Shown one piece after another: positions 1 to 64,000 of a stretch of DNA of 64,000 nucleotides. The stretch's first letter is position 1; every line of letters begins with the position of its first letter. Both the position numbers and the translations under genes were made by a program. The DNA is from Mobula hypostoma (taxonomy: Eukaryota). The notes beneath the pieces were generated by a model. That model was not told the DNA's origin, ran no database searches, and saw nothing but the letters and a program-made list of their open reading frames with translations. The stretch spans positions 78,494,001 to 78,558,000 of the forward strand of contig NC_086097.1 in assembly GCF_963921235.1 (NCBI RefSeq), in the 5' to 3' direction.

Positions 1-436
1 CCACTCAAGGATAAAAGAGGGAATTTCTAATTGGAGTCAGAGAAGTGACTGAAGTATTAAATAAGTGCTGATCAGTAGTGTTGGTATTTACTGCGAAGGA
101 TCTGGAGGATAGTGGGAACAGAATGGGGCATGCTAATGTGCTGGGACATTTTGAGATTAAGGAAAACGTAGTGCTGGGCCTTCCGAAAAGCAATAGAGTG
201 CACAAGTCCCCAGGGTCTGACGGCATATATCTCAGAATATTGAAAGAAGTGAAGAGATTGCTGGGGCTCTAACAAAGATTTTTGTGTCCTCACTAGCAAA
301 TGACAAGATACCAGAAGATTGGAAAGTAACAAATGTGTGCCTTTATTCAAAAAAGGAAATAGGAATAATCCAGGTAACTATAGACCATTGAGCCTCTCTC
401 TTCTGGTAGAGAAGATACTGAAGAGGATACTGAGGG

Positions 437-706
437 TTTTAAAGGTTTCAAAAGTTTCAAAGATACATTTAATGTCAGAGAAATGTATACAGTATACATC
501 CTGAAAATGCTTTTTCTTTGCAACCATCCATGAAAACAGAGGAGTGCCCCGAAGAATGAATGTCAATTAAATGTTAGAACCCCAAAGCCCCCGCAGCTCC
601 CCTTCCCACGTGTTAGCAGCATCAAAGCAACGATCCTCCCTCCCCCACCAGCAAAAAAAAGCATCAGTGCCCCCCACCAAGCACTCAAGCATGCAGCAAA
701 GCATCA
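437..706 (-). mobile_element. Short non-LTR retroelement 3' end inserted in CR1
   Basis: Breaks CR1 collinearity; tandem tttcaaa-type tail at its left end. Confidence 0.5.
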
Positions 707-1005
707 GGGTGGGATTTATGTGAATTTGGAAAGGTATGTCCTACTTAGCAACAGTCAACATGGCTTTGTACAGGGTAGGTCATGCATTACAAACTTAATC
801 AAGTTTTTTAAGGAGGAGACAAAGGAGCCCAATGATGGTAAAGCAATGGATGTAATCTATTAGAAGTTTAGTAAAGCATTTGATAAGGTCCCTCACAATA
901 GATTGATTTAGAAGATAAAGATGCATGGAATCCAGAGTGAATTGCAAGTTTGGATTCACGACTTTTTGCATGCCCATAGAGCATTGGGTTGGAAGGGTTA
1001 GAGGT

Positions 1006-1309
1006 GGGCCAGCTGGTGGTGCAATGACATCGGCGCCAGACCCGGGAGCGGAGGTTCCCAGGTTCAAAACCAGTCGGGTCTGCTCCCCAGTACGCTTTCC
1101 ATCCATGCCAGGTTGAGTGTCGAGATCGTAACTCGACCTCGTAAAATAAAGGGAAAATGCTGCGAAAATGTCTGTGTAGGGAGTGGTGCGCCACACGGTC
1201 TTGCTCTCTCTCGTTCCGCACCTTGTAAAAAAGCCATGAAAAAGACATCATCACGGATCCATACATGCACATGCACAGACTTGCACACACGCAGGCACAC
1301 GCAAAAAAA
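1006..1309 (+). mobile_element. tRNA-derived SINE with A-tail
   Basis: A-box-like tggtgcaatg, B-box ggttcaaaacc, poly-A end; 13-bp TSD aagggttagaggt at 993-1005 and 1310-1322. Confidence 0.85.
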
Positions 1310-3156
1310 AAGGGTTAGAGGTCCAAGATCAGTGGTGTTTCACAATGATTGGTGCTGGGACCTCTCTATTGTTTGCAAGTTTGCAGATGACACCAAGATT
1401 GGTGGACGTAGCTAGTGTAAAGTACTATCAAAGAATACAGTAGAATAATGATCAGTTACAGATATGGGCAGAGAAGTGGCAGATAGTTTAATTTGGGCAA
1501 GTGTGAAGTGTTTGCTCTTTGGGAGGTCAAATGAAAGGAAAAAGTGTACAGTTAATGGTAGACCCCTTAATAGCAATGAGGTAGAGAGGATCTTGGGGTC
1601 CAGGTCCATAGTTCACTGAAAGTAGCTATGCAACTGGATAAGGTGATAAAGAAAGTGCACGGCATGTCTGCCTTCAATGGTAAGGATGTTGAGTAAGGAA
1701 GTCACGCTGCAGTTATATAAAACTTTAGTCAGACTGCACTTGGAGTATTCTGTGCAATATTATAAGATAGATGCTGTCTGGTCATTACAAGACACTTTAT
1801 AAGTGCAATTATTACTTGACACTTATCAACCAAAGTCTGGATATTGCCAAATTCTTGCCTCATGCAGGGGTAAACCGGTAAACTTCCAGAACAGTTGTAA
1901 GTGAAAATGAAAGTTATAAAATCATCAGCATTTTTGACCTCATGATCATTGATGAACCAGCTAAAGATGGGTTTAGGACTACGCCATGAAACCCACAGCA
2001 GTAATATCCTGGGTCTAGGATTATTGACCTCCAACAACCAGAAACATCCACTTTGGTGCAAGACATGAGCCCAACCACTGGAGTATTTTCTCTAGATACC
2101 AGCCAATTTCACCTTTATTTGGGCTTCCTGATGCCACATTTGCTCAGATGTCAAGGCCAATCACTCTTATAAGATCACACTTATGATCAATATTTAAACC
2201 AAAGATGTAACAAGGCCTGGAAATGAATGACACTGGCAAAACCCAATCTGGAGAGTAGATTATTGATGAGTAAGTATCGATAACAGCTGTAATCATTCTG
2301 TTGAGATTGAGAGCTAACAGACAAGGCTGAAGGTGCTTAGATTGGATGTTTCTTGTTTTTTTGTGAATTGGACATTGGGTGACAACTTTTCATCTTGTCA
2401 GGTAAATTCCAGCGTTCTAATTGCACTGGTTCCAGAGCATGGATGTTCTGCACTGTTGTCAAGTTGTTGTGTAATCCCATATTCTTTGCCATAACCCATG
2501 TTCATGGCCATTTCTTAATATCACATGGAATGAATCAAGTTAGTTTTATACTGACTTTGATAATGATGGGATCTCAGGGAGAAGTTAAATTGCCAGATCA
2601 CTAAGACTGGGTACTGGGAAGAAAACATATTTAGTAAGTTAATTGGTCTAGTAGTGGTAGCCAGTCCCTACAATCTTGCATTTGGCCTTCTGCAAATTGT
2701 TTAAATCCTACACTTTGGAAAGCTATTGATGTTAAAGTTCATTTGTGGGTACATTGAAAAGAGTTATAAAATGAGAAAACATTAAAAAAGTTAATTAATG
2801 TTAACTGTGCTAGTGTAGGAATTATAACATTTGGTACCAAACTGACAAACTAAATTATGCAAAACCCATTACCAATTCCATTGTACAATTGTTTTGCATT
2901 ATGTTCAGTTCTTTGTAGGATGTAACAGTGCAAATGACACCTCTCACAGTATGTTCTTGACCTGAGTATAGAATCTAGAATAATTAATTCATGTTATTAT
3001 TGCCAGTGTGGACTCCAAATAAAATTAAAGTGGGTCCCAAACTCATGAGAGGGAAAACCCTTTTCCATCAGCCAGTCACCCCAAGACTGCTCCTTTGTGT
3101 ATACCAGGGTGTTTGAAACTTAGTTTTTATGATTTCCGTGAGGTAATCTTCTAAAG

Positions 3157-3236
3157 CAGGTGTTCTCACCCTGGGGTTCACGGATCCCTTGCTTAATGGT
3201 ATTGGTCCATGGCATAAAAAAGGTTGGGAATGCCTG
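3157..3236. mobile_element. hAT (Charlie-like) MITE, ~80 bp
   Basis: TIRs caggtgttctcacc / ggttgggaatgcctg; 8-bp TSD ttctaaag/ctctaaag (7/8); related copies near 3585-3655 and 18935-19015. Confidence 0.75.
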
Positions 3237-3584
3237 CTCTAAAGTTATTTCCATTAATCTCTCCTGAAAGTAAGTTGCCTTCTGAGGGCAGCAAAGGAAT
3301 ATTATACAAGCACAATTAGATTAGTCATATGTTGCAATATGGCATAATTCCATTCATGTATTTTCTCAAAAATGTTGTTTTATGTTTGCTTATATGTCTG
3401 CATTGTGAATGAGGAGGAACTAATTGCTGATAATTGTCAAAAAGGAAAATAGCACAATGCTACTGGTAAATGAGCAGTTGGGATGGAGTTTGCATACAAC
3501 AAAGACAGAAGGGGATTGTATGGAATATTACTACCAGTCTTTCTCTTCCTCACATTTTATTTCCTGAACTTCTCAGTTTATAGA

Positions 3585-3655
3585 TCGGGGTTCCCAACCT
3601 GGTCTCCATGGATCCCAATGGAAAGGCTCCATAGCATTAAAATGGCTGGGAACCC
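3585..3655. mobile_element. hAT MITE, same family as 3157-3236
   Basis: Inverted ends ggggttcccaacc ... ggctgggaaccc. Confidence 0.6.
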
Positions 3656-4396
3656 TACAGATAGCAGCGAAAGTCCATATTAAGTAGCAGAATGCACATA
3701 CTAACATATGCCTTGAGATTCAGACGTGCAAGTTTAGAACAGTCCAGGCAGTGAAGTTGTTTCTTCAGTACATCATCTATTATAATTCTTGTCCCAGCAC
3801 GTCTCATATTACGTGCATGTTGGAAATTGGAAATAAGAGCAATGTTGTCAGCACTATAAAACCTTGTTGCTTAATAATTATCCATGGTTTGCTGCTTGGT
3901 CAAAAAGAGTAACTGATACAATGGACTGTTGCAGAACGAAATTGACTGCTGCCAGGACATCTTGGCTTTGATCTTCCTGATGCTCTTCCACCACTCAAAT
4001 ACCCAGCGGGATGCTGAGTGAATTGCTTCTGGTCTTAATAAATGACAGAGCTAATATGTTGAGCCTACAAATCATTGTGCAGGCAATCAATAGCACTCTG
4101 GCAAACTTTGTAAATCTTAGTGCTCATTTGTGTTTCATCTTATCAAGAAGCATGGAAAATAAATTATCCATTTTTTGTACACAACGTAATGACATCCAGA
4201 ACTTCAAACACTTGCCCAGAGAGAGCAAGATTCATAACATCATCACTGCAGTCACCTTAGCAGCCTATGGTAATCCAGCTGTTAACACTGCACAATTTGT
4301 GGCTGCTATGTGGCAGATTGCAGTGAAGATATTCTTTACTGAAGTACTATCAGTTTAAACATGATCGTTCCAAAAGCAAAATTATTTTAGAGAGGT

Positions 4397-5211
4397 TGTT
4401 ACGTACCCCGTAACTGGGTTGCCAAACCAGCAGAAATGGAACACACGTTGGAGTCTGAATTACTAGGAACTAATAAAGTTTTATTAAAGACATAAGTAAT
4501 ACAGTACTCTAATCGTAAGGATATCAGTGTAATTGGTTAGCAATGATAATACACACATATACACAGAAATAGGGTAATAGGAATCAACCAAGCTCTATCG
4601 CAGTCTAAGGGTAAAATGATCAGTCTTAAGTGAAGCAGAGTTCAGTTCAGTTCGCAGTAATCACTGTTGTTGTACTGTTGGAGAGAGAGAGAGAGATGCA
4701 ATTTGGTTCAGGCAGACCTTTGATGTCTTTGCAGTTGGTTTCGGGCAGACCCTTTTATGTCTTCTAATCCCCGCTGTGGTCACCGACTGTGACCCCTCCG
4801 TTCCGGATACAATCATTCTTCCGCGGTGAACCCAGCACCCAGGCAAGGGTGGACACACACCCCAGGTTCCCACCGATCGTACCTTTACACCCTGTGAGCC
4901 TCTGGTCAGTTCCTGCGAACCAGACCTCCAAACTCCTACCACTTCTGGGGGTACACTGCTCTTTCCAGGGTCTCGTGGTGTGTTGTGTGCCTTAGCAAAC
5001 CTGCTCTTTTTATCCCCCTGCTGGGGTATCACCTGTCCATCAAACTTCAAACAGTTCAGGTTCAAAGCAACCGGTCTGTCAATATTCTGAATTGTGTTTC
5101 TTATCCGTTAATCCCTCTCTTCTCTCTTATTAGCATTTTGAATGTTTCTCCATTGTCTTTCTTATCTCTCTCATTAGCATCAATCGTCCGATAGCTTTGC
5201 TTGGCGTCACA
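4397..5211. mobile_element. Solo LTR (Gypsy or ERV1)
   Basis: TGTTACG...CGTCACA termini; perfect 4-bp TSD aggt at 4393-4396 and 5212-5215. Confidence 0.85.
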
Positions 5212-6199
5212 AGGTATATTGAACAAATCAAAAGAATGGTTAAAGGGGAACCTTAAGATACACAATGAACTGAGCAGGCAAAGAAATTAAGGATGGAATT
5301 GAAGCTGAAGATATGACTACTGACAGTAAAGTATCAAAAAGTATGGAGGCTCAAAAGGTAGAATAAAATGAGAAGGCAGAAAAGGATTACAGAGACAAGA
5401 TGGAATTTAGCCATTTAATTACAATGAAGCCACTATAAATTGGCATGTATATTAATAATAAGTAAATAGAACTCAGAGAAAGTGTAAATAAAGAGTCTTG
5501 ATTGAACTCTATTTCACAGTGGATTAAGACCAAAACTCAACTCATTTTTAATTACGAAATTGCATTTGATTTAGCCTTAGAGACTGACCGACTATGGATG
5601 TGATGAGTTTATTGATTAAGGCTGGAAGTTACGGTAAGCTTTATGACAGAAGACAATGACTTTAGATATCTTACTTGGAAGAATTCCACAGTCAGAGATA
5701 GAAATAAAATAGCAATTTAACTATGTAGGGAGGCCAAGAGGAACTGTGGTTTTATTGAACTAGAAGCTTTCAAAATGGTGACATTTTCTGTTCAAATAAC
5801 GTCACCAAAGATAAGAAATACTTTCCACCTGACTGAACATTGCAGAAGTAGGAAGAGATGAGAACTTACAGTAGACTAGATAAACAAGAACAGAGCTTCT
5901 AAGTCTGAAACCTGAATATTTTCAAACTAGACATCCATTAACATATGCTTCAAGATATATTACCCAGGATTGTCAACCTATGTGCAACCTTCTCATGCAT
6001 TCAGAGGGAATGAATGGCTTACAGAATTGGAAGGCTGTGAGGAATTAGTGCTAAAGCGGGGGCTGTTCATTGAATAACAATGCTTATCGTGAAGACAATG
6101 TAGCATCATTAGATATGCTCAGGCTAGAGGAGCAACACCTCATATTCCATCTAGGTAGTCTACAACCTGATGGCATTAAAATCAATTTCTTCAACTTCT

Positions 6200-6954
6200 A
6201 TACGAGGAAATTTGCAGATGCTGGAATTTCAAGCAACACACACAGAAGTTGCTGGTGAACGCAGCAGGCCAGGCAGCATCTCTAGGAAGAGGTACAGTCG
6301 ATGTTTCGGGCCGAGACCCTTCATCAGAACTAACTGAAAGAAGCGCTAGTAAGAGATTTGAAAGTGGGAGGGGGAGGGGGAGATCCTAAATGATAGGAGA
6401 AGATAGGAGGGAATTCCCATTCTGATATGTCTATCCACGGTCTCCTCTACTGTAAAGATGAAGCCACACTCAGGTTGGAGGAACAGCACCTTATATTCCG
6501 TCTGGGTAGCCTCCAACCTGATGGCATGAACATTGACTTCTCTAACTTCCGTTAGTGCCCCACCTCCCCCTCGTACCCCATCTGTTATTAATTTATTTGT
6601 ATACACACATTCTTTCTCTCTCTCTCTCTCCTTTTTCTCCCTCTGTCCCTCTCACTATACCCCTTGCCCATCCTCTGGGCTTCCCCCCCCTTCTTTTCTT
6701 TCTCCCTCAGCCTCCCGTCCCATGATCCTCTCATATCCCTTTTGCCAATCAACTGTCCAGCTCTTGGCTCCATCCTTCCCCCTCCTGTCTTCTCCTATCA
6801 TTTCAGATCTCCCCCTCCCCCTCCCACTTTCAAATCTCTTACTATCTCTTCTTTCAGTTAGTCCTGACGAAGGGTCTCAGCCCGAAACATCAACTGTACC
6901 TCTTCCTAGAGATGCTGCCTGGCCTGCTGCGTTCACCAACAACTTTTATGTGTG
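6200..6954. mobile_element. Penelope-like element with inverted pseudo-LTRs
   Basis: Arms ~6232-6411 and ~6780-6954 are inverted copies, with a GIY-YIG C-terminus between them; 14-bp TSD tttcttcaacttct at 6186-6199 and 6955-6968. Confidence 0.88.
6855..6897 (+). ncRNA. Minimal type I hammerhead ribozyme motif (PLE pLTR)
   Basis: agtc-CTGACGA-agggtctcagccc-GAAAC-atc-aact; mirror copy on the minus strand at ~6294-6335. Confidence 0.7.
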
Positions 6955-7319
6955 TTTCTTCAACTTCTGGTAATTTTTTCTCCTCCCCTTCTCTCTTCTT
7001 CATTTCCCCACTCTGCCTCCTGCCTCTTCTCCTCACCTGCCTATCACAAATGATATAAATAGAATGTGGATCATAAATTTATCATTTATTAGTCACATTG
7101 TGTTCTGTTGTTTAAAAACTGTACAGCAGCCCTTTACTGTAATAAAACATTTGTTAATTCATGTCATGAAATAATCGACACAGAAAATCAGAACTGATAA
7201 GCAACTAATATCCATGACACTAAAACAGTTTTACAAATGCAGATTACTTTTTCCTATGCAAAGAATTAATGGGAATAGATTTCCAGTAAAAACTCCATGG
7301 AAATAACTCAGAAAATGTG

Positions 7320-7950
7320 TAGCTTGGGTGGTTGATGGCTGGGCTAAATTGTTCTCCAGTCTTATCTATCCATTTGCAAATGTTTCATCACGATACAAGG
7401 AGACATCACCAGTGCACTGTTCATTTGTGGTATGTCCTCTGAATGCTTGGACCTTACATACTTCTCAATCATCTGATGGTGGTCATCATTATGGAAAGTC
7501 AACTGTGACATAGAGGGGAGGCCTTTTAGCTGATTGGTTGCATAGTGAACTCTGTGCGTTGTGGTCCGGAATTTTGCCCACATTGGCTTATAAATAGGAT
7601 GGAAGTCTACATGGGCTGTGTACAGAATAGTCTGCAGAAAACTACATTTCTAGGAATTCTCTTGCATACCGTATGTTTGCTTGCACCATGACTTTCACTG
7701 ATGCCCAGTCGAATTTGTGCCCCTCTCGATCTTCCGCTAACAATTCTGTAATCAGTGATAAGACCCCCTCACTATGTCACGATTGAGTTTCTGTAATGAG
7801 AACTGATCAGCTGATTGATAAGTATATAAAGGCCAAGCATTCGGAGGACACGCCACAAATAAACAGCGAACTGATGATACCTCCTTCTATGGTGGCAAAG
7901 CGTTTGCAAATGGATTGTCAAGTTCAGAGAACAACTCAACCTAACCAAAG
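7320..7950. mobile_element. Second Penelope family (Poseidon-like) with inverted pLTRs
   Basis: 7362-7480 (-) and 7807-7920 (+) are inverted copies with degenerate CTG(A/G)TGA...GAAAC motifs; minus-strand GHKFDWASVKVMVQANIRYAREFLE GIY-YIG tail lies between them. Confidence 0.7.
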
Positions 7951-8719
7951 ACTCCATATTATCGATTTAATAGAATTGTCAATTTCTACACACATCTTTG
8001 AATTTTAGGAATGGCAAAAAGAGACTAGAACAGGCAAAGATAGAAGTTCTCCTCAAAGGTAACAATGCAACAGGATAGAAATGTGCCAATGAAAATTTGC
8101 ATAAGAATGACATTGGCATTTGCTCTCCTCTAGAGTAATGAAGTAAATACAAACTCAAAGCAAAGTTATGCCTGTTCAGACTTCAGCAACATAAAATTGT
8201 GTCGCAATAAATTAGGTTAACTGATTCAGTATGCTGCTGAAGGCTAGATCTGTGTCATTCAAGTCTGGTGACCCAGGCCTGTACCAGAAAACCAGGTATG
8301 ATTTGCGGAGACGAGGAAATCTGCAGATGCTGGAAATTCAAGCAACACACATAAAATGCTCATGGAACGCAGCAGGCCAGGCAACATCTATAGGAAAAAG
8401 TTCAGGCGACGTTTCAGGCCGAGACTCTTCATCAGGACTAACTGAAAGAAGAGATAGTAAGAGATTTAAAAGTGGGAGGGGGAGGGATGAAGCTAAGAGC
8501 TGGAAAGTTGATAAGTTGATTGGCAAAAGGCTGGAGAAGGGAGAGGATCATGGGATAGGAGGCCTAGGGAAAAAGAGAGGGGGAGGGGGGCACCAGAGGA
8601 AGATGGAGAGCAGGTAAGGAGTTATTGTGAGAGGGACAGAGAGAAAAAAAAGAGAGAGAAAAAAGAAAAATCTAATTAATTAATTAATAAGGGATGGGAT
8701 AAGAAGGGGAGGAGGGGCA

Positions 8720-9193
8720 TTAACGGAAGTTTGAGAAGTCAATGTTCATGCCATCAGGTTGAAGGCTACCCAGATGGAATATAAGGTGTTGTTCCTCCAA
8801 CCTGAGTGTGGCTTCATCTTGACAGTAGAGGAGGCCATGGATGGACATAGCAGAATGGGAATGGGACATGGAATTAAAATGTGTTGCCACTGGGAGATCC
8901 TGCTTTCTCTGGCAGACAGAGTGTAGATGTTCAGTGAAACAGTCTCCCAGTCTGCGTCGGGTCTCGCCAATATATAGAAGGCTGCACTGAGAGCACCAGA
9001 TGCAGTATATCACACCAGCCGACTCACAGGTAAAGTGTCGCCTCACCTGGAAGGACTGTCTGGGGCCCTGAATGGTGGTGAGGGAGGAAGTGTAAGGGCA
9101 CTTATTCCGCTTACAAGGATAAGTGCCAGGAGGGAGATCGTGGGAAGGGGATGGGGGGGGGACGAATGGACAAGGGAGTCGCGTAAGAAGCAA
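8720..9193 (-). pseudogene. PLE GIY-YIG endonuclease domain (5'-truncated)
   Basis: HFTCESAGVIYCIWCSQCSLLYIGETRRRLGDCFTEH...PVATHFN...RLEEQHLIFHLGSLQPDGMN. Confidence 0.9.
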
Positions 9194-9432
9194 TCTCTCT
9201 GGAAAGCAGAAAGGGGGGGGTAGGAAAAGATATGCTTGGTGGTGGGATCCCGTTGGAGGTGGAGGAAGTTACGGAAAATTATATGTTGGGCCTGGAGACT
9301 GGTATCCAGCCTTATCAATCAACTTATGAACTTTCCAGCTCTTGGCTTCATCCATCCCCCTCCTGTCTTCTCCTATCATTTCAGATCTCCCCCTCCCCCT
9401 CCCACTTTCAAATCTCTTACTAGCTCTTCTTT

Positions 9433-9475
9433 CAGTTAGTCCTGACGAAGGGTCTCGGCCCGAAACATCATCTGT
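9433..9475 (+). ncRNA. Hammerhead ribozyme motif
   Basis: agtc-CTGACGA-agggtctcggccc-GAAAC; mirror copy at ~8405-8445 (-). Confidence 0.7.
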
Positions 9476-10360
9476 CCTTCTTCCTATAGATGCTGCCTGG
9501 CCTGCTGCGTTCCACCAGCATTTTGTGTGTGTTGCTATGATTTGTGGAGGGCTATTTCAAGGCCGAAGAGACAATTTCAAACGAGGTTGGAGGCAACATC
9601 GGATGCACGGCAACTCTGGCAGGGCTTATAAGACATTACTTCCTACAAAGTGAAACCCAATTGCATGAATGGCAGCGATGCTTCACTACCAGATGAACTC
9701 AATACCTTCTATGCCTGCTTTGAAAGGGAGAACACAACTACAGCTGAGAAGATCCTGCTACACCTGATGACCCTGTGATCTCTGTCTTAGAGGCTGATGT
9801 TAGGCTGTCTTTAAAGACAGTGACCCTCAGAAGGCAGAAGGTCCTGATAATGTACCTGGTAAGGTTCTGAAAACCTGTGCCAACCAACTAGTGGGAGTAC
9901 TCAAGGATATTTTCAACCTCTCCCTGCTATGGGTGGAAGTTCCCACTTGCTTCAAAAAGGCAATAATTATGCCAGTGCCCAAGAAGAATAATGTAAGCTG
10001 CCTTAATGACTGTCGCCCAGTAGCACTCACGTCGAACAGTGATGAAATGCTTTGAGAGATTGGTCATGAATAGACTGAACTCCTGCCTCAGCAAGGATCT
10101 GGACCCATTACAATTTGCCTATCGCCACAATAGGTCAACGGCAGACACAATGTCAGTGGCTCTCCACACGGCTTTGGACCACCTGGACAACACAAACACC
10201 TATGTCAGGATGCTGTTCTTCTACTATAGCTCAGCATTTAATACCATCATTCCCATTATCCTGATTGAGATGTTAGAGAACCTGGGCCTCTGTACCTCCC
10301 TCTGCAATTGGATCCTCGACTTCCTAACTGGAAGACCACAATCTGTGCGGATTGGTGATT

Positions 10361-10953
10361 ATGATGGGGAAGAAATGGGGAAAGCGCTCTGTGATGTTAT
10401 CGTAGATGGACATTCCTGGCATTGCCATATCAACTAGTTGTGGTCACGTGCTCCCAAAGTCACCAAGGAGTCATCGAACAGATTGTCAAATACAGAGATG
10501 GAACTTCATCTCCTCCTGGAAGGGATTAATTTACCCCGCCTGAACCAACCACTAGTGTTAACACAACCACAAGTAACATCACAAAGAGAACATGACAGCC
10601 TGTGACCATGAAGGTGGAATGATAGCCAGTGCAAGCCGGTTGTTCCAATCCAAGTGAACACCCTGCCCAAATCCTCCAGGTAATCATCTCCAAGAGGGAG
10701 GTGTTACAGTGAGCTGAAAGCAACAAACACCTATTGGTAGGCTCCCAACCAATCCCAGACTAACTTCTCTAATTGGCTGTATTTCCTGACAATGTCGCGA
10801 ATGTTCTTTGTGATCTCTAACTAGTCATGCTCTGGTTGCACTGTTGAATTTTGACAGCTTGGTTTGCTGAATAAAGATTTATTCTATGTTCCTGTTTTGT
10901 TATATCTCCAGGCTCAGGGTCTCATCAGTAATTACAGGCAAGCAGACACAACA
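10361..10953 (+). mobile_element. Gypsy 3' end: integrase tail, PPT and 3' LTR
   Basis: [20 protein letters not shown] (WRRHxDQL-like); purine tract aagagggagg, then an LTR from TGTTA (10702) to ACAACA (10953) containing AATAAA. Confidence 0.65.
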
Positions 10954-11404
10954 CCATGAGACTTCATAAGGTTTACAGTAAATGTTAAAGACTTTCAGGA
11001 TTACTCTCCCTACCTGTATTGCACTCTATTTTCATTAGTGCTAAACATATTCTGCTAGTGGCTCAGGATGAGTCTACGGATTAAGATGGATGAGTCTAGT
11101 ATATTGTTTGTAAGATGTGAGTTCTATGCATGTGACAACAGTCTCCAGAAATGTGAATAGAGGTATCTACAAGGTCATCCGGACAGGGAATGACATTGAT
11201 TTAATGGAATTCAGTGGCTTGGTGAAACCTGGTTATTGGTTTGATTTTACCCTTTCTTTGTTTTAGAATAGTGATGGTGATTTGAGCAGGTGATTCACTA
11301 GGTTATTTCAGAGGGTAGTTAAGAATCAGTCACTGTGAACGTTCAGCCACATAATGTCTAATCTATTTAAGGATGACAGATTTTATTTCCTGATGGACAT
11401 TAGC

Positions 11405-12630
11405 AAATGTCTATCGACATCTTTCATAAACCTACCAATTCCCACTACTATCTTGACTATACATCTTCCCATCCTGTCTTCTGTAAAAATGCTATTTTCT
11501 TTTCTCTGTTCCTTCATCTCTGCCACATCTGTTCCTAGGATGAGGCTTTTCTTTCCAGGACATCAGAGACGTCCTCCTTCTTAAAAAAAAAGGAGTTTCC
11601 ATCCCTCCATCACTGATGCTGCTCTCACCTGCATCTCCTCCATTTCCCAGACATCCACACTCACCCCATCTTCCCACCACCTTAACAGGGATAGACTTCC
11701 TCTTTTCCTAACCTAATACCCATGACCTTTCACATCCAACACTTCTTTCTCCGCAGCTTCCATCAAAGTTCCATCAACTATCACCAAGCATATCTCTACC
11801 TCCCATTCTCCGCTTTCCACAGGGATCGAGCCTTCCATAATTCCCTTGTCTATTCATCCCTCCCCACTAATCTCCCTGCTGGCACTTATCCCTGCAAGTG
11901 GCCAAAGTTCTATACCTGCCCATTCATCTCCTCTGTCACCTTCACTGAGGGCCCTAAACAGTCCTTACAGGCGAGGCAACACTTAACCTACAAATCTGTT
12001 GGGCTTGTCTATTGTATCTGGTGTTCCCCATGCGGCATCCCCTACATTGGTGAGATCTGTCATAAATTGGAGGATTGCTTTGTCAAGCACCTCCACACCA
12101 TCCACCAAAGCGGTACTTCCTGATGGCCAACCATTTTAATAACTATTCCCATTCCCGTTCCCGTTCCGACATGTCGGTCCACGGCATTCTCATGCCATGA
12201 CAAGGCCACTCTCAGGGCGGAGAGGCAATACTTCATTTTCCATCTGGGTAGCCTCCAACCTGATGGCATGAACATTGATTTCTCCTTCCGGTTAAAAAAA
12301 CCCTCCCCTTCCCTCTTCCTCTATTCCCCACTCTGGCCTCTTACCTCTTCTAACCTACCTATTACCTCCTCTGGTGCCTCTCCTTCTTCCCTTTCTCCCA
12401 TGGTCCATTCTCCTCTCCTATCGGATTAATTCCTCTTTAGCCCTTAACCTTTCCCACCCACCTGGCTTTACCTATCACCTTCTAGCTAACTCTCCTTCAC
12501 CTCCCCCCATCTTTTTATTCTGGTGCCTCCCCGCTTCCTTTCCAGTCCTGAAGAAGGGTCTCTGCCTGAAACGTCAACCTTAAATGCTTCCTGACCTGCT
12601 GAGTTCCTCTAGCATTTTGTGTGCATCACT
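11405..12630 (+). mobile_element. Penelope-like element (RT C-terminus, GIY-YIG, pLTR with hammerhead)
   Basis: LVYCIWCSPCGIPYIGE; LQPDGMNIDF; agtc-CTGAAGA-agggtctctgcct-GAAAC-GTC at 12544-12575. Confidence 0.88.
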
Positions 12631-12659
12631 TTAATAGTTTAATGGTCGCCATTACTGAG

Positions 12660-13640
12660 AATAATTGGCATCACCAATAACCTATCCTAGTCTACTCACA
12701 TCGACATCATGGCCAAGAAAGCTCACTAGTGCTTTCTTCATGAGGTTAAAAATATTGACATGTCTCCTTTGATCTTCACAACCTTTAATTGATGCATCCT
12801 ATCCAATTCCTTAACCTCAACAACCAAGCAGAGACAGGCTGCATCACTGTCTGGTATGTGGGGGAGGGTGGGGTGGGGGGGGGGGGCTACTGCACGGGAC
12901 CAAAAGAAGCTGCAGAGGATTGTAAATCTAGTCAGCTGCATCTTAGGTTCTAGCCTACAAAGTATCCAGGACATCTTCAAGGAGCGGTGTCTCAGAAAGG
13001 TAGCATCCATTATTAAGGACCTCCAGCACCCAGGGCATGTCCTTTTCTCACTGTTACCATCAGGTAGGAGGTACAGAAGCCTGAAGGTACACACTCAGAA
13101 ATTCAGGTACAGCTTCTTCCTCTCTGCCATCCAATTCCTAAATGGACATTGAACCTTAGAACACTACCTCACTTTTTTAATATATATTATTTGTTTTTTT
13201 GCACAATTTTTAATCCATTCACTATACATACACTGTAATTGATTTACTTATTTATTATAATTATTTTATTTTGCTTTTTTTACTTCTATATTATGTATTG
13301 CATTGGACTGCTGCTGCTAAGTTAACAAATTTCACGACACATGCCAGTGATGATAAACTTGATTCTGATTCTGACTCGGATTCGGATTTGTGGGCACAGC
13401 TCGACACATCTTGGATATCGGCCTTCCTTCCATGACGTCTGTCTACCCTCCTCACTTCCTTGATAAAATAGTCAATATAATTCAAGATCTCAGTTCCCTG
13501 GACATTCTCTTTTCTCCCCCATCCAACTGGGCAGAAGATACAAAAGACTGAAGCACATATCACCAGCCTGAAGACAGCTTCTATCCCACTGTCATAAAAC
13601 TATTGAACACCCCACTAGTATGATAAGAATGGACTCTTTA
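12660..13640 (+). mobile_element. Nested Rex1/Babar LINE 3' fragments
   Basis: KKLQRIV...HPGHVLFSLLPSGRRYRSL; (gattct)n-type tail at ~13360-13390. Confidence 0.8.
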
Positions 13641-14898
13641 CTTGCAATAAATAAATGATCCATACAGTCCCAGGTCTCTTCTTCATATTTTCCCCCTGGC
13701 TCTGCAACTTATTATCTCTTGCATGCTCATCAATTCCCATGTGCTCTTTACCTACATTAAGTAGTCCATTACCAGCATGTCTTTGGGATGTGCACAGAAA
13801 CCTTAGTAGTCACAGGAGAATTTCATATTCCGCACAGATAGTACTTGAGGTCAGATTTGAATCCAGACCTGAAGATGTAGGTTTGCAGCACTGATTGCTC
13901 TGCCATCAAGTAATATTCTTTGATTTTTTTTTTAATCAATTGGTGCTGTTTTCCAATTGTAATTGTTCGCTTTAGACTGATACATTTTTCAGCAATATCT
14001 AATTCCATTTTGAAAATTAATGGAAAATCTAATTCAGTCGTGTTTCCGGGTCATGCATTTTAGGTCATAGTAACTCTGCTCTGATTCTTCAGAAAGCTAC
14101 CTTAAATCTGCATCTACTAATCTACTCACCTGCGGAAAATGCCTCAAGGTAATCCTTTGAAGCCATAACTCACAGTCAGTGGCAGCACCAGAGATTTTTT
14201 CTTGCTGGTGCTACAGTAGGGCTGAATTATTCAGTGATGGTGCTGAGGGATGTACCCTATGGTAATATGTATTCGCAAGGCCAGACGTGTGGCGTTCAAA
14301 AGTCAGTTTCAAGCATTATGTGCCTACTATAAATGCCTCTGTTGATTCACAAGCAACAGCAATTGATAAATATAATATAGAAGTGAACTGTGACAATGTC
14401 AACAGCTTCAGAGACAATCCGGGCTACACAGAGCACAAACAAACCAACAGAGCGTCCGACCCACAGCGCACAACGTGAATCACGCACCAATCCCGCAATC
14501 AGCATCAAATGTGTGCTTTTCAACTGAAAAACGCAACACTAACCTACAACGTCCACTGCTATTCGTATTACATAGACAGACAATGCCAAAAGATACACCG
14601 CTATTAAAGTCAAATAAGGCAAACAACAGATGCAAGGCTTTACAGGAGTTGAACAAATCGTACTCTGATCATGCAATACCTCAATTAATTTAGCTAATGA
14701 ATTTAAAACAAAAATCAACAGAATCACCGCTTGGAAGTCTAAGCAAAACCAGTAGGCTTAATAGCAGTAAATGTAATAGTTTAGGATTTGCAGGAAACGT
14801 AAGGACTATGGGGTATCCACCACAGAATAATAATATTAATCAGCATTAGTCTTGGCGCAAATTTTTTAAAAAATCAACTGCACTCACCATTGATGTTT

Positions 14899-15857
14899 TC
14901 AGAGAAGCACAATCCATCTGTTGCTGTGATTGGTGGCGAAAGCATCATTGATTTTCTGGATGTCAAGTGCTTTGGTCCCCCGGCTGTTTATGGCCAACTG
15001 GGCCAAGTTGCTGTTCCGAGCATCACCGCTGCTATTCCTTAGGTAGTTTTTGAGGTGTCTGAGGCAAGAGAAACTCCGTTTGCATGAGGCAGATGTCACA
15101 GGTAGAGTCAGTGATATGCAGATTAGTTTATATAAATCTATAAATGCATCGCAGTAGGGTTTCATTGGAGCTAGAAATTCCACTGTGTCATTCACTGTCT
15201 GTCCTTGCTGGAGACTCAACCACTGCTCTCATATACTCACGATTTTCTTGGACAATCTTTGCATGTCCTTTGCCAAGCATATTTCCCAATCTTGAACCGT
15301 CTTGTTTTCTCAATCTGAATTCGGCCCATGCCTCCATAGCAAACTTCTGAGCTGCACTTACACGGTGGGTTTTGAAAGCTGTTGTAGCTTTCCGCCAGTT
15401 GCGGTAACCGGTGACAGTGAAGGTAGACTCAGAATGGAAACCATGTTCTCCACACAGGAAATGCCTGTATGCGAAGCAGAACGTAATATCTTTCATGATC
15501 GAATATTCCAGCCAGTCAAAACAGCCACGAATAAAACTCCTTTGCTGATTGCCAAACTGTTGCGAGCAGCGAAGGGTACTTTTTCAATGCTGGCCAACGG
15601 GGTCCTTCCTCAGGTTGCTGGCTAACATCGCTAACAGTATTCCCACTAGCACCAAGAGCAGCTTCATCCATGTTCTCTTCCGAATCCCACTCCATTTCTT
15701 GTTCCTCTACTTCGCCCTCACACTCCTTCGATGAACTGCTGTCGTCCTCATCCCCACTTACTTCTTTCTGCATGTCACTTTCAATTAAGACAGGCTCAGG
15801 CTGAGACACCACTGATTCCTCTGGATGAGGTCGTTTTCTCACTAAAAATCGATCCAT
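14899..15857 (-). pseudogene. hAT transposase remnant: TTF-type zinc finger joined to the hATC dimerisation domain
   Basis: YSWL..DITFCFAYRHF..GYRNWRKATTAFKTH, then LPVTSASCKRSFSCLRHLKNYLRNS..SNLAQLAIN; frameshifted, catalytic core absent. Confidence 0.88.
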
Positions 15858-15916
15858 TTTTCATGCCGCCAAAATAATACACGTGGTAGGCCAACACTAG
15901 CTTGTAAAAGCACAAT

Positions 15917-15920
15917 GTGC

Positions 15921-15953
<33 letters not shown>
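15917..15953. repeat. (GT)n microsatellite
   Basis: gtgcgtgcgtgtgtgt... run inside the hAT 5' region. Confidence 0.95.
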
Positions 15954-15957
<4 letters not shown>

Positions 15958-16603
15958 TTTGAGGGGGGGGGCATCCGTTAGTCTCGCGAGACCATGGATC
16001 TGTGCCTGGATGTATACTATCAATCTCTCGCGTGAGTGACAGTGAGTGACATCACCACCTTAAGTGATCTTAGATCAGTTTAACTGATCTGAGGACAGCA
16101 ACGGTGAGACATTGACAACAAATGAAGTGTAGAGTGGATCTGACGGAGTTTATAACTTCATCGCTGTGTGGGTGCTATGGTAATTGAGGGTGCTGTTTCA
16201 CTAGATCAACTGGAGAAACAAGCTGTATTCAAAACTATACAGAGAAAGCAAAGCAGCTGCAATTTGTATGTGAAATTTCAGTTAATTTCTTGGTGGTGCT
16301 ACGCTGGTGCTATTGCAATTTCTATTGCTAGCACCACCTTAGCGCCACCCCTGCTCACAGTAGTAAAGTCAGCCCAATTAGTCAAACAAGAGGATACTTA
16401 CCCCATGGGCCAGATAGTGTGTACCACTCTTACCAAGCGAAAGAAAGCAAGTGGAACGAAATTCCAAGTTATGATTAATTTTGCATTTCTGCATGAAAGA
16501 ATCTTCAAACGTTTGAAAACATGCCTGTACAACTTTTCCAAGTAACTCTCCCTTAGTTCATGATAGACACCAACATTTCCAGTTCAGCTTTCTTATTTTT
16601 TCA

Positions 16604-17100
16604 ACTGCAGCATACTCATCCAGGTTTGAAAATGAATTCCTGAATACAGTCCATTCCACCGATTCAAAGCAGTCCTCTAGGCACTCCTGTGCTTCCCTTG
16701 TCCATACCTTCTTGGTCCTCACTACTGGTGCTGCAGTCTTCAGTCTCTGCCTATACTCAGGGAGTAGAAGTACAGCCAGGTGATCAGACTTCCCAAAGTG
16801 AGGGCGTGGAATAGCATGGTAGGCATTCTTGATGGTGGTGTAGCAATAGTCTAGTGTGTTGTTTCCTCTGGTATTGCAAGTGATCTGTTGATGGTAATTG
16901 CTTAGTAATTTTTTTCAGACTGGCCTGGCTAAAATCTCCCAAAACGATGGTGAATGTGTTAGGGTGCGCTGTTCATGCATGTTGATCCCACTGCTCAGAT
17001 CATCTGAAGCCTGCTTGACATTGGCCTGAGGTGGAATGTATACTGCTACCAAAATGACCCCGGAGAACTCCCATGGTAGGTAAAAAGGACCAGCACTAGA
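16604..17100 (-). mobile_element. Rex1/Babar APE endonuclease fragment
   Basis: AVYIPPQA, GDFSQASL, TRGNNTLDYCY, PHFGKSDHLAVLLLP. Confidence 0.88.
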
Positions 17101-17179
17101 TATTCCAGGTCTGTTGAGCAGAATTGGGACAGCACTGATGTATTTATGCATCAAGAAGAGTTGATCATGAGGCATACTC

Positions 17180-18856
17180 CTCCATCTCTGCTTTTGAGAG
17201 ACTCTATAGATCCCTTCCATAATTTTATATGTTTCTATAAGATCTCCTCTCATTCTTCAGAATTCCAGCAAGTACAGTCTCAGACGACTCATCTCTCCTC
17301 ATAGTCTAACCCCCTCATCTCTGGAATCAACCTGTTGAACCTCCTCTGCACCACCTCAAAAGCCAATATATCCTTCCTCAAGTAAGGAGACCAGAACTGC
17401 ACACAGTACTCCACATGCGGCCTCACCAGTACCCTGTATAGTTGCAGCATGACCTCCCTGCTCTTAAATTCAATCCCTCTAGCAATGAAGGCCAACATCT
17501 CATTTGCCTTCTTGCTAGCCTGTTGCACCTGCAAACCAATTTTTTGTGATTCATGCACAAGAACCCCCAAGTCCCTCTGCAAAGCAGAATGCTGCAATTT
17601 TTTACCATTTAAATAATAATCTGCTCTTTTATGTTTCCTTCCAAAGTGCATGACCTCACATTTACCAACATTGTACTCCATCTGCCAGATCCTTGCCCAC
17701 TCACTTAACCTATCTATAACTCTTTGCAAACTGTCTGTATCTTCTGCACAATTTGCTTTTTCACTCAATTTAGTATCATCAGCAAACTCAGATACACTAC
17801 ACTTGGTCCCCTCTTCCAGATCGTTGATGTATATATCGTGAACAGTTGTGGGCCCAGCACCGACCCCTGCGGCACACCACTCGTCACTGATTGCCAACCA
17901 GAGTATCACCCATGTATCCCAACTCTCTGCTTTCTATTAGTTAACTAATCCTCTATCCATGCTAATACATCACCCCAACTCTATGCATCCTTATCTTATG
18001 GATGAATCTTTGATGCGGCAGTTTTTCAAACGCCTTCTGGAAATCCAGGTAAATAACGCCCATCTGTTCCCCTCTCCACTGCGCTCATTATATCCTCAAA
18101 GATCTCCAGTAAGTTTGTTAAACATGACCTGCCTTTGCTGAATCCGTGCTGTGTCTGCCTGATGAATCCATTTCTTTCTAGATGCCTCGCTATTTCTTGT
18201 TTAATGATAGCTTCAAGCATTTTCTCAACTACAGATGTTAATACTAAATGGCCAATAGTTACCTGCCTTTTTCCTGCATCCTTTTTTGAACAGTGGCATA
18301 ATATTTGCCATCTTCCAATCTGCTGGGACCTGCCCAGAGTCCAGAGAATTTTGGTAAGTTATCTCCAAAGCCTCTACTATAACTTCTGCCATTTCTTTCA
18401 GTATGCTAGGATGCATTCCATCAGTACCAGGAGACTTAGCTATCTTCAGACCCACAAGTTTGCTCAGCACTACCTCTTTAGTAATAGCTATTGTATCGAG
18501 GTCCTCACCTCCCATCGTATCCATAACATCTTTCTTTGGCATGTTAGACATGTCCTCCACCGTGAAGACTGACCCAGAACAGTCATTCAAAGCCTCTGCC
18601 ATTTCCTCATTACCCAATATCAATTCCCCCTTCTTGTCCTCCAAGGGACCTACATTCACTTTAGCCACCCTTTTCTGCTTTATATAACTATAAAAACTTT
18701 TACTATCTATTTTTATATTTTGTGTTAGTTTATTTTTCATAATCTAGCTTCCCTTTCTTTATTGCTCACTTAGTGGTTCTTTGTTGCTTTTTAAAGTTTT
18801 CCCAATCTTCCAGTTTCCCATTACTCTTAGCGACTTTGTATGCACAAGCTTTTCGT
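17180..18856 (-). mobile_element. CR1 LINE RT
   Basis: KSPGTDGMHP, QHGFSKGRSCLTNL, FADDTKL, VRPHVEYCVQFWSP. Confidence 0.93.
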
Positions 18857-18859
18857 TTG

Positions 18860-20450
18860 ACCATCTACTGTCTCAGATATTGGACACACTGGCAGCATTG
18901 TATCCAATACTGTGTGCATTTTCCTCCCCATAAACCAGGGGTTCCCAACTTTTTTATGCCATGGACCCAAAGCCATTAAACAAGGGGTTCATGGACCTCA
19001 GGTTGGGAACTGCAGCTATTAGCATTTCAGCTGGAGACTTCCCCTCAAAGCCTGGATGTGGTGTAAACTGATATATCAGCAGAAATGTGTTGAGAGCCTT
19101 GGTTGTTTCTCCTTCCCTTCTTGATTTCAGAAGTGACCATTTGACACAAATGTTTCTGGCATCCAAATCAGCTGAAGATCTACAGCAGCTGTTGAATGGT
19201 AGGTTCTGTCATTGTTGACTTCATAGATAATACTTCTGGCTATTTGGAATGGGCATCACTCAGGATGAGATAGGCACACCTGTTGAATGGGCCAGTGAAA
19301 TCAATATGTACTTGACTCTAAGATCTGGTAGCCTGAGGCCATGGTTGTGGATCAGCTCTGTAAGACCATAAGTCCCTTAAGACATAGAAGCAGAATTATG
19401 CCATTGGGCTAATTGAGTCAGTCCAACATTCCATCAAGGCTGATTTATTATCCACTCAACCCCATTCTCCTGGCTTCCCCCCATAACCTTTGATGCCCTG
19501 ACTAATCAAGAACCTATCAACCTCTGCTTTAAATGCACCCAAAGACTTGGCCCCCACAGCCATCTGTGGCAATGAATTCCACAGTTTCACCACCCTCTAG
19601 CTAAAGAAATTCCTCCTCATCTCCATCCTAAATGGACGTCCCTCCATTCAGAGGCTGTACTCTCTGGTCCTAGTCTCCCCTACTATAGGAAAAATCCTCT
19701 CCACATCCACTCTATCTGGGCCTTTCAATATTCAATGAGTTTCAGTGAGATCCTCCTCATTCTTCTAAACTGGTGTGTACAGGCCCAGGGTCATCAAATG
19801 TTCCTCATATGTTAACTCTTCCATTCCTGGAACCATTCTCATGAACCTCCTCTGGATCCTCTCCAATGCCAGCATATCTTTTCTTAGATAAGGAACCAAA
19901 ACTGCTCACAATACTCCAAGCTCTACTTGGGTTGTTTTTGCTGCCATAGAGTACGGAGTACACTGCTTGTAAATAGATGTAATATCTTCATCTATGTCAG
20001 TACACAAAGCTTCTATCCAGGGCTTTCATTCAATCAATGCCCAGGTGACCATGGTGGAATCATTTCAGTACTTTCAGTTGAAGTGCTTGTGGAAGGGTAT
20101 AACATCTTCACCTTTAACTAGCCATCTGTTAACAAAATATCTAGAGATATATTGAAGAAGAGGATCTGCAGCTATTTCTGCTCTGATATTGTTGACCATG
20201 AGCAGAAGACCTTCAGCGGCATCTGATCCAACCAGTTGGCTTCGCAATCAACTGGAATCACAGGCACGACTGCGTCTTCTTTTTCAGTAACTCACTGATA
20301 AGTATGTAGAAGGCATCTGCCTAACCAAGTTCCTGGGTTGTCAGTGATCTGGCTGCATGCATGCCAGCTTTTATGAAACCATCAGGAAAGGTATGGTATA
20401 TGACAGCACCCTCACTAGCTAGGTTCATTCTGCTGTCCCCAAGAGTTTGC
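18860..20450 (-). mobile_element. Decayed Gypsy pol (RNase H and integrase)
   Basis: GAVI..FPDG..AARSLT; FHHGHLGID*MKALDRSFVY*; PWPQATRS*SQVHIDFTGPF..LILSDAHSK*PEV; TPHPGFEGKSPAEML. Confidence 0.85.
19361..19919 (-). mobile_element. CR1 3' fragment inserted in Gypsy integrase
   Basis: taagacca tail at left; flanking agctct duplication. Confidence 0.85.
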
Positions 20451-20995
20451 CAAATTAATTACCCCCATGAAACAAGTTTGAATACAAATTATAAACCCAA
20501 ACAACCACTATTTTGCCTATTTTCGATCTGCATTTAAAAGTCTATGTTTCCATTCACGTAATCCCTTAAGTTCCTGCCTGCTATGAACTAGCAACTGCAG
20601 TACTCATCATTATTGTTAAGAAAAAAAATCCCATATCAAACATTACTATTTATAACATGGAATTCAATAGCAAATGGGGTTTTGCATTTTAGAAAGTCAC
20701 AATACAGAATGCTTTTGAGGAAATGCAACCTCTCTGTAACACAGGGTTTACCTGTACTTACAAATCTCCACCAATTCAACTTGTTTGAATCTCCTAGAGT
20801 TTATTATCCCTCTTACCCACAGCTCACTACATCTAAGTTTTGAGTCATCTGCAAATTTGGAAATTACACCTTACACACCCAAGTTCCGATCAATAATATG
20901 TATTAAGTAAAGCAGTGGCCCTAATATAGGAGAAACCTTGGGGAATTCACCTGTACTTTTGTTTCCAGTCTGAAAAATAACCTTTCATTATTCCT

Positions 20996-21392
20996 CAAAC
21001 AACAGGAATTCTGCAGATGCTGGAAATTCAAGCAACACACATCAAAGTTGCTGGTGAACGCAGCAGGCCCGGCAGCACCTCTAGGAAGAGGTGCAGTCAA
21101 CGTTTCAGGCCAAGACCCTTCATCAAGACTAACTGAAGGAAGAGTGAGTAAGAGATTTGAAAGTTGGAGGGGGAGGGAGAGATCCAAAATGATAGGAGAA
21201 GATAGGAGAAGACAGGAGGGGGAGGGATGGAGCCATTTTGGATCTCCCCCTCCCCCTCCAACTTTCAAATCTCTTACTCACTCTTCCTTCAGTTAGTCCT
21301 GACGAAGGGTCTTGGCCTGAAACGTCGACTGCACTGCTTCCTAGAGATGCTGCCTGGCCTGCTGCGTTCACCAGCAACTTTGATGTGTGTTG
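20996..21392. mobile_element. Non-coding palindromic Penelope derivative (two inverted pLTRs)
   Basis: ~160-bp arms 21031-21191 and 21234-21394 with a ~42-nt spacer; 14-bp TSD ctttcattattcct at 20982-20995 and 21393-21406. Confidence 0.9.
21290..21331 (+). ncRNA. Best-preserved minimal hammerhead ribozyme
   Basis: Stem I agtc/gact, core CTGACGA, stem II ggg..cct, GAAAC-GTC with palindromic stem III; predicted cleavage after 21326; mirror copy ~21094-21135 (-). Confidence 0.8.
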
Positions 21393-22068
21393 CTTTCATT
21401 ATTCCTTGCTGTTTCCTGTTATTTAGCCAATGATTTATCCATTTGCTACAGCTCTATTTATTCTATGGTCTTCAATGTAGATAACAACCCTTCTGTGTGG
21501 TAGACTATCAAATGGGGACGTATGCAACTTGTGTATCCTCAAGTGGTGTGGCTCTGCATCAGAATCAGGTTTAATATCACAGGCATACTATATGTCAAGA
21601 AATTTGTTGTTTCAGGACACACAGAATAACATCACTGGCCATGTAATGCTTATTTTTGAGTGGAGTAACAGTCACATTGTTTCCAGGAGCAATCAATGCA
21701 ACTTAGTCTGCTCAGTTCATTACTGGATTGTGACCTTTATCAAATGAGCTTCATCAAAATGACTCCCATCCCCACCTTTTCGAGGCACAGGCTCAAGCCC
21801 ACTCTTTCAGCATAGCCACAGCAACAGTTCAATCTGCTTCATCACAATTCACCAACGTTAACAAATTCCAACCTCTTTCTTCCTAACCATGGTGTAGCAC
21901 AATCTCATCTACAATTTCCCAGCCCAGCCATAACACTAGTTTAGCTCCTTCTCCTTTCACTTATGCTACAGCACAAGATCTGATCCTTTTCTTTTCTCTC
22001 TGACCACGCCATAGATTTAATTTCACTCTTTGCACTCAGGCCACACCACAAAATAATTCCTTTTTAAG

Positions 22069-22813
22069 GTGGAGGATTACAAATACCTGGGGATACGAAT
22101 TGACAATAAACTGGACTGGTCAAAGAACACTGAGGCTGTCTACAAGAAGGGTCAGAGCTGTCTCTATTTCCTGAGGAGACTGAGGTCCTTTAACATCTGC
22201 TGGACGATGCTGAGGATGTTCTACGAGTCTGTGGTGGCCAGTGCTATCATGTTTGCTGTTGTGTGCTGGGGTAGCAGGCTGAGGGTAGCAGACACCAACA
22301 GAATCAACAAACTCATTCGTAAGGCCAATGATGTTGTGGGGATGGAACTGGACTCTCTCACGGTGGTGTCTGAAAAGAGGATGCTGTCTAAGTTGCATGC
22401 CATCTTGGTCAATGTCTCCCATCCACTACATAATGTACTGGGTGGGCACAGGAGTACATTCAGCCAGAGACTCATTCCACCGAGATGCAGCACAGAGCGT
22501 CATAGAAAGTCATTCCTGCCTGTGGCCATCAAACTTTACAACTCCTCCCTTGGAGGGTCAGACACCCTGAGCCGATAGGCTGGTCCTGGACTTATTTCAT
22601 AATTTACTGGCATAATTTACATATTACTATTTAACTATTTATTACTATTTTTCTATTACTATTCTATTACTATTTATTATTTCCATGACTATTACTATTT
22701 ACTAATAGTAGTATTACTATTACTATTTCTATTACTATTTATTATTTATGGTGCAACTGTAACGAAAACCAATTTCCCCCGGGATCAATAAAGTATGACT
22801 ATGACTATGACTA
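22069..22813 (+). mobile_element. Young Rex1/Babar-type LINE 3' end
   Basis: Open 169-aa frame (YKYLGIRIDNKLDW, LYFLRRLRSF, HPLH, SFLPVAIKLYN); AATAAA and (atgact)n tail. Confidence 0.88.
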
Positions 22814-23081
22814 TTTAACAATTAAACTAAGTACATTAAATAAGTTTGCTCCCCTCCTCTCACCCAAACTGCAGCCCCCACCCAAACCCTCGCTTTTCCC
22901 AAACTGCAGTCAAGACATAGAAGCTCAAAGCTGAAGTAGCCATGGGTTCCCTCCAGAAAAGAACCATTTTGCACCACCGTCTGGATTTACTGGAATTTCA
23001 GAAAGTAAAACATTATGTCAAACAATAATGAAGAGTTGAATATGGAATTTTACTGTAATGAAAACAAAAGCAAATACTCAC

Positions 23082-23212
23082 TTTGGAAATTATTTCTGCT
23101 GATTTATAACATATCTATCTTGATAAAATGTCCCAAAGATTTCTATTCGTAATTATAAGTCTTTCTGAGTTACACAACATAAATTGTTTAACTAAGTAGA
23201 TTATTAAGTTGG
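23082..23212 (-). pseudogene. Putative decayed exon (131 bp)
   Basis: Minus-strand acceptor ttttttttatctttcag and donor aaa/gtgagt; best frame NLIIYLVKQFMLCNSERLIITNRNLWDILSR*ICYKSAEIISK has one stop. Confidence 0.5.
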
Positions 23213-24479
23213 CTGAAAGATAAAAAAAACATTTTTTGCCAACTTCAGTTGCAAACATAAAAGAAATGTGTTATAAAAATGCAGTTTTACCATGCCTCTG
23301 CTAAATTATGTAGCTTATTCAACATACTGAGTTAATTCTCAGCCTTTTAATCATGTTTGCTTACAAGTATTTATTAAAAGCATGCAGAACATGATGGCAA
23401 CAATTAAATTTTGAAATTTTGAGATTACTGAAATTAGCTGATTTTAAGGCTTTTAGAAGCAAATGTGGTTCCTAGATTCTACAGAGTTAGCAGAGCCACA
23501 TCTGACATCTATTACCCTATTTCAATACCGTAAGTATTGAAAATCAAAACCAAATAAAAACCAAATTCTCTTGGAGATAGTCTAATGAAAAAAGCCACAG
23601 CGTGTCATGGAACCCAGGTTCAACAGTCCTAAAGTAACAGAGAAAACTGAATGTTCTAAATTTACAAGAGGTGTTCATCTGACCCAAGATCAGTTTTAAG
23701 ATCTAAATCAATCTATTTTCCCGATGAAATTAAAATAAATCTTTTGGCACCTCCAAGCTAGATATGGAGTATTCTACTCAAAAGATACATACTATTTCTT
23801 AATAATAAAACTAGAATTGCAGTTGATACTTGTTAATTAATTAAATTTGGATTATGAACCTGTGTCATCTTCGCTGATGCTTAGTTTCCTGCTCTATGCT
23901 AACAGCACTTACTGTTTTGCTGTCTATGGTAATGATTCTGACTCCACTGAAAAATGCTGATAAATACTTTCTTGTACTCACAAATGGGACTTTTGTTATT
24001 TCCTAACAAACATCTTTAATAGCAGTGCAGTCATTTTCTCAACCACCAGTTACATTATACTACAGCAAGAGATTGCATCATGCAAGAGAAGTACATAATA
24101 TATACTAAAACTGTTACCATCCTTAAACCTACAAGATCTGTGAAATGTGATCAGTGTGAATGATGACAGAAGTGTTGGAGCATGAATGTAATAAATTAAT
24201 ATTCCTAGTACATCTCCTCCTGGAAAATTGTTTATTCTTCACCATTATGTTACCTAGCAATTAGAAAATAATATTGATTAATTAAATTGCAGAAATATTT
24301 GAAGGTATGAAGTGAGGTAATCCTTGGTATCTGATTATTTGATTCAATAGTATGGTTAACTTGAAATAGAAAACCAAAGCTGAGAGCTAAACCATTATTC
24401 ACTTTTGGAGTTCAAACTGAAAAAATATTTGTCATTTCATTTTTCACATTGATTTTAGAACAGTGATTTCCTGCTCAGG

Positions 24480-24800
24480 CATGTATCTCTTCCAATTGGA
24501 CAATCTTTTCAGTACAGGCTTACAGAGAAACAGTTTTATTAAATGCATGTGAAGTGAAATTATGGGTCACTTTGAAGACACCAGAGAAGCATCAGCGGTT
24601 ATGTCAGGAAATGAGATCTTCCACTGACAACAAAGTTGGAAATCCAGATACAATCATTTCCCACTCCACAACTGTTATGCAAGGAATGAGCAAGTATAAA
24701 CAACACCTCAGGCACACCAAGGAAAGGTTTCTCATATGCACAGCAAAGACAAGATAGACCAAGAATAACTTCAATTGAGCCAATCATTTTTTCCAGTGAT
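24480..24800 (+). mobile_element. Possible decayed Gypsy integrase zinc-finger fragment
   Basis: QAYRETVLLNACEVKL..GH and KVGNPDTII resemble YRxxILxLAHE..GH and QxVGKPNQxI. Confidence 0.3.
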
Positions 24801-26106
24801 ATATCAACAATGAGATACATTTACATTCATGGAAATATTTTCCTTTTTTTCCACTATTTATTTATTGTAACTTACAGTACTTTTGTCTTGAACATAAAAC
24901 AACAAATTTTATGACATATGCCAGTGATAATAAACTTGATTCTGATTATACTGTACAACAACTTGAATAAGGGACTATATGGCTTTGAGAGAGATAAATA
25001 TTGAAACAGATGCAGACCATTCAGCCCAACAAATCCATGCCAACCACCATGCCCACCCAGCTAGCCCACATTTCCAAAAGAATTAAGATTAAGGGCACAT
25101 AAGGTGTACAAAGACCAATAGACAATTGACAAAAAGAAATAATTCTGATGGGTACAGTAAATAATGAGAACAGAAAAAAGCAGTGCTTTTTATTCCACAC
25201 TCGAGCTTGCATGCTAAATGGACACCAAAGTATAATATGAAAAAGCTGCTGAAATCTACTACACTATAACCTGATGTTCCAAAGATTAACCCTCAAATAA
25301 TAATGATCAGTTAGGCACAGAGAGAATATGTATTTACTGACAAACACATAAATTTACAAACTAAACACCTGTGTGCATGCCCACTAGGTTTCCCTGACCC
25401 TCCATGAACAGTCAAAGAAGAGAAAGGTAATATCTGGGAAGAGGAGGAGTTTACACAGGGAAGAGGAGGTGTTCCTCATGACCCTGATGTAATTTTCATG
25501 TGTCTGATGTGGAGTCATCCACTTCTGTGATGGTTGTCATTCCCTGTACTCCAGAAACCCTCCATTCTTATTCTTTTCTTCATCAGATCAGTCTATGATG
25601 TTTCATTTGTGTGGGCTCAAAGTTATCCAACTGATCTGTGTCAGCTTCTCATAGGATGTGGCCCAAGTCTACAAGCAGTATTGCTTTTTGGCTCTCCCTT
25701 CAGCCTTGTGCCTCAGGTGATTTATTTTGTTCTGTCCAACTCAGACTGGTTCAAACCAGTTCATCCAGGTCAACCAAACACTGGACCCAGATAACCAGAA
25801 CACAGGCTATTCCTTCTGCATGCCTTCCACACTACATAATAAACAGCTTCTCATCTGAAAATGGTCTTAGGTTTAGCAGATCATCAGCAGAAACTCCTTG
25901 TGTCCACGTTAAATTGCTCTGATAAAGTTATCCCTGAGCAAGAAGCAGTTCACAAAGCGGCGGCTGCAAAAACAGTTTCACAAAATTGCCACCTCCATTC
26001 CTGTAACCACTTGGCAAGAACAAAGCCAGTTGCTCTGTCTGTTTCCATTGCCCTTGCCTCTTTCCTGTTCACAAATCGGTAGATTGTAATTCTTCCTGAC
26101 CAACAG

Positions 26107-26800
26107 TGGCAAGAGTTGGGATATTGATTTACAGCTGAACATAATGTTGAGTAGAACGCATTTGGAGTATTGTGTGCGGGTCTGGTAGCTGTACTATAGG
26201 AAGCCTGTAATAAATCTAGAGAGGTTGCAGAAAGCAGCTACAAAGATACTGTTACAAGGGTCCTGAAGAAGGGTATTGGCCCAAACGTCCACTCTTTGTT
26301 CATTTCCATGGATGCTACCTGACCTGCTGAGTTCTTCCAGCATCTTGTGTATGTTACAAGGTACTGCCTGGACTGGAGGGAACTGAGTAACAAGATGAGA
26401 TTAGGTATGCTAATTCTGTTTTCCCTGGAGCTAAGGGGTGATCTTAGAGAGGTTTATAAAATCTTGAGGAGCATATGCAGGGTAAATAGTCTTTTTTTTT
26501 TCTCTAGGGTAAGGGAACCTAAGAGTAGAGAGCATAAATTTAAGGTGAGAGGGAAAGATTTAAAGGGATCAGAGTTGTGAGATATTTTTAACACAGGATA
26601 GTAGAACAAGCTGCCTGAGGAAGTAGTGAAAGTGGGTATGATTACATGTAAAAGAGATTTGGATAGGCACATGGATAGGAAAGGTTTAGAGAGATATAGA
26701 CCAAACTCAGGGCAAATGGGACAAGCTTTGATAGACATTTTGGTTGACATGGATGAGTTGGGCCACAAGGCCCATTTCCTAGCTGTATAACTCTGACTCT
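26107..26800 (+). mobile_element. CR1 3' fragment containing a short PLE hammerhead insert
   Basis: HLEYCV, RGDLREVYKI; insert 26260-26351 (gtc-CTGAAGA-agggtattggccc-aaacGTC) flanked by the duplication tgttacaagg. Confidence 0.8.
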
Positions 26801-27439
26801 ATGAGTAATTTGCATAGAAGCCAAAACAGATCAACATAATTATATTTAATGCAGAGGAGGCTTGAGGGACTGATTGACCTACTCCTGCAACTACATACTT
26901 TCTTTTGAACTTGTGTCAGTTTATTAAAAGAAGAACCCCACTATCTTCACCCTCCTGCAATTGTTCCACAGTCCTATTCTGTTTGTACAACATTGTTTAG
27001 ACAACTACATTAGTACTTTCGGAATGTTGCATATTACCCTATGGGTAAAATGCAACACTTTATCATCTATTCAGAAATGTAAGTATAAATATTTAACATT
27101 AGATATTTATCATAATTTACATAACATCATAAATCTCAGGTAGATTAAATGGAATATAAATATTATGCAATAAAATTCTAATGCTTGCAACGGTCATCAA
27201 TTTTAGATAAATGACATACACCACGTGAATAGTTTTTAAAAGGCCCTGTAATCCCACCATTGTATCTTTATAAATGTTATTTTTCACTGTTCAGGAGAAA
27301 ATATTTACCCTGTTTCATTAGGGAAGAAGGGAACATTGAGAAGCAAACAAAGAACAAAGGACTTTGGGTCTCTAATTTGTACATCCTACTACAAGTTGAA
27401 ACTCCTGGGTTTGGTATTCAGTAGTCCAACAACTCCTAT

Positions 27440-29240
27440 GGTTGTGCACATTGGTGATGCCTAACTTGGAGCACTGTAGGCCGTTTTGGTCACCTACCTA
27501 CAGGAAATGTATAAATAAGGTTGAAAGAATACAGAGCAAATGTACAAGGATGTTGCCGTGACTAGAAGACCTGAGTTATAAGGAAAGATTGAGGGGAGAT
27601 TTGATAGAGGTATATGAAATTATGAGGGATATAGATAGGATAAAAGCAAGCAGGATTTTTCCCCTGAGTTTGATGGAACTAGAACTAGAGGTCCTAGGTT
27701 AAGGCTGAAAAGTGAGATGTTTAAGGGAAACTTGAGGGGAAACTTTCTCATTCAGAGGGCCATGACAATGTGGAATGAGTTGCCAGCACAAGTGGTGTAT
27801 GCAAGCTTTATTCCAATATTTAAAAGAAGTTTGCATAGTTTCATGGATGGAATAGGTATTGAGGGCCTTGGCCTGAGTGCAGGTTGATGGGACTAGGCAG
27901 TTTAAATAGTTTGTCACGGACTAGATGGGTCAAAGGCCCTGTTTCTGTCAGCATGGATTTACGAAGGGGAAATCATGCTTGACTTATCTTCTGGAATTTT
28001 TTGAGGATGTAACTATGAAAATGGACAAGGGAGAGCCAGTGGATGTAGTGTACCTGGACTTTCAGAAAGCCTTTGATAAAGTCCCACATAGGAGATTTGT
28101 GAGCAAAATTAGGGCACATGGTATTGGGGGTAGAGTACTGACATAGATTGAAAATTGGCTGGCTGACAGGAAACAAAGAGTAGCAATTAACAGGTCCATT
28201 TCAGAATGGCAGGCGGTGACCAGTGGAGTACCGCAGGGTTCAGTGCTGGGACCACAGCCGTTTACAATATACATTAATGATTTAGATGAAGGGATTAAAA
28301 GTAACATTACCAAATTTGCAGATGACACAAAGCTGGGTGGCAGTGTGAAATGTGATGAGGATGTTATGAGAATGCAGGGTGACCTGGACAGGCTGAGTGA
28401 GTGGGCAGATGCATGGCAGATGCAGTTTAATGTGGATAAATGTGAGGTTATCCATTCTGGTAGTAAGAACAGGAAGGCAGATTATTATCTAAATGGAGTC
28501 AAGTTAGGAAAAGGGGAAGTACAATGAGACCTAGGTGTTCTTGTACATCAGTCACTGAAAGCAAGCATGCAGGTACAGCAGGCAGTGAAGAAAGCTAATG
28601 GCATTCTGGCCTTCATAACAAGGGGAATTGAGTATAGGAGCAAGGAGGTCCTTCTGCAGCTATACAGGGCCCTGGTGAGACCACATCTGGACTATTGTGT
28701 GCAGATTTGGTCTCCAAATTTGAGGAAGGACTTTCTTGCTATTGAGGGAGTGCAGTGTAGGTTCACAAGGCTAATTCCCGGGATGGTGTGACTGTCATAT
28801 GTTGAAAGATTGGAGCGACTGGGCTTGTATACACTGGAATTTAGAAGGATGAGAGGGGATCTGATTGAAACATATAAAACTATTAAGGGATTGGACACGC
28901 TGGAGGCAGGAAGCATGTTCCCGTTGATGGGTGAGTCCAGAACCAGAGGCCACAGTTTAAGAATAAGGGGTAGGCCATTTAGAAGGGAGTTGAGGAAAAG
29001 TTTTTTCACCCAGAGAGTGGTGGATATGTGGAATGCTCTGCCCCAGAAAGCAGTGGAAGCCAAGTCTCTGGATGCTTTCAAGAAAGAGATGGATAGAGCT
29101 CTTAAAGATAGCAGAATCAAAGGTTATGGGGATAAGGCAAGAACTGGATACTGATTGTGGATGATCAGCCATGATCACGGTGAATGGCAGTGCTGGCTCG
29201 AAGGGCCGAATGGCCTACTCCTGCACCTATTGTCTATTGT
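27440..29240 (+). mobile_element. Two adjacent CR1 copies (older 27440-27946, younger 27947-29240)
   Basis: [45 protein letters not shown]; (ctattgt)n tail. Confidence 0.93.
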
Positions 29241-29316
29241 ACGTTACTGTGACTCTATAGTGCTAACTAATTCTAATTTTAGATCTAAAATTTACTAAGA
29301 TACATACTAATCCTTG

Positions 29317-29735
29317 TGTTAGAGTGATTTTTAGGTTTAGGACATATACATTTAACAATTGACTTTGGCTAACAGTCTTCATATCTGAAAATGCATTTAA
29401 TTTGGAGTGCTGCTCTCAACAGTGGGTTCCTAAGAGCTGTGAATCCCAGTCCAGACAATGCTGATTAAAATACATTTGGATGTCTGTGGTGTGGATGCGA
29501 ATCAGGAGGTATGAAGGTTGTATTTAGTTTCAAAGAAAGCATTGTTCATACATTGTAAATATGGAATTGTCCCTTGATGTTTGGCACATAAAATATCGAG
29601 CCCCACATTGGGCCAGGAGACCTTTCCACTGAAAGTATCTCCATATGATGCCTGCTGTACCTTGTTTTGTTGAATAAAGAAGCTGCTTTGTATCTATCAG
29701 TAATATTCTCTGGTGATTTCATTATCGCAACAACA
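29317..29735 (+). mobile_element. Solo LTR (Gypsy-type, 5-bp TSD)
   Basis: TGTTAG...CAACA termini, AATAAA; flanks ccttg/tcttg; second copy at 36689-37100 (-). Confidence 0.8.
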
Positions 29736-30440
29736 TCTTGTGCAAAATACCCTGAAGGTTAACTTGCAGGTAGAGTTGATGGTGAGGTAGATACATGCAA
29801 TGTTAGCATTCATTTCAAGAGGTCTAGAATACAAGAACAGGGATGTGATGCTGAGGCTTTATAAGGCACTGGTGAAGCCTCACCTTGAATATCGTGAACA
29901 GTCCTGGACTTCTCATCTAAGAAAAGATATACCAGCATTGGAGAGGGTTCAGAGGAGGTTCACAAGGATAATTTTGGGAATGAAAGAGTTATCATACGAG
30001 TTAACATTTGATAGCTCTGGTTCTGTACTCACTGGAATTTAGAAGGATGAAGGAGGATCACATTGAAACCTTTCAAATGCTGAAAGGCCCAGACAGAGTA
30101 GATGTGGAAAGAATGTTTCACATGGTGGGGAGTTTAGGACAAGAGGGCACAGCCTCAGGATGGGGGGGGGGGGCGTCCATTTAAAACAGAAATGCAGATA
30201 AATTTCTCTAGCCAGAGGGTGGTGAATTTGTGGAATTTGTTACCACAGGCAGCTATGGAGGCCAGCTCATAGGGTGTATTTAAGGCAGAGCTTGACAGGT
30301 TCTTGGTTAGACACAGCATCAAAGGTTACAACGAGAAAGCCGTAAAGTGAGGCTGAGGAGGAGAAAATAGGATCAGCCATGATTGAATGGCGGAGCAGAC
30401 TCAACGGGATATATGGCCTAATTCTGCTCCAATGTCTTCT
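29736..30440 (+). mobile_element. CR1 3' fragment
   Basis: MLAFISRGLEYK..LYKALVKPHLEY..ERVQRRFTR. Confidence 0.9.
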
Positions 30441-31319
30441 CCAATGTCCAATCCTGATCAAATCTATAGCTAATTAACATATTAGTGCAACTTTTGCAAT
30501 TTCAGCTGACAGCGATCACAGCATTTTTAACATAGAGATAGTTCAGATTATGGATTGTTCTTGGACCACAATGTAATCTAAGGACAGGTTCCAAGGGGCC
30601 AGATTTGAGAGATTCAACCTGAACTATAAAAATAGGCATAGAAGAAAATTGTAAAATTACCACAACTCTGAACCTTAAAACCAAAAATCAAGCACGTTTA
30701 ATCAATGGTGACTGCATTTCAATTTTACATTCGTTTTTGGAATCTGTTAATAAACAGCCCATAAGGTACCTAGTCATGTGGGCTACTAATTTTTAAAAAA
30801 ATGTTGACCCCCCCGCCCAATCTGATTACTTCAATCAAATACATATCATTATTTGGTTTAATGACAGCGATTGATTATGATATATATAATGAATACCCCA
30901 ACTAATAAAACAATTACCCTGTTTTTAATAATTTATTTTCATTGTCTGAAGGACATGTGAAACTATCCAATAAATATTTTTGTTCCAAGTTTATATTAAG
31001 AAAATGACAGGTCACATAGATTACTTATTGAACAACTGTGCCAGCTGTGATTCATAACCAGAGCTATAAACCAAGATTATAATTGTGAGAGAGCTATAAT
31101 GCCAGAAAATGGAACCTGATGTGTATACCTAGAAAGTAATTTGTAACTGTAAATAAGATCAATAAATAAATGTGATGTTGAAACATACATTAAATTTTGT
31201 GAATGTGATATTCAGCACAGAGGATGGTTACCTACTGCAAGAAAACATGCTGGGTTTTATTCAGGAAAACAGAAACAGGCTGCTTGAATAAGCAGACAAG
31301 TAGAAGACAAAATTTAATA

Positions 31320-31430
31320 CAGTGACACACACAAAGTGCTGGAGGAACCCAGCAGGCCAGGCAGCATCCAATGAAAACAGAAAACAGTCGTCGCTTCAGG
31401 CCAAGACCCTTCATCAGGAATGGAAAAAAA
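31320..31430 (-). mobile_element. PLE pLTR fragment with degenerate hammerhead
   Basis: Reverse complement reads cctgatgaagggtcttggcctgaagcgac; similar fragments at ~47045-47180 and ~53440-53552. Confidence 0.75.
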
Positions 31431-31539
31431 TGCAGTGGTGTGTGAAGCATTACACAAGGCAGGGTCATTAAGAAGAGAAAATACAGATTAAATGGTATGG
31501 TTCTAAGGGGTGTGCTGGAATAGAGGGGACCTAAGTGTA

Positions 31540-31976
31540 TATCCTAGAGTGGAAGCAACATAGAATCACCTGAATGGTTCCAGAATTGAAGTATTTAAGA
31601 TTTAACGTTAGAACAGAGGAGCAAAAGGGAAGCTGGTGTTAATTTTCACTAACATGCATTAACATCCTCAGTCTTTACAAGATGGAAGAGACTTTTGCCA
31701 ATCAATGGTTAACTATACGTTTGATGACACCAATATTAATTTACTATATTTTATATTTTCATCCTGCTTTGGATTCTCAGTCAACTATAGTATTATATTC
31801 AAACAATCTCATTTCTTTCAAGGTTATAACCAGCTGAATATCCTTTCTGGGAAGGGTCTCCCACAGAGGACTTCAACCCCTCATCCTCCTTGTGGGTTGT
31901 CAGTCTCTGTGAGATGTTTCTTCGTTCTCCAAACCATGCTGCTTTCTGAAGTGAACAGACTTTAAAGCATCCATAT
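31540..31976 (-). pseudogene. Putative decayed exon
   Basis: Acceptor cttttacttccag; frame MDALKSVHFRKQHGLENEETSHRD*QPTRRMRG*SPLWETLPRKDIQLVITLKEMRLFEY with TGA stops consistent with CGA decay; ends near LKYFNSGT..CCFH (possible CCCH finger). Confidence 0.35.
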
Positions 31977-32924
31977 CTGGAAGTAAAAGGGTCTGACTGA
32001 GGATTGCATTATACTGTCAAACCATTCCCTGTAAATTATAAAAGCCACCCAGAGCTGGAGAAAAGGATTGAGCCACACGATGCAGCAATCAGCACTGTAT
32101 AAGCCAATGATCTCTTAAATAAAAATGCAAAGCCTTAAAAAGGGCCAGATGGCAAACAGATTATTTGAAAGGAAGTTTTCTCCACAAAAGACATGTGAAT
32201 TTGAGAAATGTAAAGAAATGATAGACTTCCTTCAAGAGAAAAATAAGATATTGAAGAAGCTTAGAATGTAAAATCAAGTCAACTGCACCAGGCCCACATG
32301 GGTTGAATAAGAACAAGATCCCACTCTCAATACTTCTAACCCTCAAACTGAAAGCAGCAGGTATCTTACACACACTAAAAGTGAAGAGAACTTCTGACCT
32401 GCCGACTTAATCTGGCTAACTAAAGAATAGTTCTATTTAAACAAGCCCTAACAACAACAACTCCTTTCCTGCACTGCTCCATAAATAACCACTCACAGTT
32501 CTGCCTAGCATCTGAGGGATATAAATATTTAGCAGCTGAAATGTGCCTACAATGGTATTGATAAGCTGGTCCTTCCTGTAAACAAATATTGAGTCATCTA
32601 TATTTGTTTATGATTTGACACTAATTGTAACATTGGGTCCAATACCACAGCCACAGAGCTGTTAGGAGGATTGATATCATATTCTACCTATTCTACATAG
32701 ATCTACAGTACGAGTGTCACATACATTTCATCCCAATACAATGATCAAATATGATTCATGTTACAAATTGGAATCATCCCTGTCCTTTGCAATGCAATAC
32801 AATCTCCTTAATAGGGATATTTTGGGATCTATAGACACCAGGCCTTGACTGCTCGAGCACCAAATTTAGCAGTCTGCAGCAAACACAGTGGTTCAGCAGA
32901 TCAGGGGCTAACCAGTATACACAT

Positions 32925-35900
32925 CTTAAGTACATTGGAAAGTTTCTGGCAAGAACAGGCCATTCAGCCCAACAAAACTTGCCAAATGCATATTCACAGA
33001 ATGTGTTGAAATAATCACTGAGTTTAGATTTCAACGTCTCTAAGGTACTACTCTCAACTACACAACTGGGTAGTTTGTTCCATGTGTCCACAACTCGCTG
33101 TGTAGAGAAATGCTTCCTGATGTTAGTCTGAAATCCCCTTTTAACCAGTCTCCACCTATGGTCTCGCATCCTTGATTATGGATCAATTTTGAAGTAGCAT
33201 CTGACATCCACCTTACTTATACCCTTAATGATTAATGGCTTCTATCATGTCCCCTCTCATTCAACGTCTGCTTAGGCTAAAAAGATTTAATTCTTTCATA
33301 CTTTCTTCATAGCTCATACCCTGCAGACCTGGAATGAGTATTGTCACCCTTCTCTGGACTCTCTCCAGTGCCTTCACATCCCTCACTCAACATGGAGACC
33401 AAAATTGTACACAATATTCAAGGTGTGGCCTCACAAGCATATTATACAACTTCAGGAGAACACCACTTGCCTTTATCTTCACTGAGTGTATTATATAGAC
33501 CAAGATTCTATTAGCCTTCCTAATCACTTCTGTGCATTGTCTAGATGTTGATAGTGATGATTCCATCAGGATGCCCAAGTCCTTCTCATATAGTGTACTT
33601 TCTAACTCAAGACCCCTCACTGTATATTTACATTTAATATATCTTCTTCCAAAATGTAATACTTTACAATACCTTACATACAATTTCATCTGCTACTTAT
33701 CTGCCCACAATTGGATTTTGTTTAGATCTAACTGTATTGACTCTGCTGCCAGAATGTTATCTGCCCACCCCACTAATTTTGTGTCATTGGCAGACTTTAC
33801 TATTTTATTTGTGAGGTGTTTATCCAAATCATTAATGTAAATTTAAAAAAAGTGGCCTCAAAATTGATCCCTGCAGAACCCCACTTTTAACATCTTCTAT
33901 GTGTGAAAATGATCCCTTCACCATAACTTGTTGTTTTCTGTTTTTGAGTCAATATTGCACCCATTTGCACACCTTACCCTGAATCCCTACCACTTGCAAT
34001 TTGATTATTAACCTCTCATGGGGTACCTTGTCAAAAGCTTTCTGAAAGTACTAGTAGATGATATCAATCACTCTATTAATATCATAAATTTTAGTTGTCT
34101 CTTCATAGAACGCCAGCATATTAGTAAAACATGATTTCCCCTTTCTGAACCCATACTGACTTTCTGCTAACATGACTGTTCTTATCAGCTGCTTTTCCAT
34201 CTCACTCTTGATTATTGCTAATTGGTATATAAAACTGCAAATGCCACTCCACACTTTAAGAAGGAACAAAGGCAGAAGAAAGGAATTATAGGCCAATTAG
34301 CCTGACTTCAGTGGTTGGAAAGATATTAGAGTCCATTATTAAGGATGAGGATTTGGGGCCTTTGAGGTAAATGTTAAAATGGGCCAAAGTCAGCATGCTT
34401 TCCTTAAGGGTAAATCTTTCCTGACTAATCTGTTGGAATTCTTTGAGAAAATAAGAGGTAGAATAGATAAAGCAGAGTCAGTGGATGTTGTTCACTTGGA
34501 TTTCTAGAAGGCCTTTGACAAGGTGCCACATATGAGGCAGCTAAGGAAGATCAGAGCCCATGGTACTCCAGGAAAGATACAAGCATGGATAGAAAATTAG
34601 CTGACTGGCAGGAGGCAAAAGACTGGAATAAAGGGGTCCAATTCAGGTTACTGCCAGTATCTAGTGGCGTTCGGCAGGGACAACATTGAGACCATTTCAT
34701 TTCATGTACTACGTCATTGATTTTGATGACAGAATTGATGACTTTGTGGCCAAGTTTGTGGAAAATTTTTAAAAATCACAAGTGCACAGGGATTTGGGAG
34801 TTAAAAGTCATAGGGACATAAAACATCACAGCATACAGGCCCTTTGGCCAATCTATTCTGTGCCAAACCATTAATCTACCTAGTCCCATCAACCTGCACT
34901 CGGACCATAGCCCTCCATACCCTACCCATCCATGTACCTACCTGAATATCTCTTAAATGCCACCATCAATCCTGCATCTACTACTTGCACTGGCAGCTCA
35001 TTCCACACTCTCACCACCTGCTGAGTGAAGAAGTTTCCCTCATATTCCCCTTAAACATTTCACATTTTACTTTTAAACCATAACCTCTACTTTATCTCAC
35101 CCAACCTCAGTGGATAAAACCTGCTTGCATTTACCCTATTTATACCCCTCATAATTTCATATACCTCTATCAAATCTCCCCATAATCTTCTACCTTCTAC
35201 GGAATAAGGTCCTATCCTATTCAACCTTTCCCTATAACTCAGGTCCTCAACATCCTTGTAAATTTTCTGTACACTCTTTCAATTCTATTCACAACTTCCT
35301 TGTAGGTATGTAACTATAATTGCACATAACACTCTGAATTAGGCCTCACCAATGTCTTATACAATTTTAACATAAGATCCCAATTCCTGTACTCAATACA
35401 TTGACTTAAGAAGGTCAATGTGCCAAAAACTTTCTTTCCAACCATATATAACCAGGACAGCACTTTCAAGGAATTATGGATCTGTATTCCCAGTCCCTTC
35501 TGCTCTACTGCACTCCTCAGTTCCTTATTACTCAGCGTGTAAAACCTACCCTGGTTGGTCCTCCCGTAATGCAACACCTCAAGTCTGTCTGTATTAAATT
35601 CCATCTGCCATTTTTCAGCCCATTTTTCCAGCTGGTCCAGGTCCCCCTGCAATCTTTGATAGTCTTCCTCGCTGTGTACTATGCCTCCAGTCTTGGTTTC
35701 GTCCACAGACTTGCTGATGCACTTTACCATATTATCATCCAGATGACAAACAACATGGACCTAGCAACAATTCCAGTGGCACACCATTAATCACAGGTCT
35801 CCAGTCAGAGAGGCAACCATCTGCAAACACTCTCTGGCTTCTTCCATAAAGCCAATGTCTGATCAAATTCACTAACTCATCATGGAGTGCAAGGTAATTG

Positions 35901-37690
35901 AACCTTCTTGACAAACCTCCCATGCAGGACCTTGACAAATGCCCTGCTAAAGTCCATGTGGACAACATCCACTGTCTTGCCTTCATCAGCTTTCCTGGTT
36001 TCTTCCTCAAAAAACTCAACATGTTTGGTTAGACATGTATGAAGTCAAGCTGACTAACTCTAGTCTAACCAAATACGTATATATCTGGTCCATCAGAATA
36101 CCTTCCGATAGCTTTCTCACTGCTAATGATAGGTTCACCGTCCTATAATTTTCTGGGTTATTCTTAGGGACTTCCTTAAACAACGGAAAATTAGCTATTC
36201 TCCAATCCTCCAGCACTTCATCTGTGGCTAAGGATGTTTTAAATATCTCTGCAAATGCCCCTACAATGTCTGCCCTAGCCTCCACAGTGTCTGAGGGAAC
36301 ACCTTGTCAGACCCTGGAGATTTATCCATCCTAACATCCCTCAAAACAGCAAACACTTTCTCCTCTGTAACCTGTTTAGGGTCCATGACCTCACTGCTGA
36401 TTGGCTTCACTTCTATAGACTTTGTGCCCATCTCCTGAGTAAATACAGATTCAAAAATTCCAGTTAAGATCTCCCCCAAATCTTTCAGCTCCATGCATAG
36501 ATTAACATTCTGATCTTCCAGAGAACCAATTTTGCCCTGTGCTATCCTTTGGCTCTTAATTTATTTGTAGAGGCCCATAGACTTCTCCTTCACCTTGTCT
36601 GCTAGAGCAATCTCATGTCTTTCATGTCTTTAGCCCACCTGACTTCCTGCTTAAGTGTTCTCTTGCATTTCTTATACTCCTTAAGTACTGAAGTCACTGG
36701 AGAAAATTACTGGTAGATACAAAGCAGCTTCCTTATTTGACAAAACAAGGTACAGCAGGTATCATATGGAGATTCTTTCAGTGGAAAGGTCTGCTGGCCC
36801 AATGTAGAGCTTGATATTTTATGTGCCAAACATTAAAGGATAACTCCATATTTACAATGTATGAACAATGCTTTCTTTGAAACTACATACAACCTTCACA
36901 CCTCCTGGTCCACATCCACACCACAGACATCCAGATGAATTTTGATCAGCATTGCCTGGTCTGGGATTCACAGCTTTTAGGAACCCATTGTTCAGAGCTG
37001 CACTCCAAATTAAAGGCACAATACATTTTCAGATGTGAAGACAGGTAGCCAAAGTCAATTGTGAAATGGATATGTCCAAAACCCAAAAACCACTCTAACA
37101 AGTACCTCATTTGTTTCTGCCTACATATACCAGCAATGTACCTCCTTTTTGTCCTTAACCAGGGCCTCAATATCTCTTGAAAACCAAGGTTTCATGAATC
37201 TGTTACCTCTGCCTTTTATTCTGACAGTTACGTACAAACTCTGTAGTCTCAAAATTTTGCTTTTGAAGGCCTCCCATTTACCAAGTGCACCATTGCCAGA
37301 AAACGAACTAACCCAATCTGCACTTACCAGATCCTTTCTGATACCATCAAAATTAGCCTTTCTCCAATTTAGAATGTTAACTTGAGGACCAGACCTATCC
37401 TTCTCCATAATTTCCTTGAAACTAATGGCAAAATGATCACTAGGTGCAAAGTGTTCCCCTACACAAACTTCTGTCACCTGCTCCAAATAGGAGATCCAGT
37501 ATCCCATTCTCTCTAGCTAAGGCTTTTATGTACTGATTAAGGAAACTTTCCTAAAGGCAATTAACAACTCCTTCCCCTCCAGCCCTTTTACATTATGGGA
37601 GTCCCAGTCATTATGTGGAAAGTTAAAATCACCTACTATTCACAACTTTATGTTTCCTGCAAAAGTCTCCAATCACTCTACAAATTTGCC
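32925..37690. mobile_element. Cluster of CR1 copies (32925-34180 -, 34230-34770 +, 34815-37690 -)
   Basis: VRPHLEYCVQFWSP, QYGFRKGKSC, KAFDKVPH, KSPGSD, SDHFAISF, NWRKANFDGIR. Confidence 0.9.
36689..37100 (-). mobile_element. Solo LTR, same family as 29317-29735, inserted in CR1
   Basis: Reverse-complement similarity along its length; perfect 5-bp TSD agtac at 36684-36688 and 37101-37105. Confidence 0.88.
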
Positions 37691-37856
37691 TCTCTAAATC
37701 CCAATGGCTGGGTGGTCCTCGTGCAGGATTCCCTAAAGGTTAACTTGCAGGTTGAGTCGGAGGTAAGGAAGGCAAGTGCAATTTTAGCATTCATTTCAAG
37801 AGGACTAAAATATAAAGACAAGCTTTATAAGGCATTAGTCAGAACTGCACTTACAA

Positions 37857-40800
37857 GTTTCAAGATTCAAAATTGTTTAATGTCACTTTTAGTACACAGG
37901 ATATAAAGGAGAACAAAATGATTGTTACTCCAGATCCAATGCTGCACAAAAAAAAACACAATAAGATAAAGAAACAGAATAATAAAAACACGCAATATTA
38001 GAGATTAGGGTAGAAGGACAAGGGCATGATGCCAAGTGTTCTGAGTTGATGAGGAAGGACAGGCAGGGGACAAAACATAAACGTAGCCAGTTAGAGGGGT
38101 TGAAATGTGTCTATTTCAACGCTAGGAGTATTAGGAATAAAGGGGATGAACTTAGAGCATGGATCAGTACTTGGAACTACGATGTTGTGGCCGTTACTGA
38201 AACTTGGCTGGAGGAAGGGCAGGATTGGTTGTTGCAGGTACCGGGGTTTAGGTGCTTTAAAAGGAATAGGATGGAAGGTAGAAAAGGTGGGGGGGAGTAG
38301 CATTACTGGTCAGGGATAGTATCACGGCTATAGAAAGGGAGGATGCTGCAGAGGGAGTGTCCACTGAGTCGGTATGGGTGGAAGTCAGAAATAGGAAGGG
38401 ATCAATCACTGTGCTAGGAGTAGTCTATAAGATGGGGGTTATATGGGAAGCAGGGTTTGACGGACAGCACAACAATGTGGGCCGAAGAGCCTGTACTGTG
38501 CTGTACTATTCTATGTTCTGTAGGCCCCCCAAATAGCCCTCGGGACACCGAGGAGCAGATAAGCAGGCAGATTTTAGAATGATGCAGGAAATACAGGGTT
38601 GCAGTTAAGGGTGATTTCAACTTCCCTCATATTGACTGGTACCTCCTGACTGCAAGGGGGACAGATGGGGCTGAACTTGTCAGGAGTGCTCAAGGAGGAT
38701 TCCTGACACAGTATGTGGACCGGACGACAAGAGGAGAGGCTATACTGGATCTAGTTCTGGGTAATGAACCTGGTTAGGTGGCAGACCTCTTGGTGGGGGA
38801 GCATTTTTGTGAGAGTGACCACAACTCCCTTAGCTTCAGCATAGCTATGGAAAAGGATAAAAACAGACAAAATGGGAAAGTGCTTAGCTGGGGAAGGGCT
38901 AACTATGAAGGGATGAGGCAGGAACTAGCGAGAGTAAATTGGAAACAGATGTTCAAGGGTGAAAGCACAGAAGTAATGTGGAAGAAGTTTAGGGACTACT
39001 TGTGCTGGGTTCAGGATAGGTTTGTACCACTGAGACAAGGAAAAAATTATAGGAAAAGGCAACCGTGGCTGACGAAACACGTGAGGCAACTCATCAAGAG
39101 GAAGAAGGAAGCATACGTTAGATATAAGAAGCAGGAAGCAGGAGGGGCTCATGAGGAATATAGGGTAGCGAGGAAGGAGCTTAAGAAAGGACTTAGGAGA
39201 GCTCGAAGGAGGGCATGAGAAGGCCTTGACATATAGGATTAAGGAGAATCCCAAGGCATTCTATGTGTATGTGAAGAACAGAAGGATGACAAGAATGAAG
39301 GTGGGGCTGCTAAAGGATAAAAAAAAAGCAACATGTGCCTGGAGGCGGAGGAGGTTGGGAAGGTCCTAAATGAATACTTTGCTTCAGTATTCATAAGTGA
39401 AAAGGACCTTGATCAGGTTGAAGGTCAAAATAGAACAGGCCTGTGTGCTGGACAATGTGGAGATTAAGGAAGAAGTAGTGTTGGATCTTCTTAAAAACAT
39501 CAACATTGATAAGTCCCCAGGGCCAGACCTGATATACCCCGGGTTGCTGTGGGAAGTGAGAGAAGAGATCGCTGGAGCAGTAGCTATGATCTTTGAATGC
39601 TCTTTGGCTGCGGGGGAGGTGCTGGAGGATTGGAGAATGGCAAATGTAGTTCCCTTGTTTAAAAAAGGTAATAGGGAGAATCCTGGGAACTATAGACTGG
39701 TGAGTCTTAAGTCGGTGGTCTGCAAACTATTGGAAAGGATTCTTAAGGATAGGACCTACGAGCATTTGGAGAAGTACAGTCTACTCAAGGATAGTCAACA
39801 TGGCTTTGTGAAGGGAAGGTCATGTCTCACGAGCCTAATTGAGTTTTTTGAAGAAGTAACAAAAAAATTGATGAGGGTAGGGCGGTAGATGTGGTCTACA
39901 TGGATTTTAGTAAAGCAATTGACAAGGTGCCCCACGCGAGACTCATCCAGAAAGTCATGAGGCATGGGATCAGTGGAACCTTGGCTGTTTGGATAAAAAA
40001 AATTGGCTTACAGGAAGAAAGCAGAGGGTAGTAGTGGAAAGAAAGTATTCTGCCTGGAGGTCGATGACTAGTGGAGTGCCGCAAGGATCTGTCCTGGGAC
40101 CCTTGCTCTTTGTGATCTTTATAAATGACCTGGATGAAGAGGCAGAAGCATAGGTGAGCAAGTTTGCAGATGACACGAAGATTGGAGGAGTTGTGGATGG
40201 AGCTGTAGGTTGTCGAAGGTTACAAGAGAATATAAACAGGATGCAGAGTTGGGCAGAAAAGTGACAGATGGAGTTCATTCCAGGTAAGTGTGAGGTGATG
40301 CATTTTGGAAGGACAAACTAGAAGACTGAGTACAGGGTTAATGGTCGGTTACTTAAGAGTGTGGATGAACAGAGGGACCTTGGGGTTCAAATCCATGCAT
40401 CCCTCAAGGTCGCTGCACAGGTTGAAAGGATAGTTAAGAAGACCTATGGGATGCTAGTCTTCATTAATAGGGGGACTGAGTTCAAGAGTAGAGAGGTCAT
40501 GTAGTAACTCTACAAATGTCTGGTGAGACCACACTTATAGAGTATTGTGTTCAGTTCTGGTCACCTCATTATAGGAAGGACGTGGAAGCTATTGCCTGGA
40601 TTGGAAAACAAGTCTTATGAGGCAAGGTTAGCAGAGCTGGGACTTTTCTCTTTGGAGTGTAGAAGGATGAGAGGGGACTTGATAGAGGTCTACAAGATTA
40701 TAAGAGGCATAGATAGGGTGGATAGCCAGTACCTGTTTCCCAGGGCACCAATAGCAAACACCAGAGGGCATATGTACAAAATTAAGGGAGGGAAGTTTAG

Positions 40801-41985
40801 GGGAGATATCAGGGGTAAGTTTTTTTTTACACAGAGGTTTGTGGGTGTCTGGAACAACTTTCCAGGGATGGTGGTGGAGGCTAAAACATTAGGGGTATCT
40901 AAGAGTCTCTTGGACAGACACATGGATGAAAGAAAAATAGAGGGTTACGGGGTAGTGTGGGTTTAGTACTTTTTTTGAAGGAATATATGGGTCGGCACAA
41001 CATCAAGGGCCCAAGGGCCTGTACTGTGCTGTAGTATTCTAGTGTCTAGTGTCTAAATATAAATATATAAGATAGGTTATATAGATAGATTGTGTGCCTA
41101 TAAAGAAATGTTGGGCCCAGTAGTATCTGTACATAAGGTGACTCTGACAGGAAATGATAAAGTAGTGGTGGTGGGATTGTAGAGGGATGGGGTTGGTGGG
41201 TGTGTGTTGATCAGCCTTATTGCTTATGGGAAGTAACTGTTTTTGAGTCTGGTGTGGATGCTACATAGCCTTCTCTCCGATGAGAGTGGGACAAACAGTC
41301 CATGAGCATGGTGGATGGGATCCTTCATGATGCTACTTGCCCTTTCTGGCACCTTTCTGTAAATATACCCTTGATAGTGGATAGGCTGATACCAGTAATG
41401 CGCTCGGCAATTTTGACTACCTGTTGTACAGCCTTTCCTGTCTGCCAAAAAGCAGTTTCTGTACAATGCAATGATGCAGCATGTTAGGACACTCTCTACT
41501 GCACAGCTGTAAAATGACATGGGTATAGAAACGCATAGTCCAGCTCTCTTCAGTCGCCTCCGGAAGTAGAGGCATTTGTCAGCTTTTCTGGCTGTGTAGG
41601 ATGTGTCCTGGGTCCATGAGAAGCTGTGTGAGATGTGTACTCCCAGGAGTTTGAAAATGTGCACAGTTTCCAATGCTGTGCCACCATTGTAAAGAGCGGT
41701 GTGAGTAGTGTGAAGCCAATAACCATCTCCTTTTTCTTGTTGACATTAGGAAGAGGCTATTTTCCTGTTGCCAGGCCTCGAGCTCTTCCACCTCCTCTCT
41801 GTAGGCTGTCTCATTGTCATTGGTGATGAGATCCACCACTGCCATGTCATCCACAAACCTGACAATGTGATTACTTGGGTGTTTGGTCGAGTAGTCATAG
41901 GCAAGCAAAATGTACAGTAATGGCTCAGCACACAGTCCTGGGGGCACCCATTGAGAATGATGGGGAGGGAGGAGAGGTTGTGCAT
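37857..41985 (-). mobile_element. Rex1/Babar LINE 3' part, split by a CR1 insertion
   Basis: GCPQDCVLS, VRFVDDMAVV, FKLLGVHIS, CLYFRRRLKRA at 41224-41985; tail at ~37857-38000. Confidence 0.8.
38000..41055 (+). mobile_element. Near-complete CR1 ORF2 (APE + RT), disabled
   Basis: LKCVYFNARSIRNK..VAVTETWL, GDFNFP, SDHNSL, KSPGPD, QHGFVKGRSC, FADDTK; (tagtgtc)n tail; a short second CR1 tail is nested at ~38430-38520. Confidence 0.93.
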
Positions 41986-42510
41986 CTTGACTATCTAAGA
42001 AAGAATGTGCTGGCGTGGGAGTGTATCCAGAGGAGATTCAACAGAATGAAGAATTATTTCAGGAATGAAAGGGTTAGCGTATGAGGAGCATTTGATAGCT
42101 CTGGGCCTGTATTCGTTGGAATTCAGATGAATGAGGGGGGGATCTCTTTGAAATCTATCAAATTTTGAAAGACCTGTGATGTAGTGAAAGTGGAGAGTAT
42201 GCTTCCTATAGTGGGTGAGTCAAGGACCAGAGGGCACAGTCTCAGAATAGACGGATGGCCATTTAGAACAGAGGTGAGGAGGAATTTCTTTAGCACCAGG
42301 GTGGTTAATCTGTGGAATTCATTGCCGTAAACGGCTGTGCAGGCCAAGTCGTTGAATATATTTAAATTGCAGGTTGATAGGTTAATCAGTGTGTCAAAGG
42401 TTACAGGGAGAAGGCAGGAGAATGGGGTTGAGAGAGATAATAAATCAGGCATGGTGAAACAGAGTCCATAGGTCGAATAGCCTAATTCTGCACCTATGTC
42501 TTATAGTTTT
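41986..42510 (+). mobile_element. CR1 3' fragment
   Basis: IQRRFNRM, SRTRGHSLRI, CR1-type 3' end. Confidence 0.85.
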
Positions 42511-45065
42511 ATTGTATATTAAAGGTGAAGAGCTACATAAATCAAAATTTCACTCAACACTCCTTGGAACCAGCTCAAAGTTAATCTGCTTCACTTCCAA
42601 ATTAGAGTATGTTTGGACAATGAATTATCCACATTTGATTTCAGTTTTCAACTGAAAATAATTTTCAAATGAGCTTTTTTTTACTAAATACATACAGAAG
42701 TACACCTACATTGCAATACTAAAGTGACTCCAGCTGTACTTACATTGCAGAAGTCAAAAATCTCTGATACCATATGTATGGTCTTCAAAAAGATTAAAAT
42801 ATCAATAAATAGGTTCTTACCACCAAGAAAAAGATACTCGCTCTAGATCACTTCAGATTACTGTTCAAATGGCAACAGCCAAGTTAAACATAAAGATATT
42901 TTGTGGGGCAAATGGTTGCCATTTATATTGTCCCATTAAAGTAGATAAACATTCCAATGTACTTAAGGTCATATAATCAAAAGAATTCCCACAACAAAAT
43001 AAGTCACATTAATTAACTACCACAAACATGAAAATAAATTGGTGTGAAAAAAATCTCATTAAATGATTCAGCTTCATGTAGAATATTTGCCTGTATTTTC
43101 TACAAGCAAATTATTTTCATTGGAATAAAGCATTTTACCAGATTTATTTTTGTTCTTGATTGTTTACATCTATCAAATAGATTTTTATTTTTGCTTTGAA
43201 ACAAAGCATCTGGAAGTTTTAAAAGAACATCATGTGATGTAAGAGAAGAATCAGAACACGCTGACATTTTGATTAGTTAAGTTGATTTTCATGTACGGAT
43301 TTCCTTTGACTTTACACCAATTGTTTCAAGGTTCAACTAAGCTTTCTGTTTTCAGAACAGTTGATTTTTGTACATCAAACCTTAATTGTTCTGTTAATTT
43401 GCTCCAATACATCCCGAAGGTATTCCTATATCATGTGTTTAAATGAACTGCATTTAAAGCAGAAGTAAGATCCTTAAGACATTGATAATATCATAAACCA
43501 AAATGAATAATTTACTTCCTGACTTTCAATTAAAATCATCTGGAATTTGTTTGAACTAAAAAGTTAAAGTCAAGCCTCCATAAAAGAATGAAGCAGTTTT
43601 AAATAATAATCAAAATATTTTTCCAGCTATGACTGCCAATATGATGTCAAGAAATCAAAATTAGCAGCAGACCTCACACACCATTTAGTACAGATGTGGA
43701 CTTCTAACATTCATACTCAGGATTTATCCAGAGCAATTTTACAAAACATTGTCTGATCAAATTGGAAAATGTTATCATCTTTGCTTCCAATTTTCTTCCT
43801 CTTTTTTCATGGCTTATTTCTCCTCTCTTCCTTGCTTTATCTATCTCTTCTTTTTAACTAAAGATAGTCTATCAACAGAGAACTATCAAAAGTCTCCAGG
43901 CTCATGCAGCAAAATTGATAGGACTTCCTCTTAACTTTCTACCTGAAAGGGCATCAATATCCAATTCCGATTTCTCTGTATCAGATCCATCTTTTCTAGT
44001 ATTGCACCTACGTGACTCATGCTTGCAGTAGAACTTCCTCTCTCCTCAGCTACATAATGCCCTTCACAAGTGGTTGCCAAGATTCTGAATGCATCCGTGC
44101 CAGATCCCACAATTCTTCCCTTAAATCTTCCCCCAGAACACACAGGATCCACTGTCCTTATATAACAGCTTAACAACCTCCACCATTTCCACCCCCTCCA
44201 ACCCAATGACACTAAAGTTCACCTTCCCCTGCCCAACCTTTGAGAATTCAAAGACTTGTTCCATTCATGACAGCTACAGGTAAACCCATTAAATTATGTG
44301 AAGATTCCACTTGATAATGGATACGTAAATCCATTTTTAATTCGGAATTTTTTCCTGATAAAATAGTTCATTTCACATGTGGCTCCTGCAACACATTTCA
44401 GCAGAACTTTACTCCACAAATGTTTTTGATACCTGAATCTTTGTGAAATCCTGCTGTTCTTTATTTAAAATGATGGAATTGAATTCCTCACTCCTTTAAT
44501 AGATTTTAACTCACAAATGGAACTTATTTCTGCCTCCTGAAATGACCTGGCTTCTAAAAATATTAAGTCGCTGTTATCTTCAACTCCACAGGCAGAGCAA
44601 TCCTGAGCTCTACCTGGAGCTCATCTCAGAGAACACTAGTTTCGTGAACTTCGCTTTCTAGATACATTGTTTCTTAGATATGGGATCTTAAAGCATTTTT
44701 TGCAGAAGATTCTTGGAAGATTAGTCAACTGGCTAAAGTTCTCCTTACCCATTTATTCTGGGGGGGCTTTTCTTTGTACTCCTGATTATTCTGGAGCCCC
44801 AATGGGTCTATTATGAAGTGTTTTACCAAAGGTGCAGAAAACTACACTTTACTGTGGAAAACACATGAACTCTTTCTCAATACCTAAATAGCAAGCTATT
44901 GTGGCACTCTGGTGGGGCGTGGGGAAGGGGTGGATGTGGTGTGGTCGACAGCTCGATCCAGCATTCCTAGCGGCCAGTGTTACTTATTGCTCTTGTTTTA
45001 AACTGCATTCATGGAATTATGGTGAGATGTTCAAGTTAATTTTTGTTACATTTTAGCTCAGGTTA

Positions 45066-45686
45066 CAGTTGTCCCTCGGTATCCAGGGGGGGATTGGTTC
45101 CAGGACCCCCATGGATACCAAAATCCGCGGATGCTCAAGTCCCTTATATAAAATGGCGTAGTATTTGCATATAATCTACGCACATCCACCCGTATACTTT
45201 AAATCATCTCTAGATTACTTATAATACCAAATACAATGTAAATGCTATGTAAATAGTTGTTATACTGTATTGTTTAGGGAATAATGACAAGAAAAAAAAG
45301 TCTGTACATGTTCAGTACAGATGCAACCTCGGCATCAGCCGATGCTGATTCTCCCGTGATCTTTAAGCTCTTGAGGCCGTAGCACTTTACATAGCTAGCC
45401 AGTCATCCCTTACACGCCTAAAACTCCTTCCTCTTGCTCACAACAGAAGTAGCGAACGAACGAGATGCGAGGTGAACGATGCTCAAACAACGAGTGCTGG
45501 AGAGAGACTGAGGAGCTGTGAAATGGCGGGAGGCTACAGCAGGGTATGCCTACATATCATTTCATTCGCGTGGATTCAGCGTAGTGCTCGGCATGCAGCA
45601 AAGTCAAGTTTTGCTTTTTGGAACTTTCTGGAATTTTTTTCCGAATATTTTCGATCCGCAGTTGGTTGAATGCGGAGGGCCGATTG
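45066..45686. mobile_element. TcMar-Tigger MITE, MER2/Tigger3(Golem)-like
   Basis: TA then cagttgtccctcggtatcc...gagggccgattg; interior matches my recollection of the MER2/Tigger3 consensus. Confidence 0.85.
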
Positions 45687-45894
45687 TGTACAGTTATCCA
45701 CTTGTGTGTTTGTGCGTCACCCTGACTGTAAGAGGGAGGGTGTATGACAGTCACCTCCCACATCTGTATGTGACTGAGTTAATTTTCACCGAGCGATGGC
45801 GCGCTGTCTGTTATTCTGCTTATTGCAATGAAACTAGCTATTGAGATAAACGAGCTCTTTCCGTCTAACACCATGAACCGAATGCTTGCCACAT

Positions 45895-45912
45895 TGGTGT
45901 CAGGAATGGGAT
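45895..45912 (+). promoter_or_regulatory. Primer-binding site (tRNA-Leu-like)
   Basis: tggtgtcaggaatgggat, 1 nt downstream of the LTR-terminal CA. Confidence 0.75.
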
Positions 45913-47980
45913 TAGAAATTGGCGGCAAGATTGAAGAGCCATGACGCTGTATGGAGCACCTTAAGACCTGGGGGGAAAGTCAAGGGACAGAGCAGTATTC
46001 CTCCCCCGCACCCCCGGGTTGGACTCCCGAAGATGGGACGCTGACCCAGAAGGAGGACCCGGGAACTGAGCATCATGCTTTCCCAGGAAACCCAACGGAG
46101 TGAGCATACCGAAGCTTCCCAAACCATGGGGACACAGTGCAGTGCATCACTCACCTCCCCTGTGGCCTGCCACTCCAGCCATGGGAGGGCGGGCAACATG
46201 GCAGGCACCACCGATCTACCGGAACAAGAAGAAGACCAACGTTAATTAATGCCACAAGGTTCACCCTGAAGTTCCCAGATACAATGGTACAGTCACCTGG
46301 AGACTTACCTGGTACTAGTCAAACTTGCCACATGGCACAAGTGGTGGAGACCTACCAGACAGCAGTGCACCTTGCCCTAGTGCTGGAGAGGGCTGCCCTG
46401 CAGGCCCTGGACCTAGCGCCAGGGCCCTCATAGCAGTGTTTTGAACAGAGGCCACTGGAGGAATCAATGAGGGAGTACTTGTCAGCAGATGGTGCCATGT
46501 GGGAGAAAGCCAAGGAGCATTCATAGCAGATCTCCACCAGTATGCATGGCATGGCTACCCCCAGTTCCCTACCGTGGCCCAGGAAGAGCTTATCTGTCAT
46601 CATGAACCGAATGTTTGCCACACATTTTTAAAAAATATATAACACAGGAATTTCTGTTTGCTGTTCAGGCCCAACTTTTAGTGCATGGCCCATGTTATGT
46701 AAGGAGAAAAAATGTTAAATGGACATTGCACAAGAATCTCTGCTTATTTTATGTAGTATCCTTCAGGCATGCACACATGAGGCACAACAAAAAGATGGAC
46801 AACAAACATGGGAACATTGTAATTGTGAATCCTATTTAATTTGTAAACAAATGTGGACATACTGCAAAAACCTGACGTTAAGCATGAAAATTCCACACTT
46901 TGCAATAGTCTGCAAACAAAAGCAACAATATGAAAGATGATTATTCTCATTTGATCAGGATATAGTTTGTAATACCAAAGTTATAAGTTTAAGTATATTA
47001 GAGGTATATCATGATATCAAAATATTCACTAAAATATTATAAACATGAGAACGTCTGCAGGTGTGAGTAAATCCAGAGCAATATACACAGAATGCTGGAG
47101 GACCTCAGCAAGTCAGGCAGCATCTATGGAAATAAATAAACAGTTGATGTTTCAGGCAGAGACCCCTCTTCAGAACTTAAAATTTCATTAAAATATTAAG
47201 TATCAGAAATTTTAAAGAGTAATTTGAACTTCTGTGAGAATCATTAACTCATTATAAATCAACTTCTTCACTTTCATTAACAAAAAAATATGCTTTCAAA
47301 CTGTGAACTGGATTTAGGCAAAGAAATTATGTAACATTTGTAAGAAGAAAAATTTTGCACATGTACAAATTTGTTTTCATAAACCTAGCTGTTACCAATT
47401 GTGATAATGTTAAACATGAAAACTGTTCAAGGTCCAGCTGGATTCCCAGTCAGAGACTGAGTGGCCTTCATGCAAAGCCAAACCATTAAAATGTGGAGCC
47501 AACTCTCACTGAATTGCAAAGGCCATGGGGGCTTTTACTAGTAAACAAATTGCTATATCCATCAGAATGGATTTTAATGCTTGGTATTTTCTTTTATACA
47601 TCCACAAAAGAAAAAGACAGGATATTGCAACTTAAGGAGAGGCTATTCAGCCCATTATGTATATGTTGATTCTTTCAGTGAGTAATTTCATTAGTCCCAC
47701 TACACTTTCTTCATCTCCCCAAATCACACATTGTTCGTTTTTTTCCACTTTGGGCATTTGTCCAATTCCCTTTATAGTTGAGGTGTGCATTCCAAATCTT
47801 AACTACTTGTCCCATAGAAGCTTTCTCCTCAAGATTCCTCATGTCCTTTTGCAAATAGATTCCCTCTCATAGCAGTGCAATGCACCTAAGGAACTTAATA
47901 ATTCATTGGTGGACACAGTAGGTCGCATCAGAATGAATGAATCATTCACTTCTTAGGTACATCATGCTGCCATGAAGATA

Positions 47981-48559
47981 CACACAGTGGCCACTTTATT
48001 AGTTATTTCCTGTACCTAATAAAGTAGCAACTGAGTGTTATGTTCATGGTCTTTGCTGCTGTAGCCCATTCACTTCAAGGTTCGGTGTATTGTGCATTCA
48101 GGGATATTCTTTGGCATGCTGCTGTTTCAATACATGGTTATTTGAGTTACTGTCATCTTCCTGTCAGCTTGATCCAGTCTGGCCATTCTCCTCTGACCTC
48201 CCTCATTAACAAGATGTTTTCGCCAACAGAACTGGGTGTTTTTTTTTTGTTTTCAAACCATTCTCTGTAAACCTCATTATAACTGACACCTGCAGATTAA
48301 TTATCTAATATTGCATGAAAATCCCAGGAAATCAGCAGTTTCTGAGATACTCAAATCACTCTCAAACAATTATTTCATGGCCAAAGAAAGTTACATCACG
48401 TTTCTTTCCCATTCTGATGTTTGCTCTGAACAAGCACTGAACAATTTGACCATATCTGCAAACATTTATGTATTGAATTGCTGCCACATGGTTGGCTGAT
48501 TAGAAATTTACATTGAGAAGCAGCTGTACGGGTGTATCTAATAAAGTGGCTACTGAGTG
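47981..48559. mobile_element. Tc1/mariner-derived MITE
   Basis: TA-flanked TIRs cacacagtggccactttattag / ctaataaagtggctactgagtg; interior resembles an antisense Tc1 transposase remnant. Confidence 0.8.
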
Positions 48560-48749
48560 TATGTTGGTATTAGTGGTGCTAAACTTGCATATTCAGAAAG
48601 TGATAGAATCTTTTTCTGATTCAAGGTTCACACATGGACCCTGCAAAGCACATTGGCAGCAAATCACTCCCCCCCAAATCTCTTCTCATCTTTGTCCTGA
48701 ACAGCTTGGCCCTTATTTTATGATCACATGATGCTGGCCTAACGAAACA

Positions 48750-51700
48750 TCTACCCTGTCAAGGCCTGCAACAATTCTATATACTTCAGTAAAATCACTT
48801 TCATTCTTCTAAACCCTAAAGAACTTAAAACCAGTCATTTAATCTCTCCTCAGAGGACAAACAATCATCCAGGAATCAATGTGCTGAATTTTTATTGTAC
48901 TCTTTCTATTGTAAGGCTTCCTTCCCTGGGTGGAGAGATCAGACCTGTATACAATATTTCAGGCCCTTCCTCATCACAAACTCAAATCACCTTGCAATAA
49001 AGGCCAGTAAACTGTTTCCTCTTAACTTACTTGATGCACCTGGAAGTTAACTTTCAGGGATTCTACCCATATCCCAAATACACACAGGCTGCTATATTAA
49101 TTGGTCTACTGTAAATTGCCCTTTTTGTAGATGGATGCTAGAACCTGGAGTGAGTTGAAGAGAATGCATGGAGAATCAGTAATGAGATTATTATATGATT
49201 AGTGTATATGTGTGTTTTATGGTCAGCATGAATTTAGTGGCTGGAGAATCTGTTTGTGGGGTGTATCATTCTGTAACCTATAGCCTAAATAGCATCTTGA
49301 ACACTTCAGTATTCACTCCTCATAACTGATATCTGCAGGTTGATGATCTAATATTGTTACAAGATACGCTGATTGTGCAACAGCAGACATGCTCAGAATA
49401 TATTCACATAACTCCACAAAATTGCCCATAAAACTCCCTACCTACATCTTACAGATCCTTCTTGCATAACAGAATCAGAAGCACAGAAGGCTTCACCAAA
49501 CTCCAAGATCTGGGAGTCAACACCTTCTTCTGAAAGTGGATCCTTAACTTCCAGGCAAAAAGACTGCAGACAGTAAGGATAGGTAGCAAGTCCTCCAGCA
49601 CACTCTGCCTCCTACTCTACTCCCCATACATTCAAGATTGTATGGACAGGTTCTGCTCTGACTTCATCTACAAGTTTGCATTGGAATCTCTTCTTGGGAA
49701 GGTAAAACTTGGACAAAAGGAATTGGTTACATCTGAGCGATCCAACATCCTAGTGGGCAGGCTTGCTAGAACTGTTGGGGAGGGTTTAAACTAGGTTAGC
49801 AGGGGAATTAGAGTCAGAGTAACAACTCAGAAGATGGAACACTTGAGGGAAAAAGGTAGATGTGATATGTAGAGAGATTGTGAGGAAGAATAGGCCGTGG
49901 ATAGGGCATAAATACAAAATATTTAGATGGGTTGAAATGTGTCTAATACAAGAAATACAAGGGCAGTAATGGCTGCTGGTTGTTCCAAGGTTCAGACGTT
50001 CCAAAAGCGACAGGATAGGAGGTAAAGGAGGTGGGAGAATGGCATTGCTAATCAGGGATATTATCACAGCTGCAGAAAGGGAGGACATCATGAAGAGATC
50101 ATCGACTGAATTAGTGTGGGAGGAAGTCAAAAACAGGAAGGGAGCAATCACTCTGTTGGGAATATTCAATAGACCTCCCTCACCCATAGCAACAGAGGCA
50201 CTGAGGAGCAGATTGGGAGATTGTGAAAAATGTATAAATAACAAATAGGGCTGTTGTCATGGATAACTTCAACTTCACTAATAAGGCTCCTCCTTCGTGC
50301 AAAAGGTTTAGATGAAGCAGAATTTATGACGTCTGTCCTGGAAGGATTCCTGACAAAATATGTAGACAGGCTGTGGAACCTTTAGAGAGGGTGCAGAGAA
50401 GATTTACCAGGATACTGCCTGAATTTGAGAGCTTGCCTTATGAGGAAAGGCTGAGCAAGCCAGGGCTTTTCCCTTTGGAGCGAAGGAAAATAAGAGGCGG
50501 CTTGATAGTGTATAAGAATAAAAAGTATGGATAGAGTGGACTGCTAACACCATTTTCTCATGGCTGAAATGGCGCTTAACAAGAAGGCATAATTTTAAGG
50601 TGATTGGAGGAAAGTATAGGTGATGTCAAAGAGGTAATTTTTTTGCATAGACAGTTGTAAGTGTATGGAATGCACTGTCAGAGATGGTGATAAAAGTGGA
50701 TACATTAGGGAGATTTAAGATACTCAGGCACATGGATGAAAAAAGTGGAAGATTATGTGGGAGGGAGGGTTTAAAGTTGGGCACAACATTGTTGGCTGAA
50801 GGGCCTGAACTATGCTGTATTTTCCAAGATACCACCATTGTGAACAGTATGTCAAATAACAAGTTGAAGTACAGGTGACAGAGAGTTTAATAACGGTGTC
50901 AGGATGACAAATTTTTCCCTCAATGCAAGAGCTGGTCATTGACTTTAGGAAGGTGTACATGTTCCTGTTTACATCAATGGTGTTAAGATTAAGAGGCCTG
51001 AGGGCTTCAAGTTCCTAAGAGTGAACATCACCAATACCCTGCCCTGGTTCAACCACGTTGATGCCACACCAAGAAAGTTCACCTCAAATTCCTCAAAAGG
51101 CCTAAGAAATCTGGCATGTCTCTGTCAACCCTTATCAATTTTTATCACTATACCATAAAAAATCCACTCTGGATACATCATGGCTTGTTATGGCAACTGC
51201 TTAGCCCATAACTGCAAGAAACAGCAGAGAGTTGTGGACACCATAAGACCATAAGATATTGGAGCAGAATTAAAGCATTTGGCCCATCGAGTCTGCTCCA
51301 CCATTTCATCATGGTTGATCTAATTTTCCTCTCAGCCCCAATCTCCTGCCTTCTCCCCGTACCCCTTCATGCCCTGACCAATCAAAAATCTATCAACCTC
51401 TGCATCAGCTCAGCACATCACAGAAACCAGACTCCCTTCCATGGATTCTGTCTATACTTATCGCTGCCTCAGCAAAGCAGCCAGCCTAATCAAAGGCCCC
51501 ATCCATCTCAGACATTCTCTCTTCTCTCCTCTTCAATCAGGCAGAAGGTACAAAAGCCTGAAAGCATGTAACAACAGGCTCAAAGACAACTTCTACCCGA
51601 CTGTTGTAAAACTATTGAATGGTTCCCCAGTATGACAAAATGGACCTGACCTCACAATCTATCTCATTACAACCATGTACTTTATTGTCCACCAGTTCCG

Positions 51701-51950
51701 TTCTTTCTCTGTAGCTGTTACACTTTATTGTGTATTCTGTTAATATTTATCTTGTACTACCTTACTGCACTGTTGTAATGAATTGATCTGTATGAACAGC
51801 TTTTCACTGTACCTCGTGACAGTAATAAACTAATTCCAAATTAATTTTCTGGTTTTTATGTCTTGCACTGTACTGCACTGCTGCCACAAAACAACAAAGT
51901 CCGTGACATACTGTATGTCAGTGATAATAAACCTGATTCTAATTTGGACT
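48750..51950. mobile_element. Mosaic of CR1, SINE and Rex1 fragments
   Basis: CR1 APE (MALLIRD..STELVWEEVKNRKG); Rex1 (FKFL.VNI, SGRRYKSL..NRLKDNFYP); CR1 tail at ~51242-51400. Confidence 0.75.
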
Positions 51951-52289
51951 CTGTCCCCTGAGAGGCTCATTGTAGGAGTTACCTATTGATTTTCACATGT
52001 GTGCTCTTTTCCTATTACTGCAAATATTTATTTTGCAAGTATGTATCTAATTAATTGCAGAAAGTTGTAGTGATTCTACTTCCACTAAACTTTCAGGCAA
52101 TCTATTCCACATTTTTAAAAAACTTGCTGCCTACAGTTTGTTCCAATCTTTTCTTTTACTTTCCTTCAAGACCATGCGGGCTTCACAAGCTGAGCCAGCA
52201 TTTAATTGCCCTTACCTACTTGTCCTACAGATAACTATATAACTTTAAACAATTCTACTTAAAATCCCTCAAGGAACAAAACAGAAATT

Positions 52290-52682
52290 GGATCCGAGGC
52301 GAGAGCCGATTTTGCTCACTCTTCGCGATGGTCACTCCTCTCATTATGGAGCTGAGGCTATGAAGACTATCCTGGCTGATGTGCTCCATGCCCGCTAACA
52401 TGATGAACTGATAAGTGAGGTTTTGGGCCTACTCCGGTTTGCTCCACGTTCAGACCCGAAGACTCAATTCAGTTTGGAATGCTGTTGTTCGCTTCAATTG
52501 TTCGGCATGATTTGTGTTTTGTTTTCTTTCTCTTGCACATCGGATGTTGGTCTTTTATTTTCTTTAATTGGGTTCTTTCGGGTTTCGTGCTTTGCAGCTA
52601 CATGTAAGCAAACAAATCTCAAGGTTGTATAATTTATACATTCTTTGATAATAAATGTACTTAGAATCTTCAAATCTTGAAT
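52290..52682 (+). mobile_element. Non-LTR retroelement 3' UTR fragment
   Basis: aataaatgtact followed by a (aatctt)n-type tail. Confidence 0.5.
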
Positions 52683-53044
52683 TCTAGTAAATCACATCTG
52701 CAATTTCCCAGGTTCAATGTCCTTCCTATAATGTAGTACACAGATGGAAACAATAACCCAGATTTTGCCTAAATCTTAATTTATTAATGTTCAGCATTTT
52801 CCTTCCTTCTGCATTCTTGTTTTCTATTAATAAACCAAGGACCCTATGTACATTGTTTGAAAATGTCTGTCCAACTTCAAAGATTTGTTTTAATGACTCA
52901 CAGGTTCTAATTTCCTACAGCCATTTTAAGATTATTCCATCTAGACTGCAATGCATCTCTTCATTCTTACAGCCAAAATAGACACTTACACACCATGACA
53001 CTTACACACCTACTTCATTAGTCTATATCTTCCTACTGTTCACT

Positions 53045-53355
53045 ATATGGGCACCCCACTACCACAGTATTTAGCATGACGCTATTACAGTTCAGGGAGT
53101 CAGAGTTCAGAGTGCAATTCCAACGACATCTGTAAGGAGTCTGTATATCCTCCCTGTAGAATGTCTGGTTTTCTCGGGATGCTCCAGGTTCCTCCTACAG
53201 TCCAAAGATGTACTGGTTAATGGGTTAATTGGTCATTGTAAATTGTCCCGTGACTTGGCTAGAGTTAAATCGGGGGTTGCTGGGCAACATGGATCAACAG
53301 GGATGATAGAAGGATCGATGGATGGATGGATGGATAGACAGATAGATAGACAGAT
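53045..53355 (+). mobile_element. SINE fragment followed by a (gatg)n/(gata)n microsatellite
   Basis: SINE core ggtttcctcc..tccaaaga..ggttaattggtcattgtaaattgtcc; related antisense copy at ~62340-62663. Confidence 0.7.
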
Positions 53356-53999
53356 ATTTCCTTGTATCAACTTCTATATATGAGTTCAGGACTTGTATTT
53401 AAAGCAAAAAAGAACTTTTTTAAACTCAAAGACTTAACAGATGTTGGAAATACAGAGCAACACACAAAATGCTGTGGGAACTCGGCAGGTCAGGAAGCAT
53501 CTGTCAAGAGGAATAAACTGTCGATGTTTTGGGCCAAGACCTTTCATCAGGAAATGTGGTGAACACCCTTCACTACTTTCATAAACTACTTACAGTACAT
53601 TTGCACAGTACCTTTAACACCTAAGATATTTTATAAGAACATTATCAATAAAATGTTTGTTATTAAGCAACAGAAAGAAGCTATTTGGACATATGACTAA
53701 CAGCTTGATCAAAAATGTGTTTTTCAATTTTGTTTTTGAATTGTTTTAAAGACTATCTAAATGATAGAACACAGTGACACAAAAACAGTGAAGTTTAAAG
53801 AGGAGAGGCCAGAATTGTTGGTGAGGCTGCACTGTGTATATCTATAATCACACTTTTATAGTAAAGATGTGATTAAACTGGAAAGAGTGAAGAAAAGATT
53901 TTTAAGGATATTGCTAGGAAGACGGCCTGAATTATAGGCAACAGTTGACGAGACTAAGTCTGATTCCTCAGAATGTATGACAATGAGTGGGCAACCTTA

Positions 54000-56735
54000 G
54001 ATCATGAGACCACAAGACATAGGAGCAGAATTAGGCCATTCAGCCCATCATGTCTGCTCCGCAATTCCATCATGTCTGATCTTGGATCCCACTCAACCCC
54101 ATAAAACTGCCTTCCCACTGTATCCTTTGATGCCCTGACAATCAGGAAACTATCAAATTCCGCGTTCAATATACATACAGACTGCAGTCTGTAGCAGAGT
54201 ATTCCACAGATTCATCATTCTCTGGCTAAAATATACCTCCTTACCTCCATTCTAAAAGGTCACCCTCAATTTTGAGACTGTGCCCCCTAGTTCTGGATAC
54301 CCCCACCATAGGAACATCCTCTCCACATCCACCCTATCTAGTCCTTTCAACATTTGGGAGGTTTCAATGAGATCCCCCTGACATTCTTCTAAATTCCAGT
54401 GAGTACAGGCTTGAAGCTGCCAAATGTTCTTCATATATTAACCCCTTCATTCCCAGAAGCATCCTTGTGAACCTCCTCTGAACTCTCTTCAATAACAACA
54501 CATCCTTTCTGAGATAAGGGGCACAAAACTGTTGACAATACTCAAAGTGTGGCCTGACTAGTATCTTATAAAGCCTCAACATATAAAGCCACACCTTTAT
54601 ATTCTATTCCCCTTGAAATAAATGCTAACATTGCATTTGCTTTCTTTACCACAGACTCAACCTATAAATTAACCTTCTGGGAGTCTTGCAGGAGGACTCC
54701 CTACATCTGCATCTCTGATGTTTGAGCCTTCTCCCCATATAGATGATAGTCTGCACTATTGTTCCCTTTACCAAAATGCATTTCCCAACTTTGTATTCCA
54801 TCTGCCACGTTTTTGCCCATTCTTCCAGTTTGTCTTCGCATTTCTTCCTCAGCACTCCCTACCCCTCCACCTATCTTTGCATCGTCCACAAACTTTGCCA
54901 CAAAGCTATCAATTCCATTATCCAAATCATTGACAGATGATGTGAAAAGTAGTGATCCCAATACTGACCTCTGAAGAACACCACTAATCACTGGCAGCCA
55001 AGCAGAAAAGGGCCCCCTTGATTCCCACTCACTGCCTCCTGGCTGTCAGCCATTCCTCTATCCAGCCTAGAATCTTTCCTGTAACATCATAGGATTTTAT
55101 CTTGTTAAGCAGCCTCATGTGTGGCACCTTATCAAATGCCTTCTGAAAATCCAGATAAATAATATCCACTGCCTCTCATTTGTCCACCCTGCTTATTACT
55201 TCCTCGAAGAACTTTAACAGATTTGTCAGGCGAGATTTTCCTTCACAGAAACCATGTTGATTTTGACTTATCTTATCATTAGTCTCCAAGTACCCCAAAA
55301 CCTTATCCTTCGTATTACACTCCAACACTCTCCCAACCTCTGAGGTCAGGCTAACAGGCTTATAATTTCATTTCTCTGCTTTCCTCATTTCCTAAAGAGT
55401 AAAGTGGCATTTGCAACCTTCCAGTCCTCTGGGACCATGCCAGAATCAAATGATTCTTGAAAGATCATGACCAATGCATCCATTATCTCCTTAGCAACCT
55501 CTTTCAGGACTCCGGGATGTAGTCTATTTGGTCCAGATGTTTTATCCACCTTAAGACCTTTGAGTTTACCTAGCATTTCTTCCTTTGTAATAGCAATGGC
55601 ACTCACGGACCTCTGGCACACTGCTAGAGTCTTCCATAATGAAGACTGGTGCAAAGCACCCTTTGAGTTCATTTGTCATTTCTTTGTCCCCCATTACTAC
55701 CTCAGCAGCATCATTTTCCAGAGGTCCAATATCAACTGTCACTTCCCTTTTATTCTTTATATAACTGAAAACATTTCTCTTATGATCCGACACCAAACTG
55801 ATTTTCCTAATCCCTTGCATATTGAAGTCCCCCCATAAGTCTTTTCAACCTTATAGAGCTGTTTAAAATTATGGGATGCATAGATGAGATGAATGGTGGG
55901 TCTTTTCTCTGTGATGGGGGAATCCAACACCTGGGACATAGATTTAGTGTGAGAGGGGAAACATCTTAAAAGTCGACCCAAGGGGCAACTTCTTCACACA
56001 GAGAGTGGTGATTGTATAGAATATGCTGCCAGGCAAAGTGGTTGAGGTAGTACAGTAGTATCATTTAAAAGCCACATGGATAGGTACATGGAGAGGAGGG
56101 ACCTGGAGGAATATGGGCCAAACACAGTAAATTTGGACTGGCTAGAAGGACAATATGGTCAGTAAGGGTCATTGCACTGAAGTGCTTGTATCCGTGCTGT
56201 GCTGTATTGCTCTATGACTTTATTCAATAATCAGAATGGAATACAACATACATGGTTTAATACACTATGCTTTTAAGTGTTGCTGCCACCTCAGTGGAAA
56301 GTAAAAGTCACATCATTAAGGTTGCTGTTTTGATCAAGGAGATGTAGAGCACAAGTAACATAGTTATCTATCAACTGGTGAAAGGCCTTGATAGAGTGGA
56401 AGTGAAGTGGATGTTTCCTATGGTGGGAAAGTCTAAGACCAGAGGACACAGCTTCAGAATTAGAGGGGCAACCTTTTAGAAGGGAGATCAGGAGAATTTC
56501 TTTAGCCAGAAAGTGGTGAACCTGTGGAATTCTTTGCCACAGGCAGCTGTGTAGGCCAAGGCTTTATGTATATTTAAGGCAGAGGTTGATTAATTCTTGA
56601 TTAGTCAGGGCATGAAGGGACACGGAAGAAAAGCAGGAGATTGGGGCTGAAAGGAAAATTGGATCAGCCATGATGAAATGGCAGAGCGGACTTGATGGGC
56701 CAAATGGCCTAATTACACTCCTACATAATGGTCTT
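54000..56735. mobile_element. CR1 copies (54000-55770 -, 55850-56220 +, 56370-56735 +)
   Basis: SGVLQRSVLG, KFVDDAKIGG, VRPHFEYC, VPEDWKVAN. Confidence 0.9.
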
Positions 56736-58619
56736 AAAGTAAAGATTCAAAAGCTGTTGAAAATGGCTCTGGGATACTCCACAGGAAGTGCCTCTTCTAA
56801 ACCTTCTGCAATGTAATTGTCATACAACACTGAAATAGCAAGGAATTCAGATCACTGAAGCTGTAGGTCAGCTTTGTTCCTCTACCACCTCAGTTTTATA
56901 TTTCAAAATTCTATTATTTTTCCTTAGAGCTACTATTCAGTATTTTAGACATCACAGTTTACATGCAAAGCAAAATTTTACAGGTGTACGAAATGCAAAC
57001 CAAAAAAGTGAATATTATAAGCACTCAGCAGTTCAGACAGCAACTTTGCAGAGCAAAAAAACAAATTTAAAGATTCTGATCAATGATGTCGTGGTTGACA
57101 ACTATTTAGATATTGAGAACAAATGTGATACTAGAATGCAAATTCTTGCATTTCCAATGAAGTATTGCAATGTTTGATGGAGGTCTTTAGTGGATACAGT
57201 ATAGGTATAATCCACCATACTCTGCACTGAGGAAGCCAAAGCCTGTAGAACTTAGAGACAACAATGTGAGTTCATGCTTCCTTGTTGAAGTACTAATGAA
57301 CAGCATTCTGAGATACACTGAAGTTTCCAAGTAAAGATTCAAAGCCAGAAAATATGGCCGCATCTACAGTGGGCAAGAATGCACTATTGTCCTGTCCTGT
57401 CACCACCTATTTGAAGAAGTTGAGTTTTTGCAAGATTTGCCCCATGAAAAATGTACAAAGGAGCTGTACTCTCTAAACACAATGTCAGAGTTCTTATCCC
57501 CCTTCTTCCTGTCTCTGACGCTTTGTCACATGCCAAGGTCTCACTTCCTCCTCCCTATCATATTGAATACCAAGCAATGTGTACACTTAAACATTCTATT
57601 TTATTCAGCACTATGGATGACAGGAGATGCCAACAAAGCCCCAGCCTCACAGACAGCTTAACATCTCTTTCTCCAGCTGTGTATTCAATGCACTCTTTTG
57701 AACATGATGAGCTCCTGCTCAAAGCCAACATACTTCCCAGTAAGTGAAAATCTCTTTCTGGCAGAGGGTGTTCAGGATTTTAATACATTACCAGGACCAT
57801 TATAGTTAAACTTAGCAAGGAGATTATTGTTAGTTTTGTATGAGGATTAACATTCACAATAACTTATTTGCTTTTTTTCAATCCATTTATGAAATGTGTA
57901 TACCTGTTACAATGCTCTAGAGAAATGGTGATAAGAAATCTTCTTGAACCATGCAGTTGCTCTGGTGAAGGTACTTCACAGATCTTGTGAGTAGGGAACT
58001 CCAGTAATTAGGCCCAGAAACAGAAAGGAATGGCACTATATTTCCAAGTCAGAAAAGTGATAGCAGGTGTTGGGCATTGGGTGGTGTCCACCTGCCCCAC
58101 TTGGGTAAAGGCTCACATTTTTCAAGGGCCAATGTCCAAGAGAAGGCTGTGCAGTCCAGCATTCTGTGGGCTTTCCACATTCCCTACTACCCTCATGCGG
58201 CAAGGCCGGTCAAACGCATGAACGGCAAATAAAGCAGATAGAGTTATTGATTCCCACCTGCACCTTTCAGGTGCGGCTCAGTGTGCTGCAGCATGTGGTG
58301 GATAGCCTGAAACCCCGGTCAGCAGGCCTGGGAGGGTCCCTGCACTTGGCAGTTTCAGATCCTCCCAAGATGAAAGAGGTGGAGTTGGAGGAGGAATCAG
58401 GGACAGTTTGAGTGCAGCACCCATGAGGGCCACCAGAGTATGGGCAGATTGTGGCACATGGACTGAGGAATACATGATGGATGGCTACTGGGGGAACAGG
58501 AAATAGTCTGCCTAAATAGCCAGCAACTAACCAGGAGGGAGTGAGTTTGTGTCTCCCTATATTACAGAATGGCAAAGTGGTGAGTGCTGGCAGCAGTGAC
58601 AATGGTGGTGGTCATTCTG

Positions 58620-59990
58620 AGATCCTACAACACACTCCAAGGTCGGCGTACAAGTATGTGAACCACACCTACCCTGTTGAGTCTGCATGAGAGCTCCAAC
58701 ACACGCTGTAGAAGGGGTGCCGCTGATACTGATCCTCTCTAACGAAGAGGAACAGAACTGTAGGAAGAACTTGTCCAGCTTCTTGAGTTTTGGCACTCTG
58801 TTTTGGGGGACACCAGGAGGGAATAGTCCATTCAGCAAACCTCGCCCAATCATATGGAAATGGCCTTAAAGAACTCGAGTTTCAGTAACCCCTGGTGGAG
58901 AAGTCTTTTAAGGGCTCGTACTTCCCTGCTTATGATTTGTCTGATCCCAAGGTTCCAACTTGGAAAGTACTCCCTCTTTCAGCAGGGAGAGGGAAGGAGT
59001 GTTGGTGCAAGCGGTGTGATGAGAACAGGTCCAACCAGTCAGTGGGACACAGTGAGTATGAGCAGGAGCAGTATCCTTGGATGACTGTGTCAACACTGAA
59101 TGGTGCCATGAAGGTGGGCACTCCCTGGATGCAAAATGGTAAGTACTGGATATATAGCACCCGGGCCTACCCATAGCTGCTGCTATCTGGGGTATGTGGT
59201 ACCATACATACACTGCCTTAATAGCCTGGACTGGCATCCTACCCATGAGGGTTGGCGCAGTAAGAGGTGTATCACAGAGGCAGAGAGGTTCTGGATGAAA
59301 GACATATCTTTGTATGACACTGCCAAATGGGGCTTTAGTTCACTTGTCGGTCGAAAGCCACTTCTACTGTGCCAGTCATTAATTGGCCTGTTTGAAGTAT
59401 GTAGCAGCTCTTTGCCATTATTTGCCTTGTGTGCCACGGCACCAGTGTCTGGTTTCAGGCACCTCAGGGGTATAAAAATAGAACGTGCAGGAGGCTCAGC
59501 CTCTTTTTTCGTGTCCCCAGTCACCCAGTTTCTCACTGAGGTCGCAATAGTGCTGAAGAACCATTGGGAACATATGCTGCAGATACGGAAGGGCCCACAC
59601 GCACTCTGAGCTAATTATCTGTTTGTTGAATGTTTAGTTTTGTAGTCTGTGTAACTGGGAGAGGGGGAATTCGAATGTTTGGTCGAATCTTTTACTGCTT
59701 GTAAATAAATAATTAATGTGCTTATTCATAATCAGTGCCATCTGTCTCACTCACCAAACCCATGAACCTGCTTCATCATAATAGCTATGGCCAGGCTGTA
59801 CTAGGAACTAGTATGCATGGCCTCTGCGATGGAGTCGCTGGCCAACAAGATGGCCACAGCACTCAAGCATACAGAGGATGCACTGAATGGAGTGTCAGCT
59901 GAAATAATGACTATTTGGATGGTGGCCTTGCAAAGTCAGATAGCCTTGGACTACCTACTCGGTAAACAGTGGGGGTGTGCTGCAGTAAAG
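58620..59990 (+). pseudogene. Gamma-type env pseudogene (SU and partial TM)
   Basis: CWxC-type motif with a TGG>TGA change, CYLGYVVPYI, RSKR, heptad region, LQSQIALDYLLGKQWGC. Confidence 0.82.
59311..59778 (+). mobile_element. LTR lying inside the env fusion-peptide region
   Basis: TGTATGA start, TATAAAA at 59471, AATAAA at 59704; its 3' end resembles the LTR end at 60190-60220. Confidence 0.65.
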
Positions 59991-60239
59991 AGGGCCCGAG
60001 TGCACACTTTAGATAAGCAGTTGCCATTGTGTGTACGTTTAGTATCTGTTTTGTCCTGCCACTTTGGGCACTCAGCTAAGATAGATAGCTGTAAACAAGT
60101 TTAGCATAATATGTGAATGTTTAGTGTCTGTCTTGTCTTGTAAATAATTGTTTATCTTACTTACCAGTAGTGAGCCTCTTCTATCCCCACTCACTGAACC
60201 CACGAACCTGATTTCATACACAGCACACATCTGTTTTTG

Positions 60240-60680
60240 GAATTGGAATCGGTTTATTATTATCACAGTGAAATGCTTATCTTGCAGACGGTTCATATGG
60301 ATCAAATCATTACACAGTGCACTGAGGTAAAACAAGGTAAAACAGTAACAGAATGCAGAATAATGTGAAACAGATACAGATAAAGTGCAAGATCATAACA
60401 AGGTAGGTTGTGAGGTCAAGAGTCCATTAGTCATTCTCGGGAACAATTCAATAGGTTTGTAACAGAGGGATAGAGCTGTCCCTGAGCCTGGTGGAACATG
60501 TTTCAGGCTTTTTCATCTTCTGCCCAATGGGAGGGGAGAGGGGAAAAGGGGAAAATGTCTTTAAGGAGTGTGATCTTTGATTATGTTGGCTGCTTTACTG
60601 AGGCAGCAAGAGTACAGACAGAGTCCATGGAGTGGAGGCTGTTTTTCGTGACATAATGAGTTGTCTCCACAACTCTGCAT
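60240..60680 (-). mobile_element. Rex1/Babar 3' fragment
   Basis: Antisense PLGRR*KSL region with an aattgg/aatcgg-type tail at its left end. Confidence 0.7.
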
Positions 60681-61229
60681 TTTCAATGGTTCTAAATACC
60701 ATAATTACATTCTAAATGTTGGCATTTTGTTATCTTAACTGCAGTTAATAATATAAAATCCAAGTATTATATGGAATGTTATTCTGTTTTCACCAAGACC
60801 ACTCCACAATCAGGTTTGATTTCATACTTGGAACATTTTACACACTCATTCACTAGACAGTGATACTCAAAAACAATGAAACAAATTCAAATAAATTCAA
60901 ACTGAGCGTGCCAGTATCAACATGAACAATTAAAGCAAAAGGTTAATGCACTTGCATTTAAGTGTGTCAGGTCAATTCTAATTGCATTAAGCCTTCATTA
61001 AGTATCAAGATATTATCACTAATTTTATGTGCTAGCTTCTGACTTATTCATCTCAGAAAGGTCATGAATAAAACAGTTGCTGGCTCTAGGACACTGCTCC
61101 AGGGATTTTATTTGTTAGCTTTCAAATTTCCACGAAGTTCAGCATGAAAGGCAACAGCATAGTTGGACAAATAGCCTTTTTGCATGCTTTTATGAATAAG
61201 TATGCAAGGCACCTAACAAAGGAGAGCTA

Positions 61230-63060
61230 GCTATGTGATACATAATTGGCTTCATGGTAGCTAGCAAAGGATGGTGGTACAAAGTTGTTTTTCAGTCCAG
61301 AGTTCTGTAACTAGATGTGTCCTGGACCTATTGTTCTTTGTCATTTGGATGAGAATGTACAAGACATAGTCAGCAAATTTGCAGATGACACTAAAATGAT
61401 CCTGACCCAGATCTGGGCGTACCCTCCAACTATCCGGACCTGCATCTCAGTTTTTTTGCACTACCTTACCTTCCATTTTTCTATTTTCTATTTATGATTT
61501 ATAATTTAAATTTTTAATATTTACTATTGATTTGTAATCCAGGGAGCAGGAAGCGCAGAATCAAATATCGCTATGATGATTGTACGTTCTAGTATCAATT
61601 GTTTGGTGACAATAAAGTACAAAGTATAAATAGGTGGTGTCATAGTCAGTAAAGAAGATTATCAAAAATTCCTGGGATTACAATGCTGGAAATCCTGCTT
61701 TTCAGCTAGTTCCCTAAAATCACTTCCCAGGATCTCCTCTCTGCTTCTGCTTCTGCCTATGCCATTGTCTAGATGAAGCTTTCTCCTCTCACCCTAATTC
61801 TATGTCCCCCAGTTTTGGAATCCTCCACATTATCTGTACATCCCATAACTGAAACACTTTATAACATTACCCTTCATTCTCCTATATTCCAAGAAATAAA
61901 AATCTAGTCGGCCAACCTCTCCTTATAACTCAAGCCTGCTGGTCCTGGCAATATCTTCATACATCTTTTCTACCCTCTTTCCAGTTCAACAGCATCTTTC
62001 CTATAAAAGAATCACCAAAACTGTACAAAGTGCTCCAAGTGTAGCCTCATTAATGACTTATATAACATAGTATCGCAACTCCTATTCTCAGTGCCCTGAC
62101 TGATAAACACCAGCGTGATAAATGCATTTTACACAACCCTGTCTACTTGTGAAGCCACTTTCAACAAACTATGTACCAAGTCCCTCTGTCCCATTACACT
62201 CTGTATAACCCTACTTATCATCACATAAATCCTACATGTTTAAATTTTCCAAAATACATCAACCCGCATTTATCTGCATTGAAATCCATTTGCCGCTCCT
62301 TGACTGTCTTCCCTTCCTGATCAAGATCCCCTTAAAATTATTTTAAGGTTACATTTATCTGTCGCATGTACATTGAAACATACAGTAAAATGCGTTATTT
62401 GAATCAATGATCAACAGGGTCCGAGGATGTGCAAGAGGCAGCCCACCAGTGCTTTCATGCTTCCGGCACCGACACAGCAATCCCACCACTTACTAACCCA
62501 AACGTGTACACCTTTCGACTATGGGAGGAAACTGGAGCACCTAGAGGGAACCTGTGCAGTTATGGGGAAAACATACAAACTCTTTACAGAGAGCAGCGTG
62601 AATTGAACATGGGTTACTGAAACTGTAATAGTGTCAGTAACCACCACACTACCATGTTGCCCTCCTGTAATCTTCGATAACCTTCTTCACTATCAAAATC
62701 TCTTAATTTTATGTCATCTGCAAGCTTCCTGATCAAGCTTTATGCATTCATATCCAAGTCATTGATATAAATAACAAATAACAAGGGTTCAATCACTGAT
62801 TCCTGCAACATACCACTAGTCATCAATCTCCATTCGAAGAAACAAATTTCAAACAACACCCTCTGCTTCTTACCTTTCAGACAACTTTGAATCTACCTAA
62901 CTACCTCTCTGTGAATTCTTAGGCTATGCTGGACCCTATCAAAGGCTTTGCTTAAGTCCTGATAGATAACATTCACTACTCTACCCTCGTGTACCCTTTT
63001 GGCTACCTCTTCAAAGAATTTGTCAAACACAACTTTATGTGCATAAAGCGATGCTAACTC
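61230..63060. mobile_element. CR1 fragments (61230-61690 +, 61700-63060 -) with nested inserts
   Basis: VSKFADDTK; antisense RT motifs; non-LTR 3' insert at ~61400-61628 and SINE at ~62340-62663. Confidence 0.75.
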
Positions 63061-64000
63061 CTTCAGCAGGTTTTATAAATCAGCTGATCTGTACTGGTAA
63101 CTAAGACCCCGCAGCAAATTATATAGTTTTTTAGTCAATGGTACAAACAATAACGTTCAGAACCCTATTTCAAAGGAAATGTTGGCTTCTGTAAAATAGA
63201 TTAAGCCGATTGCTTTGGCATTTGATTAAAATGTTGCAAGGCAACTTATCAAAATCATACAAATTCCCAGAGGCATTTCTGTCTCCAAAAAGAACAAAAA
63301 ACTATATCCTTTCTATACTTTCTCTATGTAGTAAGCTATTCGAATTCCTAGACTTCTATTAACATTGCATTATTACAAAAAATATTCTGTTTTTCTTTAA
63401 ATTTTATTTCTTTTGAGATTTTAGATAAACAATAATTCTTTGCCAGGACTGGAAAATTTTTCTTGCCAACAATTTAGCCCAAAGGTGGAAAGTACGTTCC
63501 AGCTCCAATAAGATAAATACACACCGCAAGTCACCAGAATGCTGATTCCCATGAATTTTTGGCAAGTTAAAAGGCAAATGCAATACAAATCCAAATATGC
63601 CAAAAGAATATCACTCAGAAAGAAATACTAAAAAGTTATTGCAATAAAAATACTTCCATTCTCTACAATGTTTATTTACAATCTTATTATATTGTAACAA
63701 TGTAGAGGACATTTTAAACTCATCCACCCATCTTGCACCCAAATGCAAGATTGGGAAGAATATAAGGTAGATATCTGATCTTATTTAAAGCTTCTCTTTG
63801 ATGCTGGCAGTATGAATTTGTCAATATGATTGATTCCCGTTTCTCTCCTGAAATAACATCAAAATCATATCAAAACTGCTACTACATGAACTGAAATGGT
63901 TCAAGAAGATGGCTTACTACCATCTTCAAGATTAATTAGGATAGACTCCCACATCCATTTTGTGATGGAGCAACTGATGAGTGTAAGCAAAAGAAACAAT

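Follow-up and report, generated by a model that had tools for sequence, protein, structure and literature searches.

Within the 64,000-nucleotide stretch of Mobula hypostoma DNA analyzed here (the window), a unit of 397 bases is flanked on either side by the same 14-mer, without a mismatch (Table 1); for this direct repeat the chance expectation was 1.3e-5 matches in the search box. The unit contains two inverted arms, 21030-21191 and 21234-21395, which align without gaps and with 8 mismatches in 162 columns; a second inverted-repeat detection returned arms of 167 nt that are 94% identical and separated by 42 nt. An earlier note on this DNA had described two inverted arms of about 160 bp, a 14-bp target site duplication (TSD), and no ORF remnant, and all of this holds: the whole unit aligns with the pLTR and tail of its siblings, and the ORF piece is absent. 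The spacer of about 42 nt that the note had placed between the arms does exist, at 21192-21233, but is ordinary left-arm pLTR rather than foreign DNA; alignment with the sibling arms reveals a 10-bp tandem duplication within it. The outer ends are asymmetric, in that a tail is present on the left arm and missing from the right; the final 3 nt of the tail are also identical to the first letters of the right TSD copy. In extent the right arm falls entirely within the left. The inter-arm divergence of 4.9% corresponds to 7 events, 2 of them at CpG, and the asymmetry of the changes (6 on the left arm, 1 event on the right) is within chance. Folded as RNA, the unit gives the very stable hairpin that the note had anticipated (-312 kcal/mol, z -30).

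Table 1. Features of the focal unit, its siblings, and the surrounding window (positions are those of the window).
Feature	Position	Strand	Basis or remark
Left TSD copy, 14 bp	20982-20995	.	exact repeat of 21393-21406
Right TSD copy	21393-21406	.	exact repeat; alignment start of organism C and D contigs at 21393
Penelope tail extension, 37 nt	20996-21032	-	left arm only; as in the left ends of E1 and E2
Left arm, leftward-pointing pLTR copy	21030-21191	-	6 of 8 inter-arm differences as minority states
Spacer, the left arm pLTR continued upstream	21192-21235	-	aligns to sibling arms; family contigs contiguous there
Head-to-head junction, 2-nt microhomology CA common to both arms	21234-21235	.	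sibling sequences on both sides; contig loose ends
Right arm, tail-less rightward-pointing pLTR copy	21234-21392	+	private 2-nt change at 21335-21336
Minimal type I hammerhead	21294-21331	+	strict motif scan; layout as defined in PMC4209133
Damaged minimal hammerhead	21094-21131	-	U3 for C3, GUU triplet, G10.1·U11.1
Sibling E1, whole	6186-6968	.	exact 14-bp TSD (14/14); translation and alignments
E1 short tail-bearing inverted arm	6200-6411		alignment
E1 longer arm, tail-less, including C-terminal GIY-YIG codons	6412-6954		translation, alignment
Sibling E2, whole	8297-9549	.	TSD 13/14
E2 long arm, tail-bearing, including a GIY-YIG ORF piece	8311 to about 9302		translation
E2 short tail-less arm	about 9305-9535		
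Second, older Penelope-like family, 3′ end	11695-12623		46% amino-acid identity to E2 ORF piece
Hammerhead motif of the older Penelope-like family	12548-12572		
Lone pLTR fragments	26260-26355, 31315-31426, 47041-47177, 53438-53552		
Decayed hAT transposase pieces	14899-15860	-	Dimer_Tnp_hAT, E 8.9e-09
ORF with ALKBH8_N Pfam match	22057-22578		E 7.8e-10
68-nt hairpin	47976-48043		weak miRNA-family matches, both strands

A search of the window with the unit recovered two longer relatives, E1 and E2, together with five older pLTR-like fragments, and the six arms were then aligned. The siblings are 82-90% identical to the focal unit over the shared pLTR, and a 14-bp TSD, equal outer ends, and an adjoining inverted 5′-truncated copy are shared by all three complete insertions of the family in the window, whose centers and lengths differ from one to the next; the one-sided tails measure 37, 37, and 31 nt (focal unit, E1, and E2, as read from the alignment), and tail-type extensions are absent from the right arms of all three. 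Specifically, i) each arm of E1 carries sequence missing from the other, the tail in one case and an ORF piece in the other; ii) the short arm of E2 has about 49 nt, located between two internal repeats, that the long arm lacks; iii) translation of E2 shows GVIY-CxxC-YIG and two histidines, with a weak Pfam GIY-YIG match (E 0.032, below the curated cut-off); and iv) E2 and a related copy at 11695-12123, both of them decayed, each keep 2 of the 3 cysteines of the linker CX2-5CxxC that precedes the endonuclease in Neptune elements, and neither has the complete motif; a cysteine linker in this place suggests a family that is probably of Neptune type. In the siblings the pLTR lies downstream of a GIY-YIG endonuclease ORF with a CCHH motif, and the focal unit, itself ORF-less, is on that reading an insertion of an EN+ Penelope-like element (PLE) whose endonuclease ORF is seen through its siblings. 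No RT-coding piece of the family was identified in the 64-kb window. E1 sits in an older Penelope-like 3′ end, 6118-6198, which resumes at about 6969-7047.

Over the 144 common columns the focal arms differ from each other at 7 positions and from the sibling arms at 15-26, indicating that both focal arms come from one source subfamily. The E1 arms differ at 10 positions, E1 and E2-right at 13 and 15 (13-22 in the wider range to other arms), and the two E2 arms at 15, more than the 13 that separate E2-right from E1-right. One template subfamily per insertion would therefore be clear for the focal unit only, the closeness of the E1 arms being weak and that of the E2 arms absent. Position 7 of the hammerhead is C in the tail-less arms (21303, 6868, and 9446) and T in the tail-bearing arms (21122, 6323, and 8431), a split that may be chance since it involves a CpG site and n=3.

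A splice-pattern scan of the window, together with Pfam searches on 19 of the 81 ORFs, yielded no credible host exon, and the 19 chosen ORFs gave two Pfam matches at E 0.03-0.04, below the cut-off. We assign the ORF matching ALKBH8_N to the C-terminal portion of a LINE reverse transcriptase rather than to a host gene. A 22-nt pLTR motif had 0 loci in metagenome, viral, and prokaryote contigs, as expected for animal DNA and hence uninformative. Within the right flank of the unit, 21558-21600 is a short, very abundant repeat with high summed depth in all four of the sequencing runs aligned (see below).

The earlier note had assigned a CTGANGA..GAAAC hammerhead to each arm, with a plus copy that looked intact and a minus copy bearing core substitutions, and had recognized a Penelope-like pLTR with a minimal type I hammerhead, an identification that fits the motif definition of PMC4209133. 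The strict scan recovers the plus copy only: the minus arm reads TTGATGA rather than CTGANGA, so the motif is present on one arm and lost by a C3U change on the other, and the minus copy does carry a core substitution, as the note had said. The plus hammerhead has a stem I of 5 bp, CUGACGA, an extra A, and a stem II of 4 bp closed by G·U, followed by GAAA-CG-UC with the palindromic ACGU and no loop III; the predicted cut falls between 21326 and 21327. Its core letters are complete (C3-U4-G5-A6-N7-G8-A9, G12-A13-A14-A15.1, and an NUH triplet), those of the minus copy are not (U3), and to call the plus copy intact overstates the case, as its stem II is closed by G10.1·U11.1. The G·U replaces the G10.1-C11.1 pair in both focal arms, whereas the C form at 11.1 is present in E1 and E2-right. 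A search of Rfam gave 0 hammerhead hits; its matches, 13 of 13, were sub-threshold miRNA-type hairpin matches, all below the gathering score.

Like the minimal hammerheads (min-HHRs) described in PMC4209133, the focal copies are of type I, have an extra nucleotide between 9 and 10.1, lack helix III, and carry a palindromic 15.2-16.2 (ACGU in both focal arms) that would allow a dimer; they differ in having G10.1·U11.1 for a G-C pair which that report describes as highly conserved, and the minus copy also has U3. The same report finds min-HHRs inactive as monomers and weakly active as dimers, and in the PAc element C3G and G8C abolish cleavage (PMC11167929). Judging from this conservation, from the C3G and G8C data, and from general hammerhead biochemistry, G10.1·U11.1 and C3U would both be expected to lower cleavage activity; measured effects of G10.1/C11.1 or C3U changes are not addressed in the accessible text of PMC1636495. 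A longer stem I on the plus copy arises from the private change at 21335-21336, which also makes a 5-bp direct repeat, and we read the change as a slippage-type mutation, not as a sign of selection.

Folding predictions agree with the proposal of the earlier note that the hairpin sequesters its own ribozyme. In read-through RNA from either strand, transcription invariably reaches the antisense arm before the ribozyme, and the pair probabilities of stem II accordingly stay under 1e-18 even for a nascent chain that stops 12 nt beyond the motif. The isolated plus motif forms stems I and II, yet prefers to pair its core with the CGUC segment (-15.9 vs -7.7 kcal/mol), and the dimer geometry reaches -12.9 kcal/mol vs -41.9 for the best co-fold. 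The two hammerheads lie on opposite strands and hence cannot form a dimer within one RNA. An outward transcript from the center would avoid the hairpin, with a probability for stems I and II near 0.37 on the right arm and near 0 on the left, and would have no dimer partner in cis.

The layout thus described, two 5′-truncated pLTR copies set head to head in a 14-bp duplication, one tailed and one not, occurs three times in 64 kb and is familiar from other PLEs. An adjoining inverted 5′-truncated copy and a one-sided tail of 30-40 bp are given as typical in PMC3846280 (Arkhipova et al. 2013), PMC8557442 (Craig et al. 2021), and PMC8969392, and min-HHRs paired on opposite strands at a distance of about 100-700 bp have been ascribed to truncated PLEs (PMC4209133). 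The focal unit resembles the EN+ PLE insertions of PMC3846280 and PMC8557442 in its head-to-head pLTRs, one-ended tail, TSD, and junction palindromes; it differs from them in that both copies stop inside the pLTR and hold no coding sequence, and its TSD is 14 bp long as against 8-10 bp in the rotifer EN+ examples. How PLEs build tandem and inverted insertions is described as still undefined in PMC8557442, and none of the papers listed in our literature searches has as its subject palindromic stumps made of pLTR only, or priming from two ends in PLEs.

The best explanation, to which we give a probability of roughly 0.83, is a single decaying EN+ Penelope-like insertion made by two-ended priming and most likely inert; the unit probably records one very short, unrepeated integration of an abundant PLE rather than a new element. 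On this proposal the enzyme would nick the two target strands 14 bases apart, and reverse transcription would be primed from each of the two nicks, one cDNA beginning at the distal boundary of the tail and its counterpart at the proximal boundary; the two would abort early, after about 240 and 160 bases, and would be joined via the 2-nt microhomology. Since two cDNAs would be joined per insertion, every integration would create its own mirror image, with the pair of hammerheads carried along as passengers of the pLTR. Experimental support comes from PAc, an Anolis element of the Poseidon clade and not of this family, for which Frangieh et al. 2024 (PMC11167929) report in vitro that both strands are cut and extended, that reverse transcription starts at two sites bounding the tail, that the enzyme is predicted to be a dimer, and that the ribozyme requires protein for its activity but is dispensable for insertion, ribozyme mutants still inserting. 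In bulk, these PAc data showed no difference between the two strands in their start sites. On our reading the focal unit would be like PAc in its two start sites at the tail ends, its use of both strands, and a hammerhead that would be dispensable; that two-ended priming causes the inverted copies is our own interpretation of the PMC11167929 data.

In L1 5′ inversions, the segment that becomes inverted derives from another region of one RNA. The focal arms, by contrast, both start from one and the same end module; the sequence is thus present in duplicate, which would require two copies of the template. What is shared with L1 twin priming (PMC5668948) is priming from both target strands and an inverted segment inside the TSD.

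An unlikely alternative is that the same dead, one-off insertion arose by fold-back, a single cDNA or antisense template having primed itself near the junction, with the endonuclease resolving the tail boundary; self-priming was proposed in PMC3846280, where junction palindromes were read as its sign, and resolution of the tail by the endonuclease in PMC8557442. Taken alone the focal unit would fit such an origin, its right arm being a subset of its left and the CA of the junction being able to pair with TG at 21190-21191. Moreover, the three inversion junctions (21234, 6411, and 9302) have local palindromes of 4, 5, and 4 bp, against a random-join expectation per junction of 15-18% for at least 4 bp and 5-6% for at least 5 bp; the joint chance of about 0.001-0.002 is a post hoc figure with n=3, and these palindromes count against two-ended priming, which does not obviously predict them. 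E1, as we read its arms, nonetheless tells against simple fold-back: each arm has sequence unique to it, so neither can be a fold-back copy of the other. The approximately 49 nt present in the short arm of E2 and missing from the long arm likewise speak against self-priming, as does internal initiation at both tail boundaries, which has been seen in vitro (PMC11167929).

The earlier note had left two options, truncation plus inversion or a self-propagating mini-element, and it is the first that the family contigs favor. In run X2, to which 67,217 contigs were aligned, some of them on a second repeat, the family contigs depart from the reference at 21234 (98 loose ends) and 21235 (192) and then proceed as normal pLTR, connecting 21201/21202 to 21234/21235 on opposite strands as normal contiguous pLTR does; the junction is thus a truncation point rather than a natural RNA end. 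The three different centers in three insertions and the match with the published layout point the same way. That a non-autonomous mini-element is copied as the entire 397-bp palindrome, junction included, is therefore very improbable in our judgment. The absence of an ORF remnant and the clean TSD would suit such an element, and non-autonomous Penelope derivatives do exist (bioRxiv 10.64898/2026.07.22.740005; PMC8557442), but no second copy of the junction was found in the 64-kb window or among the matches listed (32 of 139,587 pieces), and copying of the whole would require an RNA that starts exactly at the tail-less end and is itself a 160-bp duplex. Run X2 also contains family joints at a depth of 30-300, compared with about 5-8 for single-copy flank, which represent amplified structural variants of the pLTR; the focal junction is not among the high-depth joints listed. 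Nor is the unit a non-LTR retrozyme as described in bioRxiv 10.64898/2026.07.22.740005: although non-coding, pLTR-related, and equipped with a type I hammerhead like these, it consists of an inverted pair of copies, head to head, with TSD and tail, and has none of the head-to-tail tandem monomers whose arrays allow retrozymes to form dimer ribozymes.

Related organisms place the insertion in time. Among 24 sequencing runs listed, 8 contain at least half of the words, and these come from two organisms; no RNA runs are among the holders listed, and four possible RNA runs have shares of 0.07-0.09. Four of the 24 runs (organisms A-D) were aligned, against a reference that covers 21170-22050 and thus the right flank but not the left. 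i) One contig from organism C (record 31) and one from organism D (record 7) align from precisely 21393 onwards, and the 317 and 588 letters before that point do not match the element; C and D appear to have the empty site, as judged from where these alignments start; ii) a contig from organism B (record 23) runs from 21373 across the TSD, and B probably carries the insert, the match to 20 nt of arm falling below our bridging rule of 31 nt; iii) flank divergence is 1.15% for A-B (8/695), 5.1% for A-C (27/527), and 6.0% for A-D (28/469). An empty site in C and D and a probably filled one in B would make the insertion younger than the divergence from C and D, and probably older than the A-B split. 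The arm divergence stands at the upper end of the neutral flank range, and arms that have diverged about as much as neutral flank give no sign of a conserved hairpin or of homogenization.

Contig depths further associate the unit with a subfamily of A and B. At 21287 and 21332, where the two arms agree, the window letter accounts for 73% and 66% of summed depth in organism A and for 1% or less in C. At 21335-21336, letters other than those of the window take up 92% and 98% of the summed depth of family contigs in A. The U11.1 form (21318, and 21107 on the other arm) reaches 80% in A and 76% in B as compared with 31% in C and 46% in D. All of these are shares of summed contig depth, biased in favor of the reference, and do not stand for numbers of copies. 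Read in this way, the insert is from a subfamily that expanded in the lineage of A and B, and the depths suggest that the subfamily expanded with G·U at 10.1-11.1.

That the locus has been co-opted, either as a hairpin giving small RNAs against its family or as a functional ribozyme switch, we consider extremely improbable, for although the hairpin is very stable, a minus-strand transcript would turn all 5 transitions into G·U and give an unbroken duplex of 101 bp (a one-sided pattern with a chance of about 1 in 16, hence within chance), and Penelope copies give small RNAs in rotifers, the arms have diverged at about the neutral rate, the insert is young and lineage-limited, no host gene was found in the window (a weak test), and with tens of thousands of family contigs the focal locus is not special.

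We wish to add a more tentative reading of the family as a whole, to which we would give somewhat less than even odds. If the enzyme is a dimer that nicks the strands 14 bases apart, and each insertion involves a division of labor between two start sites and two template copies, then stumps of this kind would be its footprint in vivo, and a single step would account for the inverted copy, for the tail at one end, and for a duplication constant at 14 bp; this model would replace that of self-priming. Growth of the source subfamily with a G10.1·U11.1 ribozyme, if true, would mean that an optimal ribozyme is unnecessary for transposition in vivo.

The focal locus is itself minor, since relics of this known class are very numerous, and its value is that of a tidy case of a known pattern and a clean record of what we take to be two-ended priming; E1 is the most informative copy for the mechanism. 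The young insertions of this family, with their clean 14-bp duplications and datable empty sites, provide material to separate two-ended priming from fold-back, and the same insertions could show whether the pLTR hammerhead is under selection.
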